From contig CM119380.1 of NCBI GenBank assembly GCA_051294905.1, forward strand, positions 23,746,001 to 23,810,000: a stretch of DNA of 64,000 nucleotides. The letters are read 5' to 3'. This DNA comes from Botryllus schlosseri. Its lineage: Eukaryota. Under the pieces are notes generated by a model that saw only the letters and a list, made by a program, of their open reading frames with translations, did no database searches and was not told the origin of the DNA. The translations under genes and the position numbers were made by a program. This document shows positions 1-64,000 of the stretch, piece by piece; within the stretch, counting starts at the first letter, position 1; every line of letters starts with the position of its first letter.

Positions 1-466
1 TTATCTTCGACGATTCTGGTCGATATACAGACCACGAATACATTAGTACTCACCTCTCAAACGTGCGTGTATATAGCGCGGCGCGGATGCTTGTTTGGAT
101 GCTATGCGACAACGAATATGAATTGTATTCATTCGCAAATGTCACCAGACCAACGGCACCCAAGTGAAACCTTCATTCAACAAGAGCAAAAGATAGTTGA
201 CCAAACAGCAATAAGAGCACTGGTTGGTTCGCCGTTCGGTCTCATTTGTAGGCTAGTCATTAAGCTTTTCTGTGCCATAGCCATATAGCTTTACCGCAGT
301 GCGACGCGCATGATTTGGAATCGTCAAGTTTGCCTGTAGGCGTGAGTGATATTCGGTTGGTGGCGATGTTGAGAACTGCAAGTTTGTATTCTAGCATCAC
401 ACCTAGTTGGTTATGGAAAACATACGGCAAAACCAAAATTTCAAACCGAATTCAATCTTACGTGAT

Positions 467-561
467 GATCTGAAGCATACTGTACCCAGTGAACATTAAC
501 GCTGCGATACGAAGATCTGAAGCATACTGTACCCAGTGAACATTAACGCTGCGATACGAAG
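467..561 (+). repeat. 47-bp perfect tandem duplication
   Basis: GATCTGAAGCATACTGTACCCAGTGAACATTAACGCTGCGATACGAA occurs twice. Confidence 0.95.
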
Positions 562-3213
562 TGCGTGTTGAATGGGACAGTTGTGTCCTGTACAGAGGTG
601 GTCATATGGTCATCAACGAATCACTTCTTCTTTTTCGAAATACACAACATAGGTCAACTGCCGCCGCGAATGGTAATAATTTCATAAATTTTTATACTTA
701 TGTTTAACCGTTTTCAGTTCTCAGGCAAAACTATGCCTAGATAATACCCAATTTTTACAAATCGCTACTTCTAATTTTAATCGATCAGAAATTTACGACG
801 TTACTTCTATTTATACTTGAGCGCCAATAAGGTTTACTACTGCGACAACCTCTTGGCCTTGTCCCTATAAGGAAAATACTGTAAAGCAGGGGCGGACAAC
901 ATACACAGTCCGCGGGCCGATCCCGTCCCGCAGACAGTTTCAGGCCTTTCATAATTTGACCCGCGGCCAGGTCTACTTACATTTCCGAGTTAACATTTCC
1001 GACCATGCACATTAAGATGACAAAGCTGCGTTCCAGTCAAACAGATGTTCACAAGCAGTCTTTACTAAGGGTTTCTACGTCTTTTTCAAGAGGGATTAGA
1101 ACTTAACTAACTCTGTAGTAAACAAAATTTAATTGTTAAACACGAGTCGTCCAATTTCTAAGTTGTCAAATTTAGTTCGCAAGCATACATTTAGGTAAGT
1201 ATTGTAAGTAATGAATACTACTTCTATTCAATTCAATTTCTTGCTAAAAATATCATCATTTCAATACACTGCAAGACTGCGATACAATGAAAGATAGGAA
1301 GGTGTATACTTGAGTACAAAATAGTGGTAGCTCTTTGATGCCGACCATATCTGGCTCGTGCACTGTTACTGTTACAAACTCGTGCTGGGTCCGGGACATC
1401 ATTGGATTGTCCTCATCATCTACGTATATATCAATCAATTCTTTAGACAGCATGTAAGCACTTCGTATATCCTTCCTTGTCTGTCTGTGAGAACACAAGA
1501 TCCTTTCCTACTTTGGAATGACATAAAACATATTATCTATACATAATCCTATTTTAGACGGTGATTTATGACAATATCGTTTTGTGATCATCTGACGCTC
1601 TCGATTGATTGCACATGCAAGCGCTTTGTTGGTTCATCAGAGGATTATAGGAAGGCATTTTACATATGGCATGGATTTTAATGTGATTGAATTATACGGC
1701 TGTAGTACATCATTATGACCCCTTCGGAACCAATTTACTAGGATAAATGGTTCGTCATACAGAATTTGAAAATAGCTCGTAATGGAACATTCAGCACAAT
1801 ATGTTTCTTAATTTCCTCACATTCTTCAAAACTTTTCGATGGACTCTTGACAGGAAAAATCGCCAACGCAAAGGTAAATACAAATACTAAAATTAAAATG
1901 GAATAGTGCTGGGATTTAAAACCGCGACAGTATCACAACCCTATATTCTACATGCGAATGCAGAGGTTTACAACATGCAAAACTGACAATTTGTTTGATA
2001 TTGTATGATGAGGTGCTGCTGGTTTCACAACAGAGAATCTCATGGATTTGGGTGCTACGTCAGGGGTCGTCACGGATCTGCGGACTTTTTTTGAAAACTA
2101 ATTTTCTCTCTCGCAGAATGATCTTCAAAAACACATTGAATGACCATTCTAGTTTTAAAAAACACCACGAATACCACCGACAACGACAACCCCTAAAAGG
2201 GCAACTTCCACCAGCCCAGAATACACAACGTTGATATCTTAATTCAGCCATGATTTGTCATTCAAATTGTCCTAAATTGGCGTACAATGACTACACTATC
2301 CTCCGTTCAATGCAGAGTAGCGCTATTTTATGTGAATTTTGTCATAAATTCTCATCAAACTACTGGAAAATATAGATTCTAGACATCATGATACAGCTTG
2401 GTGCAAGGTATTTGAAAAAGATTAGATTTCAAAAATCGATGCTCGATCAGAATATCGGATTTTTAATTCCATCAATCGTCACCCTCATGTGATATATGAA
2501 AGACAGAAATCCGTGCGCTCGTCACTTATCATCAATAAGTCATTCACAGGATTATCATGTCCAATATTTGCGAGTTTGTTTCATGTCAAATCAACAATTG
2601 TTACGTTCACACTAACCGCAGTCAAGCGTGCATCATATGCGAGCTTGATGTCGATGCTCCCATAAAAATGCCCTACGTAAGCTTATTAACGAAGGTTTTG
2701 TGGCGTCAGTAGAGGTGATCCAGAATATCACGATATTGACCCGGGTCCCTGCTTACACGGAGATTTAATTATAATCTGTCACTTTTGGTTATCTAAATCA
2801 TCTGGTGGATTCCCACGCGATTTGCGATGCAAGTAAATTACACGCCGGTTTTGATGGAACAGCAAAGCGACTGGACAAGCATATAATTGAAAAGTGATTC
2901 TCCGCTAATTAACTTATTGGCTTGTGTTGCCGAATGTCAAATCGCTAGAATCCATTGTCAAATACATGTTGATATCAATACTGTGAGGGATTTGCCAACA
3001 TCTGCGCCCAGTACGTGAGAGAAATGGATGACAAAACATCGAAGTGTGTTATACGTCACGGGTTAATATTTCATGACGAAACATCGGGATTGTTTGGTGT
3101 CGAGAACGTCTCGTCAGGGACTCGAAACTTATCAGATTTGCGTCACGCGCAAACGCGGATGTTGAGGATAGGAATGGCTTGCAACATATCACTACATTTA
3201 TATCATATAGGCC

Positions 3214-3619
3214 TAGGGTTACCATATTTTGGAAATCTGAAAAGAGGACAGTTTTTTCAATTTCCAGACTTACAATACCGGTGTAATATCCGGAAATATT
3301 GGTCAATATATTCCGAGTTTGAGTTTGTTGACTAAAAAAAAACGAATCGAGTCCAGAAATATACACTTTCATTGAATTCTCCGTTGATTGACCAAAAACG
3401 GTCAACTTTCAGGCTCAACTCCCAAAATACCCGCCAGAACGTTACTTGAGTACTAATCTCCTATATCTCATTTGAATTTTAACTTACATATGGCCAAAAT
3501 TTTCAAAAAATAGGACACATCACCCAAAAAAGAGGACATTTGGGCGTCCTCCGAGGTCACTTTCAAAAATTTCAAAAAAGAGGACAAATTTTCTTAAAAG
3601 AGGACGTATGGTAACCCTA
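3214..3619. mobile_element. Blackjack-like hAT MITE (TAGGGTTACCATA TIR)
   Basis: 13-bp TIRs and GAGGACA subterminal repeats; TSD not conserved. Confidence 0.7.
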
Positions 3620-3622
3620 ATT

Positions 3623-4821
3623 CAGGGGTCGCCCACTCAAAATGGATCGCGGGCCACTTTTCAGAATTCGTCGAGGCCGCGGGTCGCATGACTTTAATAT
3701 CGAGATAAAAATAGGCAACGCTGTATAACAGCCACGGTTTGATAACTCTACGTCAGTACAACGCTAACATGGACGACGGGCAAATCGTGAGTAGCCATGT
3801 TATGAATAACCAGGATTCGTATTGTAGTCGCGCGAAGCGCGAAAACAATTTCATATTCTTGAGTGAATTTCGTCATTAGTATTAGTATCGTATCACATAT
3901 TAATATCAAATATTTATCCTTTCTCAGCCCATGTGATCATATTCATTGGTGGAATTGATGCAAGGGGCGTTTTCGAAAATTTAGGGAAGTTATTAAAATG
4001 ATGTGCTGCCTCTTTGGGTTGGCCAAGTGTTATTAGACTCCGTTGTTGCATGCTGTTGTTTCTCGACATCTCATCAGGATTGTCGATATAGTGGGAAGAT
4101 ATTGGATTCGTAGGACTACCAGAAATAAATTTCCGTTGTGGTGAGAAGAACACGACTACAAATTGGTATTTATCTATGGGGCGCATCATTTTCCTCTGCA
4201 GTTCGCATCTTCATTATGGGGCTCAGATTACAAAGGACGCTACTATATAAATATCGAAAGTCAACTCGCATTGAATCGCGTATAGCGCGAAGAAAATTTC
4301 AAGAATAATTTAAACTTCTCAATAATTAGGGAATCGATTCGTAAATTCAATTTGAATATTGACGGCCGCCAACACATTCTATTCAAAATAAGTGTCGACG
4401 GCCGCATAATTTTCCTTCTACAACCGCAGATTCGCCACAGCTGGACTAAAGAATCGATATTGTGGTTAGCTATAGACACGGTACTTGCTGGAAAACTATC
4501 TCCTCGTAAAGCTTGGTCTTTTGGTGGCCTGTAGTCGTTTTCTAAGCGTCTTGGTCTGGGCAGTGGTCGGCGATTGCACGTCAAGGCAATATGCCAATTC
4601 ATATAAGCAAATCTTCCGCCACGGAATGATATAACCATCGCCGAAGCCGTATCAGCTAGTGAGGAATAGTGACATTGGGCACAGGAATAACAACTACAAT
4701 ATGTTTAAACTGAAATCAATTTCACCATTTCAAAATGCTTTACTAAGCGTTCTTAAGAAATTTCAAATCAGGTCGCGGGCCGCAAAATATGACCTCGCGG
4801 GTCGCGTGTTGGTGACCCCTG
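3623..4821. mobile_element. Charlie-like hAT non-autonomous element
   Basis: TIR CAGGGGTCGCC / GGTGACCCCTG and TSD CCCTAATT / CCCTAATA (7 of 8 match). Confidence 0.8.
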
Positions 4822-5048
4822 CCCTAATAATTATCATTCATAATAATGGCATATAATGTGAGCGGCTGATTTGATCGCGTAAAGGTCGCCTCGCTGGCTA
4901 CCATTACACTGAAATATTTATCTTCGTTTTTTGAAATAAACTTTAATCATGTCTGTCTTTCTGCCTGTCTGTCAAATAGGCAAATGACGAAGGAGTTTAG
5001 GTACGGTGCGTATGAAGACGCGTTGGCTATTACCCCTATGCACCTGAT

Positions 5049-5772
5049 CAGTGACGTGCGGTGAGGTTCATGGCTAGTGAGGCACGGCCCCCACCCCCCC
5101 CCCCACACACACACACAAACACACACGCACGTAAAGTAGCCTACCTGATAAAGAGATCCAAAATGTGAATAACAACAGCAGCGGGTATAGAGAGCATTTT
5201 CTTTGCACACTGATAGCCGTTGCAATTCCACATTATACAATACATGTAGGCATATGCAAGTAGCTATCACATACTACAATTTAACCGAAAATAAATAACA
5301 GCTACATAAGTGAGGGAATGTATTTGCTCCGCATTACGTATTGGCCGTCGCTACTATATAATTCCTACAAGACAGTCAAGACTCAATACTGTTGTATTCC
5401 GAAATCGATAGCGCGTTTCACTGTGCTGCGATGGTCCAGTTGTTAGCGAATAGTGCATGAGGCAAATTCGTTTGTGCCTCACCTGGCTACTGTTTCTCTG
5501 CGATGGCATTGTTTGTAATAAAGCCGAATGTCACCTTCATTGGCGATTTTGAGGGGGTTCTGGTGGTCTGAGACTGTTAATATTTGGATTTTCGGAATCA
5601 GTGTGACGATAGCATTTGATTGTTACCAGTTGTTATGATTTAGTTATTTATGAACATCGATGTAAAATATCAATAATCATCGACTCATGGCGGGTTTTCA
5701 CAATTTTCACTTATTCGCCCTGACGACAGGTGAGGCACTGCCTCACCTGCCTCATTGGACCGCACGTCACTG
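5049..5772. mobile_element. hAT MITE (CAGTGACGTGCGGT TIR) containing a C/CA microsatellite
   Basis: Perfect 14-bp TIRs and an 8-bp TSD CACCTGAT. Relatives with GTGAGGCACTG motifs lie at ~58500-58920 and ~61385-61805. Confidence 0.88.
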
Positions 5773-6748
5773 CACCTGATTCTGGTGATGGCTGGCGGTC
5801 ACGGGATAATTTCTCGTAAATGCAGTATGCCCGCAGTACTTTGAAGCGAACCTAGGGTCCGTTCATTGTGGTCGTATGAACCACCGAGGCCCGTTATGCC
5901 AGCACTTATATTTGCCAGCATTCATCTTAAAATTAACTTACCTGACGATAAAACACTCGCCTGGCGGAGAAACGCGTGCGATGCGTTTATCGGAAAGTAA
6001 TTTTTCGTAATGATAGATAAATAGACAATAATTAATCCATTCATCTCGCCATATAAATGGTAAAGCAATTATTCCATTGATTGGCTAATGACGTGGAATC
6101 GCCACATCTTCAAAGTCACTCTGGTCACCTTCGGACAGAAATTATGGCGGGTTTCTGTTAAGCACAAATTTGGATAAGTAAATGAGGCACCCTGCGATCG
6201 AATGCGATAGATATTTAGCATAGCATGGTACTGTGTCCGGTATACGATTGGAATAACAAGAAGCTCAAAATATTGATTCATATTTTTGCTTCAATGTTGT
6301 CATCATGTGTGACAATATTAACTTAGAGCACTTCTTTCGTTGTTCCGATATACCAGTCGTGGTCCATTACGGTACAAATATTGGAAAGAACTTCGTCAAC
6401 ATCAATCGTCTTATGATTAGCGCAAATTATGTAAACATTTGCAAAATATTTTCTAGCAAATAGCATCCGCAACCCGCATGTCCAGAAAAGGTTGATGTTT
6501 TCCAAATGCCAAAATACAATTCCTCTTGGGTGTTGGTATTGCTAAATTATCGTCTACGCTACGTGTTTAGAAAAAGGAAACAGTCGAGTTATATTCAGAT
6601 TATAGGGAATTTCTAGCCAAATTCATCCTAAAAATCTTCTGAATTCGCCAGTTAACATAAATTAGGTTGATGTCAGTAAATCAGGGCTCCGGTTCTTAAT
6701 TTCCAGTTATTGTTATGTCAAATTACGTTATGACTGATTTGTCTACTG

Positions 6749-7462
6749 CAGGGCCGGCCAACCCGTGGCCCGCGAGAAGGTTTTGAGTGGCCCGCGAGGT
6801 AATTTCCGAAATTTCTAATATCATCAAAAATGGATTGCACAGATTTTGAGCTTGCAAGACCAACCAAAAATTTGATTAGTCTGGCTGCAATACTTGAGAT
6901 GTGATGACTAAAATATCAGTTCCAACGCATTGACAGATCCATCAGCCATTCACATATTGGTACATCTTCGTACACTACAATAAAGCAGAATAATTTGCGA
7001 TAGATTTATCAAAGGTAAAAATTTTCTACAAGCTTAGCGCAATATGTTGTCACTCGATTTCTTGTTTTTAATATTGCTGCCCTTTTGTGCAAATGGAAGA
7101 ACACCTAATGTATCAGATTGAGTCTAACTATATTCGCGATTACGAGACACAGTGTCGTTCATCATATGCGACCTTGCGTTTGCGCTCGCAGTTAGACCGT
7201 CCACCGTTAAACCTATGCGCGAAATGATTGACGCATGTTGGTCACAGCTTTCGATATCGATATGTCCAATTGTCCATGCGCCGAATAGCCCAGTCCTCGC
7301 AAACTTAGCCCAGCGATATACAGCAGGCCCGCAATATAGTCAAGCGACAATATCATTGACCTATGAACTTCAAAAAAATTTCGCGCTTCGCGCGGATAGT
7401 GGCCCGCGCAGAGGTTTGTCAATCGAATGTGACCCTTTGGCCGAAAAGGTTGGCCAGCCCTG
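6749..7462. mobile_element. Charlie-like hAT MITE
   Basis: TIR CAGGGCCGGCCAACC / GGTTGGCCAGCCCTG; imperfect TSD. Confidence 0.75.
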
Positions 7463-10400
7463 GCTACTGTGTAAGTGTGTATACTTGAGCGATACTCATT
7501 TGCATGGTATATTGAGGGCGTTATTACAGAATAGTATCAGAACCGCAACAGGCAATCTTGTCCAATGTGGCATTAGTTTGTTCAACGGGGTCTGATGTCA
7601 GTACAGCATACATAGAGCATTATATCGCAATAAATAGTTAATAATGTATGTTATTATGCTACCATCGCATTCGATTTGCCCTGCCATCATTGTCTGCAAA
7701 ATACACTGTCTTTGTCTAACTTCACGGGCAAATATTTAAACAACTGCCGTAAGATCAAATTCAAAACAAGATAATATGACTTGTCACTACTGGACTATTC
7801 CATTATGCAATAACACCTGTATAGGTGAGAATAACACGACTCTACAGCATACAGATGTCGTTGTTAGTTTTTCAGGAAACCTAATATTCCGTATACTTGC
7901 TTTGTAGCAGAATTTTATGTGTCATATCTGACTAGTATGAAAGTGTTTTCCAAAGAACCAGGAATAATCACCAATGACAAATATTGACTCTGCATTACGT
8001 ACCATAGAGCTCTTTCTATATTCAACACTTACTTGCGTGATCTCAGCGACACTGTCGTAAAGAAATAGGCTTGCTATCGCAGGCCCAAGCCAACGGGCGT
8101 ATCGATAACGTGTGAGCGCTGAGCACTGCGTAATCGCGTGTAGTAATGAATCGCGCATGGTTCAACAATCAGCATGTAAGTATACACATATTTGTTTTGG
8201 CAAACATCACAATTTGCTTCAAAACAATACTAACACGGCACTATACGCCGTCGAGTATATTTAGACAGAGTACGAAAGAAACTGATGAATAAGTGTGACG
8301 AAATTGTTTATCGGAAAGCGAAAAGTCGCTCTTACGTTTGTACAGTGCGTCACATTCTTGTCACTGCAATACCTTAGCGGTGCGTTGAGTTTAGTACATA
8401 GCGCTGGCGGGGCTTGAGATTTGACGGAGATCGGTAAAGGTTTAATTCCAACGAAATCATATCAACGTGCGTAAGTGCGTAGCTTGTACCGCCAAGTGCT
8501 TGTACCTTGACTAGTGACTTAGATTCCGTCTCTACGAGTGCGCGTACTCAATCGAGACTATTTATAGTGACAAAACAACTACTATGTAACGGCGTGCGTA
8601 AGACGAGTTTTGCATATTTACCATAGTACCTGTTCTCGGGCCACATATGGCGGCGATTGGTAAGCTTACGGGTGTTATAATGCCTGCATATAAATGTGAA
8701 ATGATAGAGATGTGTTCGTTAGTATATAACATTGTTATATTGAGATTGGTAGCCTACAGCTTTATTGAGTGCAGTTCAGCGGCAGGTAACATCAGTGTAT
8801 TGCGTAGAAAGTTCGGCCGGAATTGTTTGCTCTCCCGTTCTAGCATCAATGATGGCATTTTGTGAAACTGATCAGGACCCAAAGCCGGCCGTACGGTGGT
8901 ACGATGATCCTTCGATTTGATAAATTTCCATGGATTTACCTTGCCGCTTATGTCTGGTCAGTGGTCAGGTCATGCCTAATTGTGCGAGAGAATATTTCAA
9001 TTCGCTCGTTTACGCCCGATGTGTTTGCGTTTTATCTGATTATGATTCAGATCGCTGGCGATCAGTTTAGGCAAATATTTTGATGTCGCAGTATCGATTC
9101 GAGTATAGTAAACGAGTGACATCGCTGCGTAACAAAGCAGCATGAAGCAAATTCATGACGATGACAATCATACAATTCTACTTCCAAATATGATTCATGA
9201 CTGGAATTGTAATTAGATATATTTTGTTTCAGATGAAGACTAAGGTTTTTAGCCACGGCGCTGGTATATTTGGCAGAACATTCGTTTCAGGGGTCCGCGT
9301 GCCGCACAAATCGCGTTCTGTAGGCTATGTACAATTTTGTTCAAAAGCAAATAGTCGGGGGTAAGAGTAGTTAAGAAAGAACTCTGATATCGCGATCCAC
9401 TATTATACAATAGCAGTATCGACATTAAAATTGTGGAAGCCAGTAAAAGAGCTCCTTCTACTCAACTCTCCCACTGTGTTTTGAGCAAAATTGTGTCAGC
9501 TAGGTAGAGTGAATATGTGACTTGCGTTTGATCAGATCAGTTTTTGCTCGCCGTCGATAACATAATATATGGAACTATATGCTTTTTCTTGAAATTCGGG
9601 TTGAAGTGCGAAAAATCAATTTTTAGTTAGATCAACGGTCGCCAAGTATAAAACTTATTACTGTTTGTTTTATTGTGATTGAGCCTATATGATACACATA
9701 CCTTTGACGTTATTGCGCTAAACTCCGCGCGGAGAATTTCAGGATTGAATATCTGCGAGAATACGTTTGTTTTCAATCACGTGCTTACTAGAGGGATTGA
9801 GAGAACCGGGTCAAAAATACAATTACCATACTGATGGTGACATTGCCATCATTACAAGTAAATATACTTTATGAAACTGGTTTTTGTTGTTTGTGGTGCT
9901 CGTGGTGTTTTTAGTATACAATGGTCAATTACACCAGACCGATGTTTTTTATTGTGAATCCGTATCTGCCGACTTGTAGTGTAGCACGGCCCATTTCTGT
10001 AGGCTTTTATAAGACGCCGCTAAATGGGAGCAGACGGAACAGGTTAGCGAGGCAGTAGCGGTGAAGACATGCCGGGTTGATCCTACAGAGGTCTCCGAGT
10101 GTGAGATTGGTCATCTCCTCATCGCCACCAAAACCACGGAAGCCGTGTTTTGAGAGGCACCAAGTATCTTAAACAAACCCCACTTTCTTTATCTCATTTT
10201 TCAACCACAGTCGGGTGCTTTATAAATCAAACGGTTTGCGGTATGCATTTACACGGTCCGGCGATTTGTTGTGTTATGTGCAATACTTGGAGGTCTCAAA
10301 TGTCAAGCTCTCCCGATCGTTGGGATAAGCAGCTGATGCATGCCGTCGATTTGTCAGTTGTTGGCAAAATACAGATACGCGTTCGTTCAAATAAACTTCA

Positions 10401-11533
10401 TTTACGATGCCAAACCTTCCCACATATCATCGATCATATTGCTGTTAGCTATGCGGTGTGTGCTATGTATCTTTTATGACATCACAAATCGTTTTTATGT
10501 CGAGACAACACGGCTGTAAATATGCGGAATGGCGATAGTTTTAGAACACATTTTGATTGTTTTATGGTTCCTTTACAATTTAGGGTGACAAAGGCAAGAG
10601 TTGGTGTTAAAACAGTGAGGTGATAAAATTTTATAGAAACAACCCGTGCGGACTTATGTCGCGATGCTTCAGATCTAACACTTGTTTAGAGTGCTGTGTT
10701 GTAGATGGAGAAGTTAAATATGGCATTGGCTAATTGACCAATTTGTTTTCTTTTATAGCTCGGGTCAAAGAGATGCAAAATTGACATACCTACATAGTTC
10801 AAAATCGTTTCAGAGAATCCATACACGCAACCTCTTAAACTTTTGGACAACTGTCGTTTTCGCTCGGCTATAATGCTTACATTTCATTACCCACATCATA
10901 TTATAGCGGTAAAGTATTATGCATAGTTAAAATTACTGATACCTATCGTTGTTCAAGATTGCATTAATTAATAACAATGGCAACTCGGACAGGAACATAT
11001 GGGTAGGTAAAATATGTATAATTCGCTTCATAATGTAGCAGTTTTAACAGTGGGATGACCGGAATAAGGATGAACACATTATTTATTCTTCAAATCCTCT
11101 GGGTAACTGCAGTCTACGGTGTTGTGTAACAATGTCGTCTACCGGTCTGTATAGTCACGGAGATGCGATGTCCCGCCGGTAAATAGGGCGATAGGACGAT
11201 AGGATAACAGTTGTGAGTTCACTTCTTTGAGCATTGCGAAAAATCGCCCTTGTAGCGTGAGCGCTTATTTAGAAGTTGTAGAGCCCCACTGCTAATTTCC
11301 CAGCCTATATTCATCTATTTTGGCTCAAGCAATGCGGCTAGAGTTGTGTGAAAAAGAGAGTGACAGATCTCAAGTAGAGTTTATTTTTTAGCTTGTATAA
11401 TGTATATGTATATGTATTGTATCATGCCTGCGGTAATATGATGAATGTATTATCTTTTTTTCCTACGCGTTCTTCGATCTGCCGTACGAGAGTTGATAAA
11501 CTTCACCAAACTTCCTGGGAACGCATACGCGCG

Positions 11534-11745
11534 TCGAATATTCGCGACATAGTAGTTTCTATCGATAGTATTACCTCTTCGTGACGCGGTAGCTGTGTTT
11601 ACTTGATTCGAATATTCGCGACATAGTAGTTTCTATCGATAGTATTAACACTTCGTGCCGCGGTGGCTGTGTTTACTTGATTCGAATATTCGCGACCTGA
11701 TAGTATTTATCGATGGTATCATCGTTCGGTATAGCGGCAACTGTA
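11534..11745 (+). repeat. 74-bp tandem repeat, ~2.8 copies
   Basis: TCGAATATTCGCGAC recurs at 11534, 11608 and 11682. Confidence 0.9.
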
Positions 11746-13865
11746 TTTGCAATCAGACGAGGATGCTAGGTATTGAGGGAATGCCTCATAATGTCATAAG
11801 ATATATGTAAAGGAGTAGTGTAGCAGATATGTCAAGTTTCGGAAGTAAGTTATCGGATGCTGTCAAGTGCGTAATAGATAGTGGATGTATCTGATTGAGT
11901 ATTCGCTGCATTAATTGTTCCTCAATTGTTCCTTCGTACACCAGCAGCCTTGGCTAGCCGTTACTGTTAACTGCGTTCAGTTGTAAGATAAAAGGGTATA
12001 CTAAATTCGCAAGGTGCTTTATCCGAATTCAGTTTTTTTTTTCTGCTGATGATAAGTTTCACTTCTAGACCTCCGTGCAGTAATTATATCATCGGCGTTT
12101 ATCAGATTTTCGTTATTTTCCTAATTAAATTTTGTCAATACATGATAATTAGGGTTCAGAAATGACTATAATTGTGAAATTTTGCGCATATTCACTCCTT
12201 TTTGTCTTTGATGAATAGCAAATGACAACGACCAGTATAGAATACATTAAAACCACATATTGCGTAAAACCTAGTTTATATTTAAGGAATCGGTACGAAA
12301 ATACTGAATTAGGCGCCGTAATAATTATCGACTTTGCCAAGATCATGTCGTGTAAGCGCCGATTTGGTTACAATTACCAGGCCGCAACTCAAATACCATA
12401 AGTACTCCTTTATGTGCCCGCCGAGCGCGCCCTAGATTATGGCGAAGCGAGACCGGCACAGCCGACGTCGCAACGTATGTCCGCCATTTTGTGAAACCGC
12501 GAAAAAATCTTGTCGCGATTTAATTCTCAAATCTCTTCATCATGCGAATATAGAGACTATTCGAATATTCTTATAATGCACGTATGCGTGTTCGCCTATT
12601 TCAACAGAATTTCAAATGTCCAGACTTCGGACGATAGTCCGTAGAATATATCACCTAACCATCAATCGTGTAATTATCCCCGTCTGAGCGACTGCATGGA
12701 TAAGACTTCAAAGCCAAGGTCTTTTGTTTTGTTGACTCGTCGCGACCGATTTCGGAACACCTTATCAGCGATGTCTATACGCAGAACATATTATGTTTAT
12801 TGCGTATTATACGATCATTAAGGCGGTCCCTTATCAAAATCGATTAATTAGCGTTGGAACGTATATTCATATACCATCTTAAATGTGTTGCGCTTTGGCT
12901 CATCCGTATATATATTGGGATTTACATCCAAGAAGAGGCCAGATTATCTTCGATTGAGCTCAAACATATGTACGTCCTTCCGAGAGATTAGCGAATTATA
13001 TGGGGTAGTTGTCGTGCAGATATATCTTAGATACGGCAACTTCAGAGACATAGCGAGTTATTGTCATTACTATTTATTAATTATTTGTTTATGTTCATTT
13101 TCGTTAAATGCCAAGGTAGCGCTGGTTCCGTTATGCCACGGGCTTGTATAAATAGAATCCGTAAACATTGTCGGATGTATCCCCCTATAGCGGGTCTATT
13201 GAAATTCGTCAAGTGGTCGTAGACTTTATTTGATGAGTCGCGCTCTTCAATTACTGGCATTGTTCCCAAGCCGTAAAGGTAACATGTTTATAATTGACGT
13301 TATCATAGAAGTTTAGCATGTTTGATTAGTATAATCCTTGCGTAAATCCATGAAGTATTTCCTCGCTATTTAATGGTTATTAGTGGTGGCAATCGTAACG
13401 ACCACTATCCTACTGAGAGGCCCGCGGCTAGCTGTCATCTTGCGGCGCAGAATTTCAAACGATACTGTAATTTTCTGGCCCAATGATGAATTCTGGGAAA
13501 TCGGATCGTGCAAGTCGTTATATAAATATCTATGTTTCGACGAGATTTTTTCCGTTGTGAAATATCTTTAAATAAGCATAACCCCGGCACAATAGGCTTC
13601 AGTTGGATAGCAGGATTGACTTGATCATGCAAGCTGTTGCTATACAGAAGCCATCTCGAATACTGAAAAAAAAATCACAACCCCTGCACCAAAGGAAATA
13701 GTAGGCCAAGGTTGGGATGCTTTCCAGTAAATAACTTGAGAAGACAGTGTGTATGGTGCTATTATAATTGAACTTGTATATATACTTGTAGTTATTTGTT
13801 CAATAAACATCTTTCAATGCGTTTAGCTCGTAAGGTTACTATAAGCTCATAACAATATTTAACGA

Positions 13866-15236
13866 ATGATGCCTCGACCAGTGCGGGAAGCGTATGGTGA
13901 TCAGAAGCCGCCATTTTCCTACATCGCTCTGACAGCGATGGCGATTCAATCGTCACCGGACAGAATGATGAGTCTGTCGGATATCTACAAGTACATCATG
14001 GACCATTTTCCGTTCTACCGAAACAACACGCAAAGGTGGCAAAATTCGCTGCGACACAACTTGTCGTTCAACGACTGCTTTCTGAAAGTGCCGCGTCGCT
14101 CGGATAGGCCCGGCAAAGGCAGTTTGTGGACGTTACACCCGACTTGCGGGAAAATGTTTGAAAACGGCAGCTTTCTACGGAGGCGCAAACGGTTCAAGGC
14201 GGGCGCGGAAGGCAAAGACAGCCTAAAATCTCAGCCTGATTTAATGTACGCTCCAAATCATCGGGCACGTCCTTACCAGACAGCCAGCGATCCAGAGCTG
14301 ACGCGAATCGGACAATACGCGTCGCATCAAGAAATGCCGTCTGTGACGCAACATAATCTCGCGCAGGCGCAGCTCGCTACGTGGATGCAATCACAATGGC
14401 TACAGCCCAGCCTCCCTCTACCGACGACACCTTTACAAGACGCCGGTTTGAACGATCCGCACGCTCTTGCCGCCGCTGTGCAAATCAGGAAAACGTTCGC
14501 GGACTATCACGCCGCCTTAGCCTCGATGTTACAAAACGGATTGCCACCCAGGCTGCCGTACATGGCTCCGTTTTCGCCAATAGCATCATTGCCTCATATT
14601 AACGCGCTGAACTCACTAAACTCACTGTCAAATCAGTCGCAGGCAGGCTTGCATGCTGCGTCGAACATAAACCTTGTCAACGGCTTTTGTAAAGCTGAAA
14701 CTCGGCATGAAAGTAACGAACGAGAATCATCTTCAAGCGGTGGCAAAGTGTCTTTTTCAATCGATAACATAATGTCCGGATCATTCTCGAAAAGTTACAC
14801 GTCTTCAGAGGAAGGTGTCGCTTATCCGGAGTTACCAAAAAGCCCGGATTCGGCGCAATCATCACCCGCGCCTAGCCACGAATCTCAAACTGTAGAAGAA
14901 TGTGCCGGGAAATCACCGGCGGCTACACATGACTGCCAAAAAGACGCGTCGATTAGCCGGTGTCCGACTGATAACATTGACGCCTTGCGAGATTTGTACC
15001 AATTCACCGCCCGTGCTTGTGGGGCTCTGTCGGCGGGCTGCGTTCGCTCTTGTCAGGCATCGCGATCCGAATCAGATATTGCCGGGAGAACCGGTAATCA
15101 GTCGGCGGGACACGGTGATATGGTCAATGCAAAATCGATGTCTATTCAGTCAGACGAAGAAAATTACCGTGCTGAGGAAGAGCCATCCCGCAAACATTCC
15201 ATTTACAAAAAAGGTTCTGCACTACTTCTTGCTTAG
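13866..15236 (+). CDS. FoxB: Forkhead box B transcription factor, single-exon ORF, 456 aa
   Basis: The N-terminus [30 protein letters not shown]...[21 protein letters not shown]...[15 protein letters not shown] matches the FoxB subclass, which starts MPRP..YSDQKPPYSY. An eh1 motif FSIDNIM lies at 14754-14774. The ORF is uninterrupted to a TAG stop. Confidence 0.95.
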
Positions 15237-16649
15237 TTCTAATTTCTTATTCTTTATTGTCAATGTGCTTTTGTGCTAGTATACCGAAATTGCAATATCC
15301 CGTTCATTTGATTGCAAGTGTGCGCCATGCGTTCAATGGTTGCGATTAGCCAGCAAATAAATTATTTCGTTTTGAACTGGTGTGTGTTAGCACAGATTAC
15401 GGTTCAGCGTCCCTGAGATTTAGATCTAGATGAGATTGACTCTAGGTTTCGAAAACATCGAGAGTATATAATCAAGTCTCAAAAATGGTCAAATTCACTT
15501 CCGAATCATGATAGTATACGCGTGTCGTCGGTGACGGGGAGGACGGCGTGTTCAAAAAGATATCTAGAATAGGATTATAATTACTGTTGTAAACTGAAAT
15601 CCAATTCTCGCTTGGCTCATAACCCCAATTTGAAAGATCTCAAATTTATTTTAACAACGTTGGTTATCAAACTAAAGCGATAAATAATGTGAGATCCCAC
15701 TTACATATCCACTCCATATCCGCACCGGGTTCAGTTGATTCCCTAGTCGCGCAGTATATATAAATATATGATTGTATTTAAAACCAAAATCAATTTGAAA
15801 CAAACATGTTTTTTTTAACCATGTCGTCACTAATCCTTATTTGTGATGTCACAATGGATTGACATTGTTTTGTGGCTCAGTAAGAAATTTACAACAGAAA
15901 ATATCGGACCAATATGGCTCCTTTGACGGTTTGAGGTATTCTGTATTAACCGGAACAGAACCAGAACTACATCGTCATGCATCATTTTTTACGATCAGCG
16001 ATCATCATCATCATATATTCCGTTCCAGTGATATGTATATAACTATACGTGCTAGAACTCAAGTCTCGATTTTTCGTTGACTTGACTCGCGTCATTTTGC
16101 AAAGTATGGAAAATGACACGACTCGACCTGAGGCAATTTATGTATTGACTCACCTTGCTGTACTCCAGCCATTGCGCATGACTCGAGACTAGGACGGCCA
16201 AGACAGGCATTTCGTTGTAGCTTCGTGAAATAGCAATCTATACTACATTATTCGTATTTCGTCTATCATTACTGGTGTTTGTAAAACAGGGCCAGAAACT
16301 GTGCAAAGTGAGGGAAATTAGTATATATGAATGCGTGGCATTCAATATCACCCGAACAGAGTTGAAAAGAGTGAGTTGACCAGGATTGAACTCGAAAATG
16401 AATAATGAATGCAATGACTTGGACTCGGACTCGAGTCACAATATTGTGATTAAGACTCGAACGTTTGAACGCTGAATTGGACTCGGACTTGCCTCGGCGG
16501 TGAATTGAAAATGACTCGACTTTACCCGAGTCAAAACTAGAAAAGTAAAATTAACTTTGTGACTCGGGATCTTTTGACTTGATTACAATCGTTGAACCGA
16601 TCATTCCGTATCGACTACGTCTACTATTAATAGTACAAGTAGTCCGTAG

Positions 16650-17608
16650 TAGGGATGGTGTGAACCTCTGAAAGGTTCAGGTTCGTGTGAACGTGAACCT
16701 TTTTGAAAGGTTCTGTGTGAACACGAACGTGAACCTCATGACGTCACGTGACGTCATATTGCTAATTTCAACCCCATATTTCAATTAAGTGATTGCCTAT
16801 ATTAATCTACTGTACACGATACCGAGCGACGACTCGGGGCCACATAATAGCTCAGTACTTGAGTACATATTGACGTTTTAAACGTCGCCAAATGTATCAA
16901 CTGAGGCAATCAAATGATATAATAATCCTATAAAATCAGTATCTTACGTCGCTTTGCCAACAATTTCGACCTGATCGGACAATGTATTCGGCGTCTGAGT
17001 ATTGCCACATGGATATTGAGCAGAGTGTAAAATGGGTTTCTATACTTGCTACCGACATTACCCCATTAACAAGTTATACAGCAGTATAGCCAATACCCCA
17101 GTCGCACGGATTTGGTTTTTATGATACAGTATACGTATGTAGTCAAGATTGACCCCGTACGCCTGCTAGATTTTTACATCAGAAGACGATATCAATCTCA
17201 TTGATTGGTTGAATAAGGATCATTCGCTGACAAAATACAGTGTATTTCGCTCTTAATGTCATGTGATTGCGGGTCAAGCTCACAGCACAGAGACACTAAA
17301 TATGCACAAACGGAAAGCTGGATATTTCGAGCAAACTTTTGTAACAATACAAGTAAATTTTTTGAGATTGTCAAGGGCATGCTCGTTTAGTGTTGAATGT
17401 TTATGCTGCTAGCTCCATGCATAGAGTGACCCGCAGTTGAAAGTCAATAAATTTGAACCAAAGATGTTATAACGAAGTGAAAATTGCAATATATGAAAAA
17501 GGTTCACAGTGCAGAACCTACCAAGGTTCTGTTGTGAACCCGAACCTCAAATTTTCCGAGGTTCACACACAGAACGCGAACGTGAACCTCGCGTTCACAC
17601 CATCCCTA
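16650..17608. mobile_element. hAT-type MITE (TAGGGATGGTGTGAAC TIR)
   Basis: Perfect TIRs and an 8-bp TSD GTCCGTAG (16642-16649, 17609-17616). Confidence 0.9.
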
Positions 17609-17727
17609 GTCCGTAGGGTCACACTACATGTATTTTCGAAAATATTTACACAATTATGGGAAAATTATGGGAAAATTCTTTTGAAATGGCATTTGTTTAA
17701 AACACTGTTTAAAACATGCATTTATAC

Positions 17728-18025
17728 CAATGGTTCTCAACCTGGGGGGCGTGAAAGCATCTGAAGGGGGCGCGAAGAAGCGGTCAACTGAAAAATATTT
17801 TCGCGCTCTGCGCGATTTACCTCCAATTCACGCGTGTTTCTCTATATATAGACCTAATTTCATATTTTTAATTATCTCATCAACATCATAACCTTCCATG
17901 TCATCAAACAATATGTTGGGGTTGCTAGCATCCCAGTCGGATTTTGTGATATGACGATAAGGGGGGCGCGAAATTTTTCACTATCATAAAGGGGGGCGTG
18001 TCTAAAAAAAGGTTGAGAACCACCG
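17728..18025. mobile_element. Charlie-like hAT MITE nested in a TAGGGT..TGCAACCCTA MITE
   Basis: TIR CAATGGTTCTCAACC / GGTTGAGAACCACCG and TSD ATTTATAC / ATTTAAAC. Confidence 0.8.
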
Positions 18026-19227
18026 ATTTAAACCAACTGCTTTAAAACACCTTTTCTGTTAATTGCAACCCTAACTATCATATACGATATTTGTGTTGAA
18101 ATTTGGGACTTTGAAGTTATTTTCCAAATCAAATTTATAGTATTCTGGCACGAATTAATTGCCCTCATGCATTAATTTATTTACACATACGCCAGTATAT
18201 GACGCTTTATCTTCAACAGTTTTATCAGTATGGGCCTAGCGAATAGGGACTGTTGCATGTTGCTGTAAGTTTTCAATTTGGAACATTGTGAATAGTGAAG
18301 CAATCCACTGTGAGGTCATAACTCTACCGGGACTTATACAGTCACCTGTCTACCAGCCTTTCACTGAATATAGTGTGCTTTTGCCGTCTGTATACACATA
18401 AAATACAGCAGCATAGAAATATTGAGCTTCGCAGCTGATGTGGGTATTCGAGTCCGTAAGGAATGTTGCGTGAAAGTGTATGCGACCGTACGTATAGGCT
18501 ATACTCGTTTCCGCCCCGTGAATTGTTTTTTCGATCTAGATTTCCGCGTCAGGTAGCCAAGGTATCCAAGTTATCTTGTTGATATCTCCTGTCTTGGCAT
18601 AACATTATGGCGTATCAATAGCGACTTCCCAGTGAGTGTTCGGTCCGAACGGACGCACCTGCATCGGGTTCTTCTATACATACTTTACCGAGTTGAGTTA
18701 TATACAGTCTGTGCAAACTCAAATTATTCGGGTGGAAAGCTAGGATGTCAGGTCTTTGCGTGTAAGGAAATGGGAAATGACGCTGAACCGTGTTGATATC
18801 AATTGAAAATATACGGAGATTTGATTGGTTTCGCTTACGCACGTAGAGTGTACTTAATATATATTTCTATTATTACATTACAAAATATGTATCGATATAA
18901 TTTTCATTATAAATTTGTCTGATCTGAGATGGAAGATCTGACAATCGTTGAACTCTACAAAGCCCTTGTGCACCTAAGATTGTTTTGACTCGCTCGTCGC
19001 ATTCTAATCATTACGAGTTGTAGAATCGATATCATTTGCTATGCTATGTTTTCGTTCTGAGGGGAACATGCGTCATGCCATCTTGTCAATAGTTCATGAA
19101 TACTAATTCATATATATTCGAGATCTCGAGAATAGTTGAACTTAAGCACACATGCTCAATAACCACAAAACTGTGCCAAACATGCTGGCAAATTTTGAGT
19201 GTATCCAAGTCGTACATTAATTACTAT

Positions 19228-19787
19228 TAGGGCAAGTTTTTGCAACTTTTGCAACTTTTTTTACAGCTTCCTAAATACTCGGAAGTTATGTAGTGTGGTG
19301 TTTTAAGCGGTTTGGAGGAATCTTATAACGCAACTTTTAACAACTTTTCTCCGTTTTTTTTTCATGCAAGCTTTTGCAGCTTTTTTCGATTTTCCATGAA
19401 ACTTTTTGTAATTTTCAGTTGCATTTTCATGCAACTAACTTTTTACTTGAAATATTTGATACCATATCTAAATAGATCGCTTGATTATTTCACTGTCGTT
19501 TAAATTTGAGGTCCTTTCTGATTTGACGTACCGAAAATTATATTTTCACTGGATCAATTTTTTCAGGCTATAGATTTTGTTGAAGTCCCCAACATTGAGT
19601 TTTGCTACAGTGCTTTGGATACGGATCAATTCTTGTATCTCATACCCTAATAATTTCAAGGAACTTGTCCATAAATGTAACTTTTTAGTGCAACTTTTGT
19701 GAAAAAGAAATGCTACTTTTTACTGCAACTTTTGTGAAAAGTCAGTGTAACTTTCCACGTATTTGACTGCAACAAAAACTTGCCCTA
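19228..19787. mobile_element. MITE with a perfect 15-bp TIR (TAGGGCAAGTTTTTG) and GCAACTTTT repeats
   Basis: TIRs are visible; TSD not matched. Confidence 0.7.
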
Positions 19788-22700
19788 CTTATTACAATCA
19801 AACACACAGTAATGTGTCGCCAATATGATTTCACATCGAAAAACTAAACATTATGCATTGCAATTTGAGTCCGATAATTTAGGTTCCACGGCAAGGGATA
19901 GTTCTGTTAACATGAGCATGTCACAAACGCGTTTCTATCTGATCTTGTAATGCTTGACAAAAACTATCTTCCAAGTAAATATATTTCAAGTACATAAAAG
20001 AGATATGCATGACTTCGTGTATTTACCACCCCACGTATAGCTACACACCAGGAGAAATTGAATCTGAAAACATATCGACCACCCGCCATTACCGTTACCT
20101 TGCCCCCAGTGATTCCAAATTAAAGATATATCTTGTATCACGCGTAAGCTTCACCCAAAACACGCCACCCTATTTTGCCCGCATCCCTGAAACAGTATCC
20201 TCCTTCACACATACGCGCGAAGACCTTCATGTTTGTCGGTAGCGAGCGTGTCTTTGAACACAGGTGACATGATCGCAAATATTTGTGGAGTCAATTTCAA
20301 CTTCGCAATTTATGAGATGAGATGAAGTCGGGTTCATGATTTGGGTTACTTCACTAAAGTAGTTTAGGTTTCCCTTGCAGAATCCGCGTTTCATATTTTA
20401 ACGAAACGTGTGAGATACGTCAATATTCTCCCGAATGAAATGTGCTTGAAACAGTATTATGTTGGGTTATCGACAAATCATCAATCATAGCAATGTCTCA
20501 TGCACTTGGGTGATTTGGTGGCATATGCCCAAAAGTATTCGCTCTGCAGTCCTACAGTATATATCCTACGGTGAACACAGATGTACCGCAATGTAATTGG
20601 TACGTATGTGAATACACGTGTGCTGTCCGTTTGGGTATAAAATCACCCAAACTTGGCTTAGATTTATATGCAATACTGGTATGAGCGTATGACCATGACC
20701 TATATTGCCCAGCCTTCTTAGGTTATTCGTTTAAGCGTTGACATTGTCTAACTAATAATATATTTAAAAATATTATGGCAATTATGATCTCGGTAGACCG
20801 CCGGAAGATTATTATTCAGTATCCAGGGGTCACGATTAGTATATACTTGACGTCATTAAATACCATTATAGCCTAATCAATGATTCCCAAATAATATTCA
20901 GCTAATTACGCAGCTTTTATAGTTGTAACAATTGTTTATAGCTCCATGTACGTCTGGTGAAGGCTTACAACAGTTATGCATGACGCTATATACTGTAGGT
21001 AAATGCAGATATCTCCATTTTTCGTAATGGATTGCTATATTTGCTCGTATACTATCGCGGATGTGTAAAATATCAATATTTAGCGGTAAACACGACCGCG
21101 TTAAGATGCTACTCCTTTTACTATATGCTGGATTAGTTCTTCCACCGTAGACATTATCCATCGTGGAACAATCATGCGAGTTGAATTCTAAAGAATCATA
21201 CCAATGTTGCGTTATACCATCATTCACTACGAATATGCATGAAATAAAAGGTTTAAAAAGAGGTTAAAATGCGATTTGTCGCTTTACTCATAGTTGCCAA
21301 TCACACGACAAAGCTTTCCTAAACAACTACATTTACATTTTCTGACAGGCATAATTTCAAATAGATTATTGTCTTGTAAGAGTTTCACATGTTGCCAGAG
21401 TCCTTGTAATTATTTCACCTGACAATCGATGTAAATATTGCCATAAACAATTTTCTTCCTTTTCGGATTGAAAAATTTGAAGTTACTAATTTTCATTTCG
21501 AAAACAGCCATTCTATAGAAAAAAACTCGCAGAGGGCGTATAGTTCAAGCAATGACAACCGCTCACTTACCTATACTTCCACATTTTCCATGTGACCAGG
21601 TATGTTTTTTTTCTGCCTAAATTACTGATTTGCTTTGAAATACATGCTGTTATTATTCGAGACCATTGCGACATGTATATTCTGTCATGAGATTACGAAT
21701 CCAAAATAGTCATATCGCGCCCACCAAAATCTTGTGATTAAATAGCGAGCGTATATTATGGATTAAAATGACTAAGTATGCACAATTTACACATATATAT
21801 GCGAATAGACAACCAGTGTATCAATCAGGCTGTAAAACGATTCGCGCTTGTGTTGATAGTACTTAATACATATCGCCACCCATGACGAAGTGAATTTTAG
21901 AGACGAGATAAATATAATTTCGTTTGGAGAAGCCGACGGAACGTATACCAATTTAAATATTAATACCAGATAAGCAGCGATACAGTGACTACCAACGGTG
22001 AATCTCTACCATGGTGTTTTGATTCCATCGACTACGGTCGTTGCTACTGGAATGAAAGCCCGCACACAGAAAAACCCCAGGGGTCGCGATTCCTCGCGAT
22101 CGGTATGTTTGATGCCGGCAACTATTTGTTATTAAGAATGATATACACGACTTAATTCGTCTCACTGAATTCGTAAATGTTTTTAAAGCAAATCACTATT
22201 CCATGGTCGTGTGTGAACGTTGTGATTGAAATAATCTGATTCAATAGTCTGCTGAGGCAGTGCTCCACAGGGGCCTACGAGATCGTAGGAATATCGTATA
22301 GGCCCCGGCTGCACAAATAGTGTTTAACGGCGAGACTTTTCAATTTGGTTCACCCAGGTAAAGTGAATTTGTGAATATATAATATGCATCGCATATATGT
22401 AGGTTAATAAGACCAAGCGTTGGATTTTGCTGCATTGTTAAATAAGGACAATATGCTGATTCAGATATTTTGTTGAGGGGATGGGGTCACTATAAGTTTC
22501 CCCGAACCGCCCTTGAATAGGAATATAAATAACCACAGTGGAGAGAACAATGCGCTGTCGACGCCGCGTGTCAATTGTTTCGCAGCAATCCGGGTAAACT
22601 CAGATAGTCAGAGTTGAGCAGTGTTATATTGTTCATACCTTTTTTTTATTGTTTTATGTGCCAAGATTAGCACTACTTTGTGCAGGATAGTAACAACTGT

Positions 22701-23700
22701 TGATTGCATTTCGTGTAACAGTTCCTTCAAAATTATATGCTCAAAATTGTTCGATTGCTAAAGACCTCAAAGCTATTGATTTTGGATCGCGGCTAAAAGT
22801 ATTTGCGGAGCCCCGTGCTAATGCTACAATATAATTTGAAGCGTCAGCATAGCCATAAACTGTGTGCCAATTATTAACCCTGTAACCAGACAATGTCCGG
22901 GCACACAAATCTATTAGTACGGTATTTGAAAGCGTTGCAGGAGAATGAATGCATTTAAGACCACACTGTTCAAAGTCGGCCCATGTCACCGAGATTTCGA
23001 CAGGTTGCTGATTTATTCCTTTAGGTTTAGAGGACAAGACAAAGGACAAGGAAACTATAATAAGTAGCGTAAGGCAAATCAACAGAAATAGTGTACTGGG
23101 CAACTGAAAAGTTCGGTGTGTTTCTAAGGGATGGTGCGAACCTCTGAAAGGTTCTGTGTAAATGCGAACGTGAACCAATGCCATCACGTGACGTCATATT
23201 CCCAATTCCAACCCTATATTTCCGTAAAGTAATATATAAATACATGTATACATGATAACTAGCGACGACTCTGGCCACATTATGATGCCACATTTCTGAA
23301 GTACATGCTGACTTTACGTCACCTAATGTATCGACTGCAACAATGAAATGCTACATTAATTCCTCAAAATCAATATCTTCCATCGCTTTGCCGACGCAGT
23401 TTCAACGAGGACTCGGCTAGACTGGACTGATGTATTCTTAAGAGTGAAACATACTTTTATACTTGGGCCAAATATTAGCCTAAAATATGTTGTACAGTAA
23501 TAGCCAACACCTTAATCGGGTATCCAATAAGGATATCGAGTCAAGGCAGATCCCGTACGCCTGATAAATTTTTAGAATGAATATCAATGCTTTCTTTATA
23601 TCAATTTCGTTGATGTAATTAAATAATTGATTGGTTGACTAAGCACAATTCACCATCTTCCTATACAGTGTGTTTCGTTCTTGCTATTGCGTGTTTGCGG

Positions 23701-24659
23701 CAGAGATGAGCATGGATTAGGATTAGGTTTTCAAAAAACAGGATTTGTGAAATTTTGTCGGATTTTGATTGGATTTGGATTAGACATTTTTTTCAGAACG
23801 GATTAGGATTTGGATTGGATTTACCTATTTTCTGGGAGATTCATCATCATCATCATTGGTTTATTAGCAATTTTATCAGTTCAATACACCACAAAAAATG
23901 CGATACAATGAATAGACAGGAAGATGTCGAAGCGACTTGGATTTGTCAATGGAATCGGACACCCACCTTGGCCTAGGCGTAGTAAAGAGGAGAGAGAGAG
24001 AGAGAGAGAATCTTTATTCGTATACATTACATATCAACATAACACTACAAAAAATGTAACAATGAAATGCGACATGCAAGGTAGACGGGAGGCTCGATAT
24101 GACATGCATGGCATGCACACTGAATGAAAGTAAAGAATACAGTATAGAAAAAGAAAGCGACAAGAAATAGGGCGGCATGTCATGGGAAGCGAGATCGATA
24201 GGTCAGTCGTGGTCCGGTAATCTTGAGGATGGACTGTATTTATTTAGTAGTAATTCCTTGTATTTCGACTTGAATGTGGACATGCTCGTCGACTGTCGGA
24301 TGGCCGGCGGGATACTGTTCCACACATCAGGTCCGGCATATTTGATGGAGCGATGATCGATTGAGCGATGATTGAAATGTCGTGTGGCGAATGGCGACAA
24401 ACTTTATTCAGATCAGTTAATAATGTACTTATGGTTATTGAGTTATTTTGAATAAAGTGAATCGTTGGTTGTGAAAGAAAATTTTCGAATCCCTCCATTG
24501 CATAAATTGGTATTTTTGCTGAATTTCCAGTTGGAATCGGATTAGGATTGGACATGGACTTGAATATGAAAAAGTTATGGATTTGGATTTGGATTTAGAT
24601 TTGAAGGTTCGGATTTGGATTGGATTAGGACATAGAAATTTCAAATCCGCTCATCTCTG
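23701..24659. mobile_element. hAT-type MITE (CAGAGATGAGC TIR, GGATTT-rich subterminal repeats)
   Basis: TIR CAGAGATGAGC / GCTCATCTCTG and an 8-bp TSD GTTTGCGG (23693-23700, 24660-24667). Confidence 0.9.
23990..24410 (-). mobile_element. 5'-truncated LINE 3' end (CR1/L2-like)
   Basis: The ORF 24203-24400 encodes RSIKYAGPDVWNSIPPAIRQSTSMSTFKSKYKELLL, a typical ORF2 C-terminus. It is followed by a 3' UTR, AATAAA (24013-24018 on -) and a (CT)n tail. Confidence 0.8.
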
Positions 24660-25264
24660 GTTTGCGGGCAAAGCTCACAGCAGAGATTTACTAAAGATTC
24701 ACAAACGGAAAGCTGAATATTCCGAGCAAACTTTCGCTCAAATAGGCCTACGTATTAAAATTGGCAAGGTGCATTCTCGTTTAGTGCTGAGTTTCTTTTC
24801 ATGCTGCCAGCGCCTTGCGGAGAGTGGTCCGAAGTTCAAAAGCAAAGATTTTCATCCAAATTCACGTTTTCATGACGTGAAAAATTGTACTACATAAAAA
24901 TGTTCACAGTGCAGAACCTATACCAAGGTTCGTTTGTGAACGCGAACCTCGAAAATTTCTGAGGTTCACACACAGAACGTGGCTCAAATTCTGGACACTC
25001 TTTACCGCCCACTAGTGGATTTCAAAGTGAGGTATGTGCACATTGTCTGCCACTATGACGTCACACTAGCAAAGCTTCGCCTATCGACCAGAGGTGATCA
25101 CGATCCGGTTCAGGAGTATGGGGTTGTGTGTTGTACATATCGTACATCGTTAAGTCATGTTCATGTCACACCGATAACATTTTTATCAGCCTAACGCCGG
25201 TGCGCACCACTGAGCTATACAAACACAACACATCCGGTGGTTTCCAACCTTTTATGGTCGCGAC

Positions 25265-25989
25265 TAGGGCTGGGCACAATGATTCGAGTACTCGAATCTG
25301 AATCGAGTATTAATTTTAATGATTCGAGTCGAGTAGTAAAATACGATTTTTCCGAGTACTGAAATTATACTCTCCTCGCCACTGAAAGCTAAGTTATCGA
25401 CGAGAATTATAGTTTCGATACTAATTTTCACTGCTGAAGCCTGGGAGCCTCTATTGGCCGTATCGTAGCATACGAAACATATAGTACAAAGCTACTAACG
25501 TGTCGTAAACTGACTATTGCGTTGAATAACTAACTGAAGCTTTATTAAAGCAAAGGTAACCAATGTGGCTTTAAGCAACATAGAACACAACTGACAGCAG
25601 AACAGAAGAGAATAGAAAGACACGAGAACGATAAGGCGACACTGTACTGTACAACGTAACTAATCAGGTGAAAGTAATTATTGCCTAATCGCGGATTACC
25701 ACATAACGTTACTAGAAATAACCCAGTTCCGAAGTCATGATCATCCCACAACTTTGTCACCAAGTGCAATGAAATCGGCATGGTCGAAAAAATACCAAAA
25801 TCTCTTTAATGTGATGGATAACAGGAATTATAGTCTTTGTGGTCGCATAAAAGGTACCGATTTGAAATTCGACATATTTCATTCTGTTGTGACGTCATAA
25901 TGGGTGATACTCGATTACTCGACTCGACTCGAAGCATTTCACGTGATTCAGAATCGAATCACTCAGGTACTCGATTTTGCCCAGCCCTA
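25265..25989. mobile_element. hAT-type MITE (TAGGGCTGGGCA TIR) hosting the solo LTR, itself inserted in a Charlie-like element starting at ~25235
   Basis: TIRs plus an 8-bp TSD GTCGCGAC (25257-25264, 25990-25997). Confidence 0.88.
25501..25703 (-). mobile_element. Solo LTR of the same Gypsy family
   Basis: 203 bp, visually identical to 30163-30365, flanked on both sides by the 5-bp TSD TAACG (25496-25500 and 25704-25708). Confidence 0.92.
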
Positions 25990-26357
25990 GTCGCGACTCC
26001 ATTTCCGATTTTAAAATGTTCCGTGGCGCAGCACAAAATTTGATAATCGGATTACTAAAAAATGGTCAGCACCTTTGCTCAGACATGCTCGCGGTCTATT
26101 TTGGAAGTTGATTACGTTCATCATCTTCGTGAACAGCAGAATAAAGGCAAAAGGCCCCCAAGCTTAGAATCACTATCTTTGGATGAATTAAACGGCCTCG
26201 GCTGACTCTAGGAATGCCCCGTTCTCCTATAATTGCGATAACAATTATACTTATTTCAGATAGTGAAGGCTATTTTTATCTATGTTTGATTGCAGTTTTT
26301 GCGAGGGCGGTCGTCCCCATATTAAAATAATCAATATGTGTGATACTAAATCGCGCG
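25704..26357 (+). repeat. ~650-bp segment duplicated downstream as 30366-30515 plus 37150-37660
   Basis: Near-identical; only about two substitutions noticed by eye. Confidence 0.92.
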
Positions 26358-29300
26358 ACACTGTACTGTACAACGTAACTAATCAGGTGAAAGTAATTAT
26401 TGCCTAATCGCGGATTACCACATTCTACCCCCCTTGCATTTTGTAAATTCACATATAAAAATGACAGAAGAATATCAATGACTAACAAAATTACCATACC
26501 GATCCGGCTGGCGCCTAACTCTAGTTGAACGCCGAAGCTCGACGTCTAGATTTCTACTCGAATCATCTGGTACATCCTCTGAATGGTTAGATTCTTGAGG
26601 CTCTTCATCAGATGACTTCAACTCAACGTTAGAAACTTCGCGACTTGGCTCGTGGCCATCGATATCAACAGAACAAGGTTCAGCTTGTTTCGTTTCAGGA
26701 TTAGTCGACGGTGTTTCTTCTCCAGTAGGAAAACGGGCCAAATCGTTGAGTGAGACGTTGGACTCGCGGCCGTTAGGAAAACGAACACGTGCGTAAGTCG
26801 GGTTGGCTTCAAGAAGTTCGACCTCAGAACATAGTTCGTCGCCCTTGTTTCTGACGAATTTGCGTAAGAAAACTGGCCCCGGTGTCAATAGCCAGGATGG
26901 CACGCTATTCCCCACCATACTTTTTCTTGGAAAGGAAAAGAATCGGTCATGCGGTGTTGAATTAGTTGACGTGCAAAGTAGCGATCGAACTGAATGTAAC
27001 GCATGAGGAAGGGCGTCAGCCCAACATGATTCTGAGACTCCGGTTGATTTCAAAATGAGTTTGATAGTTCGCCATAATGTTTGATTAAGGCGTTCGCACT
27101 GCGAATTTCCTGTTGGGTGGTAAGGCGTAGTGAAACTAGTTGCAACCCCGCGAGAATGTAAATAATCCTTGACTTCCTTGGACACGAAAGCGGTGCCTCG
27201 GTCACTGTGAACGTATCCCGGAAGTCCAAAAACAGCGAATAGTGTCGACAAACACGAAACGACGGTTAGCGCGGAAGTGTTGCGACATGGAAAGGCGAAC
27301 GGAAAACGACTATATTCGTCTATGACAACGAACATGAAAGGGGATTTGTTAGATTTCAAAGGCCCTTTGAAGTCTACGTTGATTCTTTCCCAAGGTTTCG
27401 TTGCTTTCACAAGCACTTGCGGATTGCATTTGTAAAAATTTGGTTTGATTTGAGCACAAATGCGGCAACGAGCGCAAGTCTCACGGACGTCATTTAGGGA
27501 GAACGAGAGATTTTTCGAACGAACAAAATGATGCAGCCTTGTGACTCCTGGATGACCCAGAGTGTCGTGTATGCGATTTAGATTAGAACCCAACTCACAG
27601 GGTGAAATCGATGCGCAATACGAAGATGTGGTCCGCGAAAACATATCAGCCGCAACATTCAGTGCCCCCGGTTTGTGTACGATATCATACGAAAATTGAC
27701 CAAGTTCGACACGCCACAGCTGGATTTTGGTATTTTTGATTTTACCTTTAGATTTGCCGTCAAACATGAACGCGACAGATCTCTGGTCAGTAACAAGAGC
27801 GAAATGCCTGCCATGTAAAAAATGAGCCCATTTACGAACTGCCGCGATAATTGAGGACGCTTCTTTCTCGACAGAGGAGTAGCGTATTTCACTTGGCGAT
27901 AGTGCTTTTGACATGAACGCGACCGGTCGACCGTTTTGACTAAGGATAGCTGCAATGGCTGCATTAGAAGCATCACACTCTATTGTGAACGGACTTGTCT
28001 CGTCGATCCTACCAAGAGACGCGTCAACTAACTCGCGTTTTAAATCGTTAAATGCGATAGATGCATTTTCGGAAAGCGGAAATTTTTCGACTGAATACAA
28101 AGGACGGATTTTGTCGGAGAAGTTGGGCAACCATTTGGCATAGTAGGCAAACATGCCACACACTCGTTTTAGTTCTGGGTTGTTGCGTGGCGGCAATAAA
28201 TCGATTAACGGCTTGAGTCTTTCTGGGTCCGGTTTGATCACGCCATGCGACACGCGATAACCGAGCAAGTCTATTTCCGTAGAACGGATGATCGACTTCG
28301 AATGATTGAAAGTGAGGCTGAATCGCTGAGCAGCATTGAGAAACGCGTCGAGATTCCGATCGTGGTCGTCCTTATCCATACCGCAAACAGTAATATTATC
28401 CAGATAAGCGAAGGTGCCGGTGAGCTTGTTGTCTTTTATGACGTTGTCTATTATTCTTTGAAATGCCGAAACTCCGTTGGTGACTCCAAATGGCAATCGA
28501 CGGTATTGGTAAAGATTTCCAGCGGCTTCGAATGCCGTATACGGACGATCATCAGGTGATAGTGTCACTTGATAATACGCGGACTTCAGATCTAACGTAC
28601 TGAAAACTTTGAAACGGGCGATGTTGTTGACTTGGTCATCGATCCTTGGTAAAGGATAGGCGTCTAGTAAGGTATACCTGTTGACCGTCTGAGAGAAGTC
28701 GATGACCATGCGCTTCTTGTGTCGACCGTCATTTACAACAAGAACCTGTGCTCGCCAAGGCGATGAGGACGGCTCGATGATTCCTTCCTTCTCGAGTTTC
28801 GCAACTTCCGCTTTAATGAAATGTAGATCGGCTTCGCTGTATCTTCTGGATTTAGTGGCAATCGGTTTACAATTCGGTGTCATAAACTTGAAAATTTGCG
28901 GTGCTTCGACACACGCTTGAGCAACTCCGCATACACTGTACTTCTGATCTCGAGGGAGTTCCAAGGTATCTCTATCTCCGTCCATATTGAAAATGACTCG
29001 TTTATGCAAGTTCATGAAATCGAGACCAAGTACCACATCAGCGCATAAATCTTCCATTCCTTTAAGAGGGAATTCCGTATATTTCGTTTCGTTTACAAGA
29101 ATGTCCGGTCTGTAGAGTTCTTCAATCTTGCGGGAATGGGATTTGGAAGCAAATGTAACCGTAGAGGAGTACGGAGTGGATTTCAGGTCAATTTCGTTGG
29201 CGTATCCAGTGCTTATGAAGCTTTCCGCGGAACCGGAGTCGATTAAAGCAAATGTTATGTGGCTGCCGATCTTAACCACGATTCTTGCTTTTATGAGACA

Positions 29301-30365
29301 TTTGGGTACTCCGATGGCGCTGAAGTATGAGATCATTGCAGTTACTGTTCTCCTGTTGTCGGTGGCCTTTCTCATGTAAACCACTTCACAATGACCTAGG
29401 ACTCCACAATAGCCACACTCGCTCCGTTTCGCTGGACATTTATATCGCGAGTAGAATGTCTGACCGCAAAAAAAGCACTTCCGATCAGGTTTGGTTGTTT
29501 TGCTCATTGCGTTGAGTCGACTGCGAGTTTCTGCGGATGATAGTTCGACTTCAGGATTCAAAGATTTTTCCAGCGGTTCGACGCCGACAGATGAACATGG
29601 AGTGCTGCAATAGATACTAGAGCTTCGCTGGGCGAATTCTAATGAGCGGGCTTTTGAGATCGCCACTTCGAGGGTTACAGCCCCGTCACTTTCTAATAAC
29701 CTCTGTCTGATAACGTTTGATCGGAGACCAGTAACGAAAGCGTCGCGGATGGACTCCTTGCGATGATCTTCCGCCGAGAGAGTCTTGAATGTGCAATCTT
29801 TCGCTAGATCTGCCAAGGCGCGGGAAAATTCCTCGATCGTCTCTTCGGGCTTCTGAATACGGGTTACTAGCATGTGGCGGACGAAGATTTCGTTCTTTTG
29901 CTTGATATAAATTTTGTCGAGAAGTTCTATTGCGGTATCGTAAGTCGAACTTTCTTCAAAATAGGAATAGACAGACGACGACACGAAATTCGTTAAGATC
30001 TTCAGCTTGTCGATCTGTGTATCTTGATCAAATAATGAAAGAAAATTATCGAAGGTCTTCTTCCAATGCTTATACTGTTTTTCAGCGGAGGCGGAGTCCG
30101 GACTGATATCGAGCTTGGCTGGTTTCAGAATCCTTTCTGCCATAATTCTATGTTGCTTAAATTGTCGTAAACTGACTATTGCGTTGAATAACTAACTGAA
30201 GCTTTATTAAAGCAAAGGTAACCAATGTGGCTTTAAGCAACATAGAACACAACTGACAGCAGAACAGAAGAGAATAGAAAGACACGAGAACGATAAGGCG
30301 ACACTGTACTGTACAACGTAACTAATCAGGTGAAAGTAATTATTGCCTAATCGCGGATTACCACA
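26355..30365 (-). mobile_element. Ty3/Gypsy LTR retrotransposon with a full 5' LTR (30163-30365) and a truncated 3' LTR (26355-26422)
   Basis: 203-bp LTR with TG...CA ends (TGTGGTAA...TTACGACA on the - strand) and AATAAA inside. PPT AAGGGGGGTAGAA at 26423-26435 abuts the 3' LTR. TSD TAACG at 30366-30370. Confidence 0.93.
26475..30143 (-). CDS. Ty3/Gypsy single gag-pol polyprotein, 1222 aa
   Basis: Domain order: Gag with tandem Cys/His knuckle-like motif (CFFCG..CPAKRSECGYCGVLGH), protease (LIDSGS), RT (LDLKSAYYQ, PFGVTN, AYLDNI), RNase H (ECDAS..EKE..TDQ), integrase (H-H-C-C, VDF, SDRG..35 aa..E). No frameshift or stop. Confidence 0.96.
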   Translation of the reverse strand: MAERILKPAKLDISPDSASAEKQYKHWKKTFDNFLSLFDQDTQIDKLKILTNFVSSSVYSYFEESSTYDTAIELLDKIYIKQKNEIFVRHMLVTRIQKPEETIEEFSRALADLAKDCTFKTLSAEDHRKESIRDAFVTGLRSNVIRQRLLESDGAVTLEVAISKARSLEFAQRSSSIYCSTPCSSVGVEPLEKSLNPEVELSSAETRSRLNAMSKTTKPDRKCFFCGQTFYSRYKCPAKRSECGYCGVLGHCEVVYMRKATDNRRTVTAMISYFSAIGVPKCLIKARIVVKIGSHITFALIDSGSAESFISTGYANEIDLKSTPYSSTVTFASKSHSRKIEELYRPDILVNETKYTEFPLKGMEDLCADVVLGLDFMNLHKRVIFNMDGDRDTLELPRDQKYSVCGVAQACVEAPQIFKFMTPNCKPIATKSRRYSEADLHFIKAEVAKLEKEGIIEPSSSPWRAQVLVVNDGRHKKRMVIDFSQTVNRYTLLDAYPLPRIDDQVNNIARFKVFSTLDLKSAYYQVTLSPDDRPYTAFEAAGNLYQYRRLPFGVTNGVSAFQRIIDNVIKDNKLTGTFAYLDNITVCGMDKDDHDRNLDAFLNAAQRFSLTFNHSKSIIRSTEIDLLGYRVSHGVIKPDPERLKPLIDLLPPRNNPELKRVCGMFAYYAKWLPNFSDKIRPLYSVEKFPLSENASIAFNDLKRELVDASLGRIDETSPFTIECDASNAAIAAILSQNGRPVAFMSKALSPSEIRYSSVEKEASSIIAAVRKWAHFLHGRHFALVTDQRSVAFMFDGKSKGKIKNTKIQLWRVELGQFSYDIVHKPGALNVAADMFSRTTSSYCASISPCELGSNLNRIHDTLGHPGVTRLHHFVRSKNLSFSLNDVRETCARCRICAQIKPNFYKCNPQVLVKATKPWERINVDFKGPLKSNKSPFMFVVIDEYSRFPFAFPCRNTSALTVVSCLSTLFAVFGLPGYVHSDRGTAFVSKEVKDYLHSRGVATSFTTPYHPTGNSQCERLNQTLWRTIKLILKSTGVSESCWADALPHALHSVRSLLCTSTNSTPHDRFFSFPRKSMVGNSVPSWLLTPGPVFLRKFVRNKGDELCSEVELLEANPTYARVRFPNGRESNVSLNDLARFPTGEETPSTNPETKQAEPCSVDIDGHEPSREVSNVELKSSDEEPQESNHSEDVPDDSSRNLDVELRRSTRVRRQPDRYGNFVSH

Positions 30366-30924
30366 TAACGTTACTAGAAATAACCCAGTTCCGAAGTCAT
30401 GATCATCCCACAACTTTGTCACCAAGTGCAATGAAATCGGCATGGTCGAAAAAATACCAAAATCTCTTTAATGTGATGGATAACAGGAATTATAGTCTTT
30501 GTGGTCGCATAAAAGTATAGATAACTAAGGTAAACCGTAGATGCGACACTCGCGAGCATTACGTAACGTCACGCTCCAATTATACTCTACGGCACTGTTG
30601 TTGTTTTGCTTGGCGCTTATGCAGCAGGAGGCAGATTTCAGCATTAGGATGGCAATATCACCTATGTGAATCCGGCGGAATATGCTTACGTCATAAATAC
30701 GAATTTGCTGATTCATTCTCTCGCCAATGTTTCGCTCGTCGATGCACGAAATATTCATCACGGAAATAAATAATTTCATGCGTTGGTGAGAACAAAAGCA
30801 CGTGTAGAGAGGCTGAGAGGTCATATATATATATGCAATAGAATGTTACATTACCTATGGTTGTTAAGCGACGGAGTTGAACGATGAAACCGTATTACTG
30901 ATGATACCTGATTAGGGTCAGACT

Positions 30925-31943
30925 TTAAACTAAAAATATCGTACTGTAAAATGCCTTTCGCTTAATTATATTTGTATATGTTGTAGATAACACCTTCTAC
31001 TGTCCACGAAATGTAATCATTCAATCAGTACCTCGAAGGGAAAGCCAGCGGAATACTTGTAAATTGCGAATAATTCACAATGCCGGCAACGCAACTAGAT
31101 GGTCGCAACCAAATGGTCGTGAAAACTGCTAACTTTGAACTCCAAATATCCTATTATAAAATGTCTTTCGCTCGATTATACTCATATATGTTGTTGATAA
31201 GACCTTCTACTGTCCAGGAAATGCATTCATTCAATCAGTACCTCGAAGGGAAAGCCAGCGGAATACTTGTAAATTGCGAATAATTCACAATGCCGGCAAC
31301 GCAGCCAGATGGTCGCAACCAAATGGTTGACAAAACCGCTAACTTTAAACTAAAAATATCCTGCTGTAAAATGTCTTTCGCTCGATTATACTCATATATG
31401 TTGTAGATAAGACCTTCTACTGTCCAGGAAATGTATTCATTCAATCAGTACCTCGAAGGCAAAGCCAGCGGAATACTTGTAAATTGCGAATAATTCGCAA
31501 TGCCGGCAACGCAACTAGATGGTCGCAACCAAATGGTCGTGAAAACTGCTAACTTTGAACTCCAAATATCCTATTATAAAATGTCTTTCGCTCAATTATA
31601 CTCATATATGTTGTTGATAAGACCTTCTACTGTCCAGGAAATGCATTCATTCAATCAGTACCTCGAAGGGAAAGCCAGCGGAATACTTGTAAATTGCGAA
31701 AAATTCACAATGCCGGCAACGCAGCCAGATGGTCGCAACCAAATGGTTGACAAAACCGCTAACTTTAAACTAAAAATATCCTGCTGTAAAATGTCTTTCG
31801 CTCGATTATACTCATATATGTTGTAGATAAGACCTTCTACTGTCCAGGAAATGTATTCATTCAATCAGTACCTCGAAGGCAAAGCCAGCGGAATACTTGT
31901 AAATTGCGAATAATTCGCAATGCCGGCAACGCAACTAGATGGT
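30925..31943 (+). repeat. 210-bp tandem repeat array with alternating A/B variants (420-bp higher-order period)
   Basis: The marker AATGCCGGCAACGCA recurs at about 31079, 31289, 31499, 31709 and 31919. Confidence 0.95.
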
Positions 31944-32368
31944 ACCAAAAGCACCAAAAATTACTTCGTAAATGGACATAAATCCTATAATTTATGAAAT
32001 TTAATTCAAATTTTCTTCGCGCGATATATAGTGACTAGATGTTTTGATAATAATATGGGTACCACTCTACCCGCAAGAACAGCTAATTTATAGAGATCAG
32101 CATTTCGGCGTCATTTTTCACAATCCGCGACTAGAACTACTCTATTGACCGCCAACTAACTAAATTTGCGAAAGTATCTTACTTACCCATAACTTTTTGA
32201 ATTTTTATCGGAATTTCTTGCGGTTGCAGGAGACTGAGACTCTATTCTCTATCTCTCCCCCACTCTCTCTCCCCTATCTCTCTCCTCTCCTCCCCTCCCC
32301 CTCCCCTCTCTCTTTCTCTCTCTCCTTTCTATATGCTCTCATTCCCTTCTTTCTCTCCCCCACTATTC

Positions 32369-32497
32369 NNNNNNNNNNNNNNNNNNNNNNNNNNNNNNNN
32401 NNNNNNNNNNNNNNNNNNNNNNNNNNNNNNNNNNNNNNNNNNNNNNNNNNNNNNNNNNNNNNNNNNNNNNNNNNNNNNNNNNNNNNNNNNNNNNNNN
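32369..32497. other. Assembly gap (129 N), preceded by a pyrimidine-rich CT tract from about 32240
   Basis: Run of N. Confidence 1.
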
Positions 32498-32519
32498 TGA
32501 TAATTATGATGATATCACT

Positions 32520-32702
32520 AAAGCTCAACGTGATACTCCTACTTCATAACCATAGACATGGCTCCCATCATGTCCCATCATGGAAGTTTTTGTCATGTCA
32601 ACATGACATTTTAAAACCATGTCGGTGTTTTCATGGAATTAACATGAGAAAGAGGAAGTCATGTCATTTCCATGATAAAATCCATGTTTATTTTTTACAG
32701 TG
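32520..32702. mobile_element. Possible CACTA/EnSpm-type terminus fragment
   Basis: Ends TTTTTTACAGTG (reverse complement CACTGTAAAAAA) with CATG-rich subterminal repeats. The other end is not seen and may lie in the gap. Confidence 0.45.
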
Positions 32703-32915
32703 TACCCGCGTATCTTAAGGACACGCCTTTTCCTGGGCTGTTACCACGACAAACATTTGAAGCGTGTTGCCTTACATTTGCCGATAAAGTCTGGAATCAA
32801 GCAGCAAATATCGAAAATATTAATACGGTAGCCCTGACTTGTGACACAAAAGATATTTTGTGGTCCGATATACTATCCATAAGACCACCGTCTGATTTTG
32901 CATCAGCCAGACCCA

Positions 32916-33755
32916 GTTAGCAGTTTTCACGACCATTTGGTTGCGACCATCTAGTTGCGTTGCCGGCATTGCGAATTATTCGCAATTTACAAGTATTCCG
33001 CTGGCTTTGCCTTCGAGGTACTGATTGAATGAATACATTTCCTGGACAGTAGAAGGTCTTATCTACAACATATATGAGTATAATCGAGCGAAAGACATTT
33101 TACAGCAGGATATTTTTAGTTTAAAGTTAGCGGTTTTGTCAACCATTTGGTTGCGACCATCTAGTTGCGTTGCCGGCATTGCGAATTATTCGCAATTTAC
33201 AAGTATTCCGCTGGCTTTGCCTTCGAGGTACTGATTGAATGAATACATTTCCTGGACAGTAGAAGGTCTTATCTACAACATATATGAGTATAATCGAGCG
33301 AAAGACATTTTACAGCAGGATATTTTTAGTTTAAAGTTAGCGGTTTTGTCAACCATTTGGTTGCGACTATCTGGCTGCGTTGCCGGCATTGTGAATTATT
33401 CGCAATTTACAAGTATTCCGCTGGCTTTCCCTTCGAGGTACTGATTGAATGAATGCATTTCCTGGACAGTAGAAGGTCTTATCAACAACATATATGAGTA
33501 TAATTGAGCGAAAGACATTTTATAATAGGATATTTGGAGTTCAAAGTTAGCAGTTTTCACGACCATTTGGTTGCGACCATCTAGTTGCGTTGCCGGCATT
33601 GTGAATTATTCGCAATTTACAAGTATTCCGCTGGCTTTCCCTTCGAGGTACTGATTGAATGATTACATTTCGTGGACAGTAGAAGGTGTTATCTACAACA
33701 TATACAAATATAATTAAGCGAAAGGCATTTTACAGTACGATATTTTTAGTTTAAA
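32916..33755 (-). repeat. Inverted copy of the 210-bp tandem array
   Basis: Reverse complement of the array at 30925-31943; identical 69-aa ORFs recur every 210 bp. Confidence 0.95.
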
Positions 33756-36700
33756 GTCTGACCCTAATCAGGTATCATCAGTAATACGGTTTCATCGTTC
33801 AACTCCGTCGCTTAACAACCATAGGTAATGTAACATTCTATTGCATATATATATATGACCTCTCAGCCTCTCTACACGTGCTTTTGTTCTCACCAACGCA
33901 TGAAATTATTTATTTCCGTGATGAATATTTCGTGCATCGACGAGCGAAACATTGGCGAGAGAATGAATCAGCAAATTCGTATTTATGACGTAAGCATATT
34001 CCGCCGGATTCACATAGGTGGCAATATCTATCCATAGGGTATGTTTAGCGAGTAGCTGCTCCGTATGGTTACTAACCAAGGTTGTTGGATCCATGCTACA
34101 CAATCTGTGCTGGGAAAACGAGCAAACGAATACAACTTTGAAGCCATTAAATACGGCTGCCCGAAGCGATTTCTTGTTTCTGTATAGATAGAAGTCCGAA
34201 GTCCGAGGTGTCGTATTGAAAGTAATTATACTACTAATGACGTGTTGGTATAATATCAATCAGAATAAGAAACCGCATTTCAGTTGACGCGGGCTCGGCC
34301 TCTTCAAATTCTGTAGATACCGTTATGCCGCTTAGCACGGAATCGCGCCTTGTAGTAATGGGAATTATTGTTACTTGACAGAGGATAAATTCTTTGAATC
34401 TACTTGTAACCGTTGTGACTTGGCCGATGAAGATGGATTTGATTGAAAGTCACTGCTCACTGACCATGTTATCTGCTGTATAATGTCCAATGACATAGAG
34501 GACAATGATGGCAAAGAAGCAAGTGGTTGCTGGATATGAAATTTATACAAGGGTCACTATCATACCACCTACCAGCTATCTTCATTCAAGAATTCAGTAA
34601 TGGAATCACGCTATCCGAATACGACAACCGAAAGATTGATGGATTTTGGTACAAATTTTAGTCAAAGCTGGTGATCCCACCAAGCATTTCATGCATGGGA
34701 CTATTTCTATGAAAATTTATCAAGGACCAAGTTTCTTCTCGACAAAATGAAACTAAATGACGATGCTGAGTCCAGTCGAAGAGGATGAAAGTAAAGGTTG
34801 TGAAATTTGTGTGACATAAGACCTACGTAACATCATTGATGATCCCTCTATTATTGCACACTGCACAGCTTTGCCAAAGAGACTCTGTGAATGCCTGCAT
34901 GATGGAGTGACTAGCGTAACTCCACAGTCAGATATCCAAATCACCGCTGGAATTTATCTCAGAAGCACAAAACTCCATAAAACCAGCGCAATGTCAATTT
35001 CATCGTTTAAGCTGTCAGTGAAATGATTTTTCACATTTGACATAATTTAACGGGATGATTTATTACCGTAAGGCGGCTTCTATTTGCCACATTTTTGACA
35101 CCCAGTATTTTCAAAACATGCAGTTCAACCAGCGGGATTCGCAGCCCATCTGCTTTCAGATGTAGGAGCACCTCTGCGTACCAGATTGTCACCTACCCTC
35201 ATTAAGCATTGAATTCTACAAGATAATAGTTACACACAAATATTTTCACTCTCATACTACAAGATCCTTGTCAACGGGCAAATCTATAGTTATCTGCATA
35301 TAATAGTAACCTGGCTCGAATTCTATTGTCCACTCAGGGTCTCTCATCTGTAATTCACTGTCACAACATATATCCGTGAACAGTCGTATGATGGATGTGG
35401 AAAATCTTCATCTTGTCGTCATATCATTACTGTTAACCTATTTAACCCTTACATTATTCTAATCATTTATGTTTACGACTATTTATACAATCAGATGAGA
35501 CAGTGTACAACATGTTTGATGTGGGTGTGATCCGACAAGTTGAATGCGAAGGCCTCATCACTCATTCCTATCCTAGTATTCCGCATGTGTAGGCTATATC
35601 TTCCATGTCATTATTGATGCTGCCTTATTTGTTATGTATTTCGGTTTGATGGAAATATAGACACTCCCTTACTCCTGTGACTTATGACCATTGATTCGGT
35701 TCTCTAATCCTTGTTAGGCCCTCCCAGGTGAGACAAATTTGGTAAAATCGCATTTTATTGCTTCTTTCTTCATGATGATATAGAAAATAAATCACGAAAT
35801 ATGGCACATAAAAACAGAAACACCTGGACTGTTGGTTATGTCACAGTCAGATATATTTTGGCAGATTCCAACAGGTGGATAGTAACGAAATACTTCTACT
35901 TTTTCAAAGTACTCAAGTAACCTACTTGTAAGACTTACTAGCATGGTTATGATATTTGACTATTTCTAAACTCAGCCTAGAATAACAACTTTTATTGCGT
36001 TTGAGATGAAATTAACATCATTTCTACTTCAGTATTGGGTTTGTTTGCCTCCAAAATATGAATATTTGGCCAAGCCTCCCTCTTCATAGATGAAATGAAG
36101 GAGCCACGTGGTTGGAAATTGCAATGCAGATTTTACAATTTCCAAACCGCGGTGTTCTCCTCCGAGAGGGCCACGTGTGTTGTTGAAAGTGCCCATGCAA
36201 TGTACTGTTGCTCACAACGCACCAAATTTTCCTCCTTAAAGTTTCTTCTTCCTTGACTGGACTCATTAGCTTCATTGTGCCGAGCAAAACGTTTGATAAA
36301 TTTGATCCTTGATAAACTTTCATAGAAATAGTCCCATGCGTGAAATGCTTCTGCGTTATCACCTGCTTCGACTGAAATTCACATCGACTTCCATCAATTT
36401 TCTGCTTGCCGCATTGGGACAGCCGTATTCCATTACAGACTTATTGAATGAAGATAGATGGTAGGCAGTAGTATTGTGGCTATTCTGAGCAATGCACTAG
36501 GTTCCAGAGTCTTATCACCAGTTGCCACTTGCTTCCTTGTCGTCACTCTCCTGTCCTCCATATCATTGTACATTATTCAGCAGATCTTGAATAAGATCCG
36601 CAGTGAATAGTCTCAATCAAATCTGCCTGTCTAGGCCAAGTCGCAACAGTTGCAATTAGATTCAAACAAATAATCGTCTGTCAAGTAATAAAAATTCCTA

Positions 36701-37899
36701 TTGTTATTAGATATGGCGTGATTCCATGTTAAGCAACATACCGGTATCTAAAGAATTTGAAGGGATCGAGACCGCGTCAGCTGAAATGCGGATAGATTAT
36801 TACACGTCCGAGTCATCACTTTCAATGCGACACCTTACACCAAGGAACTTCTATCTTGAGATACTGGAAATCCGCTTCGGGAAGCCGTATTTATTGACTT
36901 TAAAATTGTATTCGATTGCTGGTTTTCCTAGCACAGATTGTGTAGCGTGGATCCAATAAGCTCGGTTAGTAACCATACGGAGCAGCTACTCGCTTAACAA
37001 ACCCCATGGATAGATATTACCATCCTAATGCTGAAATCTGCCTTCTGCTGCATAAGCGCTAAGCAAAACAACAACAGTGCCGTAGAGTATAATTGGAGCG
37101 TGACGTTACGTAATGCTCGCGAGTGTCGCATTTACCTTAGTTATCTATAATAAAAGGTACCGATTTGAAATTCGACATATTTCATTCTGTTGTGACGTCA
37201 TAATGGGTGATACTCGATTACTCGACTCGACTCGAAGCATTTCACGTGATTCAGAATCGAATCACTCAGGTACTCGATTTTGCCCAGCCCTAGTCGCGAC
37301 TCCATTTCCGATTTTAAAATGTTCCGTGGCGCAGCACAAAATTTGATAATCGGATTACTAAAAAATGGTCAGCACCTTTGCTCAGACATGCTCGCGGTCT
37401 ATTTTGGAAGTTGATTACGTTCATCATCTTCGTGAACAGCAGAATAAAGGCAAAAGGCCCCCAAGCTTAGAACCACTATCTTTGGATGAATTAAACGGCC
37501 TCGGCCGACTCTAGGAATGCCCCGTTCTCCTATAATTGCGATAACAATTATACTTATTTCAGATAGTGAAGGCTATTTTTATCTATGTTTGATTGCAGTT
37601 TTTGCGAGGGCGGTCGTCCCCATATTAAAATAATCAATATGTGTGATACTAAATCGCGCGCAGCGCGAAGAAAAATCCATGAAGCATAAATCGGTCCCAA
37701 AATCATGTTGTCTACGTTGATTTACGAAAAAATTAAGAGCCTACATCAAGCCTTCAAAATTCCGAACATTTAGGCATATTTTAGAATTTCCTCCCGGACG
37801 CAGTCTGAACAGTGACATTCCGGACATGTCCGGGACATCCCGGACGTATGGCAACCCTGTACACACTATCCCAAGTTTCCATTTTATGGATCTGTACGT

Positions 37900-38400
37900 T
37901 GACCGAATAAGCTTTGTTCTTTTAAAAGGAATTTACTATCGTTCAAGCACCAGAAGATAATAAGGCCAGTCAGACATTCACATATACTGAATGGAAGATG
38001 TATCCTTATCTCTTATTGGAACGATCACTACAGTAGCATTTCATTTCAGTTCAGTTTGGATTAGGCCTATACTTATAATATCATCAAATTGAATGTCAGA
38101 ATAGTACGATAGAACGAAAGGGGTCGAAATGACTTGGTGAAGTCAATCAATGAAACTCCGATATCGCAAATTATATCGTCATTCGTCATCCATGTCTTTA
38201 GGATTGACGCCAACAATTTGATTGCAGTCGCTTTGCAGTCGTACTGGTTTGCCATATACTGAAACGGACTTAAAATAACATTAATCTGTCCAAACATCAC
38301 CTACCAAGGAATGAAGGTCTGCACAATCCCGGTGCTTAGACGACGGAGATGCGAAGGAACCATTGGGTCATGGATTCAGCGCCGCCGCTTGTATCTTCCG
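37900..38400 (-). pseudogene. Highly degenerate non-LTR retrotransposon RT fragment
   Basis: The frame ILSPFQY..KATAIKLLASILKTW..GVSLIDFTKSFRPL resembles the LINE RT blocks QYGF..STxxAL..LDFSKAFD. Multiple stops. Confidence 0.5.
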
Positions 38401-38652
38401 CGCAATATCGGCGAGCCTAGCGCCTAGCGGGGAAACCGTGGATCATGAACAGGCTAAGAAATAGGAAGGTCTCATCACTCGTAATTCCTCACCACTTAGA
38501 AAGGACACTCAGTCGCTATCAGACCAACTTATCCGGACGGGTGATAACTTTGTGTTTATTGATGCAATCCTAGAGGGTAAGCGGGATTGACTTTTCAAAT
38601 AAACTCCGCCATTTTAAAATACACTATTACCGCTTTGTCAGTCAGTACTTTC

Positions 38653-40372
38653 CAGAGGTGGTCAAAGTAGTAATGAAAGCTAATCAGGTAGAAGTGGAAG
38701 TAGCGACGAAAAAAATCTACTCAAGTACGAGTAGAAGTAATTCTTTCATAAGCAACCTTAAACTACTTGAAGTAGAAGTAGAAGTAGAATTGACTGACTT
38801 TAAATCTACTCAAGTAAGTAAGTAATTGTGAAAACGATCGTAATTCGTTCGCATGGACTGTCAAAAGCTTCAAATGGAGCTGTGCGGAAGGTGTAGAGAG
38901 CTTGATTCATATTGATGCATCCCAGCAGGTGTCAATTTTTGACAGATTAAGCATTCGTCGACATCATGGGATGTAAATGATAGTATTGATATGGAAATGC
39001 GATACTAAACCTTGTTTACTCGAGCACCTCGTTTTAGAGAATATCATGGCATGTCGCCCTCCCCCGTATTATAAGCAGGGTTGTAATGACTCGAGTCATG
39101 ACTCGACTCTAGTCGGACTCGAGTCACGATTTTCTGAAGACTCGATTTGACTCGAGTCATTTTCTCAAAAGACGGAACTGACTCGACTCGATTCGACTCG
39201 ATTCATTCTGTGTATTGACTCGACTTGGACTCGAGTCATTGCGCATGACTCGAACCAAGTCATATGAGTCGAGGCTCAGACGGCCAAGACCGACATTTCA
39301 CAATGCACGTTTCAGATGTTGAGGGTGATTTTTCTTCAAAGTCAGGAGCGTGACCTCTGACCATAGTTTTATTCATATTTTTGGAATCAGTGCGACAATA
39401 GCTTTCGATCAAGACCAGATTAAGTAAGTTCTACTATCTGGAATACAACTTATGGATTGCCAGAAATCCTACAGTTGCTTACGCAAAACAATTCTCCACT
39501 CCAGGCTCAGCGAAGCGGAACGAAGCAGCAAAATCGGTCGTTGCCATTCCATATTTACATTCTATACTAAGTATACGTTAATAAAAATATGGCATATCGT
39601 AAAAATGTCATATAGTGTATAGCTTTATTTTCGGAAAATATAAGACATTACTACGCTTGCATTTTTTATTTCAACATGTATATGTTCTCCAGACGAAAGA
39701 ACTGAAACTATTATTAGAAATCAGCGTATTATAATCGGAATTGAAAGAAAAATACAAATACTACTTCTAAGAAGCCGGAAAATATATTTCATGTCTTTTG
39801 TCCAGAAAGTTTCAAAGGTGGTCTGCTAAAACAGGTCTAACGTTAAAAAAGTCAAATTCCACTTGTCTAGATTAGGACGCGCCATGGGCTGATAGGTATA
39901 ATAGGTAATTGCTAGATTGGGAAACGGTAGTTTCAAACTTTATGGGGGGGGGCCATACTTACTGTGATGAAATATTTGATGTAGGCGACAATGCGGTGTG
40001 AACGGAACCACGCAACCCGGTATCTGAATTACATCCAGCGACACTTTCGTTAAAACATATTTGTCATTCCAAATTTACTGTGCGCGAAGCGCAACGAAAA
40101 TTCTGAGAATTACATGATTTTTATTAAAATTAAATGTTGGTACTACGTGAAAACAGCCCCGAAATTCCTTAGGCTATCTTTCTTATTGGAGGATGAAAAC
40201 TACTTCTACTTGACAAACTGAAAATAGCGAAAAGTAAGTAAGTAGTTCACAAAATATTACCGAGTAGAAGTAGAAGTAGCGAAAAAAGATCTACTTGAGT
40301 AAGTACCAGAAGTAGAGGAAACTACTTGAGTACTTCGAAAAAGTAGAAGTACTTTGTTACTGACCACCTCTG
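38653..40372. mobile_element. hAT-like element (CAGAGGTGGTCA TIR, AGTAGAAGT subterminal repeats) with nested insertions
   Basis: 12-bp TIRs; no TSD match. A GACTCGAGTC-family element begins inside it at 39076. Confidence 0.6.
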
Positions 40373-40514
40373 CTTACTATATAAATTGAAGGTTTCGCTG
40401 TTGAATGCGGTTTTGTTGAATTTTGTAGAATTATGGATTTGGTATGATTATAAACTGATATCGAGAAAATTCTTTCGATATATATTTCACACATAATGTA
40501 CAATGCGATAAGAC

Positions 40515-40914
40515 TAGGGTTGCATTTAAAATAAAAATCAATTCAAAATAAGCATGTTTAAAACGAGACCCTTGTTTAAAACATGTATTTTTTTGAAGCC
40601 ATGGCGTCACGAATATTCAATTGTGACGTCATAGTGGATTGACATTGACAATTGAAAATATAGGGTAAACGTAGCTTCTTTCACGAAATGTCTACGTACT
40701 ATAGCTGTTGAATCGACTATTTTTAGGGTTGCTACCATCCCATATCGTATCCCTCGGCTATACCGGGTGGTAATTGCCTGTTAGGCCCATACAACATGTT
40801 TTTTGGAAAGTATTTAAACAATTATGGCATGATTTCACAACTAAAAAAAAATTCAAAAAGGCATGTTTTAAACAAAGTGTTTTAAACAGCCATTACGTTT
40901 TAAATGCAACCCTA
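40515..40914. mobile_element. hAT MITE (TAGGGTTGCATTTAAAA TIR) inserted in a SINE tail
   Basis: Perfect 17-bp TIRs and an 8-bp TSD GATAAGAC. Confidence 0.9.
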
Positions 40915-40922
40915 GATAAGAC

Positions 40923-41243
40923 ACAATGCGATGTAATGAGCATATGAGGATGCTGAACGACCAGTTTCGGTTGCAGTAGCGGTCTCTTCAACTGGCATCC
41001 ATCTCGGCCTGGTGCCCGACATCGCCGTTCTTTCTTCGATGTTTGGCTCTATTCCGCGGCTCTTTGTTGCCCTTTCCATTCCTTGCACTTGCGCTCTTTA
41101 ATCAGGTCTTTTACTGGGCTTCTTAGTCGCCGTAAGAACATAAACGTGGGGAGGAGAAGGAGCCCTGAATAACCTCCGTCGCAGAATCGAACCCGGGCCG
41201 CCCGGGAGGCAGTCGCTTATCGTCAACACTATATATACGCTAC
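40923..41243 (-). mobile_element. tRNA-derived SINE-like element (tRNA-Asp/Gly-like head at 41173-41243)
   Basis: The head aligns without gaps to eukaryotic tRNA-Asp/Gly (TATAGTG A-box-like region, GGTTCGATTC B-box), but the acceptor stem does not pair. A ~45-bp tail segment recurs at ~46600-46645. Confidence 0.65.
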
Positions 41244-42053
41244 GCTTCAAGTAGATTCGAGTATTCAAGTACCACCTATCATGACGCCGTAACAGCAAAT
41301 GACTGACATGAACTGACAAGAAAATTATTCCAGTTATACGCTATAAAAATAATTTTCTATTCATGGACAAAACTAGTTTATGGCGCTTTGTCACCATTGT
41401 GAGGATATTTTTCTCGGTGCTTGGTTTCGGCCCACCGAGCATTTGAGACTACAACGTTGGGAAAAATATATTGAAACTATATTCTCACTGATAAAATATT
41501 ACTCCTGGTGTGTACATAACCGGGTACCTGCCGGCAGATTCAAACCGTGAGTAAAGAATGGCGAAATAACAATTGGTTCCCCTCCAAGTGGGACCGTCGG
41601 AGAATAACAAAAAATGAATATGAAATTATGCCACAAAATAATATTGCCTCTTGGACCGTAACGCACGCATACTGGCAATCCACATAATATGGATATTCCA
41701 AGCCGCTGTTACGAATAACGTGAAAGAATAGCTGATTTATTATATCCCGACTTACATCCGAAAGGCAGCTGCTCACATGTGGCCCAATGATTTGATATTT
41801 TACACGAAGAGCAGCATGAAAATTTGAAATCTTCAATCGTTTCATCAGCTTCCATTGTGCGGTTGCAGTTGCATATACTTGTTGCCTATCAGCAACATTT
41901 CAATTCGAGTTTGCCTTGTGTGTAGAGTTCCGTGTGACTTGGCGACATACAAATACGTTCCCTGTATTTTCAAGGTCATCATCTCCACCAGCTTCGCCGC
42001 TAACAGGTGATCGCGTGGGCTGATAGTGGATAAATATTTTATAGTGATATATG

Positions 42054-43427
42054 CAGGGTTGCCACCGACATAGACCCAAAAATAAGGACAGTCGAAAAAT
42101 TAGATTAGCATGAAAAAGCGTTTTTGAACATACTTTGTATTTATAAGAACCGTGGCATGTCACATTCCATACTATTCGCCAGAAACAATCTGCTCCAGCA
42201 ACTCCTTGTTATTAGAAAGTGCTCACGACAGCTCAGGTCTAGGTTTACCTTTACTCAGGGCCGAAACAGCACTTCGTCAGCCCTCCACCCAAAAAATAAA
42301 CGTTGGACTTGCCCCCCCCCCCATAGGGTGATAAACCAAACTTCTTCACCTCGTTGCGATCAGAGGCGTCAACCAAGATGGAAAAAGACCGTACACCATG
42401 TTTAGACAAAATCATTTTTGAGCGTATGGAGCAAGAACTCCAGTAACAATGCTTGTAGTCCTGGTCCTGGCCGAATAAAACTTATTTGTGATACTGAATC
42501 GGGGAATATTGCTTTGAACAATTGCGATGTGCAATCGTTGGTGAGGAATGATTGCTGGCGTTTGACAGAATGGAATGCCCAGGTAACGTCTGCAGCAGCA
42601 GCCTTGTCGTCTGTGGTCGTTGGTGCTCACTGCTCATTGACTTGTAGAAAAATTATTCATCGACTGGCTCTAATTCATCATTATGACACACTTCTTGTGT
42701 TTGGGGTATCAATGTGAGTTTAAATGGCGGTCTTTCCCATGGCCTCCAGGTTAATGTCGAAATTGCAGATATTGCAATGTGCGAAACACTCGCCCTTAAA
42801 ACTTCGTTAAATACCTTTGAATTATCTCTCATAATCGTCACGAAAAACGTTTTTACGCCTGCTCATTTTATCTAATCAGATTTAGCCTTATTAGTAGCTA
42901 AAACTATGTGCGCAACTGCAATATAATTTAGAACAATGTATCGATGACTAATAGCTTTACTACTTTTTAATCACTGTGTCGACTGCACTGCGCCTTTTTC
43001 CACTACGCAATAAATGCTGCCTTCTCCACAGCTTGAGCTGATTCTGCTGTAGACCAAACAGCAGGAACCTGGTACTGCTGTTTACTGATAAAATGACGTC
43101 CGCTGTGGTAGCTTGGTACAGACGAAACCACTCACGGCCCGAGCTATCACCACTTAGAAGTCAAATCTTATGGTGTGTACGTCACGAGAGTTCCTTTCCT
43201 TTATGATGTCATGAAATCTCGACGCAAAAGCATAATTTATGAATATTATGCTACATAGATACCAGAGGGAAACGGTCGAAGTTCTGTAGTGGTTGAAAAT
43301 AAGACAAAATAGGGACGCAAGTCAAAAATAAGGACATTTCTTAGAAATAAGGACAGTTGAGTTTTCTAAGACGTGGCCCTTCAAAATAAGGACAAATCTT
43401 AGAAATAAGGACGGTATGGCAACCCTG
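42054..43427 (-). mobile_element. Internally deleted hAT transposon (Blackjack-like TIRs) with a transposase pseudogene fragment
   Basis: TIR CAGGGTTGCCA / TGGCAACCCTG and a perfect 8-bp TSD GATATATG (42046-42053, 43428-43435). The minus strand at ~42310-42860 gives broken frames FAHCNICNFDINLEAMGKTAI*THI (zinc-finger-like), VTWAFHSVKRQQSFLTNDCTSQLFKAIFPDS, KFYSARTRTTSIVTGVLAPYAQ and FSILVDASDRNEVK. Confidence 0.88.
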
Positions 43428-45086
43428 GATATATGAAAGAACCAATGTTATTGACAGAATTCATTCTCAAAATTTCACAACCACATGCATGTAGTAAGCA
43501 CACAAGAAGTTGCATCGAACAATGTATGGTGGGCCCCACACTAGTTTTTTGGGCGGGAGTTGGCTTAAGAGTGTTGTTTCGTTCCTGGTTACAACACATA
43601 GTCACATATCTGCACCGACCTAACAGTGTAGCAGGGCTGTGAAATACACGGCCGACGGACAATTTCATCCGGCCAAATGAAGAAGTTTGTTGCAGACCAA
43701 ATAAGAACACCGACCCTAGCAATCCCCATAGCTTGAATTCGAGATGGCCCAATAGTCTAGTTCAGGGGTCGGCAAACCCCGGCACGCATGCCATTTGTGG
43801 CGCGCTAGATGATTTTTCATGGAATGCCAAATGATTTCACGCAAACGACATATTGAGACCATGTTTTTGCAAAAAGTGAAACAGAAGTTTTCAAAATGTA
43901 CAAAGCTCGTAGGTGATCCAAAAGTATTTTGTAAATCAACGTAAAATAGAGGCTTTTGAGGCTGATTTTACTTATGTTGAAATTGTTTTCCGCGCTTCGC
44001 GCGATATTGGAACCTGATGTCTTGATTATAATATGGGAACCCCAACAAATAGATATATATGTATATAGAAAATGTTTCTTAAAAAGCTATGCATAATGTA
44101 CAGAAATGAGCCAACCGTTTTAGCAGATACAAACGAACGTCTACCGAATATCGTATGAAACCATTTGGATGCTTTATTAGTCTAGGAGGGTTCACTGTGT
44201 ATCCTACGGGAGCGCAACTTATGAACCGGCATTCCGACGCTGGGCATTTTCACGCTATGGAAGACACGACCTGGACATAAAGTTTCGGACAACATGCGAC
44301 CCCCGGGCGGTGTATGCGCTGTCAAAATGATAGGAGGCGATAAACCTTGAAACAAAATAACCGACGCATGCTGGCCAAAACGTTCGAAAATATATGTCCA
44401 CTGTCACGGCGCCGAAGTGACCAGCGCCGAATAGTCCAGTGCCCGCAGCTTGAGCCGCACGTATCAAATGAGACCGGTCGAGGAAAAGAATGAGTCCCGT
44501 GTCGAAATGTGAATTTGGAATCGTGTTCGCGGAAGGATACATTCTTTTAGTCTCGTCTGATGTGCTAGCGATATATCTGGAGCAACGACAATCCTGACCG
44601 CTTTAGCGAGACCCTTGCAGACAAATCTAGTGTCACATCAACCTTAATGAGACACCAAACCGACTTGAATGATACAGGTTTGGGCACATTTTTCATAATC
44701 AGCAGACCATATCATCGTAACAACACTGATTGGCCTGTCACTTATTGGATATGGTACCGGACACAGTGAACTTGGAAACGACCAAATCAACCACAGAAGA
44801 TTGCGTGCGCGACTGAAAATAAATTATGTAAATATTTCGTACATTTAAGCGATAGGTCGGGTGCGGCAGCGACCAATATTTATTCCCTTCGTGACCAATA
44901 ATTCAAGAATCACTGGCGTAACGGATGCCATTGCCATGCAGCTGCAGAAAAACGGTAGGGGGTATTCCCTGCTTGAAACATTAAATATTAATAAATTGAA
45001 TGTTTCGCATGCAAACTGGTAAAAATTTGACGTTTTTCGACATTTTGGCACGCTGCACACAAAAGGTTGCCGGCCCCTGGCTAGGT

Positions 45087-45525
45087 GGTGTCCGGACAAT
45101 ACCGAGAAAACCATTACCGAGAATGCCATTACCGAGAATGGACACCACCGAGAATGGACATTACCGAGAATGGACACCACAGAGAATGGACATTACCGAG
45201 AATGGACACCACCGAGAATGGGCATTACCAAGAATGCAATATATGCAATACAGGCATGTTATGCATATGCACAGGTCGTGTGAGTACATCACGGCGTTGC
45301 CACATTAGGTATCGATGCTCAGGTATAAATTTCTCGACAACGTCAGACCCAGTAATCTATATTCTTGACATTGGCCATTCTCGGTAATGTCCATTCTCGG
45401 TGGTGTCCATTCTCGGTAATGACCATTCTCGGTAATGTCCGTTCTCGGTAATGTCCATTCTCGGTAATGACATTCTCGGTAATGTCCATTCTCGGTAATG
45501 GTTTTCTCGGTATTGGTATAGAACC
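45087..45525. mobile_element. Mutator-like foldback MITE whose TIRs are arrays of a 16-bp repeat (TTACCGAGAATGGACA)
   Basis: GG...CC termini, inverted arrays at ~45100-45235 and ~45370-45515, and a 9-bp TSD TGGCTAGGT (45078-45086, 45526-45534). Confidence 0.8.
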
Positions 45526-45619
45526 TGGCTAGGTAACTCATGACATGTATACAATCGATAGGCAAAGCATTACCAGTGTGACGTCATATGTGTTGATCCC
45601 TCATTTAAAACCACTTGGG

Positions 45620-46532
45620 CAGTTGTTCCCAACCTTGGGGGTCTGCGAAGCATTTTCAGGGGGTCCGCGATACCTCTAAATTTGTAAAATGATTGATAAC
45701 CTAATTATATTTTATTTTTAATTAGGAAAAGCATAATACAGTTTCGCTTCCTAATTGCTAAAACGTTAGGACCACATCAATAAAATGATCGTCGGAGATG
45801 AAATATCAAACTGTGGAAACTCATTGTAATTGTCAAATTACCAACAGCCTGGCGATGGTAGCATATTGCTGTTTAGAGATGTTTTGTTGGGGTTTGTGGA
45901 AAAATAAAATGTTGGAGATAACAAGGTCAAACAGGATGACCTCAAAATGTTGGCAAAACATTTTGGATTTGAAGTGGTCAGTCTTAGGAAATTAGGAAAC
46001 AGTCGTTTGAAATAGAATTTCCAAATCTTTTTCCTAATCTGTCCCAATGAAAGAATTGAAATCCATTTTCTCGTGTGATATAACCATAGCCTTTATAATA
46101 ATAGAAATGACTAGGCTGGACGTGTTACGTTCAATAAAACTCAACCACACGCTGTCGTCGGAAGTGTTACGCATATTACATTCGCGACACGCCACTACAA
46201 CTTTTAACCATATTAATGATAATAATAACATTCGCGACCAATATCTTTGTGGCAATCCGCAATGGATTCTCAAGATTATAAATACAGCTGCAAAATTCGC
46301 TTCGAAATAATAAAAGTCTACCCAAATTCTACATAATATAGTGTGATGTTTTGTTCGGAAAAAGTCATTTTGTGGCTGCTCTAGCCTACAATTAATATTT
46401 GCACAAGACAGAGTACGGTTGCACCCTTGCACGATAAATTGAGCTAATTTTGAACGAACACTTGATGGAGTCCGCGGAGGTCCGTGACAGTCCAAAAAGG
46501 GTCCGCAGAGACAAAAAGGTTAAGAACAACTG
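45620..46532. mobile_element. Charlie-like hAT non-autonomous element
   Basis: TIR CAGTTGTTCCCAACC / GGTTAAGAACAACTG; TSD degenerate. Confidence 0.65.
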
Positions 46533-47565
46533 CGCCAGGGGATACGAAAATATGGTAGCCCTACACTATGCCAAAAGGTGGATGCTTCCTCCTATCTGTT
46601 CATTACATCGCATTGTGTCGAATCGCATTGTACATCGTATGTGTCTTGTTCAGATGAAAATATAATCTGACGATTATTGATTACAGATTATTGATATTGA
46701 TTGCCAACATGACAGCAATTTTGATGTGTCACCTTCCTATCTTTTCATTGTATCGCAGTCTTGTGATGTTTTGAAATGATGAAAATATTAATAAACTGAT
46801 TGATTGAATGTCAAATGTACAGACTTCACATTGAGCCCGATTTAGATCATTGATCGTTTGCTATAGACTAGAATTATTTTGCGCATAATTTGTGAATTTC
46901 GAAGAAATTCCTAGCGGCACCCTTGCGAGACGTAAATGGCACACAAGTGTGTGCGGCACAGCACTGGTTAATAACCACTGACTGAATCTAGGCTCCTCAT
47001 CGCCATCTCATCCGTGTAAGCGGTGTATTATAAAAGCCTAGAAGTGGGCCGTGCTACCAGTCGGCAGCTACGGAATAAAAATGAAGAAAATTAGCCTGGT
47101 GCAAATTACCGTAGCAGTCAAAACAAACAAACCACTGACTGAACCATGGAAAATTCAGTTTTCCATGGACTGAACAGTGAACACTGAACACTGAACAGTC
47201 TTTTAATCATAGATCCGTTAGCGCTATCTGGCGGGTTTAAATTTTCGGTGTGGGTCGAGTATTGAAAATTCTTGCTCATGTCGATGGATTACACTCTAAG
47301 ATTTCAAGTCACGCAACAACGAAAATATATTTAGAATTAAATAGAAATAATTCATATTTATTATTTACAACTCTTTTGAGATTGACCTTTGCCTTACATA
47401 TGAAGACAAACTGGAACTCGGAAGCTAGCGGTAGTAAGTTGCAAACTTGGCAACCGCCAAACCAAAACAAAATACGCAGTGTGGTTTGGGACAGCATGAT
47501 CGTCAGCCCTAGTAACTGGGTCCAACGCGGGTTCAGTGAATAAGCGGGAGACTCAGGGAAGTAGA

Positions 47566-50500
47566 ATGTCGTCCAAGGCCGCGGCAACCGACACCAAGTA
47601 TAACATGTTTAGGCTGTTTATTTGAGACGCATGCCAGTACTGGTATTTGTTTGCTTGCAGGTCAAAAACTAAGGCTGTGTTGCTGATGCTCGAAAAACTG
47701 TTATCAAGTACAAATCCAGACAAGGAACAGACCCGATTTTTATGTCATAAACTTCTTCATATGGCGAATAACCATGGTGATACTTTTTGTTAATTACCGA
47801 CACTCATAATTTGCTACCTGTAACTGTTTGAACAAGAATCGAGGAAAATATATTTCCCATCTTCGGTATTTGTTTAGAAACCGTTTAGTATTGCTTAATG
47901 AGAAGGATTATGTATACTATTATAAACATTAAATATTATCTTCTACAATTATAGTCGTTTCCCATGGTTTCTTCAAAGGGTCCAAAGTGCAGTAGCCATC
48001 ATAGAATTGAATTGTCCTACCTTGTTTTTCTGTGATTTAAAAACTTGCTATTGCTGCCCATGTGTTTGAAAACTGCTCTGTACATACCGCCGACCTCAAA
48101 ACCAATCATTTTCTTGCAGATTCCGCCAGAAAGGAGATATCCAGCAAAAACAGTTTGGAAATTGTTTTGTCAATTCTGGAGGTAACTCGGACCAACTTAA
48201 TGTTTTAGGATCGTACGGCATACGGACTGGTTTTACATAATACTGGTCATGAAAGCAGTAATTGTATTGATCAATATAACTCCGTCTCCAGTTAAACTGG
48301 AAACTTAATTTTATTGAGATCCTTGTGTGTTGTTTCGTTCTGTGTTTAGAGGTTTTGTGATTAATAATAACTACCGTAGCGATTCGTCGTTTGCAATATT
48401 TTGTCTGCCTACACGGTCCCAATTCAAAATTTTGTCGTACTTTTAGTGATATTTCTTCATCAAATCAATATGCCCTGGATAGCCTACTGCCCATGCTCCT
48501 GTTACCGAAAGCCCAATCATAGCCCACCTTCCACTAATTGAGAGTCCAATTCCACCGTTTTTTCAGACATGCGGCGATCAAACAACGTGTCTTGCGCTCG
48601 TGAATATTTTGAGCGAAATCGCTTCCGGAAATGGCTTGAAGCGGCTTGTTAATCATGATGTCACAAGGGTTCTTCTGCATACCGTCGCTTATTTAGGAAA
48701 GGAAGCTGATACCAGATTGCTTTCGGCGCTTATTGGATTATCAGTAAAAATAGCACCGAAAGGTAAGAAGCCAGGTCCTGAATGTAGCTCTATCTTAATT
48801 AAGTAGTTGTTGTTCTAATGTGAATATTTCTTGTATGTTGTACAAGAATAAGGAACACTTTAGATTTTGAGGACATGTAGATGATGTAATTAGGTAATTT
48901 GGTATTCATATCATCGTTGGATATTGATTTTAGTGAGAGTAATGTGATCACGAATTATTGATATGTGCCCACTCGGTTGAACTGTGACACTTAGCCACGA
49001 TTCCTCAAGACAGGTTGCTGTTCACTTGCTCTGTTTCAATGTTATTCAATCATTTCTCAGTGTTTTCCAAGTGATTTATCCATATAGTGGCAGTATCATT
49101 ACATTCTCTGACCGGGATACGATCTGAAATGAAGCTTCTAACTTTGACTACTCAGGCTGATTGTCGATGGGCTACTTATTACACCGTTCGCTCCAGTTGT
49201 GTTATATTCAGAAATTTAACATCTTCCTCAAAGCTTGTCGTAACTGAATTAGTTTCAACTTCGGAAATTTTGCTATTTTGTACTACCGGTGTGTGAAAAC
49301 ACAACGGCTACTTTTACTCAGAGAGGGTCAGTAACGAAGTTCTTCTACTTTAAGCTACTCGAGTAAGTTTAGCCTACTTGTACTGAAGGTGGTTAGGTTT
49401 TTAGACTACTTTCACTTCTACTGCACGGTTTTTTAGGCAAAACTACTTATTACATATTCGATTATGTAAAGCGTAAAGTAGCTTTTAGGTGTGTTTGCAT
49501 CGCTTTTCCGAGTCTGAATTTTCATTAGCACTCGGCTAATGAGCCCCTGTATCATGGTAACTGAAAATATATCCGAAAATTATGTAGTACGATTGCATAA
49601 TGGTGTATGCAAGCTGCAATTTGTAGAGTAAACATCTGCCATCAACTGCTTGAAGTATGCAAGTTTACCTTCTGAAACTACTTAACTGAATACTTTCATA
49701 CCTTTGTTTTAGTAACTTCCACTTGAAGCAGTTATCTGTCTTCGAAATTGCTACTTCACTAGTAATTGAGTAGAAATTGGTGGTACGGTATAATTTTACT
49801 TCTGATTGAGTACCAACTCGGACTAATTTGACCCCAGGGCTGTAACCAAGTCACAAGGTTCCGAGTCACAAGTCAATCTCATTTAAATATAGTTTTGATT
49901 CGAGTCAAGTCGAGTCATTATCAGTTCACCACCAAGTCAAACCCGAGTCCAAGTCAATAAGTAGAGGGTCGAGTCCGAGTCATTGTGTTCGCCGTTCACT
50001 TTTGAGTTCAATCTGATTAAACCCACTTTTTTCAACTCTTTGCCTTCCTAGTCTTGAGTCATATGACTTGGCTCGAGTCATGCACAAGACTCGAGTACAA
50101 GTCCAGTCAATACAAAAATTTTGCGCATTTTAGTGGATCTCGACTCAATATTACGTATTATTCATGCAGATTAGTATCTATTGTACTTTGATGGTCTAGT
50201 AATTTAAATGGGTCTCCCAGTTTCTTGGACATCTCTCTTTAACATGATGTATCACAGTTTTATAATTTAAAAGACATAATCGTCTTTCAGTCCGTAGAAC
50301 AATCGGCAGTTATCATGGGCTACAATATTTTAGGTCTATTCTCTTATATATCTTTCAGATGTGCAGGACTGATCATTCATTGAATACTGCGTCCAACTGA
50401 TGGACCTAGACTCGCTTGTTCGATGGGTGCCATTTTTCATTCAATGACAAAAATCTACTGTAGCAGGCTCGATTTCTCACGCTCAACTGCTCGTGTTTGG

Positions 50501-53500
50501 TAATTCATCAAGATTAGAATGATGAGATAAGAATTTTATGCTGATGGTCTGAAAAAGGGATTGTGGAACATTTACAAAATGTTTTGAATCGTAGTTTGCC
50601 AATGAAGCATATTCGTGTTGTAGGTTGTCTATGATGGAAATGATTCATCATCGGTTTTCGAGTAATTGTGGTGGATTGAGCCTCTGGTTTTAGATTTTAA
50701 TCAGTTTCACTGCACCATATTCTTTCACAGCATTCCCAAGAATGGCCATGAGGCTCGAAATAAACTAGTACCAGCCGATTGTGGTCCCGATTATTATTCA
50801 TCTGTTGTTCCATAATTTATTCCTTTGATACTAACGTTTTTCTCTCACACAAGTATTAATTACTTCCCATTGTTTGTTACCAGATAAACGGTTCGCGCTG
50901 AGAGTTCGTTTGGCCGGAGCGTTGCCCGTTTTGGTATCAATCATACGTTCGTCATCACAATCCACATCTAACAAGCTGTTGACAACTTCGTTACAGTGTC
51001 TCAAGACATGCGCTTCAAACGGTAAATATATTTCTACACTGTGCAGTGCATGGTATGAGTCGGTCTGACTCGAATCAATGCAATGCGACTGTCAAGCATG
51101 ATATCATAGCTGGTAATCCCAGTTTGTGGGAAAAATAATTCATCATTATTAATCTACATATGTGGGTTATGTTCAAGGATAATCTCTTTATCTGATCAAT
51201 AAAGGGAATGTGTTTGTCAAGTGGGCTACTATTGTGTTCATTTTTGACCTGTGTTGTCCTGAAAATGTCACACCGCAACTCGTGTCTAGAGACACAGCCT
51301 ATTTCACTTTTGTACTGATAGTGTGTCTTTTAAATCAGTTTCTCTTTTCAAGTATAGTATGATTAAGCCTCCTAGGTATTTCGCTGCCTATGTTGTTCTG
51401 TGGGATAGCGAAGTTTCAAGCGTTAACTAGAATAGAAATGTGAGACATTTCGCCATCAGGCTCTTTCAGCATTGTGTGTAACAATAGGAGATAAACCCAG
51501 TTTACTATCTGCCACTCATGCCCGATTTTGAAATATATTTTGCCTATTCAAGCATGCTGTCGGCTATTATCTCCCGAAGAACTTTACCTACACATCGTTA
51601 TGGAATGCTAGTTTGTGTATTGCTAATAAAATATTTTCTCCCAACTGAACTGCATGTTACCTTGTCTGTCAAGTCAGCAGTTGTCATATTAGTATCAGTA
51701 GATGATAAATGTCCTTATGCATTCGATATGACATTTGACACATGCTTGGCTGAACTTAAAGCCATTCAATTCAAGAGATGTGTGAATGATCAAAAGTAAT
51801 GTATCAAACTGAACGGATAGCAATCTGTACTTGTTTGCTGTGTAAATAATAGTACATAAGTCCGTTTGCTCCTAATGTTTTTGTGCTCAACTGTCCAGAT
51901 GTTGCTAGGTAACTACAGTCTATATACTTGTATTATCTCGTTTAATCTGTTTTGTCATCAATTCTGTTTGACTTGTCTATCACGCTAACATAGCCTCCAT
52001 ACTACTTCATATCATGACCAGTGGGAATATGATGAACTATGTGTCTGTGTTTGGTTGTAACCCATTGCAAGGTCTCGGGTCTGCCTATATGTAGTTGGAT
52101 GAATTATTTATTTTTCACATCGGCTGAACCGTATGTTGCGTCTTGACTGTTGGTGAATATCAATACTAGCAAGGATGGTATATATTTAGTATCTATACAT
52201 ACATATGCCCTCGAACAGATGAGTAAGGTATGGTGTGCTCAATGCTCATTGCTCTTGCACATATTTGTCATGATCCCAGAAAACCAAGTGCAACATCTTC
52301 TAGCCAAGCAGTGAGTTCTAAGCTTCTGACCCTTTGAATTCCATTGTGTTCGTTAATGCTGCGATGTGACCAATGTGCAGCGTTGTAAGCACAGTCGGTG
52401 CTATGCATGGGACCTTGAAATGCTTCGAATTATAAAACACTGAAGCTTGCGGTTTTGATAACGCCATGATTGAAATTGTAAGAATTCGAAATATTGATAT
52501 CATTGATCCGCAATAAGCTGCTGTGGTCACATCCGTTGTACGTGCCTTATGCTAGATGTTAAAGGAGCCATTCAGATTACAGACGCATGCTTCACGTTTG
52601 CTTTCATCTTGTGAAATTCATTTGTTAAATCTATTTAAACAGGTGTGAATGCCAGAGTCCTGGGGAGACTTGGGGCCGTGAATGCGTTCCAAAAACTAAT
52701 TCTTCAGTTAGGTCGCAAGCAACCGTCCACAACAAAGTAAGTGGGCCGTTCTGTTGCGCGATTGAATCAAACAAAAGGAAGTGCAACTGACAATGCATTG
52801 TGAGCAATGCAATACTTTCACTCGACTTCCTCGTAATCGTATCGAATGCCGAATGCGTCACCTGTCATGAGACTTTTTGCTATTCGATGTTTGATTCTAT
52901 CTCCATGAGTCCTTGTCAATTTCAAGAAGGTAATGTTTTGATAACCATTTAAATTCCTGTGGTGTTCATAATTTAAAGATTTTTGTCAATGCTAGTTGGC
53001 TTTTTGTAATGGAGTCATAATAGGATATCTCGGTTTAGTCTGATTAATCGCGGGGTTGCCCTGCCTTGACACGAAAGACCCACTTCTATTCTGTTACGAT
53101 GATTAAGCCCTAATTTTGGATCTTATGTCACACCGCAGAAGACTATTGTAGCTTGGCAGTACCTGCGCTGAAATGTGCATGAATTACATTTATTTCATAC
53201 AAAACAATTGAAATGCATTTCATTGAAACGAGAATGATGGCTCGGAAATTGAGCCTGCGATGTGAACTAGTGTCATCTTTTTGGTATATTATGAATTTAT
53301 TATTTTCTATCAGGTTGATTATTTTATTTCAGAATTGCATTATCAACACTCAGTCTTCTAGTAAAGTCGTCACGTAAGTATCAGTGCGCTAAAATTATTT
53401 TATTTTCAAGTTTGTCGGCATTCCTGTTGATTTCACCAAGTTTATATAGCCGGCCTTAGATAATCGTTCCTGTAGTATAAAGGTGCAGTGTGTTATACGC

Positions 53501-56500
53501 ACGTTCAGTTAGTTTCATTTGCAAAGTTACCGCTAAAAGACTTTCACTTTCATAAATACTTTATGGAATTGTGATTATTTTTCACTGTCATTGGTGGAGC
53601 GATGTTAAAATGGTGGGGTGCAGTTATCGCAACATTATAGCAGCCATTCTATCACTGGTGAGTGGTCATTGCTTAGTCTTTGATGCAAGTCTGTAAGTAA
53701 TAAACTGATGTCAAGTGGTGCCACTTGATAATGAAACTTACAAACCGTGATACACTCTCCGATTGTGTCAGCGTCACTTCAGTAGGGTTACTTGTTATCA
53801 AACTAAACACATTAGCACTAACCAATAACATTCGGGATGAATAGCCCCGTGGCCATTTCGAGAGCTCTCGCTGTGAACACGAAACAATAGACTTGATATC
53901 GCGCTAGAGGGTCAGGGGTCGCGTTCCACCGGTAATTAAAGGATCGTATCACATTTCGGTGATGGATATCTTTTTGGTAGTTTCGCAACAACGTGTCTGT
54001 AGTGACGAGACATTGTTATTACATCATAGATCATAATCGTAAACTGGATTTGATGCTTTGGTCGCGTGAATACAATACATAAGTTTTCACAAGTTTCCTG
54101 CTAGGCTACTTATAAATAAGGCTGGGCAATATTGAATACTTGTGTGATTTGATATCGAATTGAGGCTTAAGTCGAGTCGAGTTGAGTGTCCGAGCACCAC
54201 TCGTTATTACATCAAATCAGGATGTACAATTGCACACTGTACTACATTAAATATTCAAATACTGCAAACCTTTATGCAACTATGAAGAAAATAGTGCTAG
54301 ATCCACCATATCAAAAATAATTTTGTGTTTCTTGACCACATATATTGCATAGTGCTCTATGGTAAGCTGTCGGTCGGTCACTATTTCCCAGAAATGTGTA
54401 TCTTTATTCTTTATGCCAGAAGTTTTTGATGTTATGCTACTATGCTCTCATGGTGGAAAACAAGTATCAAAATGATGGTTTATGTATCCAAAATAACTTC
54501 AAGGGATAAGGATTGTATTATTTCGCTACATTTTCACCTAGCTCTACTTATAAATACTTTGTGTTATTCTTTGTTCTTTGCTCTGTGATAGTTACTGTTG
54601 TGGCCCGTGTTTCCTATGTTTATAAAACAAAATTGTTGCTTTGCAGGAAGTAATGCAAGCCTCGCCGTCACGAATGGCGTGATCACAAACACGCTTGCCT
54701 TATATCAAGAATGGCATAAATTGGACCATCGAGGGCACAAACATATTCCTGCCAGAAAGAGCATGTTGAATATACTCAAACACTTGACCGTATCCAGTGC
54801 GTGATGATTGCCCATGTTGATCAGCGCGTTGTGTTGACGTACGTTGTATTGTTGTGCAGGAAAAGGAAGGAATGCTTTCGTGGAGGCGAATGGAATGCGT
54901 ATTATACATCGCTCGTGCAAAGAGTGTACAACAAGTAGGCCTATGTTTTGTTGTGCTTCCAACATGTATGATAAGTAGGAATATAAGATGCATGTATATC
55001 ATTGTATTATTGCATTATATGTATTACAACATATCGTCGCAGTGCTATCAAAGTGAATTATGTCCCGTTTTACACATTCTGAGAAAATTGACTTCACGTA
55101 AAGTTTTCATCTTCTTTCAGCCATATATTGGCCCTGATTAACTTTGAATTAATGATACAGACATAACCATGGCCAATTTTCAAAAAGATATTTTCAAGGT
55201 TTAAAAACAGACCTTAATTTGAAAACTGGACATATACTACTTTGATACCACTGCCACGATATATTTATATTTATAGCATATCATGGGCCTGTATAATATC
55301 ATGATTGTATAATGTGACATGCTGACTTGATGATATGACGGTGGTATTGCTGGCCACCATTTTACTGCATTATTCTCTCATATTTTGGGAAGTAGACACC
55401 CGCCAACCTAGTTTGTTACTAGAGAAAGAGTTTGTGTATAATCCAAAAATACAACTGAATACTATATTCTTATTAAAATGAACCAGAATATTTTCGGCTG
55501 ACACTCGTCAGGGGTAATCGTCAGCAACGAGTAGAGAATGGACAAGAACATTGTATATCTACACAAAATATGTATATTGTATTGTATGTATTGTATATTG
55601 AAGTTCTGTACCTCCAAGAAGCAATCCAAAAATAGTGTGTTAATGTTACGCCATTTGTTAGCCTGGATTACTCAACTTTTGGTGCTGGTGACGTCATATT
55701 TGGTGATGCGATTGCTGAGATACAATGTTATTTTCAATTCTGTGGTAGTTGCTGACGATTATGCTAAAGAGTGTCAGCTGAAAATATTCGGGTTAATTCA
55801 ATATGAATGTATTATACAATTTTAAAATTGAGATCTGTCTCATGAAAGACGATTTTATTATTTCAGTGGCGTGCGCGAAAGCGGCGGAACCGCTGATGAC
55901 CGTGGCGACTTTGCTTCTGCGTCGTTGCCAGCCCAGATTTCGTTTACCTATACCCACCGTGCAATGTACGTTTCAATTTACCTTACCGCCCACCACGGAA
56001 AAGACGCACATCGATATACATTTGCCCACAGCCTCGAATGCGTTAGGTAAGAAATTGTGGCTTGTCTCAAGTAACAAATTTGTAGACTCCTAGCACTAAT
56101 AGTTTTTTTGTGAACAAAAAATACAGCCCACAGGCATACATATATATAGGTATATGTAATAGTTATATGATGTAGTTATATGAATACACCTTGACCAAAT
56201 ATACTTTTTGAAACTACTCAAGTACTTTTTAAAACTTTCAGTTTGTACTTCTACCTGAAGTTTTAGTGTGTATTAGGACTCACTACGTCTAATAATACTG
56301 ACTAGTTGGAGGGCATCTGTGTATATCTGTTTGGCGTGATGTATTTTTATAAATTGGATTGAAATCACGTGGATGCGTTGTTTTGGCAGTCGATGATGTC
56401 ATCGACGCGAGTGATGACAATGAGGAGGACGAGGTGGCGAGCGATATTCAAGAGCTCGAGAATCAAGAATTGCTGGAGGAACAGAGACTGGAGGAGGTAA

Positions 56501-59500
56501 GTCTTTCGGTTAAAATGGGACTGGGCAAGAAAGAATACCTACAAAATTCAAATCCATGTTGGGTATTAAGGGAAACATCTCTTATAACGTCATAACAGTA
56601 TAATGACTTGAAAAGTTCAAATATATGTATATTTTTGAGACCGCGAGGAAAATAATGCCAGTTACACGGCATCCAAAATAATTTTGTGTTTCTGGACCAT
56701 GGCTATTTTGTAGCGCCCTGTGACCATTGTGATGATCGATCACCACTTGACAGGAATGTCGTTACATGAATGTAGGTAGCCTTAAGCCAGTGCTAAGATA
56801 TGTGCAATCGAGGTTTTGAATCTCCAACTATGGAAATAACATTGTGACTATATTTTCGTCATGGGAATACTACTATTGACGTGAAAGAGTACATTGTTTC
56901 CGTTACCCGACTTGTATTTGAGTACCTCAACCAGTTTCCAGCCCTAGTTTACAAGATGTGCAATTATGTAGTTATGGATGTTGTATGCTTAACCGTTTAT
57001 TTTCTTTCTGGAACATGATGACTTTATCGCATTTTATCATGATTTGACGTAACCACGCACAGGGGTACATTCCTAAATCCAATCCAATTTCTATGTCACA
57101 ATAGATCTTACCAAGGGAATGATGCGTGTAAAATATTATAAATTGGTACTATCAATTTGCCACCTGCCACGCTAAAAAAGGCTACTGATGAAGTACAAAG
57201 GTTCCATTTCAATATTTTCCGTTCACCGATCAAATTGGGGACCAATGCCGTCATGGTCAATCAATAGGTTTCTATTGTGACATCATATTTGACGAACGCC
57301 AGTCGGGGCGAATTTCTTTCAGGAAGCAAAGTCCACAACCAGCCCGGGTCCGCCTATCGTAATACCGCCGCCCGGCGATGTGATACCGCCGAAAAGGCCT
57401 GCCGCCGATCTGAAGGATATGTACGAGAAGTTTTTTCCGGAATCGTACGAGTTTCAGGTGAGCCACGATTGTTTTCAAATTCCACTTCTACCTAACAAAA
57501 CTACTTTTGAATAGCATATTCATATTGAAATGAACCCGATTATTACGATAGTCTTCAGGGCTAATCGCCAGCAACCAATATAGAATTGGAAAGAACATTG
57601 TATATCAACAATCGTATCGCCACATAAAATGTCACAGGCATGAATTTCTAATATTCGGGGCGAAGAGATCGCCTAAGCTCAATGTACCGATACGATTGTT
57701 GATATAAAATGTTCTTTCCAATTCCCTACTAGTTGTTGACAATTAGCTATCACTAGTGCCAGCTGAAAATATCCGTGTTCATCTCAATATGAATACCTGC
57801 TAATCAATTGAATATTGAAGCTCTGTACCTCCAAGAAGTTCTTCAAAACTGCTTTGTATATTGTGAAGTACAAAGGGGGTTTTGGGTATGTTTACGATAC
57901 CTTTATGAGTGAAATTGGGATACCAGCTAGGCAAAACAGCCCCTGTATCGCGATAACTGAATTTAATTAAGAAAATTGGACCTATTTGCAGTGTCATTGA
58001 TCTTCTTGAATTAGTCTTGGAAACCATTACTTATCCGTGACGTTTACTTATTCCACCGGAGTGCAAATGATAGCAAATATGATCAAACTGTTATTCTATT
58101 GTGGTGTCGTTGCATTTAGATAACTGAACATGGAGAACGTCATCCTCACTACCTCCTTGATAGTACCTCTTACTTGCACGGTGACATCTTGGGAAGATTT
58201 GTGAATTCCCGAGGTAGGCCGGCCGTCTGGTGTTTTGAAGTCGCTTGACTTTATCATGCTGTTTCTCTCAGAGACCAAGACAGAACCTGACATACCGGAA
58301 AGGCTTTCTAATGGCCGACACCCGGCCATTTCGCGCGCGAGATCGGACGGGAACGTGCTCTCGAATTGCATAAAATTTACCCATATCGATCATCCCTCTA
58401 CTGCACCAGCTCCTAGTATTACAAAAGGTACGCTACATATGATTTATTGACCGATGTTGCTGGAAACGCAGCTTTTCATTTGAATAATAGCCACGAGTTG
58501 TGCCACTGCCACGGCCACGGTGAGGTTCGTGACTGGTGAGGCACTGACCGCATTAGATTCAGATTTACAAATATGTAAACCCAAAATGGTAGCTAATTTT
58601 GTCGGTCACTTGTTTCTTATCATATTAGCACTCTTCACAAACAGTATACTATCAATTCTGAGCTGTTTATGATGATGATGCGTGATCACAGGGGATGCTT
58701 GATCCGTCTGTGCCTCACCTCTCTTTTCACGCTATAGTGTATAACTAATAATACGCAAATGCCCCGATTTGGGATGTTGAAATGTTTAAAATTTAGTCGT
58801 CCATGAATATCGATAGAAAATGCCCATGATTTATTTGTGTTGTGGTCATTGAAGGTTCATAATCTTCTGACGACAGGTGAGGCACTGCTTCACTTGCCTA
58901 CCCTGATTGCACGTCACTGCACTGTTATGTGTCTTGTGATTAACCGCAGTAAAAAAAATTGTAGTCAAATAGCTGAAAATCGTCGAAAAAAATATTCTTT
59001 CATTGAAAAAGCTGCAGGGCTGGACAAATCGAGTACCCGATTCATTTGATTCTGATTTAGGTATCAGGCTTTCAGTCTTGTATTCGAGTATCACCTGTTA
59101 TGACGTGATAACAATAGGTTCAATATGTATTTTTGTGGTCATAAAGAATATAATGCCTGTCATAGGCACACGAAACACTATCGCGTTTAGAAGAAACTGT
59201 CAAAATTGGAGTTTTCGTCAATAAAATACCATCGTCAATGGAAATGAAATATCTGTGAAGTCTTGATCAACCCACGGCATTGTCACAAGGTGCAGCGAAA
59301 TAGATTTTATAAAAAAATTCCAAACTATCTTTGGTGTGATGTAGAAGTGGCACTATCATTATTCTTTGAACATATTCGAACTTTCCACGTCATTCATACT
59401 GTGACAATCAACAGGAGTCGAAGCCTAACACGTGATTCAGTTCGAGTTCGAGATTATTATTATTTCCGAGTCTCAACGCGTAGTAGACTGTGATGTGCTC

Positions 59501-62500
59501 TGTGGTCTTCAGGGGACGAGCACTCGTTATTGATGGCCTCGCTGGCGAGCACGACCAAGTCGCAAAAGCAAACCGTCAACACTCTGTCATTGGCCGATTA
59601 TTTCGGACACGTCCCGCCGTCGAACGGCGAACCGCAAGTCGCAAAGAAATTCGGGGTTCAAAGGTCGGTGCTGCAAAAATCCGATCGTACGGGTGTACAT
59701 TAGGGCTGGTCAAAATTTTTCTATCCAAGTGCCACCACATATTAAATCATTCTGATGCCTTAAAAAACACAGCGCACCAAGATTAACTCAATTTTGAATG
59801 GTCTTCCTGATCACAATCTGTAAACATACAATTTTTGAAACAATATCATTTACTTTGACTCTACAAAAAAAGCTTGGCAGATACTGAATAATGCATTTTT
59901 CCTGTATTTTAACCACTTGTGAATTTATTACTTTTTCCTGCTCAACGATTCAAATGAAGAAATTCATTTTTCGAATCATGTCATCACCGTTCCAACGTGT
60001 CTACGAGATTGGCTGGTTTCTAGGAAATCAGCATCATCGATTTCTCCATTAATTTGGATTATCTCGATCGCTGACCGTTCTAAAGTTGAAAATGCTCGAA
60101 AAAAGCGTGTCTGAAACATGTTTGGTGATGTCGAAGTGATAAAATTTGCTCACAGGCAAAAACACAAACGTGGTATTTCGAAAAGAGGTCAATTTACAGA
60201 TTGTGATTACTTTGATTTGATTTCTTGTAACTAAGGTAAATTCGGTATGCTGTTTTTTACAGACGGCCTTACAATTAAATCTTTAGTCCTGTGTAGTTTG
60301 GAAGAAAACAACATTTTGAACAGCCTTAATGTACATTTTGCGGTCAGAATCGGCTTGTTTGCATCCAGGATCAAATGCTGAATACTGAAAATGTTGTCCG
60401 GCAGGATTAAGATGCTGGAGGACGTCGCCCGTTCGTTGAAACAGGGAGACATTTTAAACAAGGTCGTCTACAGCAGGGACGGCAATTACAAGCCTCCCAA
60501 ATCCGACCAATTCGGACTGTACCAAGTCGAGTCGTGCGAAAGCAACTTGGACGTGTTGAGGGAGGTGCTGAACTCGTCTCTGGATGAGGGGATGGCTGGC
60601 GCCGTACTTCAAGAGCATCAAGAGTAATTAGTTGTATTTTAACGTTGGTTGCTTGCGGCTGTTTTTTACTCGAGCTGCTTTTAGCGTTCAAGAGACTACA
60701 CCCGTTATAAGTAACGCATGCGAGTTCGATTTTGAGCGGCATGAATATTCTACGGACTCGACTCCCAGTTACAGATACAGAGGTGAGTTTGACACCTTGT
60801 TTCCTGCGGAGGTGGTCAACGTTGCTACTCCAAGTAGAAGCAGGATTAACTCAAGTTACTAAGAAACTAAGACTCAGAAAGCCTTACAAGGCTCATTTCT
60901 TCACCTTGACTTGTTTCACAATTTTAGAAAGTTTAGCGACATTGTCCAGCATCGCCAATGGGACACGGCCCCCTTTGAACTTTCGTTCCGACTTCGAATG
61001 CGGTAATTTGCGTACGGCCATTCAGGTATTGCTATCTTCCTACGTTACGTTCCTTCGATATTATTTGACCTGCTACGTTGGCAGGTTCGTCAAAACGAGT
61101 ACGACTTGATCCTGGATTCCGATTGCAATACGACGCATCATCACCAGTGGTTTTACTTTGAAGTGTCGAGAATCTCGTCCGGCGTTCCGGTACGCTTCAA
61201 TATCGTCAACTGCGAGAAGAACAGCAGCCAGTTTAATGCCGGTGAATAGATTGGGTGATTTTATGTCGGTGAATAGTGTTTTTTTTTGTCAGTGCTGCTC
61301 AAATACGTAGGCCTACCTATTATGCGACCACAAAGAATATTAGGCCCGTTCTATATTACAGTCCAGTTCTATATTACGGTCAGGGGAAGCCAGTGAGGCA
61401 GTGCCTCTCCCGTTGTCGTGATAAGTTAAACAAAATTGTGACACCTTCAATGATTATAACACCAATAATTATATGTATTTTCCATCGACGTTCACGAATG
61501 GCGAATTTTGAAACAATTTAACATACAAGAAATCGGAATTTACATATTTATCGTTCAAAAATATAGCGCGAAAGGAGAGGCGAGGCACAGAATGGCCAAG
61601 CCTCACCGGTGATAGCCCAATTCGTCATGAGCAGCTCATAATTTGTGACTGGTAACCGGTACTAATCGGAGGCTAGTGTCGCGCTGATACTAAATATCAT
61701 TAACGTCAGAACACCAGAACCCCTCAAAGTCACCGAGGAATATGGGATTTGGCATTGTTACGTACAATGATAGCGCAGAGTAACAATGAATAGGTGAGGC
61801 ACAGATGGATTTGCCTTATTTACTGCAGTTATGCAATGTGCTATCGACTCCACAAACCCACGATATATTATGAATCGTGTAGTTGCGACGGCCAACATTT
61901 AGTGCAGAGCAACTACATTCCCTTATTGGCCTTATTGATATATCTGTCATGTATTTTCCATCCATACCTATGTCTTCCATTGCGGAGACGTATATCGTTT
62001 TCTGGCAAAGCCTGCGCTTGAAGAGTGCTAACGTGATAGGAAACAATTTGGGTACCGTATATATATTGGTAAATCTGACTCTAATGCAGTGGTTCTCGAA
62101 CATTTTCAGACGCGCATCCCTTGATGATAGTGTATAAATGTATTATTGAAATGAATACATGCCAGGTATGCAACCGCTGATGTACTCTGTGTCGGAAGCG
62201 CGTCTCGGCAACCCGTGCTGGCGGCGCGTGGGCTCCAACGTGTGCTACTACAAAAGTCACTTTTCGAGGAGCTCAGCGTCCGCAGGCGGTGTCAAAGGGA
62301 AATCCTACTTCACCGCGACGTTCACTGTGACTTTCCCGTTCGATCGGGACATCTGTTATTTCGCCTACCATTACCCGTACACCTACACGCAGCTTAACGT
62401 GAGCTTTCTGCTTCTTTACAACGACCCTGAATCATTTTATTTACATACTTTTGTTCAGGCTGACTTGCATAAATTGGTGGGGCAAGTGGACGAGAGTGAT

Positions 62501-64000
62501 GTGTACGTACGGGTGCAGGCATTGTGCGATACGTTACGCGGTAATCCTGTCCCTGTAGTCACGATTACGGCTCAGCCTGACGAGCTTAGCGAGGAATCTC
62601 TTTCAGAATTTTGTGAGTGTGATCAATATCCTGAGACAAGTTCTGCGAAGTTCTTTTGAATTTTTCGCTAGTTGCTGATCATTAACCCTGATAGTGTCAG
62701 CCAAAAAATATTTGGTCTATTTCAATATGAATATGTTATTTTACAAGTAAATCTCACTTTTATAGTTTTGACCCGAGTCAAGTCAAGTCATTATATTCAC
62801 CATCGACTCAAGTCCGAGTCCGATTCAGCTGGTAGAGGGTCGAGTCCGAGTCATAGTGTTTTGACTCGAGTCCGAGTCCAAGTCATTATATTCAATGCTC
62901 AGATTTCAGTTCAATCCCGTTCAAACCACTTTTTTCAACTCTACTCGAGTGATATAGAATGGCTCGCATTCATAATATCGTAATTTTCCTCAGTTTTAAC
63001 AGTTTCTGGCCATATTATCAAGCATCAGGACTGATAGTCGAAATACAAATAATGTGGTGACTTTACTTTACCTCGAAATCACCATGACTTGTCTGTCTTG
63101 GCCGTCATAGTCTCGAGTCATATGACTTCGTTAATGCGATCCACAATGACTCGTGTACAAGTCGAGTCAATACAGAGCTTGACTCGAGTCGAGTCATTTT
63201 ACTAGGGTTACCATTCGAGGATTTGTCCTCCTTGTCCTCCTTTTTGGCAATACGTCATCCTTTACAGCTTTTAGAGCCGAGGTAATGTATAGATTCGAGT
63301 GGAAATGAGCATAAATTGGAAACTCGTGGTTCGACCGAAAGCGATGACCTTTTTTTTTTGCCAACTAACCACAAGGTCGCGGGAAATGTACCTTCTTATC
63401 CCAATTTTACTCCAGTATTGTAAGTCTAAAAGTTTTGATTAAGTGTCCGCCTTTCCCGATTCCAAAATATGGTAACCCCACATTTTACGCAAGTTTTACA
63501 AGTCGAGTCATTGCAACCCTGGTTATTGAATTATAGCATATTCTTTTTGTGACATGTATTTTACAATCCTTTTATTGGAAGGGCCTCTTGGAGGTACAGA
63601 ACTTCAATATACAATTGAATAACATACCATTCAATCCTTTTTATTATGTTCTTGCAATGTTCTTTGTATATTTGATACTTATAACACCTATCCTCCTGCG
63701 TAGATTCGCGGCCTTACGTCTTCCTGAGCGCGAGGGTGCACCCCGGCGAGTCAAACAGCTCGTGGACCATGTCTGGCACGTTGAAGCTGCTTCTTTCGTC
63801 TGGGACGTCCGACAAACGCGCGACGGACATCGCTAGGCAGTTGCGGAATCGATACATCTTCAAAATCGTACCCATGCTAAATCCTGACGGCGTGATCAAC
63901 GGACAGTGAGTGGTTTAATCAGCATTCTATTGCAAGAATTTCAATTCGATCTGTTTTGTTTTGGCAGCCACCGATGTTCGCTCAGCGGGGAAGATTTAAA
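47566..64000 (+). CDS. AGTPBP1: Cytosolic carboxypeptidase 1/4 (Nna1, tubulin deglutamylase, M14 family), multi-exon, 3' end beyond the window
   Basis: Hand-built GT-AG exons with consistent phases: 47566-47597, 47661-47776, 48120-48181, 48567-48762, 50884-51021, 52643-52736, 53333-53373, 54647-54796, 54860-54934, 55867-56046, 56390-56496, 57323-57457, 58120-58213, 58272-58427, 59513-59663, 60405-60623, 60685-60782, 60928-61025, 61085-61241, 62166-62398, 62459-62612, 63704-63905, 63968-64000. The translation is colinear with remembered human CCP1: [60 protein letters not shown] (zinc-binding HxxE), [18 protein letters not shown]. The start codon and the low-complexity middle exons (58120-58427) are less certain. 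It may be a co-ortholog of AGTPBP1 and AGBL1. Confidence 0.93.
55464..55808. mobile_element. Small inverted-repeat element with hammerhead-like terminal motifs (CCP1 intron)
   Basis: ~100-bp imperfect TIRs; same family as 57517-57795. Confidence 0.7.
55482..55515 (-). ncRNA. Candidate minimal type-I hammerhead ribozyme motif
   Basis: The minus strand reads ACCC-CTGACGA-GTGTCAGCC-GAAA-ATAT-TC-TGGT: intact core, palindromic loop III and a UC cleavage site, with one stem I mismatch. Confidence 0.5.
57517..57795. mobile_element. Second copy of the small inverted-repeat element (CCP1 intron)
   Basis: ~100-bp imperfect TIRs around a ~65-bp spacer; termini homologous to 55464-55808. Confidence 0.7.
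62760..63521 (+). mobile_element. GACTCGAGTC-rich MITE family member (other copies ~16060-16590, 39076-39300, 49836-50150)
   Basis: Colinear similarity among the copies; terminus TTGCAACCCTG. Confidence 0.75.
63203..63480. mobile_element. Blackjack-like hAT MITE nested in the GACTCGAGTC element
   Basis: TIR TAGGGTTACCAT / ATGGTAACCCCA and an 8-bp TSD CATTTTAC. Confidence 0.88.

Follow-up and report, generated by a model that had tools for sequence, protein, structure and literature searches.

A Ty3/gypsy-type retrotransposon of Botryllus schlosseri with a primer-binding site complementary to its own LTR, a probable case of self-priming

The minus strand of the 64-kb stretch of Botryllus schlosseri DNA analysed here (the window) carries a young, compact Ty3/gypsy-type LTR retrotransposon of about 4.1 kb with a single ORF, and the sequence at its primer-binding site (PBS) is an exact complement of a segment within its own LTR. 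The pairing is retained, with differing sequences, in 13 related families from at least five animal phyla. Covariation among the families and the failure of the tRNA alternative support the original prediction that the element is primed by its own RNA in the manner of Tf1, which we consider probable, and self-priming is also the most likely reading of the LTR–PBS complementarity in the clade as a whole.

Architecture and classification of the element

All features described below lie on the minus strand, which is the sense strand of the element. The 5' LTR spans 203 bp (30163–30365, TGTGG...ACGACA) and terminates with ...ACGACA at 30163; other genomic copies match only from the start of this LTR. 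The 203-bp extent is supported by at least 40 other copies, by 5-bp target duplications and by the polypurine tract (PPT) AGGGGGGTAGAA (26423–26434), which adjoins the LTR start in other copies too. In the copy under study the PPT is followed directly by a truncated LTR fragment (LTR nt 1–68, 26355–26422), then by 651 bp of foreign sequence (25704–26354) and finally by the complete 3' LTR (25501–25703), which is the same as the 5' LTR at 203 of 203 nt. The last 150 bp of the foreign piece (25704–25853) recur at 30366–30515, upstream of the 5' LTR, and because the piece thus sits upstream of both LTRs, the direct repeat in this copy reaches 150 bp past the LTR, to 30515. Typical copies of the family measure 4146 bp and do not contain the foreign 651-bp piece.

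The gag ATG (30143–30141) follows the LTR after 19 nt, as originally described, and opens a single gag-pol ORF of 1222 aa (26475–30143) with CCHC gag, aspartic protease, RT, RNase H and integrase. The translated ORF has its domains in the order PR-RT-RH-IN, and among solved structures Ty3 is its best relative (E 4e-60). This order, the Ty3-like RT, the TG...CA LTRs, the PPT and the 5-bp target site duplication (TSD) place the element in Ty3/gypsy (Metaviridae). The polyprotein had been thought unlike that of a chromovirus, and as far as tested this holds: the last 212 aa, which follow the integrase core, gave no Pfam match of any kind up to an E of 10, and no chromodomain was found in the whole protein. 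A Ciona protein shares 53% identity with the element protein.

The single gag-pol ORF, the length of about 4–5 kb, the short LTRs (77–327 bp in the families compared here) and the broad spread among animals are shared with the Mag lineage or Cigr-1-type elements, a likeness that is circumstantial. The LTRs of Mag C average 174 bp (PMC3601003). Mag-lineage Gypsy elements as described from mosquitoes have PBSs for tRNA-Leu or tRNA-Ser (PMC3286476), whereas the clade described here has no tRNA-type PBS.

Pairing of the PBS with the LTR in this family and its relatives

The 16-mer at the PBS position, TTTAAGCAACATAGAA (30161–30146), is separated from the LTR by a single A (30162) and is a perfect 16 of 16 complement of TTCTATGTTGCTTAAA (30247–30232) within the LTR, with one further possible G:U pair at 30145/30248; the coordinates of the original prediction were rechecked in this respect and are correct. 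The 16-mer and its complement occur three times in the window, at the PBS and in both LTRs (25570–25585 in the 3' LTR), against 0.12 expected. Among 5000 dinucleotide shuffles of the LTR, with the match anchored right after the LTR, none reached 16 nt (mean 3.2, maximum 12), and the complementarity is not due to chance. The coordinates also bear out the predicted orientation: the LTR segment points its 3' end at U5, and the duplex begins where the first copied base must define the LTR end. If the segment serves as primer, it would terminate 3' at A30232, just before GCC. The AATAAA poly(A) signal (30208–30203) lies 23 nt downstream of the putative primer segment, close to the 24 nt or so noted earlier, and is unpaired within the 70-nt loop of the predicted fold.

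Fourteen families were compared: four from this genome (A–D), those of Clavelina, Actinostola, Armadillidium and Trichuris, and those of six further assemblies. In all 14 the LTR ends in ...CA and is followed by one A and then by 12–19 nt that perfectly complement a segment inside the LTR, except that in Trichuris, represented by one old copy, the match is 16 nt with one mismatch. Shuffling of each family separately gave no match equal to that observed in 5000 trials, in any family, and the minimum-energy fold of each leader contains the LTR–PBS stem. Loops range from 24 to 70 nt, and the shortest LTR is 77 bp. The distance from the PBS to the ATG is only 3–30 nt, so there is no space for a second PBS.

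The relatives keep this layout with different sequences, and the search for compensatory changes between the PBS and the LTR was accordingly positive. All 11 families scored have Watson-Crick pairs at positions 1–13, with one mismatch overall; positions 3–12 show two to three pair types each and require at least 17 two-sided compensatory changes, and pairing beyond position 17 drops to the random level. The nearest relative, L077 (78% identity over RT-IN), has CGTCGTTCAGTTGGTTAAA paired with TTTAACCAACTGAACGACG where the family under study has TTCTATGTTGCTTAAA paired with TTTAAGCAACATAGAA. Directly after the putative cut site, RCC/GCT is conserved among the families.

Two observations are new. 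The palindromes described in the last section are one; the other is that the primer segment ends in a poly(A) hexamer (AATAAA, AGTAAA or ATTAAA) in 10 of the 14 families. In the remaining four (the family under study, L077, family C and L081) the hexamer is absent from the paired segment and 13–19 bp of pairing are retained. Placed on the tree, this distribution indicates that the hexamer was lost from the primer segment at least three independent times while the pairing was kept.

Transcription start, proposed mechanism and competing readings

The original prediction took TCAGTT at 30256–30251 as initiator-like and put the transcript 5' end near it. As a start site this motif found no specific support: the LTR contains TCAGTT three times (also at 30199–30194 and 30175–30170), and it was rejected as a start marker. 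An initiator-like T-N-A-G-T is present at −13 to −9 from the putative cut, with A(−11)G(−10) in 11 of the 14 families, and four families have a TATA-like motif some 30 nt before the initiator-like A; both are indirect hints of a start at the segment. The family with the 77-bp LTR is one of these four, and only 31 nt precede its initiator-like A. The primer length predicted from this A is 11 nt, which is also the length of the Tf1 primer. The complementarity, at 13–19 nt, is longer, which means either that the start is located further upstream or that the initiator-like motif has another meaning.

Bulk RNA had no depth at the PBS or in gag. The LTR was covered by single-cell reads, but these differ from it at six fixed positions and continue into foreign sequence at both edges, 30163 and 30366, and for these reasons they are assigned mostly to a single other LTR copy, read through together with both its flanks; no accumulation of start points was reported among them. 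In one of four runs, four reads have a template-switch junction that falls downstream of the primer segment, at 30205. If this were the main start it would break the self-priming model, but four reads are weak and may represent broken RNA ends.

Under self-priming, the genomic RNA would start within the LTR, at the segment 30247–30232 or a few bases upstream of it. We infer this placement of the segment at the 5' end of the RNA, as well as the cleavage and the priming itself; what the sequences show directly is that the site pairs, exactly where it does so, that the pairing is conserved and covaries, and that a tRNA-type site is absent. The 5' segment would fold back across the 70-nt loop and pair with the 16-nt site one base past the LTR. 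By analogy with Tf1, the element's own RNase H would then cut the RNA at the 3' edge of the duplex, between ...AAA and GCC. The new 3'-OH would be extended through the spacer A and U5/R to give strong-stop DNA, which would move to the 3' R, and replication would continue as in Tf1. Plus-strand strong-stop DNA would recopy the primer into the PBS in each cycle, and the two sequences would therefore stay perfectly complementary.

The PBS of the family under study begins with TTTAAG, and across the 14 families the PBS begins with TTT, TTA or TCA. None of the 14 has a start of the TGG type, which bears out the absence of a tRNA-type PBS noted originally. tRNA primers are the rule in most LTR elements, and on this general ground the primer could be a host tRNA, a half-tRNA or another host small RNA, with the match to the LTR being secondary. 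The tRNA-Leu or tRNA-Ser primers of mosquito Mag-lineage Gypsy elements (PMC3286476) and the half-tRNAs that prime some copia-type elements (PMC6317226) can be counted in favor of such a primer. Set against it are the lack of any TGG start and the A/T-rich PBSs themselves, no two of which are alike among the 14 families while each fits its own LTR. The tRNA question was addressed by a whole-genome search with the 16-mer. This search of the 495-Mb genome found the 16-mer nowhere else except in one mutated LTR; Rfam gave no match in the region, and there are no tRNA genes in the 64-kb window or in the loci examined. Because the 16-mer is otherwise absent from the genome and no PBS starts with TGG, tRNA priming of this element is very unlikely, and a host tRNA or small-RNA primer in general is close to refuted, keeping only the slimmest of chances.

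Two further readings accept the pairing and interpret it differently, and we consider both improbable. The LTR–leader stem could be a regulatory or packaging structure, for example one that masks the 5' AAUAAA like the HIV-1 poly(A) hairpin, with something else as the real primer. This would fit the 10 of 14 families in which the hexamer ends the paired LTR segment, and the pairing partner is found only in the 5' leader, so that the signal would be masked at the 5' end only. However, the four families without the hexamer still pair over 13–19 bp, following at least three independent losses, and the AATAAA of the family under study is itself unpaired in the loop. A purely regulatory stem would also leave the element without any primer site and gives no account of a duplex that always starts one base after the LTR end. 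The stem may still mask the signal as a secondary advantage. Alternatively, the paired segment could belong to U3, with the start downstream (e.g. near 30205), in which case the RNA would carry it at its 3' end only; priming would come from that copy in cis, by pairing across the whole genome, or in trans from another RNA molecule or a small RNA derived from the LTR. The four template-switch reads set an RNA 5' end at 30205, and the hexamer would fall in U3 in most families, which is where RSV- or HTLV-type LTRs have it. Apart from the weakness of these reads, which come from a single run, the difficulty is that where the segment ends in the sole AATAAA, 23–43 nt before the LTR end, scarcely any R would be left for strand transfer. 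Nor could U3 be copied from a genome whose 3' portion is itself serving as the primer, and in the 77-bp LTR, where only some 30 nt precede the segment, a TATA-like motif sits at the distance expected.

Relation to known self-priming elements

Self-priming is established for Tf1, and Tj1, the sushi group, Tcn1 and TAR elements have been proposed to share it (PMC4600332; PMC6317226). Tf1 and Tf2 of S. pombe and Tj1 of S. japonicus resemble the clade described here in having no tRNA PBS, in that the PBS next to the 5' LTR complements an upstream LTR segment of their own mRNA, and in the orientation of the primer 3' end toward U5 (PMC4600332). The present clade differs from these three in its animal hosts, in the 12–19 bp duplex with a one-base spacer and a loop of only 24–70 nt, and in the poly(A) hexamer at the end of the primer segment in most families; in the present clade the start and the RNase H cut are predicted ones. 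Prediction from LTR–PBS complementarity alone is likewise the basis of self-priming in the sushi-ichi group of vertebrates, the Tcn1 clade of mosses and fungi, and the TAR, Houba and Osr-1 copia elements of plants (PMC6317226; PMC6934838). Tf1/sushi elements are chromoviruses (PMC6317226) and the sushi-ichi, Tcn1 and TAR groups are chromoviruses or of copia type, whereas the element under study has no chromodomain and represents a compact, non-chromoviral Gypsy clade of animals. Our literature search found no self-priming described for such a clade, and the lists of self-primers in the papers covered do not include it.

We lean, somewhat better than evenly, toward a broader proposal, in which a large and ancient non-chromoviral Gypsy lineage self-primes throughout, in cnidarians, nematodes, crustaceans, tunicates and the host. 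The primer would be the first 11–19 nt of the transcript and would ancestrally have ended in AAUAAA, so that one segment served as initiator, poly(A) signal and primer. Self-priming would then have an origin separate from that in Tf1/sushi, or would be ancestral in Ty3/gypsy, and the lineage as a whole would not depend on host tRNAs and would lie beyond silencing by tRNA fragments. If this is true, pipelines that rely on tRNA PBSs miss or mis-score these very common elements, and the clade evades defences directed against tRNA-type PBSs, such as 3'-tRNA fragments (PMC7472051). It would also provide a second, independent system for how RT/RNase H cuts an RNA duplex into a primer, and the overlap of primer and hexamer would show a limit of LTR compaction, one LTR being only 77 bp long.

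Tf1 requires a U5-IR stem beside the cut. A U5-IR-like stem at +1 is possible in most of the families compared here but weakly supported, with a summed P of 0.0115 and no single family convincing. A 15-nt match to 'CAA + LTR-complement' at 57597 in the window was set aside; it is part of a long inverted repeat of hairpin type that contains no ORF.

Two palindromes in the genome, L020 and the older L072, consist of LTR(1–134), a T and the reverse complement of LTR(203–1), with arms that end exactly at the LTR terminus and no TSD. The search for such palindromes is valid only with a longer junction pattern, as the short pattern, read on the opposite strand, is simply the ordinary LTR-A-PBS junction and is non-diagnostic. 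Both look like fossils of plus-strand strong-stop DNA in which the PBS at the 3' end folded back onto the LTR segment, and snap-back palindromes of this kind would be a visible genomic cost of self-priming.

The element and its LTR-complementary sequence

The element carries a single ORF of 1222 aa (26475-30143, minus strand) with a CCHC gag, aspartic protease, RT, RNase H, integrase zinc domain and integrase core, a domain order that is that of Ty3/gypsy, and the best solved relative is Ty3 itself (E 4e-60). The 212 aa beyond the integrase core gave no Pfam match even at E 10 and hence no chromodomain, which fits the original description of the polyprotein as unlike a chromovirus. The family has at least 40 LTR matches in the 495-Mb genome, where its internal part is present about 20 times. 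Other genomic copies show that the true LTR is 203 bp long (TGTGG...ACGACA, 30163-30365) and that the full element usually measures 4146 bp, with the polypurine tract AGGGGGGTAGAA and insertions flanked by 5-bp target duplications.

Read on the minus strand, the 5' LTR terminates with ...TTTACGACA at 30163 and is followed by a single A (30162), the 16-mer TTTAAGCAACATAGAA at the position of the PBS (30161-30146), TT, and the gag ATG, which begins at 30143. This 16-mer is the exact reverse complement of TTCTATGTTGCTTAAA within the LTR (30247-30232, minus strand, with GCC next), a segment whose second copy lies in the 3' LTR at 25570-25585; both the coordinates and the exact complementarity of the original prediction were confirmed by re-reading the positions. 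Three copies of the 16-mer occur in the window, where 0.12 would be expected. When the length of the LTR complement anchored at the second base after the LTR was determined for 5000 dinucleotide shuffles of the LTR, none gave 16 nt (mean 3.2, maximum 12).

Conservation of the pairing in fourteen families

We compared 14 families: that of the window, three sisters from the same genome (L050-L060, RT 57–61% identical to the window family), elements of four named animals (the tunicate Clavelina lepadiformis, the sea anemone Actinostola, the isopod Armadillidium vulgare, whose record bears an NCBI flag of possible contamination, and the nematode Trichuris suis) and six from other public assemblies. 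All 14 share a layout in which the LTR ends in CA and is followed by exactly one A and then by the complement of an LTR-internal segment. The complementary run is 12–19 nt long and perfect, except in an old Trichuris copy (16 nt with one mismatch), and in each family the observed length was reached by 0 of 5000 shuffles. All 14 PBSs differ and each matches its own LTR: ATTTAAGTTAGTAAAA pairs with TTTTACTAACTTAAAT in family B, TTTTCAGTTAATAAAA with TTTTATTAACTGAAAA in family D, TTACGTTAAATAAA with TTTATTTAACGTAA in Clavelina, and CGTCGTTCAGTTGGTTAAA with TTTAACCAACTGAACGACG in L077, the nearest relative (78% RT-IN identity). With the families anchored at the duplex edge, pair positions 1–13 are Watson-Crick in all 11 aligned families with one mismatch in all, positions 3–12 each show two or three pair types, requiring at least 17 two-sided changes, and pairing is random past position 17. 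In this alignment it is the base pairing that is conserved and not the sequence, and the search for compensatory changes among relatives, suggested with the original prediction, thus found them. The stem is present in the predicted minimum-energy fold of every family's leader.

A poly(A) hexamer (AATAAA, AGTAAA or ATTAAA) forms the 3' end of the LTR segment in 10 of the 14 families, whose PBSs accordingly begin TTTATT, TTTACT or TTTAAT. A tree built from the RT-RH-IN sequences of all 14 implies at least three losses of the hexamer from the segment, one shared by the window family and L077, one in family C and one in L081, the family with the 77-bp LTR described below; the window family has a separate AATAAA 23 nt downstream of the segment, unpaired in the loop of the predicted fold. 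The stem may also hide a cap-proximal poly(A) signal, but this cannot be its conserved role, since the pairing was kept at each loss. The base following the segment is R, then CC or CT (GTC in L077). Relative to the putative cut, an initiator-like T-N-A-G-T occupies positions -13 to -9, with A(-11)G(-10) in 11 of the 14 families, and four families have a TATA-like motif about 30 nt upstream of the initiator-like A; in one of these four the LTR measures 77 bp and only 31 nt precede that A. The initiator-like motif would make the primer 11 nt long, as in the S. pombe retrotransposon Tf1. Unlike Tf1, the clade has the hexamer-ended segment in 10 of the 14 families compared, a loop of only 24–70 nt and a complementarity longer than 11 nt; because of this last feature transcription may in fact begin a few bases upstream of the initiator-like A, and we infer its start to lie between 30250 and 30242. 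A U5-IR-like stem beside the putative cut is weakly suggested (summed P 0.0115).

The 77-bp LTR of L081 (L081:1865-1941) still contains the TATA-like motif, a 13-nt primer segment and its GCC, and the element has a 5-bp TSD (TGCTT) and a PPT. A clean 5-bp TSD (ATAAG) flanks the Actinostola element, which sits in a satellite whose units are roughly 50 bp long (L074:1282-2330 and 6267-6904). A further candidate of the architecture scan, at 57585-57730, proved false; there the arms of a long inverted repeat, GAATTGGAAAGAACATTTTATATCAACAATCGTATCG and its complement, measure about 37 nt each, and no ORF lies nearby.

Candidate primers for minus-strand synthesis

The duplex always starts one base after the LTR end, at the position where copying from the minus-strand primer has to begin if it is to define that end, and the LTR segment has its 3' end directed at U5. 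Tf1-type self-priming is the best reading of this arrangement and in our judgement a probable one; the original interpretation is supported by the conserved anchored pairing, the lack of a TGG-type PBS and the confinement of the 16-mer to LTR and PBS contexts in this genome. By analogy with Tf1 and Tj1, for which fold-back, cut and extension have been described (PMC4600332), the RNA 5' end would fold back onto the PBS and be cut at the duplex edge, and the end so made would be extended as primer. In every cycle plus-strand strong-stop synthesis would restore the PBS as a copy of the primer, which would explain perfect pairing in young copies and one-sided decay in old ones; in the old copies L011, L016 and L017 the pairing has decayed on one side only.

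A tRNA or half-tRNA primer is highly improbable, since no PBS starts with the TGG demanded by the CCA 3' end of mature tRNAs, the PBSs are family-specific, the only match of the 16-mer outside an LTR/PBS context in 495 Mb is a point-mutated LTR copy, and there is neither an Rfam match in the region nor a tRNA gene within the window. It is also unlikely that the stem is regulatory and the primer something other than the LTR segment; the 3–30 nt left between PBS and ATG give no room for another primer site. A segment located in U3 and acting in trans or through the 3' end of the RNA is about as doubtful. In favour of it are four reads from one run whose template-switch junction falls at 30205, on the downstream side of the segment; a main start at that position would contradict self-priming, but four reads cannot decide this and may be broken RNA ends. 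The RNA data comprised bulk RNA, with no depth over PBS or gag, and three single-cell runs, whose reads over the LTR came mainly from one other LTR copy. That copy has six fixed differences and is transcribed in the sense direction from upstream to downstream flank, past the LTR's AATAAA, and is probably a solo LTR in an expressed 3' UTR.

Self-priming has been listed for Tf1, Tf2, Tj1, the vertebrate sushi group, the Tcn1 clade and the plant TAR, Houba and Osr-1 copia elements (PMC6934838, PMC6317226, PMC4600332), and our literature search found nothing on it in a non-chromoviral animal Gypsy clade; the present case would be a variant of this known mechanism in a large animal clade. The size of the elements, their short LTRs and single ORF, and a Ciona protein with 53% identity give the clade a resemblance to the Mag or Cigr-1 groups. 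Among Mag-lineage elements, those described from mosquitoes are primed by tRNA-Leu or tRNA-Ser (PMC3286476).

Palindromic loci and the rearranged window copy

Two genomic palindromes consist of LTR(1-134), T and the reverse complement of LTR(203-1), with the junction exactly at the 16-mer and arms that stop precisely at the terminus of the LTR. One (L020:1383-1720, contig 11, about 5858552-5858889) has private variants common to both arms; the other (L072, contig 12, about 9510800-9511250) is older and decayed, with 82% identity and deletions, and neither has a target duplication. Their form suggests plus-strand strong-stop DNA (LTR-A-PBS) that snapped back on itself and was captured: the 3' PBS would anneal to the complementary segment of the same strand and U3 would be copied back. 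A chromosomal fold-back would have continued into the flank. On this reading the palindromes show that PBS and LTR segment anneal with each other in the course of reverse transcription; which primer starts the minus strand cannot be read from them.

The window copy has two identical 203-bp LTRs and an open ORF and is therefore young. Its 3' end is rearranged into PPT, LTR nt 1-68, 651 bp of foreign DNA and a full LTR (foreign DNA and LTR fragment, 25704-26422), which leaves the PBS unaffected; the copy has no TSD, and typical copies lack this arrangement. Of the foreign DNA, the final 150 bp recur with 100% identity upstream of the 5' LTR, at 30366-30515. This 150-bp piece is part of another repeat family (at 30388-30460 and 25726-25798), which in L072 abuts an LTR in opposite orientation, ending CTAGGGCTGGGCAAAATCGAG. 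The same intervals are the only part of the examined stretch with bulk RNA coverage, on both strands and with loose read ends on both sides. Just upstream of the element lie two arrays of a 210-bp tandem repeat (30922-32061 and 32915-33844 on the plus-strand map), each of 4–5 copies with 68–97% identity.
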